Shown here piece by piece: positions 1 through 64,000 of a stretch of DNA of 64,000 bases (positions within the stretch are counted from its first letter, which is position 1; each line of letters begins with the position of its first letter). The DNA is from Eledone cirrhosa (lineage: Eukaryota). The notes beneath the pieces are model-generated. The model made no database searches, was not told the origin of the DNA, and was given only the letters and a program-made list of their open reading frames with translations. The position numbers and the translations under genes were made by a program. Location: assembly GCA_964016885.1 (NCBI GenBank), contig OZ024763.1, positions 8,866,001 through 8,930,000 of the forward strand, written 5' to 3'.

Positions 1-508
1 ACTGGATGTTCACGGCTGGAACCTCTTGATTATAGGGGTAGGGTTTGGGAGAGGCAAAGCTACCCCCCCCCCCCCTCCGAGGTTAGCTTTGTCTTTCATC
101 CTTACGGGGTCGATAAACTAAAGTACTAGTAATGTACTGGGGTTGATTTAATCGACTTCCCCCTCCCCCCGCACCCAAAATTACTGGCTTTGTGCCTAAA
201 TCAGAAGCAATTATTATTGTATTCTGTCAAAACCGACCCTGGGTTAAATAAATGGTTTGGTTGATAATAAAATATTGAAGGGATGTTCACGGCTGGAACA
301 TCTTAATTATAGGGGCAGGGATTGTAGGATTTAGGGAAAGATAGTTATTTCTATTTGATATCGTATATTATATTCTCGGTCAAAGCCGACCCTGGGTTAA
401 ATAAACAGTTGTTTGGTTTATAATATATTGAAACGTGGCGGTTTACTACTTAGAACAGGTTGGCAGGTTGCCTGGTTGGCTTGTTGCACGTCTTAATACT
501 AAATACTG

Positions 509-570
<62 letters not shown>

Positions 571-1010
571 GTCTTTTACTATTCAAGCCATCCGACTGAG
601 GCCATGTTGGGGCACTTTTATAAAATACTCGGTTAATTCTTTGTTGCACGACTTAAAACTAAATACAGGCCATGTATATGAAGGATTCGGGATCCCGACG
701 GCTGAACTCCTGCCGTTTCAACAGCTACATGTATATATAAACACCAGTTTTATAAAAAGAAATTTGGCTAATTTCTTCGGAAAGGGGTTATTTTTTATTT
801 TTTTAATTTTATATACTTTCACCCACTTCAACAATTTAGTATATTTTCTTAATGAAATACACACACTCGGTGTACACGTATACACATACCCATACACGCG
901 TTGTACACGTATACACCGCCCCTCCTGCTGCTTGTTTTTCACTCTTTCACACACAGACACGTATATATATATATATATATATATGCGTGTGTATGTAATA
1001 TATATTTGTA

Positions 1011-1056
<46 letters not shown>

Positions 1057-1937
1057 GTGTGTTTGTATTCACACACACGTATGTGTATATACATATATAT
1101 TTCCTGATGATTTCCTTCGAATGAAACAGTTCTAGTCCTATAGAAGCCATTTCTATATTAAATTTGTTGTACTAATGTATTGAGTACCTTACTGTCGTTA
1201 CCCCCGATTGAACCCGGGACTTACACACGCACGTACACATACATGGACACACACGTACACAAGCACCTTGCGACAACCATATGTTTATTTTCTCCCATTA
1301 AACACTGGCAATCCTCTACGTGGTCGTTCGACCTGCAAGAAATACCAGCCAAATCCTTCAAATTTAATCGGTGTTCCGTCATGGAAAAACACAAACAACA
1401 TATTATAAAAAGATGAGGTGGTTACGACTGGAGCGTCTTTCATTATAGGTCAGCTGGACCAAGGCTGACCTGGGGCTAAACAACTACTAAATGTTGTGTA
1501 TATATATATAGAGAGAGAGAGAACTTGATGTTGAAACGACAAGAGCTCAGCCGTCGGGTCCCGACTCTTTATATTATATATGTTTATAATCTGCTGTCTT
1601 CCCTATTTATTAAAAATCCTCTCTATGTCTGTCTCACATCGCGAGATTTCTTATCTTCCAGTATGTTGCTGTTACTTAACCCTCGGTAAACTTCTATCGA
1701 CCAGAGTAGATATATAACCAAAGACAGTGACCATCGTGTATTTCTTTATTTTGTATCTAGAAAAACAAAACTACAATTGTTCTCTGTGGCCTTCCTTTCT
1801 GTTTTTCTTCTTTTAAAGACAGAGTATGGTTATAATTTGAGAGTTAGTCTAGCTCCTATTTCTAGCAAGCGAGCCACATAGCAGTTTGTCTTCGTTGCGT
1901 TCAAGTATGTTAAATAAAACTGTGGAATGTATGTATG

Positions 1938-2001
<64 letters not shown>

Positions 2002-3574
2002 ATATGAGTATGTCATATTTGTCTTGTCTACCTAACCGTTTCTACCCCTGACAGTCGGGTATCTCGAATTTCTACCCAACTGTTTTAGTGTAACTCGATC
2101 TGGTAGACAATACTACATCATTCAGCCTGTCCTGCATTCTTTAAACACTGTAGAGTGTAATTTGATTGGGATTTAGTTGCTATTTCTAGGAGGTCGGGAA
2201 ACCACATGGAAGATCCCGTGTTTTGCTTATCTGTATTGCCCTAACGGTTGGCAAAATTCACATATGGATGTTCAATCGTGCTACACACACTCATCACATC
2301 GGTCCGTGAAACCTTGTTATATTTTCTGGTTTATAACAGTAGTTGGGAGTTGCTCAGCCTTCTTGTTTCTTGCGAGAAAGGGACACAATACCCTCAACCC
2401 CTGACCCTACCTTGAAACTCCTAACATAGTGTGTGAGAGAGAGTGGGGGTGAGAATTTGATCTCCTGCACTTAACTGGTATTTTTAACATCAATCCCGCT
2501 AGGTTGGAAGAAGTTGACATTGACGGGTTTTGAACTCAGAAAGTATACAACCAGGACATTTATCGTTATAACGATGTTGATATTTTTACCACAACCACTC
2601 GTATATATTTATATTAGAATTATTACACAATTGGTCATCCATATGTGAATTTTCATGATCGCATTATTAAACAAAGATATTGAATTCAAGAAAAACATCG
2701 CCATTAAGTTATTTTTTTCCGTTTTTAATATTAATTATTATTAATTTATATTTTTACTGATATTAAAGTTATTTTTAAAAAAATATGTTCAGTATTTTTA
2801 TTTATTCGAAAATATTAAAAATATTAAAAATAATCTCTTATTGGAAAACCTTTAAATCAGCTGCCGCTATATTTAACCTCACAATAGGAGAGTTCCTACT
2901 CTAATTGTCTTAATATAATTTACCAAATTAATTTGGTTAGAAATCGTCGGAAACCAGATTTTGTGGAAAATTTAATAAACTCTACATGGAATTTCCCAGT
3001 CACGTTTTTTGTTAATATTTTATATTTTTTGTGGTTTAAAATTATTTTGTTACCCCCCCCTCTCCCTTATTTCTTACGACAGTAACGTGTGCGTGTATAT
3101 GTATGTATGTATATTTGTATGTCTATATATATATATATGTGTGTATGTATGTGTATTTATGTGTGTGTGTGTATGAACTTTTACTAAGTGTCTTATGAGG
3201 TGTTTGACATTTTTAACTGATGTCACTGCTGTATCACATAAAAGTAGGTTATCTTTTTTAAGAATTAGGAAATACTTCATCTTTCAATAGTTTCAGTAGC
3301 CAGAGAAGTATTTTTGCATCTAGCCAGAATCCTCAGCCTGACTGAGTGAGATACAAACATATTTTATGTAAGCAATATAGAAAAGAGTATAGTATTTAGT
3401 GCTAATTATATTGTATTGAGATGATGTAGTAGAAGGTAACTAGATTCCACACTATTGTAGAGTCTTTGTTGTAAATGTATTTCTCCTGTCATTTTGGGGG
3501 TTGGAGGGCAAACAATCATAATTTTCCAACAAAAATCAGTACATGAGTACACTGAAGTGTTATGTGTACACAGT

Positions 3575-4080
3575 AAATGAAGCTATACTTACGCACAGAT
3601 CTGTGTGTATACACAGTATGTGAAAACATGAAGTTATATTTACATAGACCTGTGTACATGGTAAAAGTTGAAGCTATTCTTACACACAGACTTTTGTGTA
3701 CACAGTAAAAGATGAAGCTATCCTTGCACACAGACCTCTGTGTGTACACTGTAAATGAAGCTATCCTTACACACACACCTGTGTGTACACTGTAAATGAT
3801 GAAACTATACTTACACACAGACCTGTGTGTACAAATGAAGCTATACTTAGACTTATGTGTGAAACATGAAGTTATTCTTACACACAGACATTTGTATACC
3901 TACAGACTTTTTGTATACACATGAAGCTATTCTTACACACACACATGGACTTTTGTGTGTACACATGATGAAGCTAAACCTATACACATGTTTGTATGTA
4001 CACATGATGAAGCTAAACTTACACAGACATTTGTGTGTACACATGAAGCTATCCTTACACAAACAAACTTTTGTGTGCAC
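3575..4080. repeat. ~40-bp minisatellite, about a dozen units
   Basis: Unit ATGAAGCTATNCTTACACACAGACNTGTGTGTACAC(NGTAA). Confidence 0.9.
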
Positions 4081-5157
4081 ACCAGATGAGTGGGTTGTGA
4101 GGGCAGTCAACCCATGTACAGAAGAACAGTCAGCAAGATCAGAATTAAGTTCTGTAAGAGCAAGACATAGGTCACCTGACTTGTCTCACAACAGGAAAAT
4201 CCATCTAACCCATGCTAGAAAATAGATATTAAACAGTGACGATGATACATTTTAAAACTGGTTTCATTTGTAGCTTTTACGCATACCCACCCACACCTAA
4301 TTTTTACATATGTATAAACACCATGTATAAACACTAATCTATATACACATACACATACACATACAGATATAAATACATACATGTATAAACACATGCAAAC
4401 ACATGAATATACACGTATATATAAACACACACACACATACAGCTTTATATTCAAGTCTAAACATAAATTTTCAATGTATCACCCCTCTCCATGTACATGG
4501 TCTATAATGTACACATGACTTACATGACTTACATGTTTCAGGTTTATGCTGCACACGTGCATATAAATCGCGACATGGTCTGTAATGTACACACAACCTA
4601 CATGTTTTGTGTATATTCTGCACACATGCACATATATACCTACATGTTCACACATTCAATGTTTAGTGCTTGCACCACATGCACATGTACTCTGTTCCCT
4701 GCTCTCAATGCCCCCCCCCCCCCCCTCTCTGATCTATTCTACCAAGATGCTGGGAGTGGGGAGGTTGTTAAATCTTTCTTTTGATCTCTTCTCTCTAACT
4801 TTCAACTGCTGCCAACTATTTTTAGCTTCAATTTTGGTTGAATTTCAACATTTTTACATTCTTTTTACATGTAGCACACATACACACACATTCTCTCTTT
4901 CCCTATATATAATAATTTGTGTGTGTATATATATTGGATATTTCTACCAAACTTATACAACAATATATATAAATTTAAATGATTTTAAAAGCTTTACAAT
5001 GCATTAGAAAATTAAAGGTGCCAAGATAACAATAGAATCTTATCTTAGCAAATTTAATAATCCCAAATATTTTTGAGTTTAAAATCCCATTACCAAGCAG
5101 TATCCCTGTGAATGTCTTGAATCAATTGGAGATGAGTTGTTAGGAAAGTAGATTTAA

Positions 5158-5355
5158 CCCTTTAGCATTTAAACTAGCCACATCTGGCCAGAATTCTCTC
5201 ACCTCTTTCTGTTCAAACCGGCTGTAACTGACCTCTCATACCGATGTTAAGGTATTGTTTTCAAAATAAATATTATCAAAATCTCATAGATTTGATATGT
5301 GAGGTAAAGCCTTTACTGTGAAAAAATAATAGTATATATAGAGTAATGTAAAGGG
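5158..5355. mobile_element. piggyBac-like MITE, copy 1
   Basis: TTAA-CCCTTTAGCATT...AATGTAAAGGG-TTAA; second copy at 33611-33923. Confidence 0.8.
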
Positions 5356-5862
5356 TTAAGTATATATATATATAATGTGAGACAAGTCAGATTAGATGAC
5401 AATGTCTTGTTCATACACAATTTTTTCTATGGCTGGATGTCCTCCCTAACACCAATGACATTTACAATGTGTACTGGGTGCTTTTTGTAATGGCACTCAC
5501 ACAACCACTTTACAGTATGGGTTGGGTGCTTTATATATATATAATATATGTATGTGTGTAGGTGTGAATTTGAACAAAGATGGTGTGGGGGTTAAGAAAG
5601 GTGATGAGTATGTTATGGGTGTATGACAAGTGTGGTGGTATTTAACAGGGTCGTGAGTGTGATGTGGTGGGGGTGACCTCCACTAGTGTGGGAGGTACTA
5701 GGATAAGTTCCTGAGCTGGTGGGGTTGGAGGTTATAACTAGTGTTTGAATTTTAGGGGTTGCAGGGATCCTGACTGTATGTATGTGTGTGCGCGTATATC
5801 TCTCTCGCTAGTATTTATATATCACACACACAGAGAGAGAGATATGTGTGTGTAATATATAA

Positions 5863-5908
<46 letters not shown>

Positions 5909-6162
5909 TGTGTGTGTGTGTTTAATATATAAATTTCTCTCTCTCTCTGTAATATATAAATATGATATATATTATATATATAGTCATGGAAATATTCCAC
6001 CATTTCAATCGAGCTGTGCAGAAAAAAAAAGTTCAATTTCACCCTCATAAATTCATTTCTCACTTCAGATTTAGATTTCCAAACACACACACATTGAGAT
6101 TTATCCACACACATGCGCACGCGCACGCGCGCGCACACACACACACAGTTACACACACACAG

Positions 6163-6227
<65 letters not shown>

Positions 6228-6924
6228 AATGTTCTCACACATTGAGATATATCCACACACACCTAGCCATTTTATATTAAATATTTCTACTAGTACTAAA
6301 TGTGTGTGTGAGCATATTTCAGTGTGTGTGTGTGAAATATTTCAATGTGTGTGTATAAAATAATTACTTTTAATTCTTTGCTGTAAATTTCAATCCAGTG
6401 AATATTTATTGATTTTTGACAATTTAAGTATTGGAAATTGTTTTTTGAAAGAGAGATCTGGCTAAGAAACTCCATTTCTAACTTCATCTACTCTGTTCAG
6501 GTAATTAAGGTGTAATCACCTGTAATCACCATTATTACTGGCATAAATCTGTCTTTTTAACATTCTACTATGCCATACTGACTTTAAAGTAGAAGAAAAT
6601 GGTAGATTTTCTATATAACTCACCCATCCCACTAATACTTCTCCGAAAATGCTTAGCACATTTCTTCGCCAATAATTTGACCTCCAAACACACCTGCCCA
6701 CCCACTCATCCATCCAACTTCTAACCATTCAAATTGATCATTAACTACATTAAACTCATTCAAATGTGTCAATCCCAGAGTTTGGGTGAAGGCGGGGATG
6801 TCAGAAATATTAATAAAGTGTTTCCTCTTTAACTTAATATATTAGAAGAAATTTGGACCACAATCTAGCGAGTTTTTGTTTAGTGAGAATATTGGAGAGT
6901 ACAAAGACTTCCATAATTGTCAGT

Positions 6925-6962
<38 letters not shown>

Positions 6963-7054
6963 CATACATACATACATACATACATACAGAGTCCAGAAAT
7001 AGCCATCGAAACGGCTTGAGCTCTGCCGTCGGAGTCCTGACTATTTTCCTATAT

Positions 7055-7401
7055 ATCATCATCATCATCGTCATTTTATGTCCGCTTTTCCCTGCTTGCA
7101 AGGGTGGGACGGGTCCTATTCAGCACAGCATTTCTCCACTTGTCACGGTCCTTCATCATCTCCTCCGTGAGCTTCAGCGATCTGAGGTCTGCTCTCACCA
7201 CCTCTGCCCATGTTTTTCGTGGTCTATCACTACTGCATCTTCCTTCTACTGGGATTTCTTGGCACTTCTTTACCCAGCGGTCATCCTCCATGCACATCAC
7301 ATGTCCATACCATCGCAGTCTCCTCTCTCGCACACTACAATCTATCCCTCTCAGACACAGTTTCTTTCTCAACACATCCATGCTCGGTTGTTCATGCACA
7401 T
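7055..7401 (-). mobile_element. RTE LINE 3' fragment
   Basis: RERRLRWYGHV...RPRKTW...ASREKRT plus (CAT)n tail. Confidence 0.88.
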
Positions 7402-7410
7402 ATATATATA

Positions 7411-7640
7411 GGCAGCAAATTGGCAGAGTTGTCGGAACATCGGATAAGAATGCTTTGCGGTACACGTTCTGGCTCTCTGCACTCTGAGTTCAAATCCTAC
7501 CAAGGTAAACTTTACCTTTCATCCTTACGGGGTCGATAAAATAAAGTACCAGTCACGCACTGAGGTTTGATTTAATCGACTTTCCCCTCCCCCAAAATTG
7601 ATGGCCTTGTGCCTATATAAGAAACTATTATTATTATTAT
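7411..7640 (+). mobile_element. tRNA-derived SINE with Deu/Nin-like core (family also at ~75-220, 16003-16185, 32090-32583, 34830-35020 on +; 2460-2545, 17410-17495, 18925-19050, 35470-35570 on -)
   Basis: A-box-like TGGCAGAGTTG, B box GAGTTCAAATCC, core CCTTTCATCCTTACGGGGTCGATAAAATAAAGTACCAG, (ATT)n tail. Confidence 0.8.
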
Positions 7641-7657
7641 ATATATATTATATAAAA

Positions 7658-7845
7658 TTGTTTCTACTTTAGGCACAAAGCCAGCAAATTACCCAGTACA
7701 TTACTGGTACTTTATTTTATCGACCCCCGTAAGGATGAAAGGCAAAGTTAACCTCGGCGGGATTTGAACTCAGACTGTAAAGGGACATAACTATGCTAGA
7801 AAGCATGGCGTCCAACCCTCTACCGATATTGCCAATTCACCGCCC
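7658..7845 (-). mobile_element. same SINE family, tail-to-tail with the preceding copy
   Basis: Reverse complement of the core and B box (GGATTTGAACTC). Confidence 0.8.
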
Positions 7846-8038
7846 TTATATATATTATATATATATAATGGAACTTCGGTTGTCTGATATGTTATTAGTG
7901 TCTGATAACTGTCATTTGTGATATCTGTTATGTGTGATAACAGATAGTTATTTGTGTGTGATATCTCTTTAAACTTGCTTTTTTCCTTGCAGTTTGTACT
8001 GTACGACTTGGATTTGTCTACTGACCTTGAGTCTGGAC

Positions 8039-8200
8039 ATGGCGACTGAGGTGGTTTCAAATATTGAGGATGAGGCTTACGAGCCGCAAACCTACGATGA
8101 GGCTTTTCCAGCCCTTCTCTCCGACAAGAACGACTTACCAGCTACAAGTGCCTCGCATGGCGAGAATAAATTTGTTCTACGCTGTACGAAAACGACACAG
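8039..8200 (+). CDS. HDLBP: vigilin coding exon 1 (acceptor AG 7991-7992; exon begins 7993 in 5'UTR)
   Basis: gacATGg start context; MATEVVSNIEDEAYEPQTYDEAFPALL...TKTTQ; donor gtaaga. Confidence 0.88.
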
Positions 8201-10468
8201 GTAAGAATGACATTTCTACAATGTTCTACCTGAATGATGAAGTCTTTTCTGTAGAACATTGGAACTGATTTATATAATATATACACTTACACATTTATAT
8301 AATATATACACATACACTTATATATACAAATACATACATTGTGCAGACGTTTGTACATACACTTACATATGTATTTATGCATAGATACATAGTTAGAAAC
8401 ACATAAATACATATATACACATATACGCAGTTAGACACAAATATGTACATATACACGCATGCAAGCATGGTAAATAGACATTAAACGATGACAATGATGA
8501 TGATACATATATTTATATATAGTTTCACATGTCTTTGTTATTTTTGCAGATTTTCACTGTTCCTCTTGAGGAGAGGAGATTTAAGGAGATTAACGAGCAC
8601 AGTTTTGGAGAGGAAGGGGAACAAGCAAAGATCTGTCGTGATATTATGCAAAAAACTGGTGAGTAGATATTACAGTAGGGGTTACAGTAGCTACAGTGGT
8701 GTGTTGGGGTTACAGTGTCAGACATTTTATCTATCAAATAAACATGCATCATCCTTTTCCTTGTTGGTGTCAGGCATTTTATCTATCAAACATTCCTCAT
8801 CAGTCAGACATTTTATCCATCAAATACACATTTTTTTCCTCATCAGTGTCAGGCATTTTATCTATCAAACAAACACCACATTGTTTTGTTTTTTTCTGTT
8901 TTGATATTGTATAATTTTCATTGTGTTTTTCTTGTTTTATTCACCTGTTTCAGGTGTGTCCATTGAGATGAGCTTGGCTAAAGATCAAAGTTTAACTGTT
9001 GTCATTAGTGGAAAACCTGATGATGTCATGAAAGCTCGTCGGGAAGTTGTATCAGAACTGCAAACACAGGTAATGTATTACTTGCTGTCCCTCTACCTGA
9101 GATCTTATACCTGTGCTGATCTCCAATAGTCTAGTGTGTATATTGTATAGTCCCATAACTCCCGAGGGAGTCATAGAGGCACCATATTGGCAGACAGCGT
9201 TTCATGGGCATCTTTTAAACCTGGCTGAGTCCATCTCCTCTCTCTCCAGGTCTGAGTATAGCACATTTCTTCTAGAGAAGGATAGAGAGAGAGAGAAACT
9301 CTAAATGAGAAAGATATATAGAGGAAGAATTTACCCCAGTTCAAGACTGGTACTATATATATATATATATCAAATAAGACTAGTCAAAACTGGATTAATC
9401 CACCATAATTGTTTGACGCTTGTCACCTAGGTCTCTGAGATCATGGAGATACTAAGAGAAGGACCATTGGTATATATTTAAATGCCTTCCACTATATGTA
9501 TGTGTATGTGTATATAAAGAGATGGGGGAATGAGAAAGAGATAAAGAGGAAACATCGAACCCAGTAAGAGACTGGACAGTGGTTTTTGTTGCGTCACACA
9601 CAACCACTTTACAGTGTGGACTGGGTGCTTTTTGTTGTGACACCTACATGACCATATTACAGTGAGTAATGGGTGCTTTTTGTTGTGACACACATGACCA
9701 TATTACAGTGTGGACTGGGTGCTTTTTTTTCATGATACCAAAACGACACTCATTAAACACTACTAAATTACACACTAAACAGATATACATCAACTTTAAT
9801 TGACTTTTCTCGTTAAACAATTTAGGCAAGTTATACAATAAAAATTCCAAAGGAACACCATCGATTTATTTTGGGTAAAAATGGAAAGAAACTACAGGAA
9901 CTTGAGCTGAACACTGCCACAAAGATCATAATCCCTCGTGCTGATAACACAGACATTATTCGTATTGTGGGCACAAAAGAAGGTGTTGAGAAAGCCCGCC
10001 ATGAAATACAGTGCACTTCAGACGAACAGGTATGTTGGAATTTTTGGTTTCCTTTTCATTGTGTCTGGTGTGTGTCTTCCTGTTAGGTCCCTTGTTGAAG
10101 TATTGTCCATACCTGGGAAAGTAGGGGCCTTAATCCTTAATTATATATATATATATTTTTTTTTTTTCATTTAAAAAAAAAAAAAAATATATATATATAT
10201 AACTTTCATCTCTACATGTGAGCCTATATAGGCGTAAATGTTTTCTTTATATCTACATGTGTGAGCCTATATATATATATATAATTCAAAATTAAAAGAT
10301 ATATGTGTATATATTGCGTATTCTCTCTCTCTCTCTCTTTTAATTTGAATTATTATAGCTCTGGACAAACTCTATTGAGCTTTTTTATTTAGAAGCACAA
10401 AAATCAAACATATTTGATATGATTTGATACCTCATATTTAAACATATAAAATATATATATATAAGTAA

Positions 10469-10519
<51 letters not shown>

Positions 10520-12186
10520 TGTGTGTATATTTCCTTATATTTCTACATGTCTGAGCCTTATATATATATATATATATAGAATAGAAAACGAAAAATCAGT
10601 GATGCATCTGAACTCAATTTATTGTGTGTTACAATTGTTTCGCCGGTGGACAACTCAAGACGCGAGCATTGTGTGGATCTGTCTGATTCTGGACCCGCAG
10701 GTTCGACGGACACGTCTAATAATTTCAGAGCATATTCTCTCGCTATATATATATATTGAAACAATGTAATTGGAAGAACTGATGTATCTCTAACCGTTCT
10801 GTCACTCACTCAATGCTTTAATTAAGCCAGCACCATTAAGATACCAACTAATAAGGAAAGAGTGTACACTTGTACATTAAATAGTGAGAGATTTCGTGTG
10901 GGTAGAGAATTTAATTCTTTGTCTCCGGACTAATGCACTAGTTTCTGTTACCCCATCTGCTGGTGACAGTCCATGTTGGACTGGCGTGTACAGAGATTAG
11001 GTAATGCTATTAAACATTACTTAATCAGCTAAGAGTAACTTCATCAGCAGCGAGTTAGCCTCCTTGGAACAGGTCAAACACCAGCCCACTGAATTCTGTG
11101 TGGAATCGCCATTACAGTAGTCAATGCGACTTTCAGTGTCATGTGACAGTGGAAGGGAGCTTACCTAGTATTCTCTATTTTTGAGGTACATGCTGGTACA
11201 TTTTTACAAATTGAAAACAGTAAAGAATGAGCTATATATATATATATATATGTATGTGTAAATGTTTTCTTATATCTGTACCTGTCTATATTTATTAATT
11301 TTTTCATTCCTTTTCTCTTGTTCTGTTTTTGTTGTATTTAGGCTAAACTGGCTTTTGAACGTATCCCTGTTCCAAAGATCTACCACCCTTTTATTTGTGG
11401 ACCACACAACAACAACATTAAATCTCTGATGGATTCTACAAATGTTCGTATTAACGTACCACCCCCTAGTGTTATGAAAGACGAAATTGTGGTTTCTGGT
11501 GAGAAGGAGGGTGTGATGAAAGCTAAAACTTTCATCTTGAAAACTTTGGAAGAGAAGGTAAGTTGAAGAAAGCTCTTCATCATGATCCCAGTTTTACATC
11601 CATTTTTCCATGCTAGCATGGGTTAGACGAGTTATCCTGTTGTGGACAATGCTAGGCCAGGTGACCATGTCTTGCTCATACAGAACTGATTTTAGCTCGA
11701 TTTCTACGGTTGGATGCCCTTCCTAACGCCAACCTCATAGTGAGTACTGGGTGCTTTTTACCGCAGCGCCTACACAACCACTTTATGGTGGGAGGGAGGT
11801 GGGGCATACTGTATATATGCTTCAACTTTGGCTTGTACCCGTGGGAAGTTGGGTCTTCTGTATGACTGCGTAATGCCAGAGATCTCGGTCATGTCATTAC
11901 ATATGAAAGGTGTAATTAGGCAAGTCAGCTTTTATCACTTCATCTCAACTCTTAGGTCTCTCCATTCCAAGCCTTCCATCAACTTTCGTCATTAAAAACT
12001 TTCTCATACTAGAATTTTTTTCAACACGCTGAGGTATATAGATATAGATAGATTTATATAGGTATATTGTAGATATATATTTAAATGTATATATATGAAT
12101 ATATATGTATGTATAAATACATATAGGGAAATTCATTTTCAAATAAATTGATATAAATAATAGTGTTTGGATACATATTTTAATGG

Positions 12187-12228
<42 letters not shown>

Positions 12229-12438
12229 CTAAAGTCTGTCTTCAGCAAGAAGGCTATTTGGCCTGTACTTATTTCGGTTTCATGGCGTGAAGCGACTGGG
12301 GGTACAAGACTCCCCCTGGACAGGACACCACTTCATCACACCCCCCCAGCTATTGCTGGTACTCATTTTTCAGCTGAGTATACTTGAGCAACGTGAAATG
12401 AAGTGTTTTGCAACCCAGGAATATATATATAATTATAC

Positions 12439-12496
<58 letters not shown>

Positions 12497-13400
12497 CTGA
12501 TAGACCCATTTTAAGTGTTTCTGTGTCTCTGTTTCTGTTGTCAGAAAAAGAAGTGCCAGCCTGTCTCAGTTGAGGTGCGCAAATGTCAACATAAATATGT
12601 GATTGGTCAGAAGAGAGCAAATATCCAGGAAATTCTGGAAGCCACAGGAGTCTCTGTGGAAGTACCAAGTTTGGAAAGCCCCTCAGGAACTATTACACTT
12701 CGTGGGGAAGAGGATAAGCTAGGACCTGCCCTTACTATGGTGTACTCCAAGGTAAACTATATATCACTTTTGTTTTTACCTTTTGTCTTCTGTCATCTGG
12801 TCTTCTCACTCATGTCTCTCTCTCTGTCTATCTCTCTATCTCTGTCTATCTATCTCTCTCTCTCTGTGTCTATCTCTCTATATATTAGAGAGCCGGAGCC
12901 TGGCAGCTGAGCTCTCGTCATTTTGACAGCAAATTCCAGACTGGGGATAAAATTCTATTGTGAAAACAGCCATCTCATCAGTGGCTTGGTCTAAGGAGTC
13001 GATAAGTGGAAGAAAGTATGTATATATATATATATTATATATATATACAAAAAAATTTACATGTCTCTCCTCTCTCTCTCTCTCTCTTCTCTCTCACCCA
13101 AACCCTTCTTTATACAAAACCAAGATATTTGTCTTAATGTATCCCTCCTATTTCAGGCCAACAGTGTGATTGTGGAGGAAGTAAAGGCTCCAGCTTGGCT
13201 TCACAGGTTCATTATTGGAAAACAGGGTTCCAATATAAAGAAGATCACACAAAACACTCCAAAGGTAATTTTATATTTTTACTTATTTGTTATATTTACA
13301 GTCCAACATAGGTTTATAATATCTACAGTCCTTACTGTAGAGTGGTTGGTTTTAGGTAGGACATCCAACTGTAGAAACCATGCTCCCAGTACACACACGT

Positions 13401-13436
<36 letters not shown>

Positions 13437-14052
13437 TTATGTAATAAACAACATAAGGCAATTATTCCATTTACCAGTGGTTTCTTAAAAGCAAAAGATT
13501 TTGCTTTCAATCCTCAGAAATTCAATAAACAGGCCAGGATGTTTTCATTCTGAGGATTGAAAGCAAAATCTTTTGCTTTTAAGAAACCACTGGTAAATGG
13601 AATAATTGCCTTATGTTGTTTATTACATAAATATTAAGCTCTGTTACCTACATAGAGCACTCTTTTTTCCTGGACTTTTCCGACGGAATTACTTCATTCA
13701 TACACATATATATATATATATATGGGATATCAAGTTATCGTTTTAGGTAATCCAGTTAGAGGTTGTGAGTACTCTGTACTATGGATAGTTTTAATGTACG
13801 GCGTTGTTTGACTCAACAAGAGGTTTCCTTAGTTAGGTAGCGAGTTTGCGAGAATTCCCGTGCAGATCATTCTTGGAGTAATAATAGTGAAAGAGTGAAG
13901 AATAACATGGTCGGCTGTACAAAAAGGGTTTTATTTACAGTATTAACAATTGTTTCATTGATCAGGTGAGTCTAAAGGCTGCTAATCACTCGGAATTGAG
14001 TCACTCGACCTTAAATAGAGTGTGTGTGTCTCTGATCAAATCATCGGAATAA

Positions 14053-14089
<37 letters not shown>

Positions 14090-15712
14090 GATATGCTGAC
14101 ACATAACATTGGTGTTAGGAAGGGCATCCAGCTGTAGAAATCAAGCCAAAATCAGTTCCTGTATGAGCAAGGCATGGTCAGCCGACCAGACACTGCCCAC
14201 AACAGGACAACCCGTTTAACCCATGCTAGCATGGAAGAACGGATGTAAAACGATGATGATGATACATACATAGAAATGTACACATACTCACACACATTCA
14301 TATACACACACTGTTTTTATCTAAGTCATTAATATTTAATCTTCAATGATTGTTTCAGGTTCACATTGAATTCACTGAAGGACAGGACAAGATCAATATT
14401 GAAGGACCTCCTGATGAAGTGGAAGAGTGTGTCCAGAAACTCTCTGAGTGTATCAAGGACTTGGTTAGTGCCCACCTACTACGCTGTCTTCTATCGGATA
14501 TTGTCTCACATACATACATACATACATACAAACACACATGCTCCTTCACACATACATACATGCTCCTTCACACATACATACATGCTCTTTCACACATACA
14601 TACATTTCTCTCACACACATGCTCTCACACACACACACACACTTTCACATATACATACATCTCTCACACACATACATCTCTCACACACATACATCTCTCA
14701 CACACATACATCTCTCACACACGTACATCTCTCACATATACATACATCTCTCACACACATACATCTCTCACACACATACATCTCTCACACACATACATCT
14801 CTCACACACACACACACATGCTCTCTCTCACACACACACATGCTCTCTCTCACACACACACATGCTCTCTCTCTCACACACACATGCTCTCTCTCTCACA
14901 CACACATGCTTGCTCTCTCTCACACACATGCTCTCTTTCACATACACATGCTCTCACACACACACACACATGCTCTCTCACACACACATGCTCACACACA
15001 CACACATGCTCTCCCTCTCACACACATGCTCTCTCTCACACATACATGCTCTCTCACACATACATGCTCTCTCACACATACATGCTCTCACACACATACA
15101 TGCTCTCTCTCACATACATGCTCTCTCATACACACGCAAGTTCTCACACACACAAGTTCTCACACACATGCTCTCACACATGCTCTCTCATGCTCTCACA
15201 CACATGCTCGCACACACACACATACATACATGCTATCACATATATACACATTCTCTCTCACATCACCTCCCTCCCTCCCTCTCTCCCTCCCCCATAAATA
15301 AACATCACCATGGCTACAACAGCTTAATTCTTCAATAATTTACTTTGTTTTAAATTTTAATTAAATATTTTAAAAAAAAATTCTTTTAAAATTCTAATTG
15401 TTTTTTAAAATATTCTGTTACAGGGCAAAAGAATGGATTTTGATGAGATTGAAATTGATCAACGATTTCACAAACATATCATAGGCAAGAATGGTGCAAA
15501 TAGTAAGTCTTTGATACACTGTGTGTGTGTGTCTGACACTGTGTGTGTGTGTCTGACAGTGTATGTGTGTGTCTGACAGTGTATGTGTGTGTCTGACACT
15601 GTGTGACACTGTCCGACACTGTGTGTATGTCCGACACTGTGTGTGTGTCTGACACTGTGCGTGTGTGTCTGAAACTGTTTGGGCATTTATACCTATATAC
15701 TCATACATATAA

Positions 15713-15743
<31 letters not shown>

Positions 15744-16220
15744 TGTCAGCGTGTTGATAAAAATGCCAGTCGTTATCAATGTTATATATTTGTTGTTTTA
15801 TTTCTTAGTTTCTAGAATCAAAAATGAGACAGGAGTAGCTATACAGATTCCTTCAGACAGTGACAACAGTAATATTATCAGGATTGAAGGGGACCCAAAT
15901 GGAGTGCAGAGAGCTAAGCAAGAACTTTTAGAAATGGCTCAAAGAATGGTCAGTCATATTTTTTTTATTATGTCTGTCTGTGTGTCTGTATATTATTTGT
16001 TTGGATTGGCAGTATCGGTAGAGGGTCGGACGCCATGCTTTGCAGCATAGAGTTACAGCCCTTTATGATCTGAGTTCAAATCCCACCAAGGTTAACTTTG
16101 CCTTTCATTTACGGGGGTCGATAAAATAAACTACCAGTAATGTACTGGTGTAATTGCTGGCCTTGTGCTAAAAGTAGAAACAATTGTTTGTGTGTATATG
16201 TCTCAAAGAATGGTGAGTGA

Positions 16221-16293
<73 letters not shown>

Positions 16294-17131
16294 CTGATAC
16301 CACAATAAACAGCACCCAGTCCACTACCATGTAGAAGTTGTTGTTGTTGGGTGAAAGTCTTAGTTTCCAGAAATAATTTAATTACAATTTCTTTTTCTTT
16401 CTTTCTGCAGGAGAATGAGAAAAGCAGAGACATAATGATTGAACAGCGCTTCCACAAAACCATTATCGGAGCTCGGGGTGAGAAGATTCGAGAAATCAGG
16501 GATAAATTTAATCAAGTACAGATCAGCTTCCCCGATGCTGGAAAGAAGAGTGATGTGGTTACACTGCGTGGTCCAAAGAATGATGTTGACAAAGCCTATG
16601 ACCACCTCTGGCGATACCAACAAGAACTGGTCAGTAGAGATTTTAGGTTGTCATCAATACATTCCACTCTTGATTGATTGGTTGTCGTGGTTGTGGTGGT
16701 CGGCCTGTGTACATAACTTGACACAAGAGAAATTGATAAAAGCAGTAGTGAGTTCAAGGCTGTGTCCCAGCATGGCCACAGCCTGTCATTAATATACTTC
16801 ACACTTTATTGATTTGTTGTCGTGAAGGTAGATTTACTAATGGTAATATACAGGAATGGCTAAGTGTTAACAAACTGAGAGAAACTGGGCATAAAAGGGG
16901 CCAGATGCAGTGTGTAGGAGAGGAGATTGCACTGGTATGGACATATGATGCGTATGAAAATGTGCAGAGTGCTTGAAGTTTGATGGAAGCTATGGAGTAG
17001 GAAGACTTGGGATGAGGTGATAAAAGCTGACTTTCCACAATTGCATCCCTCAAAGGCGATGACACAGGATCGAGATCTCTGGTGTTTGTTGTATTACAGA
17101 AGACTCGCCTTCACATGTGTGTGTGAGTGTT

Positions 17132-17200
<69 letters not shown>

Positions 17201-19575
17201 AATATATATTCAAACTTTCTTCAGGTCACCAACAATTATCAAGCCCAGGTTCAGATATTTAAGGAATTCCATAAAAACATAATCGGTAAAGGAGGAGCCA
17301 CAATAAAAAAGGTAAACTTTCCATTTATATATCTCTCTTCTTTACACACTCTCCTGTAACCCCCCCCCCCCCCCCCCCAATGCTACTTCCCTCCCTACCC
17401 TTGCCACCCCATCGGGATTTGAACTCAGAACATAAAGGGCCATAACTCTCTGCTGCAAAGTATGGTGCCTGACGCTCTACTGATTCTTCCAATCCAAGTA
17501 GATGTGTAGTTTCCATGTACATTAGTGTGGGAAAATGCATACCATACCCAGGCATTTGTCGACCCTCAGGAATAGATATATATATATATATATATACTTT
17601 CAAGACCCCTGTTTTAGTTTACCCCATGATTTTCCTGTAAAATAATTTGTTGTTTTGTGATGGTTTGTGCAGATTCGTGATGAAACCGACACCCGTATTG
17701 AGTTACCTCATGAGAACATGAACTCAGATATGATTGTTATAACTGGCAAGAAGGCCAATGTGGAACAGGCCAAGAAGAAGATTGAAGCAATCCAGAAAGA
17801 CTTGGTGAGGAACCCCCTTTTTTTCTAATTGGGTTTGCAATCGTGAGGTTGTGAGTCCAATTCTTGGGTCGGGCTTTATGTTGTGTTCTTGAGCAAGACA
17901 CTTTATTTCATGTTGCTCCAGTTCACTTAGCTATAGAAGTAAGTTGTGACGTCACTGGTGCCAAGCTGTTTCAGTCATTGCCTTTCCTTTGGACATCGTA
18001 AATATTGTATGTATAATATATATGATATATATATGTATATATGATCTGATGTCACTGGTGCCAAGCTGTATCGACCATTGCCTTTCCCTTGGACAACATC
18101 GGTGGCATGGAGAGAGGGAGACTAGTTTACATGGGCCACTAATGGTCTTCCACAAACAACCTTGCCCAGACTTGTGCCTTGGAGGGGAACTTTATAGGTG
18201 CAAGTCCCATGGTCATTCCTGACCAAAGCAGGTCTTTATTCTACCATATTTATAATGAAAGACACTGCCATGCATTTTCGATGAATTTTTAAAAAATAAT
18301 CAGACATGTGGAGTTGGTGTCTGGAACATAACTTAACAAAGGTTCTTACATGAAATTATGATTGAAGGTTTTTTTTAGATAGATATAAAGCACACAGTCC
18401 ACACTGTAAATGTGGTTGGCGTTAGGAAGGGCATCCAACTGTAAAAACAAATCCAAAATCAGTTCTGTGTGTACAAATCACGGTTCCTCGACCTGATCTC
18501 TTGCAAAGGGACAGCCCAACCTACTCATGCTAGCGTGGAAGATGGACATTAAACGATGACGATGATAAGGTGGATAATCAATATTTAGATGTAATTAAAA
18601 TTTCACTTAATTTTTTTTCCTCTATTTTTCAGGCCAACATCAAAGAGATTACAGTTGAAATTCCATCGAAGTTCCACAATTCTATTATCGGTGCCAAAGG
18701 CCGTTTGATTAGGGCTATCTTAGATGACTGCAGTGGTGTACAAATACGCTTCCCTCCTGAAGGAAGTGCCTGTGATAAGGTCGTTATTCGAGGACCACCA
18801 GAAGATGCAGAGAATGCTTGTAAACAGCTGCGGGAATTAACAAGTGAAAAGGTAGGGAACAAATAACGAGAAAAGTGTGGGAGGGGTGGTGGTGGTGGGG
18901 TATGAGATAAAGATATAGAGTAAGGGTCGATCCCAGTAATAGAATGGTACTTTTGTTAGGCAAAGTTGACTTTGCTGGGATTTGAACTCAGAGAGCCAAA
19001 ATTATACCATAAAGCCTTCTATCTGACGTTCTGACTACTCTGCCTAATCACCACCTCATTAGAGAATTTTTGTACTAATTAGAGCAATGGTTCTTAACCT
19101 GGGGTGCGAGGTTCAGTTGTTAGGGATGCAAGTTGAGCTCTAGAAATACTTTCTTTTCATTTTACTTCGCATCATTCAATGATCCATAGCTTACCATTTG
19201 TTTCAACATATTAATTAATTAATTAAATAGTATCAGCTAAGTCGCTGATAATTTTACCTGAAAATTCAACTTCTTTTTGTCTTATGTGCTATGCCTAGGG
19301 GTGAGGAATGGAATTTCAAAATCTCAAGGGGTGCTGCATTAGTAAATGGTTAAGAACCACTTAATTTGAGGAAGGTTTTGTCACCATTTATCTTCTCTAT
19401 TTCAGCAATTATCCAGCTACACTGCAACCATTCGAGCAAAACCAGCTTACCATAAATTTCTTATTGGTACTGGAGGTAGTAAAATTAAGAAGGTAAGTTG
19501 TGTGTGTGTGGATATTTATGTGTGTATGTATGTGTGTATGGATATTTGTGTGTGTAATTTGTTCGTGGATGTGTG

Positions 19576-19606
<31 letters not shown>

Positions 19607-20858
19607 ATGTGTTGTATTAAGTATTTATATATTGTGTGTGTTACCGATAGGTTCGTGAAAAAACTGGTGCTAGAGTGATCTTTCCCAATGAACATGACAG
19701 TGATCCTGAATTGATCTCAGTTATTGGGAAGAAGGAATCTGTCGAACAAGCCAAAGAGGAACTGGAAAATCTAATCAAAAGTTTGGTTAGTATTCTTTAT
19801 CTTCTTCTTAAGTCTGATATTATTAACCACCAGCACTACTGCCATTACCACTTCTACTTCTACTACCACAACATCATTACCACCACTTCCATTACTATTA
19901 CCACCATTACTACTACTATTACTCCTAACACCATCACTACCACCAACACCACACTAATTCCATCTGTATCAATATATATTATATATATATATTTGTAACA
20001 CCACCATTACCGCAACCAATACCACTCTCACAACCACCACCGCCATCACACTAATTCCATTTGTATCAATATATCTAGCATACTCTGAATGCCTTGCTTC
20101 CCTGGGTATGGATACATTAAAGCTCTGACGTCTGGCAGCTGACTTGGTAGACACCAACAAAATTATTAACCATCTTGCCAACAACAACCCAGAGCACCTT
20201 TTTGAATTTCATGTGTCTTACACCTGTGGACATGCTTACAAAATCAGAAAACAGTACAGCTGCTATGACTTTCAGAATCATTTTTTTCACACTGAGTTGC
20301 TGAAGCATAGAAGAAACTGTCTGCATCAGTTGTTAGAGACACTCCATCCTTCAAAACCTCCATGCTTCCTGAAATTCACCAACACTACACCTGATATTCC
20401 CCCTCTATACACACACATGAGTCTGTGTGTGTATCATGCCTCATACACTGTTCACTTTCCTGACATTTTTACATTATTCTATGTACTATACATGCACCTT
20501 TGATGAATTGTAGTACACCTGAGCATTGTACATAATAATTTTCATTATTATCATTATTATATATATTATATATTTGTAGGACAACATTGTTGAAGGAGAA
20601 GTGAGTGTTGATCCAAAACACCATCGCTATTTTGTAGCCCGCCGAGGCGGTCTTCTGCGGCAAATTGCTGAGGATTATGGCGGTGTCACAGTCAGTTTTC
20701 CCCGTAGTGGGGTCAAAAGTGACAGGATCGTTATCAAAGGGGCCAAGGACTGTGTTGAAGGGGCCAAGCGCAAGATTCTTGAAATTGTTGCTGACCTGGT
20801 GAGTATTTTGGAGATGGGGATTGGTTTTTATTTTATTTTGTGTGTGTATGTATGTATG

Positions 20859-20903
<45 letters not shown>

Positions 20904-20916
20904 CTGTGTGTGTGTC

Positions 20917-20947
<31 letters not shown>

Positions 20948-22561
20948 TTGAGGGTATATAATATGGTATATATTATGTTTCTTACAATTTTGACTCCTTT
21001 TTTTGTTGATTTTCTGCAGGATGCACAAGTTGTTGTCGAGTGCGTGATTGCACAGAAATACCACCGCACCGTGATGGGTGCCAGAGGGCAGAAGGTGCAA
21101 GACATTACACGTCAATTCGATGTTGGAATTAAATTTCCAGATCGTCCGGTTAATGGAGGTAAAGAAATACATGTCTCTGTTTGTGGGTGTAGGTGTCTGT
21201 CTTTGTGTGTGTCTGTTTGTGTGTGTATCTGTGACTGTGTTTGTCTGTCTCAGTGTGTATATCACTGTGTATCTGTCATTGTTTATTTGTGAGTTTGTCT
21301 GTCTGTGTGTATTTGTGTATCTGTATACACCTTTAACTGATCTATTGTACAAACTTATGATCATCATCATATAACGTCCATTTTCCACACTAGCATGGGT
21401 AGGACAGGTTGTCCCTTTGGGAGAGATCAGGTTGGTGGACGGTTTGTCACTCATACAATGGTGAGTTTGTTTTGGTTTCTACAATTGGATGCCCTTCCTA
21501 ACGCCAATCACATTTACAGTGTGTTGAGTGCTTTTTGTCGTGACTCCTACACGACCATTTTACACACACACACACAGATATTTAATCCTCCAACAATCTC
21601 CTCTTCTGTTCCAGAGTGTGTCCCTATTGCATACACATACACACACATTGTGTATGTATGTGTATATATATATATATAATGTTACAGTATCATGAGAGAG
21701 AATAGAGAGGAAGCGTTATAGAAGGAGACGATACAGATAATTAATTGCCATAAGCAGGTGCTTTAGTGCTCGATGCTTGTGCAGACAGGGTTAAACATTA
21801 GAAGCGTTAATATTTAGTGTGCGAATTTAAGCAGAGCAATTATAATCGAAGAAATTGAAGAAAGAGAAGAGACCGTTAAAATATATTTATAAGGAGCTCT
21901 TACACATGTTACGCCTAAGTTGGGCTCCTCAGAGGCTCAGAGGAAAGTAAAGGGTTTAATTAGGAACCCTGAATGGGTATGAATACCATTTTAACATCGA
22001 AATTCATATCTCGGTGTTAGAGTTAGCTGCTTAAGTTTGTGAACGAAGGGAGGTAATTCAGGTGCTGATTTGGAATTGTCTGCTAAAATTCATTTCCACT
22101 ATTATAAAATATTTATTTATTCCCCTAAGTCTATTTACTACATGCTAATTTAATAATGCTTTGTCAAGCCAGTTTGCAGAGGCACAGTTAAGGTATGAAT
22201 GTAAGTGTTCCATAACATTATGGTCAATGAAACTTATGTACAGTCTAAGTTAGTATGAGGCTGCAATTTCAACAGGTTTAAACGCCAAAAAGTGTAAAGG
22301 CATAAACGTCAGGCTTTGCACAATCACATGATTATACCCCCATGATTTTTAAATGGTACAATCATCGATCCTGCAGAGATACTCAAGATTTATTCCGTTG
22401 GTGTGGAGGAGTATGACGAGGTAATTAGGTCTGGACACATGAAGTGCTACACCCTTGAGGGATGACGGGGGCTGGATAATAGTATTGTTCACAGATGTTT
22501 AATTTTTAGCCCACCGTTTTAAGACAAGCCAGGGCGAGGTGTAAAATGCCTTGGTACTATG

Positions 22562-22607
<46 letters not shown>

Positions 22608-24774
22608 AATAATAAAATGTGGAGAAGGAGCACACGAGTTGGAATATATATATATATGAAAATAGGGGAAAAAAGACGATTATTAGGAAGAAAAATATTT
22701 CCTTTTTATTTTTTTCTCTTTTTTCTGGGTTAGAAAATGTTTAAAACAAAATATTTTACTTCGTGTGAAGTGTTAAGGTATTAGTTAATTTATTTATTAA
22801 TTAACAATGGCATTTATTTATTTATTTATATATTTAATAATTGTCTATTACCGGTTTCAGCATTTTATGCATTATCAAAGGGGGGAATTTGTATTGGTGT
22901 AAAATGTTGATGTTGAACATGTTAAGGAAATGGGGAAGAAAGAATAATGTTATTTACAAACAAGATTTTTGAAGTGGAAAAAATGGGGGTAATGTGGAAC
23001 ATAAGGTAAGTTCCACATTACCCCCCCCCCCCCTTTTTTTTTTCTTTTAAACATTCTCTATCCCAGAAAAAAGAGAAAAAAATAAAAAGGAAAAAAATAT
23101 TTTTTTCTCCCTATTTTCATATATATATATATGCTGACGATCTGGTTCTTATAGCAGAATCAATAGAGGAGCTAGAGAATAAATTCTGGCTATGGAAACA
23201 GCAGTTGGAAGCAAGAGGATTGAGAGTGAACCTAGCTAAGACAAAAGTGTTGATGAGTACAAAAGAGGACAAAATTCTGATTCCGTCAGGGAAATGGCCA
23301 TGTTCAATATGCAAAAAAGGAACTGGCATAAATTCTATAAAATGCACACAATGCAGATCCTGGGTACACGAGAGATGTAGCGAGATAGCAGGCAAACTAA
23401 CAGGTAGGGAGAAATACGTATGCAGTAGATGTACAGGGAAATTAGACAGTAGAAGTCGCATTGATAGACATTTTTCAAATGCAGGCGGATGCTATAGAAG
23501 TGGTGGATAGCTTCCAGTACCTAGATCAGATTAGCATGGGAGGGGGGTGTTCCGAGGCCATAGTATCTAGAATAAGGATGGGTTGGAAGAAGTTTAGGGA
23601 GCTGCTTCCTCTGCTGACGAAGAAGGGTTTCTCCCTGCATACGAAAGGCTGGTTATATGATGCCTGTGTGAGGAGTGCGATGCTGCATGGTAGTGAGACA
23701 TGGGCAGCAACTGCAGAGGATATGCGATGGCTGGAGAGAAATAAGGCAAGCATGCTCCATTGGATGTGCAGTGTAAATGTGCGTGAACGACCCAGCATGA
23801 ATGTGTTGAGAGAGAAACTGACTGAGTGGGATAGAATGTAGTGTGCGAGAGAGGAGACTGAGGTGGTATGGACATGTGATGCGTATGAAGGATGACCGAT
23901 GGGTGAAGAAGTGCCAGGAAATGCCAGTTGAAGGAAGACGTGGTAGAGGTAGACCACGAAAAACATGGGCGGAGGTGGTGAGAACAGACGTCAGATCGCT
24001 GAAGCTCACAGTGGAGATGACGAAGGACCGTGACAAGTGGAGAGATGCTGTACTGAATAAGACCCGTCCCACCCTTGCAAGCAGGGAAGAGCGGACGTAA
24101 AATGATGATGATGATATATATATGGAAATCTTTTCATATTACTATTTTCTTTGCTTCTTGCATTATTTAAATATACCGCGACTCTGTCACATTTCCTCCA
24201 CTATACTCTTCTTAGTTGCATCTTCTTCTCACATGTTGATTTCTCTCTCACCCCAGTACCTTCATCGTGCTCAATCTCAAATCTTTTCTCCGCCAGCTCT
24301 ATTCCATTCTCAAACACTACCCCCCTCCTATTTTTTTCTATAAACATTTGCCCATCCCTTCAAGCTTTCTGATTTCTTATTCTTTCTTCTGATAAAGGAC
24401 TAGCGTCCAAATCGTTAAGACCCTCTTTCTGCTATTACAAGCATTAAACTAATATATCCCTTACATATACTGTACCGATTGTGTTATTTCTGTTTACCTT
24501 TTACATATATATATATATATATATATATCTACATACATACATATAACAATTTGTGGCTCCTCTTCTGTTCCCCCAGAGCGCGTCACTATTACCCCTCCTG
24601 AAGAAGATGCAGCTACTGCTATCACCAATGGAGATGTGATTCCGAATGCGGAAACTTCTCTGGACTCTGGCACTAACAAAACCGACGTAATTCTCATCAC
24701 AGGCAAACCAGAAAACTGTGAAGAGGCTAAAAAAGCATTACAGGTCAGTGTTAATATTTACCTACTTCTTTATA

Positions 24775-24815
<41 letters not shown>

Positions 24816-25060
24816 CAACGGCCTTACGTCTTTGAAATACATATAACAAAATAAATAGGGATGTACAAATGAAACCGTCTTTCTTTATTATTATGTGTAT
24901 ATATATATATATATATCATCATCATCTTCGTTTAACGTCCATTTTCCACGCTAGCATGGGTTAGACGGGAGTTGTCCAACTTGAGACAAGGCTGGTCGGG
25001 TGACCGTGTCTCGCTCATATAGGACTATGTGGCAGGTTTTCTACGGCTGGATGCCCTTCC

Positions 25061-25119
<59 letters not shown>

Positions 25120-25198
25120 ACTGTCTGTCATATTTTTTACCATAGGTATTAAGAAACACTGATCGGTAATGTGTGTGTGTGTGTGTGTAAAGAGGTAA

Positions 25199-25236
<38 letters not shown>

Positions 25237-25284
25237 TTACCTCTTTACACACACACACATTAAATATCAGTGTTTCTTAATACC

Positions 25285-25336
<52 letters not shown>

Positions 25337-27329
25337 AATAATAATTACAAAGACCAGCCCAAAGAGGGCTCGATAACGATTATATATATATATATATATA
25401 TATAAGTATATACAAATCCGTAGAAAAAACTTTAATCTAAATTAGTAATATATATATATATAAATAAACACACAATGCTGGTCAGTGTGTGTGTGTCTAT
25501 ATATATATATATATATACACACACACATGCATATGTGTTAATACCTCTCTATTTATATCTATGTCTTCATCTGTCCACTACATCTTTAATATATGACTTA
25601 TTTTCCATTTTCTTCCTCCACTGTAGGCATTGGTCCCCATTACTTTAGAGGTGGAAGTTCCATTTGAGTTCCACCGTTTCATTATTGGACAAAAAGGTAA
25701 AGATGTTCGTAAGATGATGGAGAACCACGAAGTAAGCATTACTGTTCCACCACCTGAAGACAAGAGCAACATTATTAAAGTTACAGGACCTCCAAACAAT
25801 GTCCATGGGGCTAAACAGGCTCTGGAAGAGAGGTGCACGGCTTTGGAGAGTGAGAAACAGGACAGAGTATGTTGTACCTCTCTCTCTATCTTTTTATCTT
25901 CTCTCTTTCTCTCTGTATTATCTCTTTTGTTTTCTTGTCATCACCCCACCTCCAACCATTTCTTTGTTGCTGATGAGTCTGTCTTGTTTCTGTTTACACA
26001 CAGACAGATACATGCATACATACGCACATATACATAATGGTAACGCATGAAGACGTTCTCTTGATATGAGCAAAATGTATGCAAGAGTAATGTAAATGCT
26101 AAAGGTTTTAAAAAGATCACGATAGTCTCTAGCTATTTTCTGAGTTGCTGTGGGTCTATTACCCCAATTCTTCTGGTCCCCACCAGAATTACTGTCTGTC
26201 ATATTTTTTGCCATATCTCATTAATTCTGCTTCACTTTTCAGCTGTTGCGTAGTTATAAACTCGAGGTTGAAGTGGACTCTCAATACCACCCAAAGATTA
26301 TCGGCAGAAAAGGAGCTGTTATTACTAAAATACGTTCAGATCATGATGTTAACATTCAGTTCCCTGAACGAAGTGAAGCTCAGAATATTATCACCATAAC
26401 AGGATACGAAAACAACGCCAACCTGGCTAAAAAGGCAATTCTTGAAATTGTCCACGAGCTGGTAAATATCTCTTTATGTCTCAAACTTCCAAAAAACTGA
26501 AGAATTATGAAATTTATAGAAAATGTAGGCAAGTTAGATGTAGGAAGTAGCTGTAAACACAGTCTGTAGCTTGTAGTAAGAAACTCTAAGAAGAGCTGAA
26601 CTTCGGAAAAGAAACCCACTCTACTCAAGCGAGTGTTTTGGCCCTTAACTTCTTACTCTAAAAGGGATGGGCCACATCCAAGACATAAATAATAGTTTAG
26701 AAAATCGGGTGAAATACCCCTATGTATGAGATAAAGTGGTGACTCTCTCCCCAATTTTCTATTGAGAAATATCAATTTGTTGATGCAGAAGTAAATATTT
26801 AAAAAGAATTATGACCAAATATTGCCTTTAGAAAATGAAAAAAACATCACGGTAATAAGTGAGGGCATTCTCTTGAGATGAGCAAAATGTATGCAAGGAG
26901 AATTATATCATTAGGTGAAGTGGAGTATATATGTATGTATGTATATGTGTATATATATGTATTTTTATGACATTTACGTTTGTGTCTGAATAAATCTATT
27001 TTATATTCCAGGAGGACATGACAAGTATCTCTGTGAAAATCGATCCTCGTGTACATCCACGGATAATTGGTGCAAAAGGACGTAATGTGAAACGCCTGAT
27101 GGATGACTACAAAGTGGACATCAAGTTTCCCCGCCCAGAGTCTGACGAGCCAGATGTGATCACCATCACAGGGGCTGAAGAAGATTGTTTAGATTGCCGA
27201 GAATATCTTATGGGTTTTGAAGAGGAATATGTAAGTAAAATCACTGTAACTCTGTTTATAAATCTTTCGATATATACATACATACATACAGGCCTATATA
27301 TATAATGTGTATGTATGTATATATACCGC

Positions 27330-27367
<38 letters not shown>

Positions 27368-28418
27368 CACACACACAAATGTCTATACTTATATGTAATC
27401 GAAACTATATTGTTGTTGTTGTTTGCTACACACCTTCAAATATATAGAGTGTGTGTATATATATATAATTGAAGAAAGGGAAGCAGACCGTTAAAATATA
27501 TTTATAAAGAGTTCTTACACATGTTATGCCCAAGCTGGGCTCAGAGGGAAGTAAAGGGTTTAATTAGGAACCCTGAATGGGTATGAATACGATTTTAACA
27601 TCGAAATTCATATCTCGGTGTTAGAGTTATCTGCTTAAGTTTGTGAACAAAGGGAGGTAATTCCGGTTCTGATTTGGAATTGTCTGCTAAAATTCATTTC
27701 CACTATTATAAAATATTCATTTATTCCCCTAAGTCTATTTACTACATGCTAATTTAATAATGCTTTGTCAAGCCAGTTTGCAGAGGCACAGTTAAGGTAT
27801 GAATGTGAGTGTTCCATAACATTATGGTCAATGAAACTTATGTACAGTCTAAGTTAGTATGAGGCTGCAATTTCAACAGGTTTAAACGCCAAAAAGTGTA
27901 AAGGCATAAACGTCAGGCTTTGCACAATCACATGATTATACCCCCATGATGTTTAAATGGTACAATCATCGATCCTGCAGAGATACTCAAGATTTATTCC
28001 ATTGGTGTGCAGGAATACGACAGTGCTTCTTTTTCTTCAATTTCTTCGATTATAATTGATCTGCTTAAATTCACACACTAAATATTAACGCTTCAAATGT
28101 TTAACCCTGTCTGCACAAGCATCGAGCACTAAAGCAATTAATTATCTGTATCGTCTCCTTCTATAACGCTTCCTCTCTCTATTCTCTCTCACGATACTGT
28201 AACATTCTATTATATACACACACACAAATGTCTACACTTATATGTAATCAAAACTATATTGTTGTTGTTTGCTACACACCTTCAAATATAGACTGTGTGT
28301 GTATATATATATATAGGCTGCAAAATCGTGTTCGAGCATTGCCATCACCTGATAAAATGCAAAAAATGTGAGGCATGAATGTGGCTCTTTAAACCACCCA
28401 AAGACTTGCACCCTCTGG

Positions 28419-28469
<51 letters not shown>

Positions 28470-29970
28470 AAATATAATATAGTTAGAAACTCACAATAAA
28501 ACCCCTAAGATCAAGGGAGCTGAAGGAAGAGAGACCGAGTTCATATATCATAGCAATGAGAGAAGGCACAATGAATTGTCTGATAATAGGGAATTTTAGC
28601 CCCTATTCATCATCATCATCATCATCATCATCATTTTACGTCCGCTTTTCCCTGCTTGCAAGGGTAGGACGGGTCTTATTCAGTACAGCATCTCTCCACT
28701 CGTCACGGACTTTTGTCATCTCCACCCTGAGCTTCAACGATCTGAGGTCTGTTCTCACCACCTCCGCCCATGTTTTTCGTGGTCTACCTCTACCACGTCT
28801 TCCTTCAACTGGCATTTCCTGGCACTTCTTCACCCATCGGTCATCGTCCATGCGCATCACATGTCCATACCACCTCAGTCTCCTCTCCCGTACACTACAT
28901 TCTATCCCTCTCAGACACAGTTTCTCTCAACACATTCATGCTGGGTCGTTCACGCACATTTACACTGCACATCCAACAAAGCATGCTTGCCCCATTTCTC
29001 TCCAGCCGTCGCATATCTTCTGCGGTAGCTGCCCATGTCTCACTACCATGCAGCATCGCGCTCCTCACACAGGCATCATACAACCGGCCTTTCGTACGCA
29101 GGGAGAAACCCTTCTTTGTCAACAGAGGAAGCAGCTCCCTAAACTTCTTCCAACCCGTCCTTATTCTAGATACTATGGCCTCGGAACACCCCCTCCCATG
29201 CTAATCTGATCTCTTAGGTACCGGAAGCTATCCACCACTTCTATAGCGCCCTCCTGCATTTGAAAAATGTGTCTATCAATGCGACTTCTACTGTCTAATT
29301 TCCCTGTACATCTACTGCATACATATTTCTCCCGACCTGTTAGTTTGCCTGCTATCCCGCTACATCTCTTGTGTACCCAGGATCTGCATTGTGTGCATTA
29401 TATTATCTGACATAATTTATGTGCCTTCTCTTATTGCTATGATGATGATCATCATCATTTTACGTCCGCTTTTCCCTGCTTGCTAGGGTGGGACGGGTCT
29501 TATTCAGCACAGCATCTCTCCACTTGTCACGATCCTTCGTCATCTCTGCCATGAGCTTCAGTGATCTGAGGTCTGTTCTCACCACCTCCGCCCATGTATA
29601 TATATATGATATAAATATATATACACATATATATGCACACACACATATATATATATATACACATATAATATATATATATATACACATACACACAAGTCTA
29701 CACTAATATGTGATCTAAACTATATTGATGTTGTTCACCCCTGCACAGCTTCAAGATATAATTGACCAGGAATACCTGAAAGAACTCCACGAACCACCCA
29801 GCCGATCAGATGTTAATGGGGCTCCGAAAGAATCTAAAGGGTTCTTTGTGAAAGACGCCCCATGGGATAAAGTCCCTGACACAAACAGTACTGATGAGTT
29901 CCCATCCTTCGGGACTGCTGTACCTCTGCCGAAACCCTCCCAGGCTTGGGGACCACTCAAGCGAAAATAA
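8039..29970 (+). CDS. HDLBP: Vigilin / high-density lipoprotein-binding protein (multi-KH RNA-binding protein); 23 coding exons, 1249 aa
   Basis: Exons join through GT-AG introns with compatible phases: 8039-8200, 8550-8658, 8954-9069, 9826-10029, 11342-11557, 12545-12751, 13157-13264, 14359-14463, 15424-15502, 15809-15948, 16411-16629, 17225-17311, 17673-17804, 18633-18851, 19406-19492, 19651-19785, 20580-20798, 21020-21158, 24577-24743, 25627-25866, 26243-26461, 27012-27230, 29749-29970 (sum 3750 nt). The protein has the vigilin N-terminus (TYDEAFPAL...TQIFTVPLEERR...GEQAKIC...SLAKDQ), 14 KH repeats with HxxIIGxxG-type motifs and the C-terminal APW...DEFPSFG...WGP tail. Confidence 0.96.
8550..8658 (+). 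CDS. HDLBP: vigilin coding exon 2
   Basis: tttttgcag|IFTVPLEERRFKEINEHSFGEEGEQAKICRDIMQKT|gtgagt. Confidence 0.93.
8954..9069 (+). CDS. HDLBP: vigilin coding exon 3
   Basis: tttcag|(G)VSIEMSLAKDQSLTVVISGKPDDVMKARREVVSELQTQ|gtaatg. Confidence 0.93.
9826..10029 (+). CDS. HDLBP: vigilin coding exon 4 (KH, GKNG)
   Basis: tttag|ASYTIKIPKEHHRFILGKNG...CTSDEQ|gtatgt. Confidence 0.93.
10922..11056 (-). ncRNA. hammerhead ribozyme motif with long branched stem II (antisense in intron 4)
   Basis: Minus strand reads CTG-CTGATGA-A-GTTACTCT...GGGGTAAC-A-GAAA-CTAG(TGCA)TTAG-TC^CGG. Stem I is only 3-5 bp. Confidence 0.65.
11342..11557 (+). CDS. HDLBP: vigilin coding exon 5 (KH, GPHN)
   Basis: tttag|AKLAFERIPVPKIYHPFICGPHNN...LEEK|gtaagt. 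Confidence 0.93.
12545..12751 (+). CDS. HDLBP: vigilin coding exon 6 (KH, GQKR)
   Basis: tcag|KKKCQPVSVEVRKCQHKYVIGQKRANI...MVYSK|gtaaac. Confidence 0.93.
12890..12992 (-). ncRNA. decayed hammerhead of a dispersed family (3' half-copies at 688-728 -, 1527-1567 +, 6991-7045 +, 37265-37340)
   Basis: CTGATGA-GATGGC...GCTGTC-AAAAT here; the other copies read GAAATAGCCRTC-GAAA-CGGC-NNGAGCTCN-GCCG-TC. Confidence 0.55.
13157..13264 (+). CDS. HDLBP: vigilin coding exon 7
   Basis: tttcag|ANSVIVEEVKAPAWLHRFIIGKQG...TPK|gtaatt. Confidence 0.93.
13433..13634. repeat. perfect inverted repeat, 87-bp arms, 28-nt spacer
   Basis: 13433-13519 is the exact reverse complement of 13548-13634. Confidence 0.95.
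13543..13602 (+). ncRNA. type I hammerhead ribozyme motif in vigilin intron 7 (sense strand)
   Basis: TTTCATT-CTGAGGA-TTGAAAGCAAAA(TC)TTTTGCTTTTAA-GAAA-CCACTGG-TA^AATGGAA. Stem I 7 bp, stem II ~11 bp, short stem III, cleavage triplet GUA at 13593-13595. Confidence 0.8.
13940..14052 (-). ncRNA. variant hammerhead motif with extended stem II (antisense in intron 7)
   Basis: Minus strand reads TATT-CCGATGA-T-TTGATCAG...CTGATCAA-T-GAAA-CAATTG-TT^AATA, followed by AATAAA. The core carries a U4->C change. Confidence 0.55.
14105..14262 (+). mobile_element. RTE-tailed SINE 3' part (other copies 18400-18565 +; 5420-5530, 11578-11790, 21360-21560, 24916-25060, 36575-36830 -)
   Basis: GTTAGGAAGGGCATCCAGCTGTAGAAA core; CCATGCTAGCATGGAAGAACGGATGTAAAACGATGATG tail. 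Confidence 0.75.
14359..14463 (+). CDS. HDLBP: vigilin coding exon 8
   Basis: tttcag|VHIEFTEGQDKINIEGPPDEV...IKDL|gttagt. Confidence 0.93.
14505..15260. repeat. compound (CA)n/(CT)n low-complexity minisatellite
   Basis: Repeated CATGCTCTCTCACACACA and CATACATCTCTCACACA units. Confidence 0.9.
15424..15502 (+). CDS. HDLBP: vigilin coding exon 9
   Basis: ttacag|GKRMDFDEIEIDQRFHKHIIGKNGAN|gtaagt. Confidence 0.92.
15809..15948 (+). CDS. HDLBP: vigilin coding exon 10
   Basis: tttcttag|(I)SRIKNETGVAIQIPSD...MAQRM|gtcagt. Confidence 0.92.
16411..16629 (+). CDS. HDLBP: vigilin coding exon 11
   Basis: ctgcag|ENEKSRDIMIEQRFHKTIIGARG...QQEL|gtcagt. Confidence 0.93.
16860..17112 (+). mobile_element. 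old, diverged RTE LINE 3' fragment
   Basis: gaggagattgcactggtatggacatatgatgcgtatg resembles the RRLRWYGHVMRM-coding segment of the other copies. Confidence 0.6.
17225..17311 (+). CDS. HDLBP: vigilin coding exon 12
   Basis: ttcag|VTNNYQAQVQIFKEFHKNIIGKGGATIKK|gtaaac. Confidence 0.93.
17673..17804 (+). CDS. HDLBP: vigilin coding exon 13
   Basis: tgcag|IRDETDTRIELPHENMNSDMIVITGKK...QKDL|gtgagg. Confidence 0.92.
18633..18851 (+). CDS. HDLBP: vigilin coding exon 14
   Basis: ttttcag|ANIKEITVEIPSKFHNSIIGAKG...TSEK|gtaggg. Confidence 0.93.
19085..19362. mobile_element. hAT-like MITE
   Basis: TIRs CAATGGTTCTTAACC / GGTTAAGAACCACTT; 8-bp TSD AATTAGAG / AATTTGAG (7 of 8 match). Confidence 0.75.
19406..19492 (+). 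CDS. HDLBP: vigilin coding exon 15
   Basis: tttcag|QLSSYTATIRAKPAYHKFLIGTGGSKIKK|gtaagt. Confidence 0.92.
19651..19785 (+). CDS. HDLBP: vigilin coding exon 16
   Basis: gatag|VREKTGARVIFPNEHD...LIKSL|gttagt. Confidence 0.92.
20075..20560 (+). mobile_element. CR1-type LINE 3' end (ORF2 C-terminus, 3'UTR, (ATT)n tail)
   Basis: Decayed T.GHAYKIRKQ...HFFT.RVAEA..KL.ASVV...SFK motif; the 3'UTR recurs inverted at 41018-41133. Confidence 0.7.
20580..20798 (+). CDS. HDLBP: vigilin coding exon 17
   Basis: ttgtag|DNIVEGEVSVDPKHHRYFVARRG...VADL|gtgagt. Confidence 0.93.
21020..21158 (+). CDS. HDLBP: vigilin coding exon 18
   Basis: ctgcag|DAQVVVECVIAQKYHRTVMGARG...PVNG|gtaaag. Confidence 0.92.
21678..22560 (-). 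mobile_element. Penelope-like/retrozyme-like repeat, copy 1, with degenerate hammerhead at 21894-21938
   Basis: Shares ~550 bp with 27468-28020. Minus strand reads CTGAGGA-GCC(CAACTTA)GGC-GTAA-CATGTG-TA. Flanked by (TA)n. Confidence 0.55.
22655..23120 (-). mobile_element. inverted-repeat-bounded element with a degenerate minimal hammerhead (22845-22882)
   Basis: 22655-22750 is inverted relative to 23038-23120; minus strand TTGATAA-T-GCA(TAAAA)TGC-T-GAAA-CCGG-TA; (TA)n at both ends. Confidence 0.45.
23130..24114 (+). mobile_element. 5'-truncated RTE-clade LINE (RT C-terminal half), frameshifted
   Basis: YADDL, GLRVNLAKTKV, C4HC3 cysteine cluster, LHGSETW, RLRWYGHVMRM, GRGRPRKTW, (GAT)n tail. 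Confidence 0.9.
24577..24743 (+). CDS. HDLBP: vigilin coding exon 19
   Basis: ccccag|(E)RVTITPPEED...DVILITGKPENCEEAKKALQ|gtcagt. Confidence 0.9.
25143..25286. repeat. fold-back palindrome centred on (TA)n
   Basis: TAGGTATTAAGAAACACTGAT...GTAAAGAGGTAAATACATG(TA)nCATGTATTTACCTCTTTAC...ATCAGTGTTTCTTAATACCTA. Confidence 0.9.
25627..25866 (+). CDS. HDLBP: vigilin coding exon 20
   Basis: ctgtag|ALVPITLEVEVPFEFHRFIIGQKG...KQDR|gtatgt. Confidence 0.93.
26243..26461 (+). CDS. HDLBP: vigilin coding exon 21
   Basis: ttttcag|LLRSYKLEVEVDSQYHPKIIGRKG...VHEL|gtaaat. Confidence 0.93.
27012..27230 (+). CDS. HDLBP: vigilin coding exon 22
   Basis: ttccag|EDMTSISVKIDPRVHPRIIGAKG...FEEEY|gtaagt. Confidence 0.93.
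27468..28206 (-). mobile_element. same repeat family, copy 2, with its terminal segment inverted
   Basis: 27468-28020 matches 21855-22418; 28025-28206 is the reverse complement of 21678-21868. Confidence 0.6.
28607..29399 (-). mobile_element. 5'-truncated RTE-clade LINE, same family
   Basis: Reverse complement closely matches ~23340-24114; (CAT)n tail at left end. Confidence 0.9.
29448..29596 (-). mobile_element. RTE LINE 3' fragment
   Basis: TWAEVVRTDLRSLKL...PTLASREKRT plus (CAT)n tail. Confidence 0.85.
29749..29970 (+). CDS. HDLBP: vigilin coding exon 23 (terminal)
   Basis: gcacag|LQDIIDQEYL...FVKDAPW...DEFPSFG...AWGPLKRK-TAA. Confidence 0.93.
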   Translation, partial: LQDIIDQEYLKELHEPPSRSDVNGAPKESKGFFVKDAPWDKVPDTNSTDEFPSFGTAVPLPKPSQAWGPLKRK

Positions 29971-30497
29971 AGTACATGTTTATGTTTTCACTTTTTTTCT
30001 TTTTCTTCCTTCTTTTCTATTATTGTTTTTTTTGTTTTTTTTTTAAATGCTAAAACAAGAGAAAAATATATAAATTTTTTTTACCCCCCCAAAACATAAC
30101 GAACACTTAATTACTGTTAATGAAGTTTGTTCGATTGTTTTTTTTTTGTTTTTTTTTTAAAATTATATATTATATAATCTGGTTGTACTCCAGAATATAT
30201 ATATATAATTTTTTTTGTTTTGTTTTGTTTTAAATGTATTATTTCTGTTACCATTAGTTACATTCTTAGGAGAGGTGGGCGTGGGGGGAAGGGCAATTTT
30301 TATTTTATTTTATATTTTGATTTTTAATTTGAATATTTTTTTTTGGCAGGAGAGGGAGGGGCATTAGCTAATACTCCTCCTCTTCCTCCTCACATCATCT
30401 GATAGTTATTTAGGGGGTCCCAGCCTCTCTAACCCTTTTTTGCTCTATTTACATAACTTCTGCCTATCCTTAAACTGGAATACCCTTTAAACCTTAC

Positions 30498-30533
<36 letters not shown>

Positions 30534-30657
30534 GATATATATACATGTGTGTAGTTACACATACACACATGTATATGTATGTATATATATTTATATATAT
30601 TTATGTGTATATATATGTATTCAGATGTGCACACATGTGCATATATTTGTGTTTGTG

Positions 30658-30699
<42 letters not shown>

Positions 30700-30827
30700 A
30701 TACACACACATATATATAAACATACACATGTCTAGTTATGTTTGTTTAATTATATTGGTGGTTTTCTGTTCTTTTTCTTTTTCTGTCTCCTCCTCCATGG
30801 AAAAATAACAACAACAACACAGCAAAC

Positions 30828-31745
30828 ATTTAATTGAACTTGTTGCAGGAGTTTAGCTCACTTTTTGTTACCAGTCTCACTCTCCTTATGTACTCCTTCT
30901 GTATCTTTTCCTTCATACTTGCATGCTGGATTTTACCCCCTTCATTAACTCCAAGATATTTGTAGAACTCTTCATTGTTAAGTTCCTTTATGGTAGTTTG
31001 TTGGTCCATGACAATATCTTTATGGTTAGAGAGCTTTTGCATACATGTCCAGTCCAAATTCCATATGGATATTGTTTCACTGTGTGCAGTAAACCTTCCA
31101 GCTGCCCATCATTGTTTCCAAATAGCTTGATATCATCCATATAAAGAAGGTGACTGTAGTGCCTGTTGTCTATTTTATATCCATAGCCTGACCTCCACAG
31201 TAACTGACTTAACGAAGCAAGTGACATACAGCAAAGGGGACAATGAGTTGCTTTGGGATATTCTACGATTAATCTTGATCTGTCTAGATTCCATTGTTCC
31301 ATTGTGGTGTTGGACCATCAGAGTTTTCCAGTCTGTCATCATTGCCTTCAGGAAAGTTGTGATCTCAGGTGCTATGTGATACATTTCTAGTGTCTTTATG
31401 ATCCATGAATGAGGTATGCTGTCGAATACCTTCTTGTAGTCTATCCAGGTGATTGACAGGTTTTTCTTTTTCTGTTTGCAGTTTTCCGTTATGAGTATAT
31501 TAATCAATAGCTGATCTTTGCACCCATAACTCTCTTGTTTACAGCCTTTTTGTTCAGGTGGCACTAGATCTCCACAGATGAGGTTATTGTAGACCCTGTT
31601 GGTAATCACTGATGTGAAGGCTTTGTACATCATTGGGAGATATGTAATTGGTCTGTAGTTTGGGGGATTTTCTGTGCATTCATTCTTTGGTAGAAGATAT
31701 GTTATGCCAGTTGTCAACCACTTTGCGACCTCTCTTGGGTTTGCT
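30828..31745 (-). mobile_element. R4/Dong-like non-LTR retrotransposon reverse transcriptase fragment (frameshifted)
   Basis: GITYLLPK..NYRPIT, EQKGC...GCKDQLLIN, WIDYKKVFDSIPHSWI, SHLLYMDDIKLF, YKYLGV. Confidence 0.85.
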
Positions 31746-32347
31746 ACAATCTTAGGAATTCAGCAGCCAAGGCTTCATGGAGCACATCCACATGTTTCAG
31801 CCAGAAATTCTGCACACCATCTTATTATTATTATTAGCCTTTCATTTCTGTTAAGTTTGTGTTTTTAGGAGTGTGGTAGGGTGGAGCTGGGGGTAGGGTG
31901 ATGGGTTTAATGATACCCTCCACACGCGCACACAACCACACTCATAACCTCTCCTATTGTCTCCATAAGAAATTGTTGTTGTGACTGTTATTTTTTGGTG
32001 GTGTTGATACAGACATTGGAGGGGGTGGGTGGAGAGTTTTAAAGTGATATCTCCCCCCCCCCCTCCGTTTCAACTTTCAGATGATGTCTAGAGCAAATAA
32101 GATAGATACCAGTTATATATTGGAGGCGGGACAGGGTTGATTTTTATTGACTAACCTTTCTACCCCCAAAGTTTTAGCTTTGTGCCTCTTAGAAATCATT
32201 ATTATTATTATTATTAGCCTTTCATCCTTATGGAGTTGATAAGATAAAGTACCTGTAACACACTGGGGTTGATTTAAGTGATTTTTCCCTTCCCTTCAAA
32301 TTACTGGTCTTGTGCCAAAAGTAGAAAGAATTATTATTATTATTAAG

Positions 32348-32583
32348 GGTGGCGGATTGGCTGTAATCAGTAGAGGGTCAGACAACCTACTTTGTGGCAT
32401 AGTTATGGCCCTTTACATTCTGAGTTCAAATCCTGTTAGTTTTGCCTTTCATCCTTACAGGGTCGATAAAATAAAGTACCAGTAATGTACTGGGGTCAAT
32501 TAAATCGACCCCCCTACCCCACCCCCTCCAAAAAAAAAATTGCTGGCCTTGTGCCTAAATCAGAAACCATTATTATCATTATT
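32348..32583 (+). mobile_element. full-length tRNA-derived SINE, last of three tandem copies (32090-32583)
   Basis: Head GGTGGCGGATTGG, B box, core and (ATT)n tail. Confidence 0.8.
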
Positions 32584-33024
32584 GGTATGTGGGGCAGGGT
32601 TAAGGTGTAACTTCTTTAGTGAACCAGATTTACTTGGTTTGAGCCTGGCATGAACACCACAGAATCACATCATGTGACTTTGTAAAAAAAAAAAAATGGC
32701 TACTGTTACTGTTGTTGTTGTTGTTGTTGTTGTTACTACTGTTGTTGTTGTTAATGGAATTGTTGAGGTTTCCAAGATAGAAGAAAGACTGTGGTTCTAA
32801 GTGTTTTGTCAGGTACTCAAGACCAGCCAACGTTGGGTTTTTCACCCTCTGTTGATTACACCCACCCCACCTCACCTTCCGAATCTCCTTTAACTCCACC
32901 CACACCTCCAACAAAAAATAAGGACCTTGTACTTAAGGAAGGGATTACCTCCATAAAAAATATACATATACACATGTATGTGTGTATGCATGTATGTATG
33001 TACATATGTATATATACATATATA

Positions 33025-33088
<64 letters not shown>

Positions 33089-33301
33089 TTAATATACCAA
33101 AGTTTCACTTAAATGTTTTTAATGATTATCAACTGTTATGTACATTTCACAGGTGATTGGTCCTTGTGGATGTTATAGACCTGACCCTAGTATTGATCTG
33201 TTTTTAGTTGAAGCACCATATCTGATGACCAGATTGATACTGTAACATCCATATGGACCTTGAGCCAATCATCTGTGAAACATGTGTAATGGTTGATAAT
33301 C

Positions 33302-33307
33302 AATAAA
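33302..33307 (+). terminator. candidate distal polyadenylation signal of vigilin
   Basis: AATAAA ends a stretch of unique sequence (~33090-33300) and is followed by GT-rich CTTTGTTGTT. The motif is common in AT-rich DNA. Confidence 0.35.
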
Positions 33308-33610
33308 AACATTTATGTGAAACTTTGTTGTTAAACTTAATATTTACACTCTGCTTTAGCATAACATGATAATACTGGTACCACCTCTAGTAATTTACAA
33401 ATCAATCCACAGAACTCTGGTGGCTGTCGAAAAAAGCCAAAACAATGTTTGTTTCAACAATGATTTTTAAAAAAAATGTCCAAATTTTTAAGAAGAAAAA
33501 AAATGTAATTAAAAATAGCAAATAAACAATAAAATAAATTCCTTGATTTGTTAGAAAGTTACAAGTTATTGTTTTATATTGTTGAGGGAATAGAAACTCC
33601 AGTGGCTTAA

Positions 33611-33923
33611 CCCTCTAGCATTTAAACCGGCTGTAACCGGCTGCTGATACTGATGTTAAGTCGGTTGTTATATCCAGCCAGAATTCTCTCACCTCTTTCT
33701 GTTCAAACCAGCCATAACTGGCCACTCATACCAACATTAAGCTATTGTTTTCAAAATAAATAACATCAAAATCTCGTAGATTAGATATTATGTGAGATAA
33801 AGCCTGTACCATGAAAATACAATAATATATATAGAGTAATGTAAATGTTATGAGATATTATGACGTAAAGCCTTTACTGTGAAAATACAATAGTATATAT
33901 AGAGTATTGTAAATAGAAAAGGG
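33611..33923. mobile_element. piggyBac-like MITE, copy 2 with internal duplications
   Basis: TTAA-CCCTCTAGCATT...AAAGGG-TTAA; internal sequence matches 5158-5355. Confidence 0.8.
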
Positions 33924-34208
33924 TTAAATAGAAAAATTAATGTTAACCCTGATGGGATTTCACTTTAATGATGTTGATAGTAATAATGCTTTCTTTATTA
34001 GCCACACAGGGCTCACATTAATGAGACATTAAAGACAGTACAGGATGAATAATAATAGTGTTAATTTGACCATGTTGATAATGAGTAATAATAATTTAAT
34101 GATGTTAATAATAATGATGATGATAATTTCTCTTTTTCTATTTTGCCACAAGGATGACACACACAGACATTACAATATAATACAAATTAAATTCAAAAGG
34201 GGAGGTAG

Positions 34209-34253
<45 letters not shown>

Positions 34254-34275
34254 TATGTGTATGTATCTATATCTA

Positions 34276-34311
<36 letters not shown>

Positions 34312-34333
34312 TGTGTGTATGTATCTATATCTA

Positions 34334-34377
<44 letters not shown>

Positions 34378-34829
34378 TGTGTGTATGTATCTATATATAT
34401 ATAATTTTAAAAGCTAAAATAATTGATGGAAAGCTACATTTTCCTATCATGGGCCTCCCTTCCCAAATTAAAACTTCAATAATAATAATAATGATAATAT
34501 AACGATTGATATTGAAAAATACTTCTACAAAAAATAACGAAACTCTATTACGACAGGGGTGAATCCTATTTGTTTCTGTCCCAAATTGTTCGTTAAAACT
34601 CTTATTTTTTAATTTTTTTTTTTGTTTCCAAAAAAAAAAGGAAAAAAGAAAAAAGCCCAAACAGTCAAACAGTTCGTTAACGACCAAAATTGAAATAATT
34701 AATAAAGAAATATTTAAAAAAAAATAAAAATAATAAAACCTGAATCCTTTGTTTTGGTTAGATTTACTTTTATTTTCTATATTTTGTTTTTGTTTTACAT
34801 TTTAATTTGACTTTGTTTATAGTGGAATG

Positions 34830-35236
34830 GGTTAGCAGTAATTGGTAGAGTATCGGACAATGTGCTTTGTGGCATATGTAGTTACCTCCCTTTGTGTTCC
34901 AAGTTCAAATCCCGCCAAGGTTAGCTTTGATCTTTTATCCTTGGGGGAATGGATCGATAAAATAAAGTACCAGTAATGCACTGGGGATCGATTTAAACAA
35001 CTTTCCCTCTTCCTTGTGCCTCAGTATTTAACTGGTACTTTATTATAATCAATCCCAGTATTTAATTGGTACTTCACTATATCAACTTCAGTATTTAACT
35101 GGTACTTTATTTTATCAACCCTGGAAAGATTAAAATGAAAGTTGACCTCGGCAGAATTTGAACTCAAAATGTAGAAAGGCGTAACTGAACACGCGTTTTG
35201 TCCTATGCTCTATCGATTCTGCCAATCACACCACCT
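34830..35236. mobile_element. inverted pair of the same SINE
   Basis: + copy ~34830-35020 followed by - copy ~35020-35236. Confidence 0.75.
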
Positions 35237-36859
35237 TTAAGTAAATATAAACATACTTCTTTGGGCCTTCAACTCTTGATGGAGATTTTGGGAGGGTAGG
35301 GTGTGGGTGAGAGGGTGTTTCTGTCATGTTATATACAATGTCTTGGACATTGTAAACATGGTGGTTGTGGTGACTGATGGAAGGGGAGGTGGGGGCTAAC
35401 TAATTTTAGGTCTGACTTCTTACTGGGTGAAAGTTAGAGAGAGTGGGGGGGGGGTTGGAGTGGAAGATGAATCGATTCCAGTACTTGACTGTTTGTTACC
35501 TTATTGATTGGTCCCTGGATAAAAAAAAAAGTAAAAAACGCTGACCTCGGTAAGATTTGAACTCGAGTATCTAGGGACGCCCACCCCTCCCCTTTGCCCA
35601 CTTGGAAGTCGATATTTTTAATGTTTTAAACTAATCAGACCCTATGACCATTCTGTGATGATAGTTCGTTAAGACATTTTAATTAGGGCTAAAATCAATC
35701 AATTAGACCAATATTTCAGAATTAGGGAATAAAGATGATGTAAGGTCAATAAATTATTGATCTGATTTGTTCGATTGATTTTTTTTGTGGTTTATTTTTA
35801 AATTTCTTTTTTTTTCTATAGAAAAGGTTCCACTCTAGATAGAGAAAAAAAAACTAAATCTAGGGGGCTAACATGTCCCCTAGATTTCTAGGTTGGTTGA
35901 TAATACCTTCCTGTAACTTGTGAAAGAATGAGGAGTAAATATTGAGGTGGTGGTGGAGTAGTAAGGGGGGGGTATCTGTAAACGTGGTGGTAATAGAGGA
36001 TAAGTGAATATATATTGGTGGTGTGTAAACATAAGGGTGTTGTGATGGGGTATCTAAGCAGATATAAAGGTGGTGGTGATGATAGTAGTGCTGGTGTGGC
36101 TATCTAAACATATATGTGGTGGTGGTGTAGTATGTAATCTCAGGCACAGCAGCTGATGTATTTCAGTTTGCATGTAGCAAGATAATACTCCTTTCTCCCT
36201 ATTTTTCTGTCCCTCTTTCTATCTCTCTATCTCCCTCCCCCTATATCTCTTTCTCTCTACAGATTTATGGTAGCTATGTATTCCACAAAAACTAAAATAA
36301 AATGAAATAAAATTCTACCAAAAGACAAATTAAACAAACATCTTGAAATGTTATTTTTTTTTTTTTTCAAAATATTCTCCTTTAAAAAACAAAAAATACG
36401 AAACTGTAAAATAAAACAAAATTTTGATGATAAAAAAAATATCATTTGAAAAAAATAAAAAATTGCGATAAATGAAATAAAAATGATATATTTGAAAGGA
36501 AGAAAAGTGTGAGAAACAACCACATGAAATAAAGATATAATATATTCTAATGTCTTGTCTTGTCTTTCTTTATATCATCATCACCATTTTTACATCCGTT
36601 CTTCCATGCTAGCATGGGTCAGATGGGTTGTCCTCTTGTAGGCAGTGACCGGTCGGCTGACCTTGTCTTGCTCATATAGAAATTGATTCTGGCTTGATTT
36701 CTACAGCTGGATGCCCTTCCTAACACCAACCTAATTTATAGTGAGTGCAGGGTGCTTTTTTTTTTTTTTTTTTTTTTTTTTGTGGCGCCTACAAGTCCAC
36801 TTTACAGTGTGGGCTGGGTGCTTTTTGTTTTGCAGTGGTATGATAGGGACCTCAGTCCT

Positions 36860-36995
36860 ATCATCTCATTTCTACAGCTGAGTAAACTGGAACAATGTGA
36901 AATAAAGTGTCTTGCTCAAGGAAACAACACATCACCCAGTCCGAGAATTGAACTCACAACCTTTCGATTGCAAGCCCAATGCTCTAACCATGTGC
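36860..36995 (-). mobile_element. tRNA-headed CORE-type SINE (others at 17830-18240 +, 12260-12420 -)
   Basis: Minus strand TGGTTAGAGCATTGGGCTTGCAATCG...GAGTTCAATTCTC...CCTTGAGCAAGACACTTTATTTCAC. Confidence 0.7.
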
Positions 36996-37212
36996 CTTTA
37001 TATATATATATATATATTTTCATATATATTCATATTCTAATGTGTTCTCTTGTCTTTCTTTATATGTATTTATTTATATATATATACATATATATCAAAT
37101 TAAAAAAACGGAATTAAAGACTCCTGTTTATCCCCTATAATTTAATGAGCTCAAGCAATAGACTACAGGCTGTTTATAAATCACCATAAACAATTATTAC
37201 TATTAATATTAT

Positions 37213-37247
<35 letters not shown>

Positions 37248-37453
37248 GTAATAGAAAATGTTTAAGACCCCAACGGCAGAGCTCAGGCCATTTCGACGGC
37301 TATTTCAGTCCAGAAATAGCTGCCGAAACGTCTTGAACATTTTCCTATTACCCACACTACTACCCTAAGTACTCTGCTGCGTTATGGTCCATCTTGTTTC
37401 TTACCACACTTCCTTTATTATATATATAGGTAGGTAGATATGTATATATATAT

Positions 37454-37484
<31 letters not shown>

Positions 37485-37526
37485 CATTTGAATAAAAAAG
37501 AAAATTTCGCTCTACATGGCTGAATA

Positions 37527-37830
37527 CAATAAATGTAATCTGAGTTTTTTGAATATTAATAATAACATTCTATTTGTTTGTAATTATACAAACACGCCTC
37601 AATTTTATAGCCATCTAGTTCTGAAAGTTTGGCAGGTGAACAGTGAGCTGTACTGATGAAGGGTGATACCCAGAAACACTAGTGTCTGCAGTTCTGTTCG
37701 CTTGCCAACACAAGAGCAAGAATGAAGTGTTCAGTCTACTGACATGGCTATAAAATTGAGGCTTGTTTGTATAATTACAAACGAATCGAATGATATTAAT
37801 ATTCGAAAAACTCAGATTACATTTATTATA
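37527..37830 (+). mobile_element. non-autonomous Penelope/retrozyme-like element: ~90-bp inverted repeats around a hammerhead, between (TA)n tracts
   Basis: 37527-37615 is the near-perfect reverse complement of 37746-37829; central HHR. Confidence 0.65.
37629..37708 (+). ncRNA. type I hammerhead ribozyme motif
   Basis: GAGCTGTA-CTGATGA-A-GGG(TGATA)CCC-A-GAAA-CACTAGTG-TC^TGCAGTTC. Stem I extends as TTGGCAGGTGAACAG/CTGTTCGCTTGCCAA. Palindromic stem III, GUC at 37684-37686. Confidence 0.85.
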
Positions 37831-37919
37831 TACATTTGTGTAGATATATACAAATGTATATATATATATTTATAAATCTCTATATATATATAGGTAGATA
37901 TAGATTTATAAATATAAAT

Positions 37920-40900
37920 GTTCTAGTCTTCTAGAAGCCATTTCTATATTAAATATTGTATATACTCTACTCTTTCCTTGGAATGAGACTTCTAAACATT
38001 TAGAAGCCAATTTCTATAATAAATATTGTATATACTATATTATTTCTTTCGAATGAGACAGTTCTAGAGCTTTAGAAGCCATTTCTCCAATAAATAATGT
38101 ATATACTCTACTATTTCATTCGAATGAGACAGTTCTAGTCCTGTAAAAGCCCTTTCTACATTAAATATTGAATATACTCTACTTTTTTCATAGAATGAGA
38201 CTCTTCTAGAGCTACTGAAGACATGTATACATGAAATATTGTATATACTCTAAGATTTTCTTCGAATAAGACAGTTGTAGCCCTTTAGAAGCCATTTCTA
38301 TATGAAATATTGTTTATACTCTACCTTTGAATATGTCAGTTTTAGAATGGTAGAAGGCATTTCAATGTGAAATATTGTATATAGTCCATTATTTTCTTCA
38401 AATAAGACAGTTTTAGTCCTGTAGAAGCCATTTCTACACAAAATATTCTATATACTCTACTATTTCCTTCAAATGAGGGAGTTCTCGTCCTCTAGAATCC
38501 ATTTCTATATGAAATATTCTCAATACTCTACTATTTCCTTCGAATAACACAGTTCTAGCCCTCTACAAACCATTTCTATATGAAATATTATATATACTCT
38601 ACTATTTCCTTAAAATCAGGCAGTTCTAATCCTCTAGAAGCCATTTCTATATTAAATATTATATACACTCTACTATTTCCTTTGAATAAGATAGTTCAAG
38701 CCCTCTAGAAGACATTTGGATATGAAATATTGCATATACTCTACGATTTATAAGCCATTTCAATGTGAAATATTGTAAATACTCTACTATCTCCTTCGAA
38801 TAAGTCAGTTTCTGTCCTGTAGAAGCCATTTCTACATGAAATATCGAATATAATCTAATATTTCCTTCGAATAAATCATATACTCTACTATTTGCTTCAA
38901 ATAAGTCTGTTTTAGACCTGTAGAAGCCATTTCTACATGAAATATCGAATATAATCTAATATTTCCTTCGAATAAATCATATACTCTACTATTTGCTTCA
39001 AATAAGTCTGTTTTAGACCTGTAGAAGCCATTTCTACATGAAATATTGTATATACTCTACTATTTCGTTCGAATAAGTCAGTTTTAGAACTATAGAAGCC
39101 ATTTCTATATGAAATATTGCCTATACTCTACTATACTCTACTATTTCCTTCAAAGAAGTCAGTTTTAGACAGGTAGAAGCCATTTCAATGTGAAATATTG
39201 CATATACTCTACTATTTCTTTCGAATAGCTCAGTTTTAGACCTGTATAAACCATTTCTACATGAAATATTGTATTTACTCTATTATTTTCTTCAAATAAG
39301 ATAGTCCGAGCCCTCTAGAAGCCATTTCTATATGAAATATTTCATATATTCTATTTCCTTCGAATAAGTCAGTTTTAGATCTGTAGAAGCCATTTCAATG
39401 TGAAATATTGTATATACTCTACTATTTCCTTCGAAGAAGTTAGTTTTAGACAGGTAGAAGCCATTTCTATAGGAAATATTTTATATACTCTAAGATTTCC
39501 TTCAAATGAGATAGTTCTAGCACTATAGAAGACATTTCTATATGAAATATTGCATATACTCTACTATTTCCTTCGAATAAGTCAGTTTTAGACCTGTAGA
39601 AGCCATTTGAATGTGAAATATTGTATATATATACACTACTATTTCCTACGAATAAGTCAGTTTCTGTCCTGTAGGAGCCATTTCTACATGAAATATCGTA
39701 TATACTCTAATATTTCCTTCGAATAAGTCAGTTTTAGAACTGATAGTTCTAGCACTCTAGAAGACATTTGTATATGAAATATTGCATATACTCTACTATT
39801 TCCTTCGAAGAAGTCAGTTTCAGACATGTAGAAGCCATTTCAATGTGAATTATTGTATATACTCTACTATTTCCTTCGAATGAGATAGTTGTAGTGCTCT
39901 AGAAGCCAATTCTATATGAAATAATGCATATAATCTACTATTTACCTCGAATAAGTCAGTTTTAGACCTGTATAAGCTATTTCAATGTGAAATATTGTAT
40001 ATATGCTCTACTATTTCTATGGCTTCTAAATGACTAAAACTCTCTTATTCGAAGGAAATAGTAGAGTATATACAGTATTTAATATATAAATGGCTTCTAC
40101 AGGTCTGGAACTGTTTCATATATGACTTTCGGAAACAGGCTTAAAACTGTTCGATTTACAAGGAAATAGTAGGGTATATACAGTATTAATATAGAAATGG
40201 CTTCTAAATGACTATAACTCTATTATTCGAGGGAAATAGTAGATAATATACACTATTTAATTTAGAAATGGTTTCTACAGGCCAAGAACTGTTGAATTCT
40301 GGAGGAAATAGTAGAGTATATACAGTATTTAATATATAAATGGGTTCTACAGGTCTGAAACTGTTTCATTTGAAGGAAATAGTAGTGTATATACAGTATT
40401 TAATATAGAAATGGCTTTTAAATGCCTAAATCTCTCTTATTCGAAGGAAATAGTAGAGTATATATAGTATTTAATTTAGAAATGGCATCTACAGGTCTGG
40501 AACTGTTTCTTCCAAAGGAAATAGTAGAGTATATACAGTATTTAATAAAGAAATGGCTTCTACAACCCTAAAACTGCTTAATTCGACGGTAATAGTAGAG
40601 TATATACAGTATTTAATATAGAAATAGCTTCTATAGGGCTAGAACTGTCTTATTCGAAGGAAATAGTAGAGTATATACAGTATTTAATATAGAAATGGAT
40701 TCTAAATGACTAAAACTCTATTATTCGAGGGAAATAGTAGATAATATACAGTATTTAATTTAGAAATGGCAGCTACGGGTCTAGAACTGTTTCATTTCAA
40801 GGAAATAGTGGAGTATATACAGTATTTAATAAAGAAATGGCTTCTACAGGCCTAGAACTGGGTAATTTGATGGTAATAGTAGAGTATATACTGTATTTAA

Positions 40901-42440
40901 TATAGAAATAGCTTCTACAGGGTTTGAACTCTCTTATTCGAAGGAAATAGTAGAGTATATACAGTATTTAATATATAAATGGCTTCAAAAGGTCTGGAAC
41001 TGTTTCACTTGAAGGAAATAATAATAATAATAATGAAATATTATGTACAGTGCTCAGGTGCACGACAACTCATCAAAAAGTGTATGTATAGTACATAGGG
41101 TAATGTACAAACGTCAGGAAAATGAACAGTGCACGGAAATAATAGTGTATATGCAATATTTAATACAGATATGGCTTCACCAGGACTAAAACTCATTAAT
41201 ATGAGGGGTATTAGTAGTATATACACCATATTTAATATGGAACTGGCTTCTAAATGAAGATATCTATTTAATTCGATAGAAATAGTAGAGTATATCCAAT
41301 ATTTAATACAGAAATGGCTTCTACAAGACTGAAACTCATCAGTATGAGGGGTATTAGTAGTATATATGCCATATTTAATACGGAAATGGCTTCTAAATGC
41401 AGAGAACTCATTTATTCGATGGAAATAGTAGTGTATATCCAATATTTAATACACAAATATCTTCTACAGGACTAATACTCATTAATATGAGGGGTATTAA
41501 TAGATTATATGGCATATGTAATACAGAAATAGCTTCTAAATGACTAGAACTTTTTAATTCAAATCAAATAGTAGTTATATCCAATATTTAATACAGATAT
41601 GGCTTCTACAAGACTAAAACTCATTAATATGAGGGGTATTAGTAGATTATATGCCAAATTTAATACAGAAATGGGTTCTAAAAGACTAGAACTCTTTATT
41701 TCAAATCAAATAGTAGTATATATGCAATATTTAATACAGAAATGGCTTCTACAAGAATAAAACATTAATATGAGGGGTATTAGTACATTATATGGCATAT
41801 TTAATACAGAAATGTGTTCTAAAAGACGAACTCTTTATTTCGAATCAGATAGTAGTATATATGCAATATTTAATACAGAAATGGCTTCTACAAGAATAAA
41901 AATCATTAATATGAGGGGTATTAGTGCATTATATGCCATATTTAATATGGAAATGGCTTCTAAATGCAGGGAACTCATTAATTTGTTGGAAATAATAGTG
42001 TATATGCAATATTTAATACAGATATGGCTTCTACAGGACTAAAACTCATTAATATGAGGGGTATTATTAGTATATATGCCATATTTAATACGGAAATGGC
42101 TTCTAAATGCAGAGAACTCATTTATTCGATGGAAATAGTAGTGTATATCCAATATTTAATACAGAAATGGCTTCTACAGGATTAATACTCATTAATATGA
42201 GGGGTATTATTAGATTATATGGCATATGTAATACAGAAATAGCTTCTAAAGGACTAGAACTCTTTAATTTGAATCAAATAGTAGTATATATGCCATATTT
42301 AATACGGAAATGGCTTCTAAATGAAGATATCTATTTAATTCGATGGAAATACTAGAGTATATCCAATATTTAATACAGAAATGGCTTCTATAAGACTAAA
42401 ACTCATCAATATGAGGGGTATTAGTACATTATATGGCATA
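37920..42440. repeat. 71-bp satellite array (orientation switch ~40018; 142-bp dimeric variant after 41134)
   Basis: Unit CTCTACTATTTCCTTCGAATAAGTCAGTTTTAGACCTGTAGAAGCCATTTCTACATGAAATATTGTATATA; equivalent positions at 38074, 38145, 38216. Confidence 0.95.
41018..41133 (-). mobile_element. CR1-type LINE 3' tail inserted in the 71-bp satellite
   Basis: Reverse complement matches ~20445-20560; GGAAATAATA on both sides. Confidence 0.75.
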
Positions 42441-45400
42441 CAGGACTAAAACAGCATCATAATGGCTAAAACACTATCATAAATGAGGAAAATGACTCTA
42501 AAATGGCTAAAACACTATCACAAATGAGGAAAATGACACTAAAATGGCTAAAACAGCATCATAATGGCTAAAATACTATCATAAATAAGGAAAATGACAC
42601 TAAAATGGCTAAAACAGCATTATAAATGACGCTTAAATGACTAAAACGGCATCATAAATGAGTAAAATGACTCTAAAAGGGCTAAAACGGCATCATAAAT
42701 GACTAAAATAACACCAAAATGGCTTAAACGGCATCATAAATGAGTAAAACGACTCAGAAATGGCTAAAACGGCATCATAAATGACGAAAATGACTCAGAA
42801 AGGGCTAGAACGGCATCGTAAATGACTAAATCGACTCAAAAATGTCAAAGGTCATCATAAAAGACAAAAATGACTCTAAGTTGGCTAACATTTCATTATA
42901 AATGACTAAAATGACTCTAAAAGGGCTAAAACGGCATCGTAGATGACGAAAATGACACTAGAATAACTAAAACGGCATCATAAAAGATTAAAATGACTCT
43001 AAAATAGCTATAATGGCTAAAACAGCATCATGAATGAGGAAATTGACTGTAAAATGGCTAAAACAGCATCATGAATGACGAAAATGGCTAAAACAGCATC
43101 ATAATGGTTAAACACAATCATAAATGAGGAAAATGACTCTACAATGGCTAAAACAGCATCATAAATGACGAAAATGACTCTAAAAGGGCTAAAACAGCAT
43201 TATATATGACTAAAGCGAATCTGAAAACTCTAAATGACTAAAACGACTCTAAAATAGCTAAAACAGCATCATAGATGAGGAAAATGACACTAGAATGACT
43301 AAAACGGCCTCATGAATGACGAAAATGATTATAAAATAGCTAAAACCGCATCATAATGCCTAAAACACTATCACAAATGATTAAACCGACTCAAAAATGT
43401 CTAAAACGGCATCATAAAATAGAAAATTGACTCTAAATTGGCTAAAATTGCATTATAAATGACTAAAATGACTCTAAAAGGGCTAAAACGGCATCGTAGG
43501 TGACAAAAATGACACTAGAATGACTAAAATGGCATCATAAATGACTAAAATGACTCTAAAATAGCTAAAACGAAATCATAATGGCTAAAACATTATCATA
43601 AATGGGGAAAATCACTGTAACATGGCTAAAACAACATCATAAATGACGCTTAAATGACTAAAACGGCATCATAAATGAGTAAAATGACTCTAAAAGGGCT
43701 AAAACGGCATCACAAATGACTGAAACGACTCAAAAATGTCTAAAACGTTATCATGAATGACGAAAATGACACTACAATGGCTAAAACAGCATCATAAATG
43801 ACTAAAATTACTCTAAAAGGGCTAAAACGGCATTATATATGACTAAAACGACTCTGAAAACGCTAAAACAGCGTCATAAACAACCAAAATGATTCTTAAA
43901 TGGCTAAAACGGCATCATAAATGACTAAAATGACTCTGAAATAGCTAAAACAACATCATGAATGACTCAAATGACTCTAAAATGTCTAAAGCGGCATCAT
44001 AAATGACGAAAATGACTCTAAAATGGCTAAAACAGCAACATAATGGCTAAAACACTATCATAAATGAGGAAAATGACTCTAAAATGGCTAAAACAGCATC
44101 ATAAATGACTAAAACGACTCAAAATTGTGTAAAACAGCATCATAATGGCTAAAACATTATAATAAACGAGGAAAATGACTCTATAAATGCTAAAACAGCA
44201 TCATAAATGACGAAAATGATTCTAAAAGGGCTAAAACGGCATTATATATGACTAAAACTACTCTGAAAACGATAAACAGCGTCATAAACTACCAAACTGA
44301 TTCTTAAATGAATAAAACGGCATCATAAATGAGTAGAATGACTCTAAAATGGCTAAAACGGCATCATAAATGACGAAAATGACTCAAAAAGTGCTAAAAC
44401 GGCATTGTAAATGACTCACAAATGTCTAAAACGACATCATATATGAGTAAAATGATCCTAAAAGGGCTAGAACGGCATCATAAATGACTAAAATGACTCT
44501 AAATTAGCTAAAACAGCATCATAAATGACGAAAGTGATACAAGAATGACTAAAACGGTAACATAAATGATTAAAATGACTCTAAAATAGCTAAAACGGCA
44601 TCATAATGCCTAAAACACTATCACAAATGAGGAAAATGACTATAAAATGGCTATAACAGCATCATAATGGCTAAAACACTATCATAAATGAGGAAAATGA
44701 CTCTAAAATGGCTAAAACCGCATCATAAATAACGAAAATGACACTACAATGGCTAAAACAGCATCATAATGGCTATAATACAATAATAAATGAGGAAAAT
44801 GACTCTAAAATAGCTAAAACAGCATCATAAATGACGCTTAAATGACTAAAACGGCATTATAAATGAGTACAATGACACTAAAATGGCTAAAACAGCATCA
44901 TAAATGACGTAAATGACGCTTAAATGGTTAAATCTGCATCATAAATGACTAAAACGACTCTAAAATAGCTAAAACAGCATCATAGATGAGGAAAATGACA
45001 CTAGAATGACTAAAACGGCATCATGAATGACTAAAATGATTATAAAATAGCTAAAACGGCATCATAATGCCTAAAACACTATCACAAATGAGGAAAATGA
45101 CTCTAAAATGGCTAAAACAGCATCACAAATGATTAAAACGACTCAAAATTGTCTAAAACGGCATCATAAAAGACAAAAATGACTCTGAATTGGCTAAAAT
45201 TTCATTATGAATGACTAAAATAACTCTAAAAGGGCTAAAACGGCATCGGAGGTGACGAAAATGACACTAGAAGGTCTAAAACGGCCTCATAAATGACTAA
45301 AATGACTCAAAAATAGCTAAAACGGCATCATAATGGCGAAAACACTATCACAAATGAGGAAAATGACTCTAAAATGGCTATAACATCATCATAATGGCTA

Positions 45401-48400
45401 AAACAGTATCATAAAAGACGAAAATGACTCTAAAATGGTTAAAACAGCATCATAAATGACGAAAGTGACTCAAAAAGTGCTAAAACGGCATCGTAAATGA
45501 CTCAAACTACTCACAAATGTCTAAAACGACATCATATATGAGTAAAATGACCCTAAAAGGGCTAGAACGGCATCATAAATGACTAAAACGACTCTATATT
45601 AGCTAAAACAGCATCATAGATGAGGAAAATGATTCTAAAAGGGCTAAAACGGCATTATATATGACTAAAACTACTCTGAAAACGCTAAAACAGCGTCCTA
45701 AACTACCAAAATGATTCTTAAATGACTAAAACAGCATCGTAAATGAGTAGAATGACTCTAAAATGGCTAAATCGCATCATAAATGACGAAAATGACGCTT
45801 AAATGACTAAAACGCCATCATCAATTAGTAATATGACACTAAAAAGGGCTAAAACGGCATCGTAAATGACTAAATCGACTCAAAAATGTCTAAAACGTCA
45901 TCATGAAAGACAAAAATGACTCTAAATTGGCTAACATTTCATTACAAATGACTAAAATGACTCTAAAAGGGCTAAAACGGCATCGTAGATGACGAAAATG
46001 ACACTAGAATGACTAAAACGGCATCATAAAAGATTAAAATGACTCTAAAATAGCTATAATGGCTAAAACAGCATCATGAATGAGGAAATTGACCGTAAAA
46101 TGTCTAAAACAGCATCATGAATGACGAAAATGACTCTAAAATGGCTAAAACAGCATCATAATGGTTAAACACAATCATAAATGAGGAAAATGACTCTACA
46201 ATGGCTAAAACAGCATCATAAATGACTCTAAAAGGGCTAAAACAGCATTATATATGACTAAAACAAATCTGAAAACTTTAAATGACTAAAACGACTCTAA
46301 AATAGCTAAAACAGCATTATAGATGAGGAAAATGACACTAGAATGACTAAAACGGCCTCATGAATGACGAAAATGATTATAAAAAAGCTAAAACCGCATC
46401 ATAATGCCTAAAACACTATCACAAATGATTAAAGCGACTCAAAAATGTAGAAAACGGCATCGTAAAATACAAAATTGACTCTAAATTGGCTAAAACAGCA
46501 TCATGAATGACGAAAATTACTCTAAAAGGGCTAAAACGGCATTATATATGACTAAAACGACTCTAAAATAGCTAAATCAGCATCATAGATGAGGAAAATG
46601 ACACTAAAATGACTAAAACGGCACCATGAATGAGTAAAATGACTTTAAAATAGCTAAAACGGCATCATTATTCCTAAAACACTATCATAAATGACGAAAA
46701 TGACTCTAAAATGGTTAAAACAGCATCATAAATGACGAAAATGACTCGAAAATGGCTAAAACAGCATCATAATGGCTAAAACATTATAATAAACGAGGAA
46801 AATGACTCTACAAATGCTAAAACAGCATCATAAATGATGAAAATGATTCTAAAAGGGCTAAAACGGCATTATATATGACTAAAACGACTCTGAAAACGCT
46901 AAAACAGCGTCCTAAACTACCAAAATGATTCTTAAATGAATAAAACGGCATCTTAAATGAGTAGAATGACTCTAAAATGGCTAAAGCGCATCATAAATGA
47001 CGAAAACGACGCTTAAATGACTAAAACGCCATCATCAATTAGTAAAATGACTCTAAAAGGCTAAAACGGCATCATAAATGACTACAGCAACACTAAAATG
47101 GTTAAAACAGCATCATAAATGACGAAAATGACTCAAAAAGTGCTAAAACGGAATCGTAAATGACTCAAACTACTCACAAATGTCTAAAACGACATCATAT
47201 ATGAATAAAATGGCTATAACAGCATCATAATGGCTAAAACACTATCATAAATGAGGAAAATGACTCTAAAATGGCTAAAACAGCATCATAAATAAGTAAA
47301 ACGACTCAAAATTGTCTAAAACGGCATCATAAAAGACATAAATGACTCTAAATTGGCTAAAATTTCATTAAAAATGACTAAAATGACTCTAAAAGGGCTA
47401 AAACGGCATCGTAGGTGACGAAAATGACACTAGAATGACTCAAATGACTCTAAAATAGCTAAAGCGGCATCATAATGGCTAAAACACTATCACAAATGAG
47501 GAAAATGACTCTAAAATGGCTATAACATCATCATAATGGCTAAAACAGTATCATAAATGACGAAAATGACTCTAAAATGGTTAAAACAGCATCATGAATG
47601 ACGAAAATGACTCTAAAATGGCTAAAACAGCATCATAATGGCTAAAACATTATCATAAACGGGGAAAATGACTCTACAAATGATAAAACAGCATCATTAA
47701 TGACGAAAATGATTCTAAAAGGGCTAAAACGGCATTATATATGACAAAAACGACCCCGAAAACGCTAAAACAGCGTCCTAAACTACCAAAATGATTCTTA
47801 AATGACTAAAACAGCATCGTAAATGAGTAGAATGACTCTAAAATGGCTAAAACGCATCATAAATGACGAAAATGACACTTAATTGACTAAAACGCCATCA
47901 TCAATTAGTAAAATGACACTAAAAGGGCTAAAATGGCATCGTAAATGACTAAATCGACTCAAAAATGTCTAAAACATCATCATAAAAGACAAAAATGACT
48001 CTAAATTGGCTAACATTTCATTATAAATGACTAAAATGACTCTAAAAGGGCTAAAACGGCATTGTGGATGACGAAAATGACACTAGAATGACTAAAACGG
48101 CATCATAACAAATTAAAATGACTCTAAAATAGCTATATTGGCTAAAACAGCATCATGAATGAGGAAATTGACTCTAAAATGGCTATAACATCATCATAAT
48201 GGCTAAAACAGTATCATAAATGACGAAAATGACTCTAAAATGGTTAAAACAGCATCATAAATGACGAAAATGACTCTAAAATGGCTAAAACAGCATCATA
48301 ATGGTTAAACACAATCATAAATGAGGAAAATGACTCTACAATGGCTAAAACAGCATCATGAATGACGAAAATGACTCTAAAAGGGCTAAAACAGCATTAT

Positions 48401-51400
48401 AGATGAGGAAAATGACACTAGAATGACTAAAACGGCCTCATGAATGACGAAAATGATTATAAAAAAGCTAAAACCGCATCATAATGCCTAAAACACTATC
48501 ACAAATGATTAAACCGACTCAAAAATGTAGAAAACGGCATCGTAAAATACAAAATTGACTCTAAATTGGCTAAAATTGCATTATGAATGACTAGAATGAC
48601 TCTAAAAGGGCTAAAACGGCATCGAAGGTGACGAAAATGACACTAGAATGACTAAAATGGCATCATAAATGACTAAAATGACTCTAAAATAGCTAAAACG
48701 AAATCATAATGGCTAAAACACTATCATAAATGGGGAAAATCACTGTAACATGGCTAAAACAACATCATAAGTGACGAAAATGACGCTTAAGTGACTAAAA
48801 CGGCATCATAAATCAGTAAATGACTGAAACGACTAAAAAATGTCTAAAACGTTATCATGAATGACGAAAATGACACTACAATGGCTAAAACAGCATCATA
48901 AATGACGAAAATTACTCTAAAAGGGCTAAAACGGCATTATATATGACTAAAACGACTCTGAAAACGCTAAAACAGTGTCATAAACAACCAAAATGATTCT
49001 AAAATGGCTAAAACGGCATCATAAATGACTAAAATGACTCTGAAATAGCAAAAACAACACCATGAATGACTCAAATGACTCTATAATTTCTAAAGCGGCA
49101 TCAAAAATGACGAAAATGACTCAAAAATGGCTAAAACAGCAACATAATGGCTAAAACACTATCATAAATGAGGAAAATGACACTAAAATAGCTAAAACAG
49201 CATCATAAATGACTAAAACGACTCTAAAATAGCAAACACAGCATTATAGATGAGGAAAATGACACTAGAATGACTAAAACGGCACCATGAATGAGGAAAA
49301 TGACTTTAAAATACCTAAAACGACATCATAATGCCTAAAACACTATCACAAATGAGGAAAATGACTCTAAAATGGCTATAACATCATCATAATGGCTAAT
49401 ACAGTATCATAAATGACGAAAATGACTCTAAAATGGTTAAAACAGCATCATAAATGACTAAAATGACTCTAAAATGGCTAAAACAGCATTATATATGACT
49501 AAAACTACTCTGAAAACGATAAACAGCGTCATAAACTACCAAATGATTCTTAAAGAATAAAACGGCATCATAAATGAGTAGAATGACTCTAAAATGGATA
49601 AACGCATCAAAAATGACGAAAACAACGCTTAAATGACTAAAACGTCATCATCAATTAGTAAAATGACTCTAAAAAGGATAAAACGGCATCATAAATGACT
49701 ACAGCAACACTAAAATGGCTAAAACGGCATCATAAATGACGAAAATGACTCAAAAAGTGCTAAAACGGCATCGTAAATGACTCACAAATGTCTAAAACGA
49801 CATCATATATGAGTAAAATGATCCTAAAAGGGCTAGAACGGCATCATAAATGACTAAAACGACTCTAAATTAGCTAAAACAGCATCATAGATGACGAAAA
49901 TGACACAAGAATGACTAAAACGGTAACATAAATGATTAAAATGACTTTAAAATAGCTAAAACGGCATCAAAATGGCTAAAACACTATCATAAATGAAGAA
50001 AATGACTCTAAAATGGCTAAAACAGCATAATAAATGACGAAAATGACACTAAAATGGCTAAAACAGCATCATAATGGCTATAATACAATCATAAATGAGG
50101 AAAATGACTCTAAAATAGCATCATAAATGACGAAAATGACGCTTAAATGACTAAAACGGCATCATAGATGAGGAAAATGATACTAAAATGGCTAAAACAG
50201 CATAATAAATGACGAAAATGATGCTTAAATGGCAAAAACTGCATCATAAATGACTAAAACGACTCTAAAATCGCTAAAACAGCATCATAGATGACGAAAA
50301 TGACAGAGGATGACTAAAACGGCATCATTAATGACTTAAATGATTATAAAATAGCTAAAACGGCATCATAATGCCTAATACGCTATGACAAATGAGGAAA
50401 ATGACTCTAAAATGGCTAAAACAGCATCATAATGGCTAAAATACAATCATAAATGAGGAAATTGACTCTAAAATGGGTAAAACAGCATCATAAATGACGT
50501 AAATGACGCTTAAATGGTTAAATCTGCATCATAAATGACTAAAACGACTCTAAAATAGCTAAAACAGCATCATAGATGACGAAAATGACACTAGAATGAC
50601 TAAAACGGCATCATAAATGACTAAAATGACTCTGAAATAGCAAAAACAACACCATGAATGACTCAAATGACTCTATAATTTCTAAAGCGGCATCAAAAAT
50701 GACGAAAATGACTCAAAAATGGCTAAAACAGCAACATAATGGCTAAAACACTATCATAAATGAGGAAAATGACACTAAAATGGCTAAAACAGCATCATAA
50801 ATGACTAAAACGACTCTAAAGTAGCAAACACAGCATTATAGATGAGGAAAATGACACTAGAATGACTAAAACGGCACCATGAATGAGGAAAATGACTTTA
50901 AAATAGCTAAAACGGCATCATAATGCCTAAAACACTATCACAAATGAGGAAAATGACTCTAAAATGGCTATAACATCATCATAATGGCTAATACAGTATC
51001 ATAAATGACGAAAATGACTCTAAAATGGTTAAAACAGCATCATAAATGACTAAAATGACTCTAAAATGGCTAAAACAGCATCATAATGGCTAAAACATTA
51101 TAATAAACGAGGAAAATGACTCTACAAATGCTAAAACAGCATCATAAATGACGAAAATGATTCTAAAAAAGCTAAAACGGCATTATATATGACTAAAACT
51201 ACTCTGAAAACGATAAACAGCGTCACAAACTACCAAAATGATTCTTAAAGGAATACAACGGCATCATAAATGAGTAGAATGACTCTAAAATGGATAAAAC
51301 GCATCATAAATGACGAAAACAACGCTTAAATGACTAAAACGTCATCATCAATTAGTAAATGACTCTAAAAAGGCTAAAACGGCATCAAAATGGCTAAAAC

Positions 51401-54400
51401 ACTATCATAAATGAAGAAAATGACTCTAAAATGGCTAAAACAGCATAGCAAATGACGAAAATGATTCTAAAAGGGCTAAAACGGCATTATATATGACTAA
51501 AACTACTCTGAAAACGATAAACAGCGTCATAAACTACCAAAATGATTCTTAAAGGAATACAACGGCATCATAAATGAGTAGAATGACTCTGAAATGGATA
51601 AAACGCACCATAAATGACGAAAACGACGCTTAAATGACTAAAACCTCATCATCAATTAGTAAAATGACTCTAAAAAGGCTAAAACGGCATCATAAATGAC
51701 TACAGCAACACTAAAATGGCTAAAACGGCATCATAAATGACGAAAATGACTCAAAAAGTGCTAAAACGGCATCGTAAATGACTCACAAATGTCTAAAACG
51801 ACATCATATATGAGTAAAATGATCCTAAAAGGGCTAGGACGGCATCATAAATGACTAAAACGACTCTAAATTAGCTAAAACAGCATCATAGATGACGAAA
51901 ATGACACAAGAATGACTAAAACGGTAACATAAATGATTAAAATGACTTTAAAATAGCTAAAACACGGCATCAAAATGGCTAAAAGACTATCATAAATGAA
52001 GAAAATGACTCTAAAATGGCTAAAACAGCATAATAAATGACGAAAATGACACTAAAATGGCTAAAACAGCATCATAATGGCTATAATACAATCATAAATG
52101 AGGAAAATGACTCTAAAATAGCTAAAACAGCATCATAAATGACGAAAATGATGCTTAAATGGCTAAAACTGCATCATAAATGACTAAAATGACACGAGAA
52201 TGACTCAAACGGCATCATTAATGACTAAAATGATTATAAAATAGCTAAAACTGCATCATAATGCCTAACACGCTATGACAAATGAGGAAAATGACTCTAA
52301 AATGGCTAAAACAGCATCATAAATGATTAAAACGACTCAAGATTGTCTAAAACGGCATCATAAAAGACAAAAATGACTCTAAATTGGCTAAAATTTCATT
52401 ATGAATGACTAAAATGACTCTAAAGGAGCTAAAACGGCATAGTAGGTGACGAAAATGAGACTAGAATGACTAAAACGGCATTATGAATGACTAAAAGGAC
52501 TCTAAAATAGCTAAAACGGCATCATAATGCCTAACACGCTATGACAAATGAGGAAAATGACTCTAAAATGGCTAAAACAGCATCATAAATGATTAAAACG
52601 ACTCAAGATTGTCTAAAACGGCATCATAAAAGACAAAAATGACTCTAAATTGGCTAAAATTTCATTATGAATGACTAAAATGACTCTAAAGGAGCTAAAA
52701 CGGCATAGTAGGTGACGAAATTAGACTAGAATGACTAAAACGGCATTATGAATGACTAAAAGGACTCTAAAATAGCTAAAACGGCATCATAATGCCTAAA
52801 ACACTATCACAAATGAGGAAAATGACTCTAAAATGGCTATAACAGCATCATAAATGATTAAAACGACTCAAGATTGTCTAAAACGGCATCATAAAAGACA
52901 AAAATGACTCTAAATTGGCTAAAATTTCATTATGAATGACTAAAATGACTCTAAAGGAGCTAAAACGCATAGTAGGTGACGAAAATTAGACTAGAATGAC
53001 TAAAACGGCATTATGAATGACTAAAAGGACTCTAAAATAGCTAAAACGGCATCATAATGCCTAAAACACTATCACAAATGAGGAAAATGACTCTAAAATG
53101 GCTATAACAGCATTATAATGGCTAAAACACTATCATAAATGACTAAAACGTCACAAAAATGTCTAAACCACATAATAAATGACGAAAATGACACTAAAAT
53201 GGCTAAAACAGCATCATAATGGCTAAAATACAATCATAAATGAGGAAAATGACTCTGAAATGGCTAAAACAGCATCATAAATGACGTAAATGACGCTTAA
53301 ATGGTTAAATCTGCATCATAAATGACTAAAACGACTCTAAAATAGCTAAAACAGCATCATAGATGACGAAAATGACACTAGAATGACTAAAACGGCATCA
53401 TGAATGACTAAAGTGATTATAAAATAGCTAAAACGGCATCATAATGCCTAAAACACTATCACAAATGAGGAAAATGACTCTAAAATGGCTATATCATCAT
53501 CATAATGGCTAATACAGTATCATAAATGACGAAAATGACTCTAAAATGGTTAAAACAGCATCATAAATGACTAAAATGACTCTAAAATGGCTAAAACAGC
53601 ATCATAATGGCTAAAACATTATAATAAACGAGGAAAATGACTCTACAAATGCTAAAACAGCATCATAAATGACGAAAATGATTCTAAAAGGGCTAAAACG
53701 GCATTATATATGACTAAAACTACTCTGAAAACGATAAACAGCGTCATAAACTACCAAAATGATTCTTAAAGGAATACAACGGCATCATAAATGAGTAGAA
53801 TGACTCTAAAATGGATAAAAACGCATCATAAATGACGAAAACAACGCTTAAATGACTAAAACGTCATCCTCAATTAGTAAAATGACTCTAAAAAGGCTAA
53901 AACGGCATCATAAATGACTACAGCAACACTAAAATGGCTAAAACGGCATCATAAATGACAAAAATGACTCAAAAAGTGCTAAAACGGCATCGTAAATGAC
54001 TCACAAATGTCTAAAACGACATCATATATGAGTAAAATGATCCTAAAAGGGCTAGAACGGCCTCATAAATGACTAAAACGACTCTAAATTAGCTAAAACA
54101 GCATCATAGTTGACGAAAATGACACAAGAATAACTAAAACGGTAACATAAATGATTAAAATGACTTTAAAATAGCTAAAACGGCATCAAATGGCTAAAAC
54201 ACTATCATAAATGAAGAAAATGACTCTAAAATGGCTAAAACAGCATAGCAAATGACGAAAATGATTCTAAAAGGGCTAAAACAGCATCATAATGGCTATA
54301 ATACAATCATAAATGAGGAAAATGACTCTAAAATAGCTAAAACAGCATCATAAATGACGAAATGATGCTTAAATGGCTAAAACTGCATCATAAATGAGTA

Positions 54401-57400
54401 AAACGACTCTAAAATCGCTAAAACAGCATCATAGATGACGAAAATGACACGAGAATGACTCAAACGGCATCATTAATGACTAAAATGATTATAAAATAGC
54501 TAAAACTGCATCATAATGCCTAACACGCTATGACAAATGAGGAAAATGACTCTAAAATGGCTAAAACAGCATCATAAATGATTAAAACGACCTCAAGATT
54601 GTCTAAAACGGCATCATAAAAGACAAAAATGACTCTAAATTGGCTAAAATTTCATTATGAATGACTAAAATGACTCTAAAGGAGCTAAAACGGCATAGTA
54701 GGTGACGAAAATGAGACTAGAATGACTAAAACGGCATTATGAATGACTAAAAGGACTCTAAAATAGCTAAAACGGCATCATAATGCCTAAAACACTATCA
54801 CAAATGAGGAAAATGACTCTAAAATGGCTATAAGATCATCATAATGGCTAAAACAGTATCATAAATGACGAAAATGACTCTAAAATGGTTAAAACAGCAT
54901 CATAAATGACGAAAATGACTTTAAAATGGCTAAAACAACATCATAATGGCTAAAACATTATCATAAACGAGGAAAATGACTGTACAAATGCTAAAACAGC
55001 ATCATAAATGACAAAAATGATTCGAAAAGGGCTAAAACGGCATTATATATGACTGAAACGATTCTGAAAACGCTAAAACAGCGTCATAAACTACCAAAAT
55101 GATTCTTAAATGAATAAAACGGCACCATAAATGAGTAGAATGACTCTAAAATGGCTAAAACGCATCATAAATGACGAAAATGACGCTTAAATGACTAAAA
55201 CGCCATCATCAATTAGTAAAATGACTCTAAAAGGGCTAAAACGGTATCATAAATGACGAAAGTGACTCAAAAAGGGCTAAAACGGCATCGTAAATGACTC
55301 AAACGACTCACAAATGTCTAAAACGACATCATATATAATTTAAATGACTCTAAAATAGCTAAAACGGCATCATAATGCCTAAAACACTATCACAAATGAG
55401 GAAAATGACTCTAAAATGGCTATACAGCATCATAAATGACGAAAATGACGCTTAAATGACTAAAACCGCATCATAACTGAATACAATGACACTAAAATGG
55501 CTAAAACAGCATCATAAATGAATACAATGACACTAAAATGGCTAAAACAGCATCACAAATGACGAAAATGACGCATAAATGGCTAAATCTGCATCATAAA
55601 TGCCTAAAACGACTCTAAAATAGCTATAACAGGCATCATAGATGAGGAAAATGACACTAGAATGACAAAAACGGCATCATGAATGACGAAAATGATTATA
55701 AAATAGATACAACTGCATCATAATGCCTAACACACTATCACAAATGATTAAAACGACTCAAAAATGTCTAAAACGGCATCATAAAAGACAAAAACTGCTC
55801 TAAATTGGCTAAAACGGCATTGTAGGTGACGAAAATGACAGTAGAATGACTAAAACGGCTACATAAATGATTAAAATGAATCTAAAATAGCTAAAACGGC
55901 ATCATAATGCCTAAAACACTATCACAAATGAGGAAAATGACTCTAAAATGGCTATAACAGCATCATAATGGCTAAAGCACTATCATAAATGAGGAAAATG
56001 ACTCTAAAATGGCTAAAACCGCATCATAAATGACGAAAATGTTTCTGAAATGGCTAAAACAGCATCATAATGGCTAAAACAATATCATAAATGAAGAAAA
56101 TGACTCTAAAATGGCTAAAACAGCATAATAAATGACGAAAATGACTCTAAAATGGCTAAAACAACATCATAATGGCTAAAGCATTATCATAAACGAGGAA
56201 AATGACTATACAAATGCTAAAACAGCATCATAAATGACGAAAATGATTCTAAAAGGGCTAAAACAGCATTATATATGACTGAAACGATTCTGAAAACGTT
56301 AGAACAGCGTCATAAACTACCAAAATGATTCTTAAATGAATAAAACGGCATCATAAATGAGTAGAATGACTCTAAAAGGGCTAAAACGGTATCATAAATG
56401 ACTATAGCAACACTAAAATGGCGAAAACGGCATCATAAATGACGAAAGTGACTCAAAAAGGGCTAAAACGGCATCGTAAATGACTCAAACGACTCACAAA
56501 TGTCTAAAACGACATCATATATGATTAAAATGACACTAAAATAGCTAAAACGGCATCATAATGCCTAAAACACTATCACAAATGAGCAAAATGACTCTAA
56601 AATGGCTATAACAGCATCATAATGGCTAAAACACTATCATAAATGACTAAAACGTCACAAAAATGTCTAAACGACATAATAAATGACGAAAATGACACTA
56701 AAATGGCTAAAACAGCATCATAATGGCTAAAATACAATCATAAATGAGGAAAATGACTCTAAAATGGCTAAAACAGCATCATAAATGACGAAAATGACGC
56801 TTAAATGACTAAAACGGCATCATAAATGAGTACAATGACACTAAAATGGCTAAAACAGCATCATAAATGACGGAAATGACGCTTAAATGGTTAAATCTGC
56901 ATCATGAATGACTAAAACGACTCTAAAATAGCTAAAACAGTATCATAGATGACGAAAATGACACTAGAATGACTAAAACGGCATCATTAATGACTAAAAT
57001 GATTATAAAATAGCTAAAACGGCATCATAATGCCTAAAGCACTATCACAAATGAAGAAAATGAATCTAAAATGGCTAAAACAGCATCATAAATGATTAAA
57101 ACGACTCAAAATTGTCTAAAACGACATCATAAAAGACAAAAATGACTCAAAATGGCTAAAACAGCAACATAATGGCTAAAACAGTATCATAAAAGACGAA
57201 AATGACACTAAAATGGTTAAAACAGCATCATAAATGCCGAAAATGACTCTACAAATGCTAAAACAGCATCATAAATGACGAAAATGATTCTAAAAGGGCT
57301 AAAACGGCATTATATATGACTAAAATGACTCTGAAAACGCTAAAGCAGCGTCATAAACTACCAAAATGATTCTTAAATGAATAAAACGGCATCATAATGC

Positions 57401-60400
57401 CTAAAACACTATCAAAAATGAGGGAAATGACTCTAAAATGGCTATAACAGCATCATAATGGCTAAAACACTATCATAAATGAGGAAAATGACTCTAAAAT
57501 GGCTAAAACCGCATCATAAATGACGAAAATGTTTCTGAAATGGCTAAAACAGCATCATAATGGCTAAAACACTATCATCAATGAAGAAAATGACTCTAAA
57601 ATGGCTAAAACAGCATAATAAATGACGAAAATGACACTAAAATGGCTAAAACAGCATCATAAAGGCTATAATACAATCATAAATGAGGAAAATGACTCTA
57701 AAATAGCTAAAACGCATCTTAAATGACGAAAATGACGCTTAAATGACTAAAACGCCAATATCAATTAGTAAAATGACTCTAAAAGGGCTAAAACGGCATC
57801 ATAAATGATTACAGCAACACTAAAATGGCTAGAACGGCATCATAAATGACGAAAATGACTCAAAAAATGTCTAAAACGTTATCGTAAATGACTCAAACGA
57901 CTCACAAATGTCTAAAACGACATCATATAAGAGTAAAGTGAACCTAAAAGGGCTAGAACGGCATCATAAATGACTAAAACGACTCCAAATTAGCTCAAAA
58001 AGCATCAGAGATGACGAAAATGACACAAGAATGACTAAAACGGCAACATAAATGATTAAAATGACTCTAAAATAGCTAAAACGGCATCATAATGGCTAAA
58101 ACACTATCATAGATGAGGAAAATCACTGTAATTTGGCTAAAACAGCATCATAAATGACGAAAATGACGCTTAAATGACTAAAACCGCATCATAAATGAAT
58201 ACAATGACACTAAAATGGCTAAAACAGCATCATAAATGAATACAATGACACTAAAATGGCTAAAACAGCATCACAAATGACGAAAATGACGCATAAATGG
58301 CTAAATCTGCATCATAAATGCCTAAAACGACTCTAAAATAGCTATAACAGGCATCATACATGAGGAAAATGACACTAGAAAGACAAAAACGGCATCATGA
58401 ATGACGAAAATGATTATAAAATAGATACAACTGCATCATAATGCCTAACACACTATCACAAATGATTAAAACGACTCAAAAATGTCTAAAACGGCATCAT
58501 AAAAGACAAAAACTGCTCTAAATTGGCTAAAACGGCATTGTAGGTGACGAAAATGACAGTAGAATGACTAAAACGGCTACATAAATGATTAAAATGACTC
58601 TAAAATAGCTAAAACGGCATCATAATGCCTAAAACACTATCACAAATGATTAAAACGACTCAAAAATGTCTAAAACGGCATCATAAAAGACAAAAACTGC
58701 TCTAAATTGGCTAAAACGGCATTGTAGGTGAGGAAAATGACACTAGAATGACTAAAACGGCATCATCAATGACTAAAATCACTCGAAAATAGCTAAAACG
58801 GCATCATAATGGCTAACACACTATCATAAATGAAGAAAATCACTGTAACATGGCTAAAACAACATCATAAATGACGAAAATGACGCTTAAATGACTAAAA
58901 CGGCATCATAAATGAGTAAAATGAGTCTAAAAGGGCTAAAACGGCATCATAAATGACTGAAACGACTCAAAAATGTCTAAAACATTATCATCAATGACGA
59001 AAATGACTCTAAAATGGCTAAAACAGCATCATAATGGCTAAAACACTATCATAAATGAGGAAAATGACACTACAATGGTTAAAACAGCATCATAAATGAC
59101 GAAAATTACTCTAAAAGGGCTAAAACGGCATTATATATGACTAAAATGACTCTGAAAACGCTAAAACAGCGTCATAAACGACCAAAATGATTCTTAAATG
59201 GCTAAAACGGCATCATAAATAACTAAAATGACTCTGAAATAGCTGAAACAGCATCATGAATGACTAAAACGACTCAAAAATGTCTAAAGCGGCATCATGA
59301 ATGACGAAAATGACTCTAAAATGGCTAAAACTGAATTATCAAAGACTAAAATGGCTAAAACAGCAACATAATGGCTAAAACATTATCATAAATGAGGAAA
59401 ATGTCTCTAAAATGGCTAAAACAGCATCATAAATGACGAAAACGTCACTAAAATGTCAAAAACGGCATAATGAATGACGAAAATGACACTAAAATGGCTA
59501 AAACAGCATCATAATGGCTAAAATACAATCATAAATGAGGAAAATGACTCTAAAATGGCTAAAACAGCATCCTAAATGACGAAAATGACGCTTAAATGAC
59601 TAAAACGGCATCATAAATGAGTACAATGACTCTAAAAGGGCTCAAACGGCAACATAAATGACTAAAATAACACCAAAATGGCTTAAACGGCAACATAAAT
59701 GAATAAAACGACTCTAAAATGTCTAAAACGTTATCATAAATTACGAAAATGACTCTAAAATGGCTAAAACAGCATCGTTATGGCTAAAACACTATCATAA
59801 ATGAGTAAAATGACACTACAATGGCTAAAACAGCATCATAAATGATAAAAATTACTATAAAAGGGCTAAAGCGGCTTTATATATGACTAAAACGACTCTG
59901 AAAACGCTAAAACAGCGTCATAAATAACCAAAATGATTCTTAAATGGCTAAAACGGCATCATAAATGATTAAATGACTCAGAAATAGCTAAAACAGCATC
60001 ATGAATGACTAAAACGACTCAAAAATGTCTAAAACGACATCATATAAGAGTAAAGTGACCCTAAAAGAGCTAAAACGGCATTATATATGACTAAAACGAC
60101 TCTGAAAACGCTAAAACAGCGTCATAAATAACCAAAATGATTCTTAAAAGGCTAAAACGGCATCATAAATGACTAAAATGACTCAGAAATAGCTAAACCA
60201 GCATCATTAATGACTAAAACGACTCAAAAATGTCTAAAGCGGCATCATGAATGACGAAAATGACTCTAAAATGGCTAAAACTGCATTATCAAAGACTAAA
60301 ATGACTCTAAAATGGCTAAAACAGCAACATAATGACTAAGACACTATAATAAATGAGGAAAATGACACTAAAATGACTAAAACAGCATCATAAGTGACGA

Positions 60401-63400
60401 AAATACCGCTTAAATGGCTAAAACTGCATCATCAATGACTAAAACGACTCTAAATTAGCTAAAACAGCATCATAGATGACGAAAATGATACAGGAATGAC
60501 TAAAACGGCTACATAAATGATTAAAATGAATCTAAAATAGCTAAAACGGCATCATAATGCCTAAAACACTATCACAAATGAGGAAAATGACTCTAAAATG
60601 GCTAAAACAGCATCATAATGGCTAAAACACTATCATAAATGAGGAAAATGACTCTAAAATGGCTAAAACAGCATCATAAATGACGAAAATGTTTCTAAAA
60701 TGGCTAAAACTGCATCATAATGGCTAAAACATTATCATAAATGAGGAAAATGACTCTAAAATGGCTAAAACAGCATCATAATGGCTAAAACACTATCATA
60801 AATGAGGAAAATGACTCTAAAATGGCTAAAACAGCATCATAAATGACGAAAATGTTTCTAAAATGGCTAAAACTGCATCATAATGGCTAAAACATTATCA
60901 TAAATGAGGAAAATGACTCTAAAAATGCTAAAACAGCATCATAAATCCCTAAAATAACACCAAAATGGCTGAAACGGCATCATAAATGACCAAAACGACT
61001 GAAAAATGTCTAAAACGTTATCATAAATGACGAAAATAACACTACAATGGCTAAAACAGCATCATAAAATGGCTCTAGAAGTGCTAAAACGGCTAAAATA
61101 GCGTCATAAACGACTAAAATGATTCTTGAATGACTAAAACTGCATCCTAAATGAGTAGAATGATTCTAAAATGGCTAAAACGCATCATAAATGACGAAAA
61201 TAACGCTTAAATGATTAAAACGGCATCATAAATGAGTTAAATGACTATGAAGGCCTAAAACCGCATCATGAATGACTGAAATGACACTAAAATTGCTAAA
61301 ACAGCATCATAATCGCTAAAACACTATTATAAATGAGGAAAATGACTCTAAAATGGCTAAAACAGCATCATAAAGGACAAAAATGACCAAAAATGTCTAA
61401 AACGGCATCATCAATTACGAAAATGACTCTAAAATGGCTAAAACTGAATTATAAAACTAAAATGGCATCTAAATGTGATAAAACGGCAAATAAATGACTA
61501 AAACGACTCAAAAATGGGTAAAACGGCATCATAAATGACTACAGCAACACTTAAACGGCATCATAAATGACGAAAATATCTCAATAAGGGCTAAAACGGC
61601 ATCATAAATGACTAACATAACACCAAAATGACTTAAACGCCATCATAAATGACTAAAACGACTCAAAAATGTCTAAAACGTCATCATAAATTACGAAAAT
61701 GACTCTAAAATGACTAAAACAGCATCATAAATGAGTAAAATGACTCTAAAACGGCTAAAACCGCATCATAAATGACTAAAACGGCATCATAAATGCGTAA
61801 AATGACTCTAAAAGGCCTAAAACGGCATCATAAATGACTAAAATAACACCAAAATGGCTAAAACGGCATCATAAATGACTAAAAGGACTCATAAATGGCT
61901 AAAACGGCATCATAAATGACTACAGCAACACTAAAATGGTAAAATGGCATCATAAATGACGAAAATGACTCAAAAATGTCTAAAACGGCATCTTTAAAAA
62001 TGAAAATGACTCTAAATTGGCTAAAATTTGATTATAAATTACTAAAATGACTTTAAAAGGGCTAAAACGACATCATAGATGACGAAAATGACACTAGATT
62101 GAGTAAAACGGCATCATAAATGACTAAAATGTCTCTAAAATAGCTAAAACAGCATCATAATGGCTAAAACACTATCACAAATGAAGAAAATGACTCTAAA
62201 ATCGCTAAAACAGCATCATAAATGACTAAAATAACACCAAAATGGCTTAAACAGCATCATAAATAACTAAAACGTCTCAAAAATTTCGTAAACGTCATCA
62301 TAAATGACGAAAATGACTCTAAAATGGCTAAAACAGCATCATAATGGCTAAAACACTAGCATAAATGAGGAAAGTGACTCTACAATGGCTAAAACAGCAT
62401 CATAAATGACGAAAATGACTCTAAAAGGGCTAAAACGGCATTATATATAACTAAACGACTCTGAAAACGCTAAAACAGCATCATAAACGACCAAAATGAT
62501 TCTTAGATGGCTAAAACAGCATCATAAATGACTAAAACGACTCAAAAATGTCTAAAGCGGTATCATAAATGACGAAAATGACTCTAAAATGGCTAAAACT
62601 GCATTATAAAAGACTAAAATGACTCTAAAGGGGCTAAAACGGCATCATAAATGACTAAAACGACACAAAAATATGTAAAACGCCATCATATATGACGAAA
62701 ATGACTCTAAAATGGCTAAAACAGCATCATAAATGACGAAAATGACGCTTAAATGGCTAAAACAGCATCATAAATGAGTAAAATGAGTCATTTATGAGGC
62801 CGTTTTAGCCATTTTGGAGTCATTTTAGTCATTTATGATACCGTTTTTGCCATCTTAGAGTCATTTTAGTCATTTATAATGTAGTTTGTCCCATTTTAGA
62901 ATCATTTTGATCGTTTATGATGCCGTTCTAGCCATTTTAGTGTCGTTTTAATCATATAAGATGCCGTTTTAGCCATTTTAATGTCATTTTCTTCATTTAT
63001 GATAGCGTTTTAGCCATTATGATGTTGTTTTAGCAATTTTAGTCTCATTTTATTCATTGATGATGCCGTTTGAACCATTCTGGAGTCATTTTACTCATAT
63101 ATGGTGCCGTTTCAGCCATTTTAGTCATTCATGATGCCGTTTTAGCAATTTAGAGTAGTTTTAGTCCTTTCTGATGCTGTTTTAGCCATATTAGAGTGAT
63201 GTTAGTCATTTATGATGCCGTTTTAGCCATTTGAGAGTGACTTTAGTAATTATTGATGCCGTTTTAGCTATTTTAGAGTCATTTAATCAATTATGATGCC
63301 GTTTTACTCATTTTAGAGTTAATTTAGTCATTCATGATGCTGTTTTAGCAATTTAGAGTAGTTCTAGTAATTTATGAGGCTGTTTTAGCCATATTATAAT

Positions 63401-64000
63401 GACTTTAGTAATTTATGATGCCGTTTTAGCCATTTGAGAATCACTTTAGCCATTTATGATGACGTTTTAGCCATTGTAGAGTCTTTTAATCACTTATGAT
63501 GCCATTTTAGCCATTTATGATGCCGTTTTAGTCGTTCTAGAGTCATTTTCGTCATCTATGATGCCGTTTTAGCTATTTTAGAGTCGTTTTAGCCATTTTT
63601 TTCATTAATGATGCCGTTTCGGCCATTTTAGAGTCATTTCAGTAATTTATGATGCCGTTTCGGCCATTTTAGAATCATTTTAGTCATTTATGATGCCGTT
63701 TTAGCCATTTTAGAATTATTTATTCATTCATGCTGCCGTTTTATCCAATTTAGAGTCATTTTAGTAATTCATGATGCCTCTTTTAGCCCTTTTAGAGTCA
63801 TTTATTCATTTCTGATGCCGTTTCAGCCATTTTAGAGTCATTTTCATCATTTATGATGGCGTTTTAGACATTTTAGTGTCGTTTATTCATTCATGATGCC
63901 GTTTGAGCCCATTTAGAGTCATTTTACTCATTTATGGTGCCGTTTCAGCGATTTTAGAGACATTCATGATGTCGTTTTAGCAATTTAGAGTAGTTTTAGT
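42441..64000. repeat. 41-bp satellite array with ~20-bp half-units; inverted after 62787; runs off the window
   Basis: Unit AAATGACTCTAAAATGGCTAAAACAGCATCATAAATGACGA; period 41 (43146 to 43187); no ORF of 60 aa or more in the track. Confidence 0.97.

Follow-up and report, generated by a model that had tools for sequence, protein, structure and literature searches.

A two-armed remnant, probably of a Hydra-clade Penelope-like retrotransposon, in vigilin intron 7 of Eledone cirrhosa, with a hammerhead motif predicted to be locked

The inverted repeat in intron 7 of the vigilin gene of Eledone cirrhosa was very probably left by a young Penelope-like retrotransposon of the Hydra clade, as a short two-armed remnant set in a (TA)n microsatellite and likely formed by two cDNAs which were primed on opposite strands from two fixed starts; the hammerhead that it carries is predicted to be locked and without function. 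The family can be identified and has two fixed ends, the layout recurs at many other loci, and the two copies overlap by 2 nt at their junction. We also describe a conserved hairpin in the leader of the element which may explain where its copies begin.

Locus and anatomy of the insertion

The window analysed is a stretch of 64,000 nucleotides (contig OZ024763.1 of assembly GCA_964016885.1, positions 8,866,001 to 8,930,000), and coordinates are given within it. The placement in vigilin intron 7, proposed in a first-pass annotation of this DNA, was confirmed by tblastn with two octopod vigilins, which matched the + strand in 23 and 22 exon-sized pieces and put the site between the seventh and eighth coding exons. 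These exons lie at 13157..13264 and 14359..14466 (+ strand, ends approximate, from the vigilin matches and a spliced contig); the numbering counts coding exons of vigilin, with the 5′UTR exons outside the mapping. The intron has GT..AG splice sites, and exons 7 and 8 are joined in one assembled contig with the same organism label, which comes from a different sample and may be with or without the insertion. A contig of organism B ends at 13385, short of the insertion site.

The arms of the hairpin, 13433-13519 and 13548-13634, are complementary at 87 of 87 bases across a 28-nt spacer, exactly as first described, and the fold of 13400-13670 has a z of -27 against 200 shuffles. The originally annotated span, 13433..13634, holds good for the hairpin and misses the rest of the insertion, namely the tail from 13635 to about 13700; the whole remnant amounts to about 270 bp of DNA. 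Read from the left, the first half of the (TA)n target microsatellite (13412..13432, a flank shared by 1,800 exact short ends) is followed by an inverted 5′-truncated copy of the element on the − strand (13433..13519, 87 nt), which begins at the short end of the family (equivalent to 13634). It meets, through a two-base overlap or microhomology (13518..13519, the family match beginning at 13518), a forward 5′-truncated copy made of the pseudo-LTR end and tail (13518..13700, + strand), which is 97-99% identical to 39 other scored copies. Within the forward copy lie the element-derived spacer (13520..13547, + strand) and a one-sided tail of about 65-70 nt reaching from the short end to the long end (13635..13700, + strand). 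The end of the tail is blurred by CA/TA microhomology at 13698-13704, and the right half of the (CA/TA)n target follows at 13705..13724. The outer ends of the hairpin insertion are the two fixed ends of the family, each abutting (TA)n, the left arm being the short-end copy and the right arm the long-end copy. There are two private changes in about 190 nt, both in the spacer (13533 and 13541) and none in the arms, which could hint at homogenisation of the arms or at selection, two changes being weak evidence.

Two other origins of the hairpin were rejected. A MITE or foldback DNA transposon does not fit, since the outer ends are unlike (one-sided tail) and the repeat continues into an RT ORF; a pre-miRNA was likewise rejected as the origin. 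The Rfam miRNA and sRNA matches were of the generic long-hairpin type and far below cut-offs.

Several further features were recorded in the window. Intron 7 also holds a 300-bp high-copy element directly after the TA tract (13733-14030; 3,068 candidates, 93-96% identity), with other repeats at 14109-14263 and 13330-13385; these full and partial copies we take to be SINE-like. A 784-bp inverted repeat, 93% identical (23337-24115 / 28621-29403), encloses four vigilin coding exons (24576-27242), and inverted repeats flanking exons in this way can favour back-splicing or exon skipping. Three more local hairpins were seen in or near vigilin, at 25143-25286 (88%), 7466-7791 (70%) and 33077-33346 (70%). 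For the exon at 20580-20798 a match was found in the Argonauta vigilin and none in the O. bimaculoides protein model P0039. The stretches 37920-42440 and 42461-64000 are taken up by satellite arrays with repeat units of 71 bp and 41 bp, with strand flips near 40100 in the 71-bp array and near 62786 in the 41-bp array.

Family identity

The segment 13518-13700 is a dispersed repeat, 97-100% identical at 40 of the 40 places scored among 911 candidates, and an opposite-strand piece adjoins 17 of the 39 scored places other than this one. Going upstream, longer copies run into a stretch rich in microsatellites, another hammerhead-like copy and then the ORF region; going downstream, read-through copies reach the ORF start about 240 nt past the hammerhead. 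The ORF region carries RT (YRDD) and C-terminal GIY-YIG motifs in a single frame. These motifs were read from uncorrected frames, with stops or frameshifts in the copies that were followed throughout, and Pfam gave no RT or GIY-YIG match in the element frames or in three relatives. The tandem period is 4,632 bp; the pair measured contains an insert of about 0.18 kb, which is counted in this figure. The Penelope-like traits seen are partial tandems forming pseudo-LTRs, an inverted truncated copy and a one-sided tail. The first-pass annotation had pointed to a Penelope-like origin, and the RT and GIY-YIG frame, the pseudo-LTR tandems, the fixed ends and the Hydra motifs bear this out.

The protein of the Hydra clade, a group of PLEs with a C-terminal endonuclease (Craig et al. 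2021, PMC8557442; e.g. Hydra-1_Obim), is marked by RWK, DKT, CxCX5C, CxxC and CxH. In the octopod element RWK and DKT are present in the N-terminal region, the linker is CxCX5C, and CxxC and CxH stand around a conserved E and N; no CCHH motif, as carried by other PLE endonucleases, was seen by eye in the element frame. Further features shared with the clade are the RT with C-terminal GIY-YIG, the targeting of (TA)n, which was also seen here, tandem and inverted copies, and a near-identical palindromic stem III in the hammerhead (PMC8557442); Hydra-1_Obim in the supplement of that paper is closely similar by eye in both protein and stem III. On these motifs the family is a distinct member of the Hydra clade, the reference having been compared by eye. 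It differs from the clade in its longer unit (about 4.2-4.6 kb, against a usual size of less than 3 kb which PMC8557442 gives as general and not strict) with a microsatellite-rich 3′ region, in two hammerhead copies 1.26 kb apart, a U-A closing pair and an 11-bp stem II, in three leader hairpins, and in the length of its tail (about 67 nt, as compared with 30-40 nt).

Two other labels were tried and rejected. For Neptune/Nematis the linker would have to be the CX2-5CxxC zinc-finger type, and it is CxCX5C; a non-LTR retrozyme needs hammerhead units in head-to-tail tandem, and the locus is a single head-to-head pair. As separate observations, in another Hydra-type family open frames of ~784 codons are numerous and stand in tandem arrays of 3.5 kb (C1:437200459-437211315, C1:91476261-91487151 and C2:51278573-51285892, on two contigs of the genome), so that this family is likely to have been recently active, and a 183-bp tandem array at C2:169702669-169703614 is built of the three-hairpin leader of the present family.

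Fixed ends and formation of the insertion

Exact-pattern counts, for which reversed-pattern controls gave 0, define the two ends. Genome-wide, 1,800 exact matches run from the short end (equivalent of 13634) into (TA)n, and 1,463 copies read past it; the long end near 13700 has 1,302 exact matches, and only 80 continue beyond it. Within 1.5 kb an inverted partner was found by BLAST for 19/30 tail-bearing and 8/30 short-end copies (the first 30 of each kind in position order on contig C1), leaving 22/30 short ends without a partner. Among the pairs recovered under stricter matching, the partner carried the other end type in 12 counted from the tail side and in 7 counted from the short side, the two sets overlapping. 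By extrapolation (19/30 times 1,463) the same layout is common to roughly 700-1,100 loci. Of 15 inverted copies, sampled with a bias towards close matches, 13 have all of stem I within the inverted arm, so that the spared strand at the vigilin locus is best read as chance truncation; that the 5′ strand of stem I lies for the most part outside the arm was correctly seen.

This arrangement is that of a Penelope insertion unit, for which PMC3846280 and PMC8557442 (Fig. 2 legend) give a head-to-head inverted truncated copy, a tail on one end and a microhomology junction. The vigilin locus differs in that truncation has left less than 200 nt of either copy, and hence only a hairpin, and in that a target-site duplication is unreadable in (TA)n. 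A second parallel is PAc (Poseidon, Anolis; PMC11167929): this Penelope-like protein, when reconstituted, nicks and extends both strands, priming at AT-rich DNA, and starts at two internal sites which delimit the tail, with the hammerhead dispensable for insertion in vitro.

We therefore favour, as stated at the outset, an origin from two cDNAs. The RT/GIY-YIG protein would have nicked both (TA)n strands; a first cDNA would have started at the distal site (about 13700) and run for about 183 nt, a second would have started at the proximal site (13634) and run for 87 nt, and the two would have been joined by microhomology. Each start would lie a few bases 5′ of a conserved hairpin copy which likely positions the enzyme, and if so the tail would equal the spacing of two hairpins.

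The same element could also have produced the repeat by folding back, again with no host function: a single cDNA or antisense template would have primed itself at a palindrome and been copied back. We regard this as improbable, though worth keeping in view. Palindromic junctions in the head-to-head repeats of Penelope have been taken as self-priming (PMC3846280), loop-less palindromic junctions (loop 0) occur in 4/15 sister copies, and the minor base at 13631 is common to both arms. A fold-back copy, however, would have to end precisely at the internal short end, itself a frequent stand-alone end, and the locus has a forward spacer of 28 nt and a 2-nt overlap in place of a palindrome. Palindromic junctions would also be expected under twin priming, since two same-sense cDNAs can anneal only at self-complementary bases.

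Conserved leader hairpin

Four nucleotides past the short end begins a hairpin of the form GCTC-stem-bulge-GAGCACT (13638..13665, + strand), a candidate docking or start signal for the RT. The GCTC...GAGC pattern was found in 47/53 relatives against 4/53 control stretches (metagenome, ≤200 nt upstream of the first conserved motif of the ORF), the 53 being loci with enough leader, and the other 26/79 having a leader that was too short or an ORF start that was not recognised. In relatives the pattern is usually double, with about 60-70 nt between the two. Its four outer pairs are fixed by the search pattern; the fifth is independent of it and is C-G in 47, T-A in 19 and other in 3 of 69 instances. 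The 2-nt bulge has T first in 68/69, and the ACT after GAGC is kept in 63, 68 and 67 of 69 by position. These counts are anchored on the pattern, as the MAFFT alignment did not register the 5′ strand, and they overstate the number of independent events because the instances are related. On this comparison the architecture consists of GCTC and a fifth pair that covaries, then a stem-loop which varies, and finally a bulge of 2 nt and GAGCACT.

Copy ends tend to lie shortly before the hairpin. The short end of the family directly precedes 13638-13665; in a sister family 20,338 exact ends lie 3 nt before its hairpin; and 4/5 copies examined from a third family end just before theirs. At the third hairpin of the present family 4/30 read-through copies stop 5 nt before it. 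The second hairpin is degenerate and unformed in RNAfold, yet the major long end precedes it. In other organisms 8/21 distinct copy ends lie 2-4 nt before the hairpin; the remaining 13/21 fall elsewhere, some of them being subfamily divergence and not ends. The published Hydra consensus contains the motif (PMC8557442 supplement), and no description of it was found in the literature searched, which included the text and supplement of PMC8557442; subscription papers on Penelope structure and the supplements of a preprint lay outside this search and may contain one. The hairpin 13638-13665 likely marks the starts of reverse transcription and sets the length of the tail. We lean towards a wider proposal, that the repeated hairpin upstream of the Hydra-clade ORF docks the RT-endonuclease and fixes the start of reverse transcription 2-5 nt upstream, its two copies serving the halves of a dimer which primes both (TA)n strands.

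Hammerhead and the antisense arm

A type I hammerhead motif with a predicted cut after 13595 lies at 13543..13602 on the + strand and is the sole match of the type I descriptor in the 64 kb on both strands. The parts first reported for this sense-strand motif are all there (CUGANGA, GAAA and NUH core, three stems): CUGAGGA at 13550-13556, GAAA at 13583-13586, a stem I of 7 pairs, one of them G-U (13543-13549/13596-13602), a stem II of 11 bp and a stem III that is near-palindromic, as in dimer-type motifs. The caveats then attached to it were well founded, as stem II closes with U-A and stem III has 3 bp. The proposed Rfam check turned out negative, no hammerhead model matching at the gathering score, nor at E≤10 on stretches of 501 nt and 101 nt.

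Metazoan PLE hammerheads of the dimer type (PMC4209133) share the CUGANGA/GAAA core, the long helix II, the short palindromic helix III and the pseudo-LTR location; the motif at the vigilin locus differs in lacking an Rfam match, the extra base after A9 and the G10.1-C11.1 pair, in place of which it has U-A. Sense hammerheads were found in 32/79 relatives' loci and an antisense one in 1/79 (metagenome contigs), and the closing pair of stem II in their 38 sense motifs is G-C in 30, G-U in 5, A-U in 3 and U-A in 0. A U-A closing pair lowers hammerhead activity. Among 65 aligned rows of the family, some copies being present twice, common variants fall at N7, in loop II and in distal stem II; others preserve pairing (G-U to G-C, U-G to U-A), as one-sided changes only. 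Subfamily changes leave the catalytic core intact, which suggests that the ribozyme of the family may be active, and on these sequence comparisons the hammerhead is probably the element's own. The second hammerhead-like copy, which precedes the terminal one by about 1.26 kb, has a CUGAAGA core and a GUG triplet and is likely not cleaved. With the same descriptor no hammerhead was found near the ORF upstream of 30 ORF starts of other Hydra families in the same genome; those 30 regions gave 1 distant sense match and 2 antisense ones.

Folding was judged by nearest-neighbour energies, so that all values here are predictions. Without the arm, the active fold takes a share of about 1e-2 in 13543-13602 and of 1e-4 to 4e-5 with flanks, and is predicted to be a minor species even then. 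The private T-to-G change at 13541 forms a local hairpin over the core and thereby would weaken the ribozyme fold in the absence of the arm, raising the penalty from 0.5 to 3.7 kcal/mol. A dimer duplex of stem III is put at -8.2 kcal/mol. With the arm present, the ribozyme fold is about 74 kcal/mol worse than the 87-bp hairpin, and the arm is predicted to pair with the core from the moment the core emerges; the trapping that had been suggested is thus supported by prediction. In the pre-mRNA the antisense arm would pair with the emerging hammerhead into an 87-bp duplex, to be removed with the intron. This duplex would be a likely ADAR substrate, and editing would harm the ribozyme and not release it.

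Passive filtering may be considered, in which the arm has no regulatory role and clamped intronic copies are tolerated since a sense hammerhead free of the clamp would cut the pre-mRNA. Hammerhead retrozymes are depleted from vertebrate introns according to a preprint (10.64898/2026.07.22.740005). A lone motif of the present kind is, however, predicted to fold poorly and to need a dimer or protein, and we think this filtering quite unlikely; it would be compatible with the reading as a two-armed Penelope remnant.

The first-pass annotation had gone further and had read the layout as a regulated clamp, in which A-to-I editing or a helicase frees the hammerhead for a conditional cut of the vigilin pre-mRNA. 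Vigilin is reported to bind inosine-rich RNA, which would make feedback conceivable; the motif is on the sense strand, the duplex is perfect, the arm is transcribed first, and the core spared by subfamily changes leaves room for an active ribozyme in the family. The order of transcription, however, follows from the head-to-head geometry, which puts an antisense arm first on either strand. Against such a clamp stand the youth of the insertion with its 2 private changes, the same layout at hundreds of unrelated loci, the private G13541, the U-A closing pair seen in none of the relatives, and the finding that single metazoan PLE hammerheads were inactive, with weak dimers (PMC4209133), or dependent on the element's protein (PMC11167929). 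Editing of all 33 left-arm adenosines would still leave 29-51 kcal/mol against the ribozyme. In simulated A-to-I editing (random, 10-75% of arm adenosines, inosine taken as G or as unpaired) 0/1,200 trials kept the core intact while bringing the gap below 5 kcal/mol. Core and cut site hold six adenosines, and on these models editing cannot close the gap of 74 kcal/mol without striking them; behind a helicase the duplex would re-form. The reading as a regulated switch is not supported and appears very improbable to us. At the vigilin locus the hammerhead is predicted to be permanently shut and not switchable, and the early caveat that the layout is a by-product of insertion gains from the recurrent layout and the predicted lock.

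An assembly or library fold-back artefact is scarcely credible: none of the contigs examined (four contig sets) spans the hairpin, family-wide sequences piling on the arms, but the arms finish at two different family-specific ends with a TA flank each, and the layout is found at many loci with different junctions and some arm mismatches.

Significance

For the control of vigilin the insertion is most likely irrelevant, an ordinary insertion scar. One family has left several hundred near-perfect hairpins of 60-150 bp in an octopod genome, and these are a likely source of editing substrates.

The data bear on the open question of how Penelope-like elements choose internal starts and make their tails and inverted ends. 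If true, the docking hairpin would explain at once the one-sided tail, with its length as the spacing of hairpins, and the inverted arm, as well as the arrival of hundreds of insertions with a hammerhead already silenced by an antisense copy. The 28-nt motif is conserved across many organisms, which offers a direct way into studies of binding, mutagenesis and structure, and it may be useful for steering insertion into (TA)n. The two-armed layout was already published; what is new is the lead of the leader hairpin, which makes the mechanism of start sites and tails in the Hydra clade testable.
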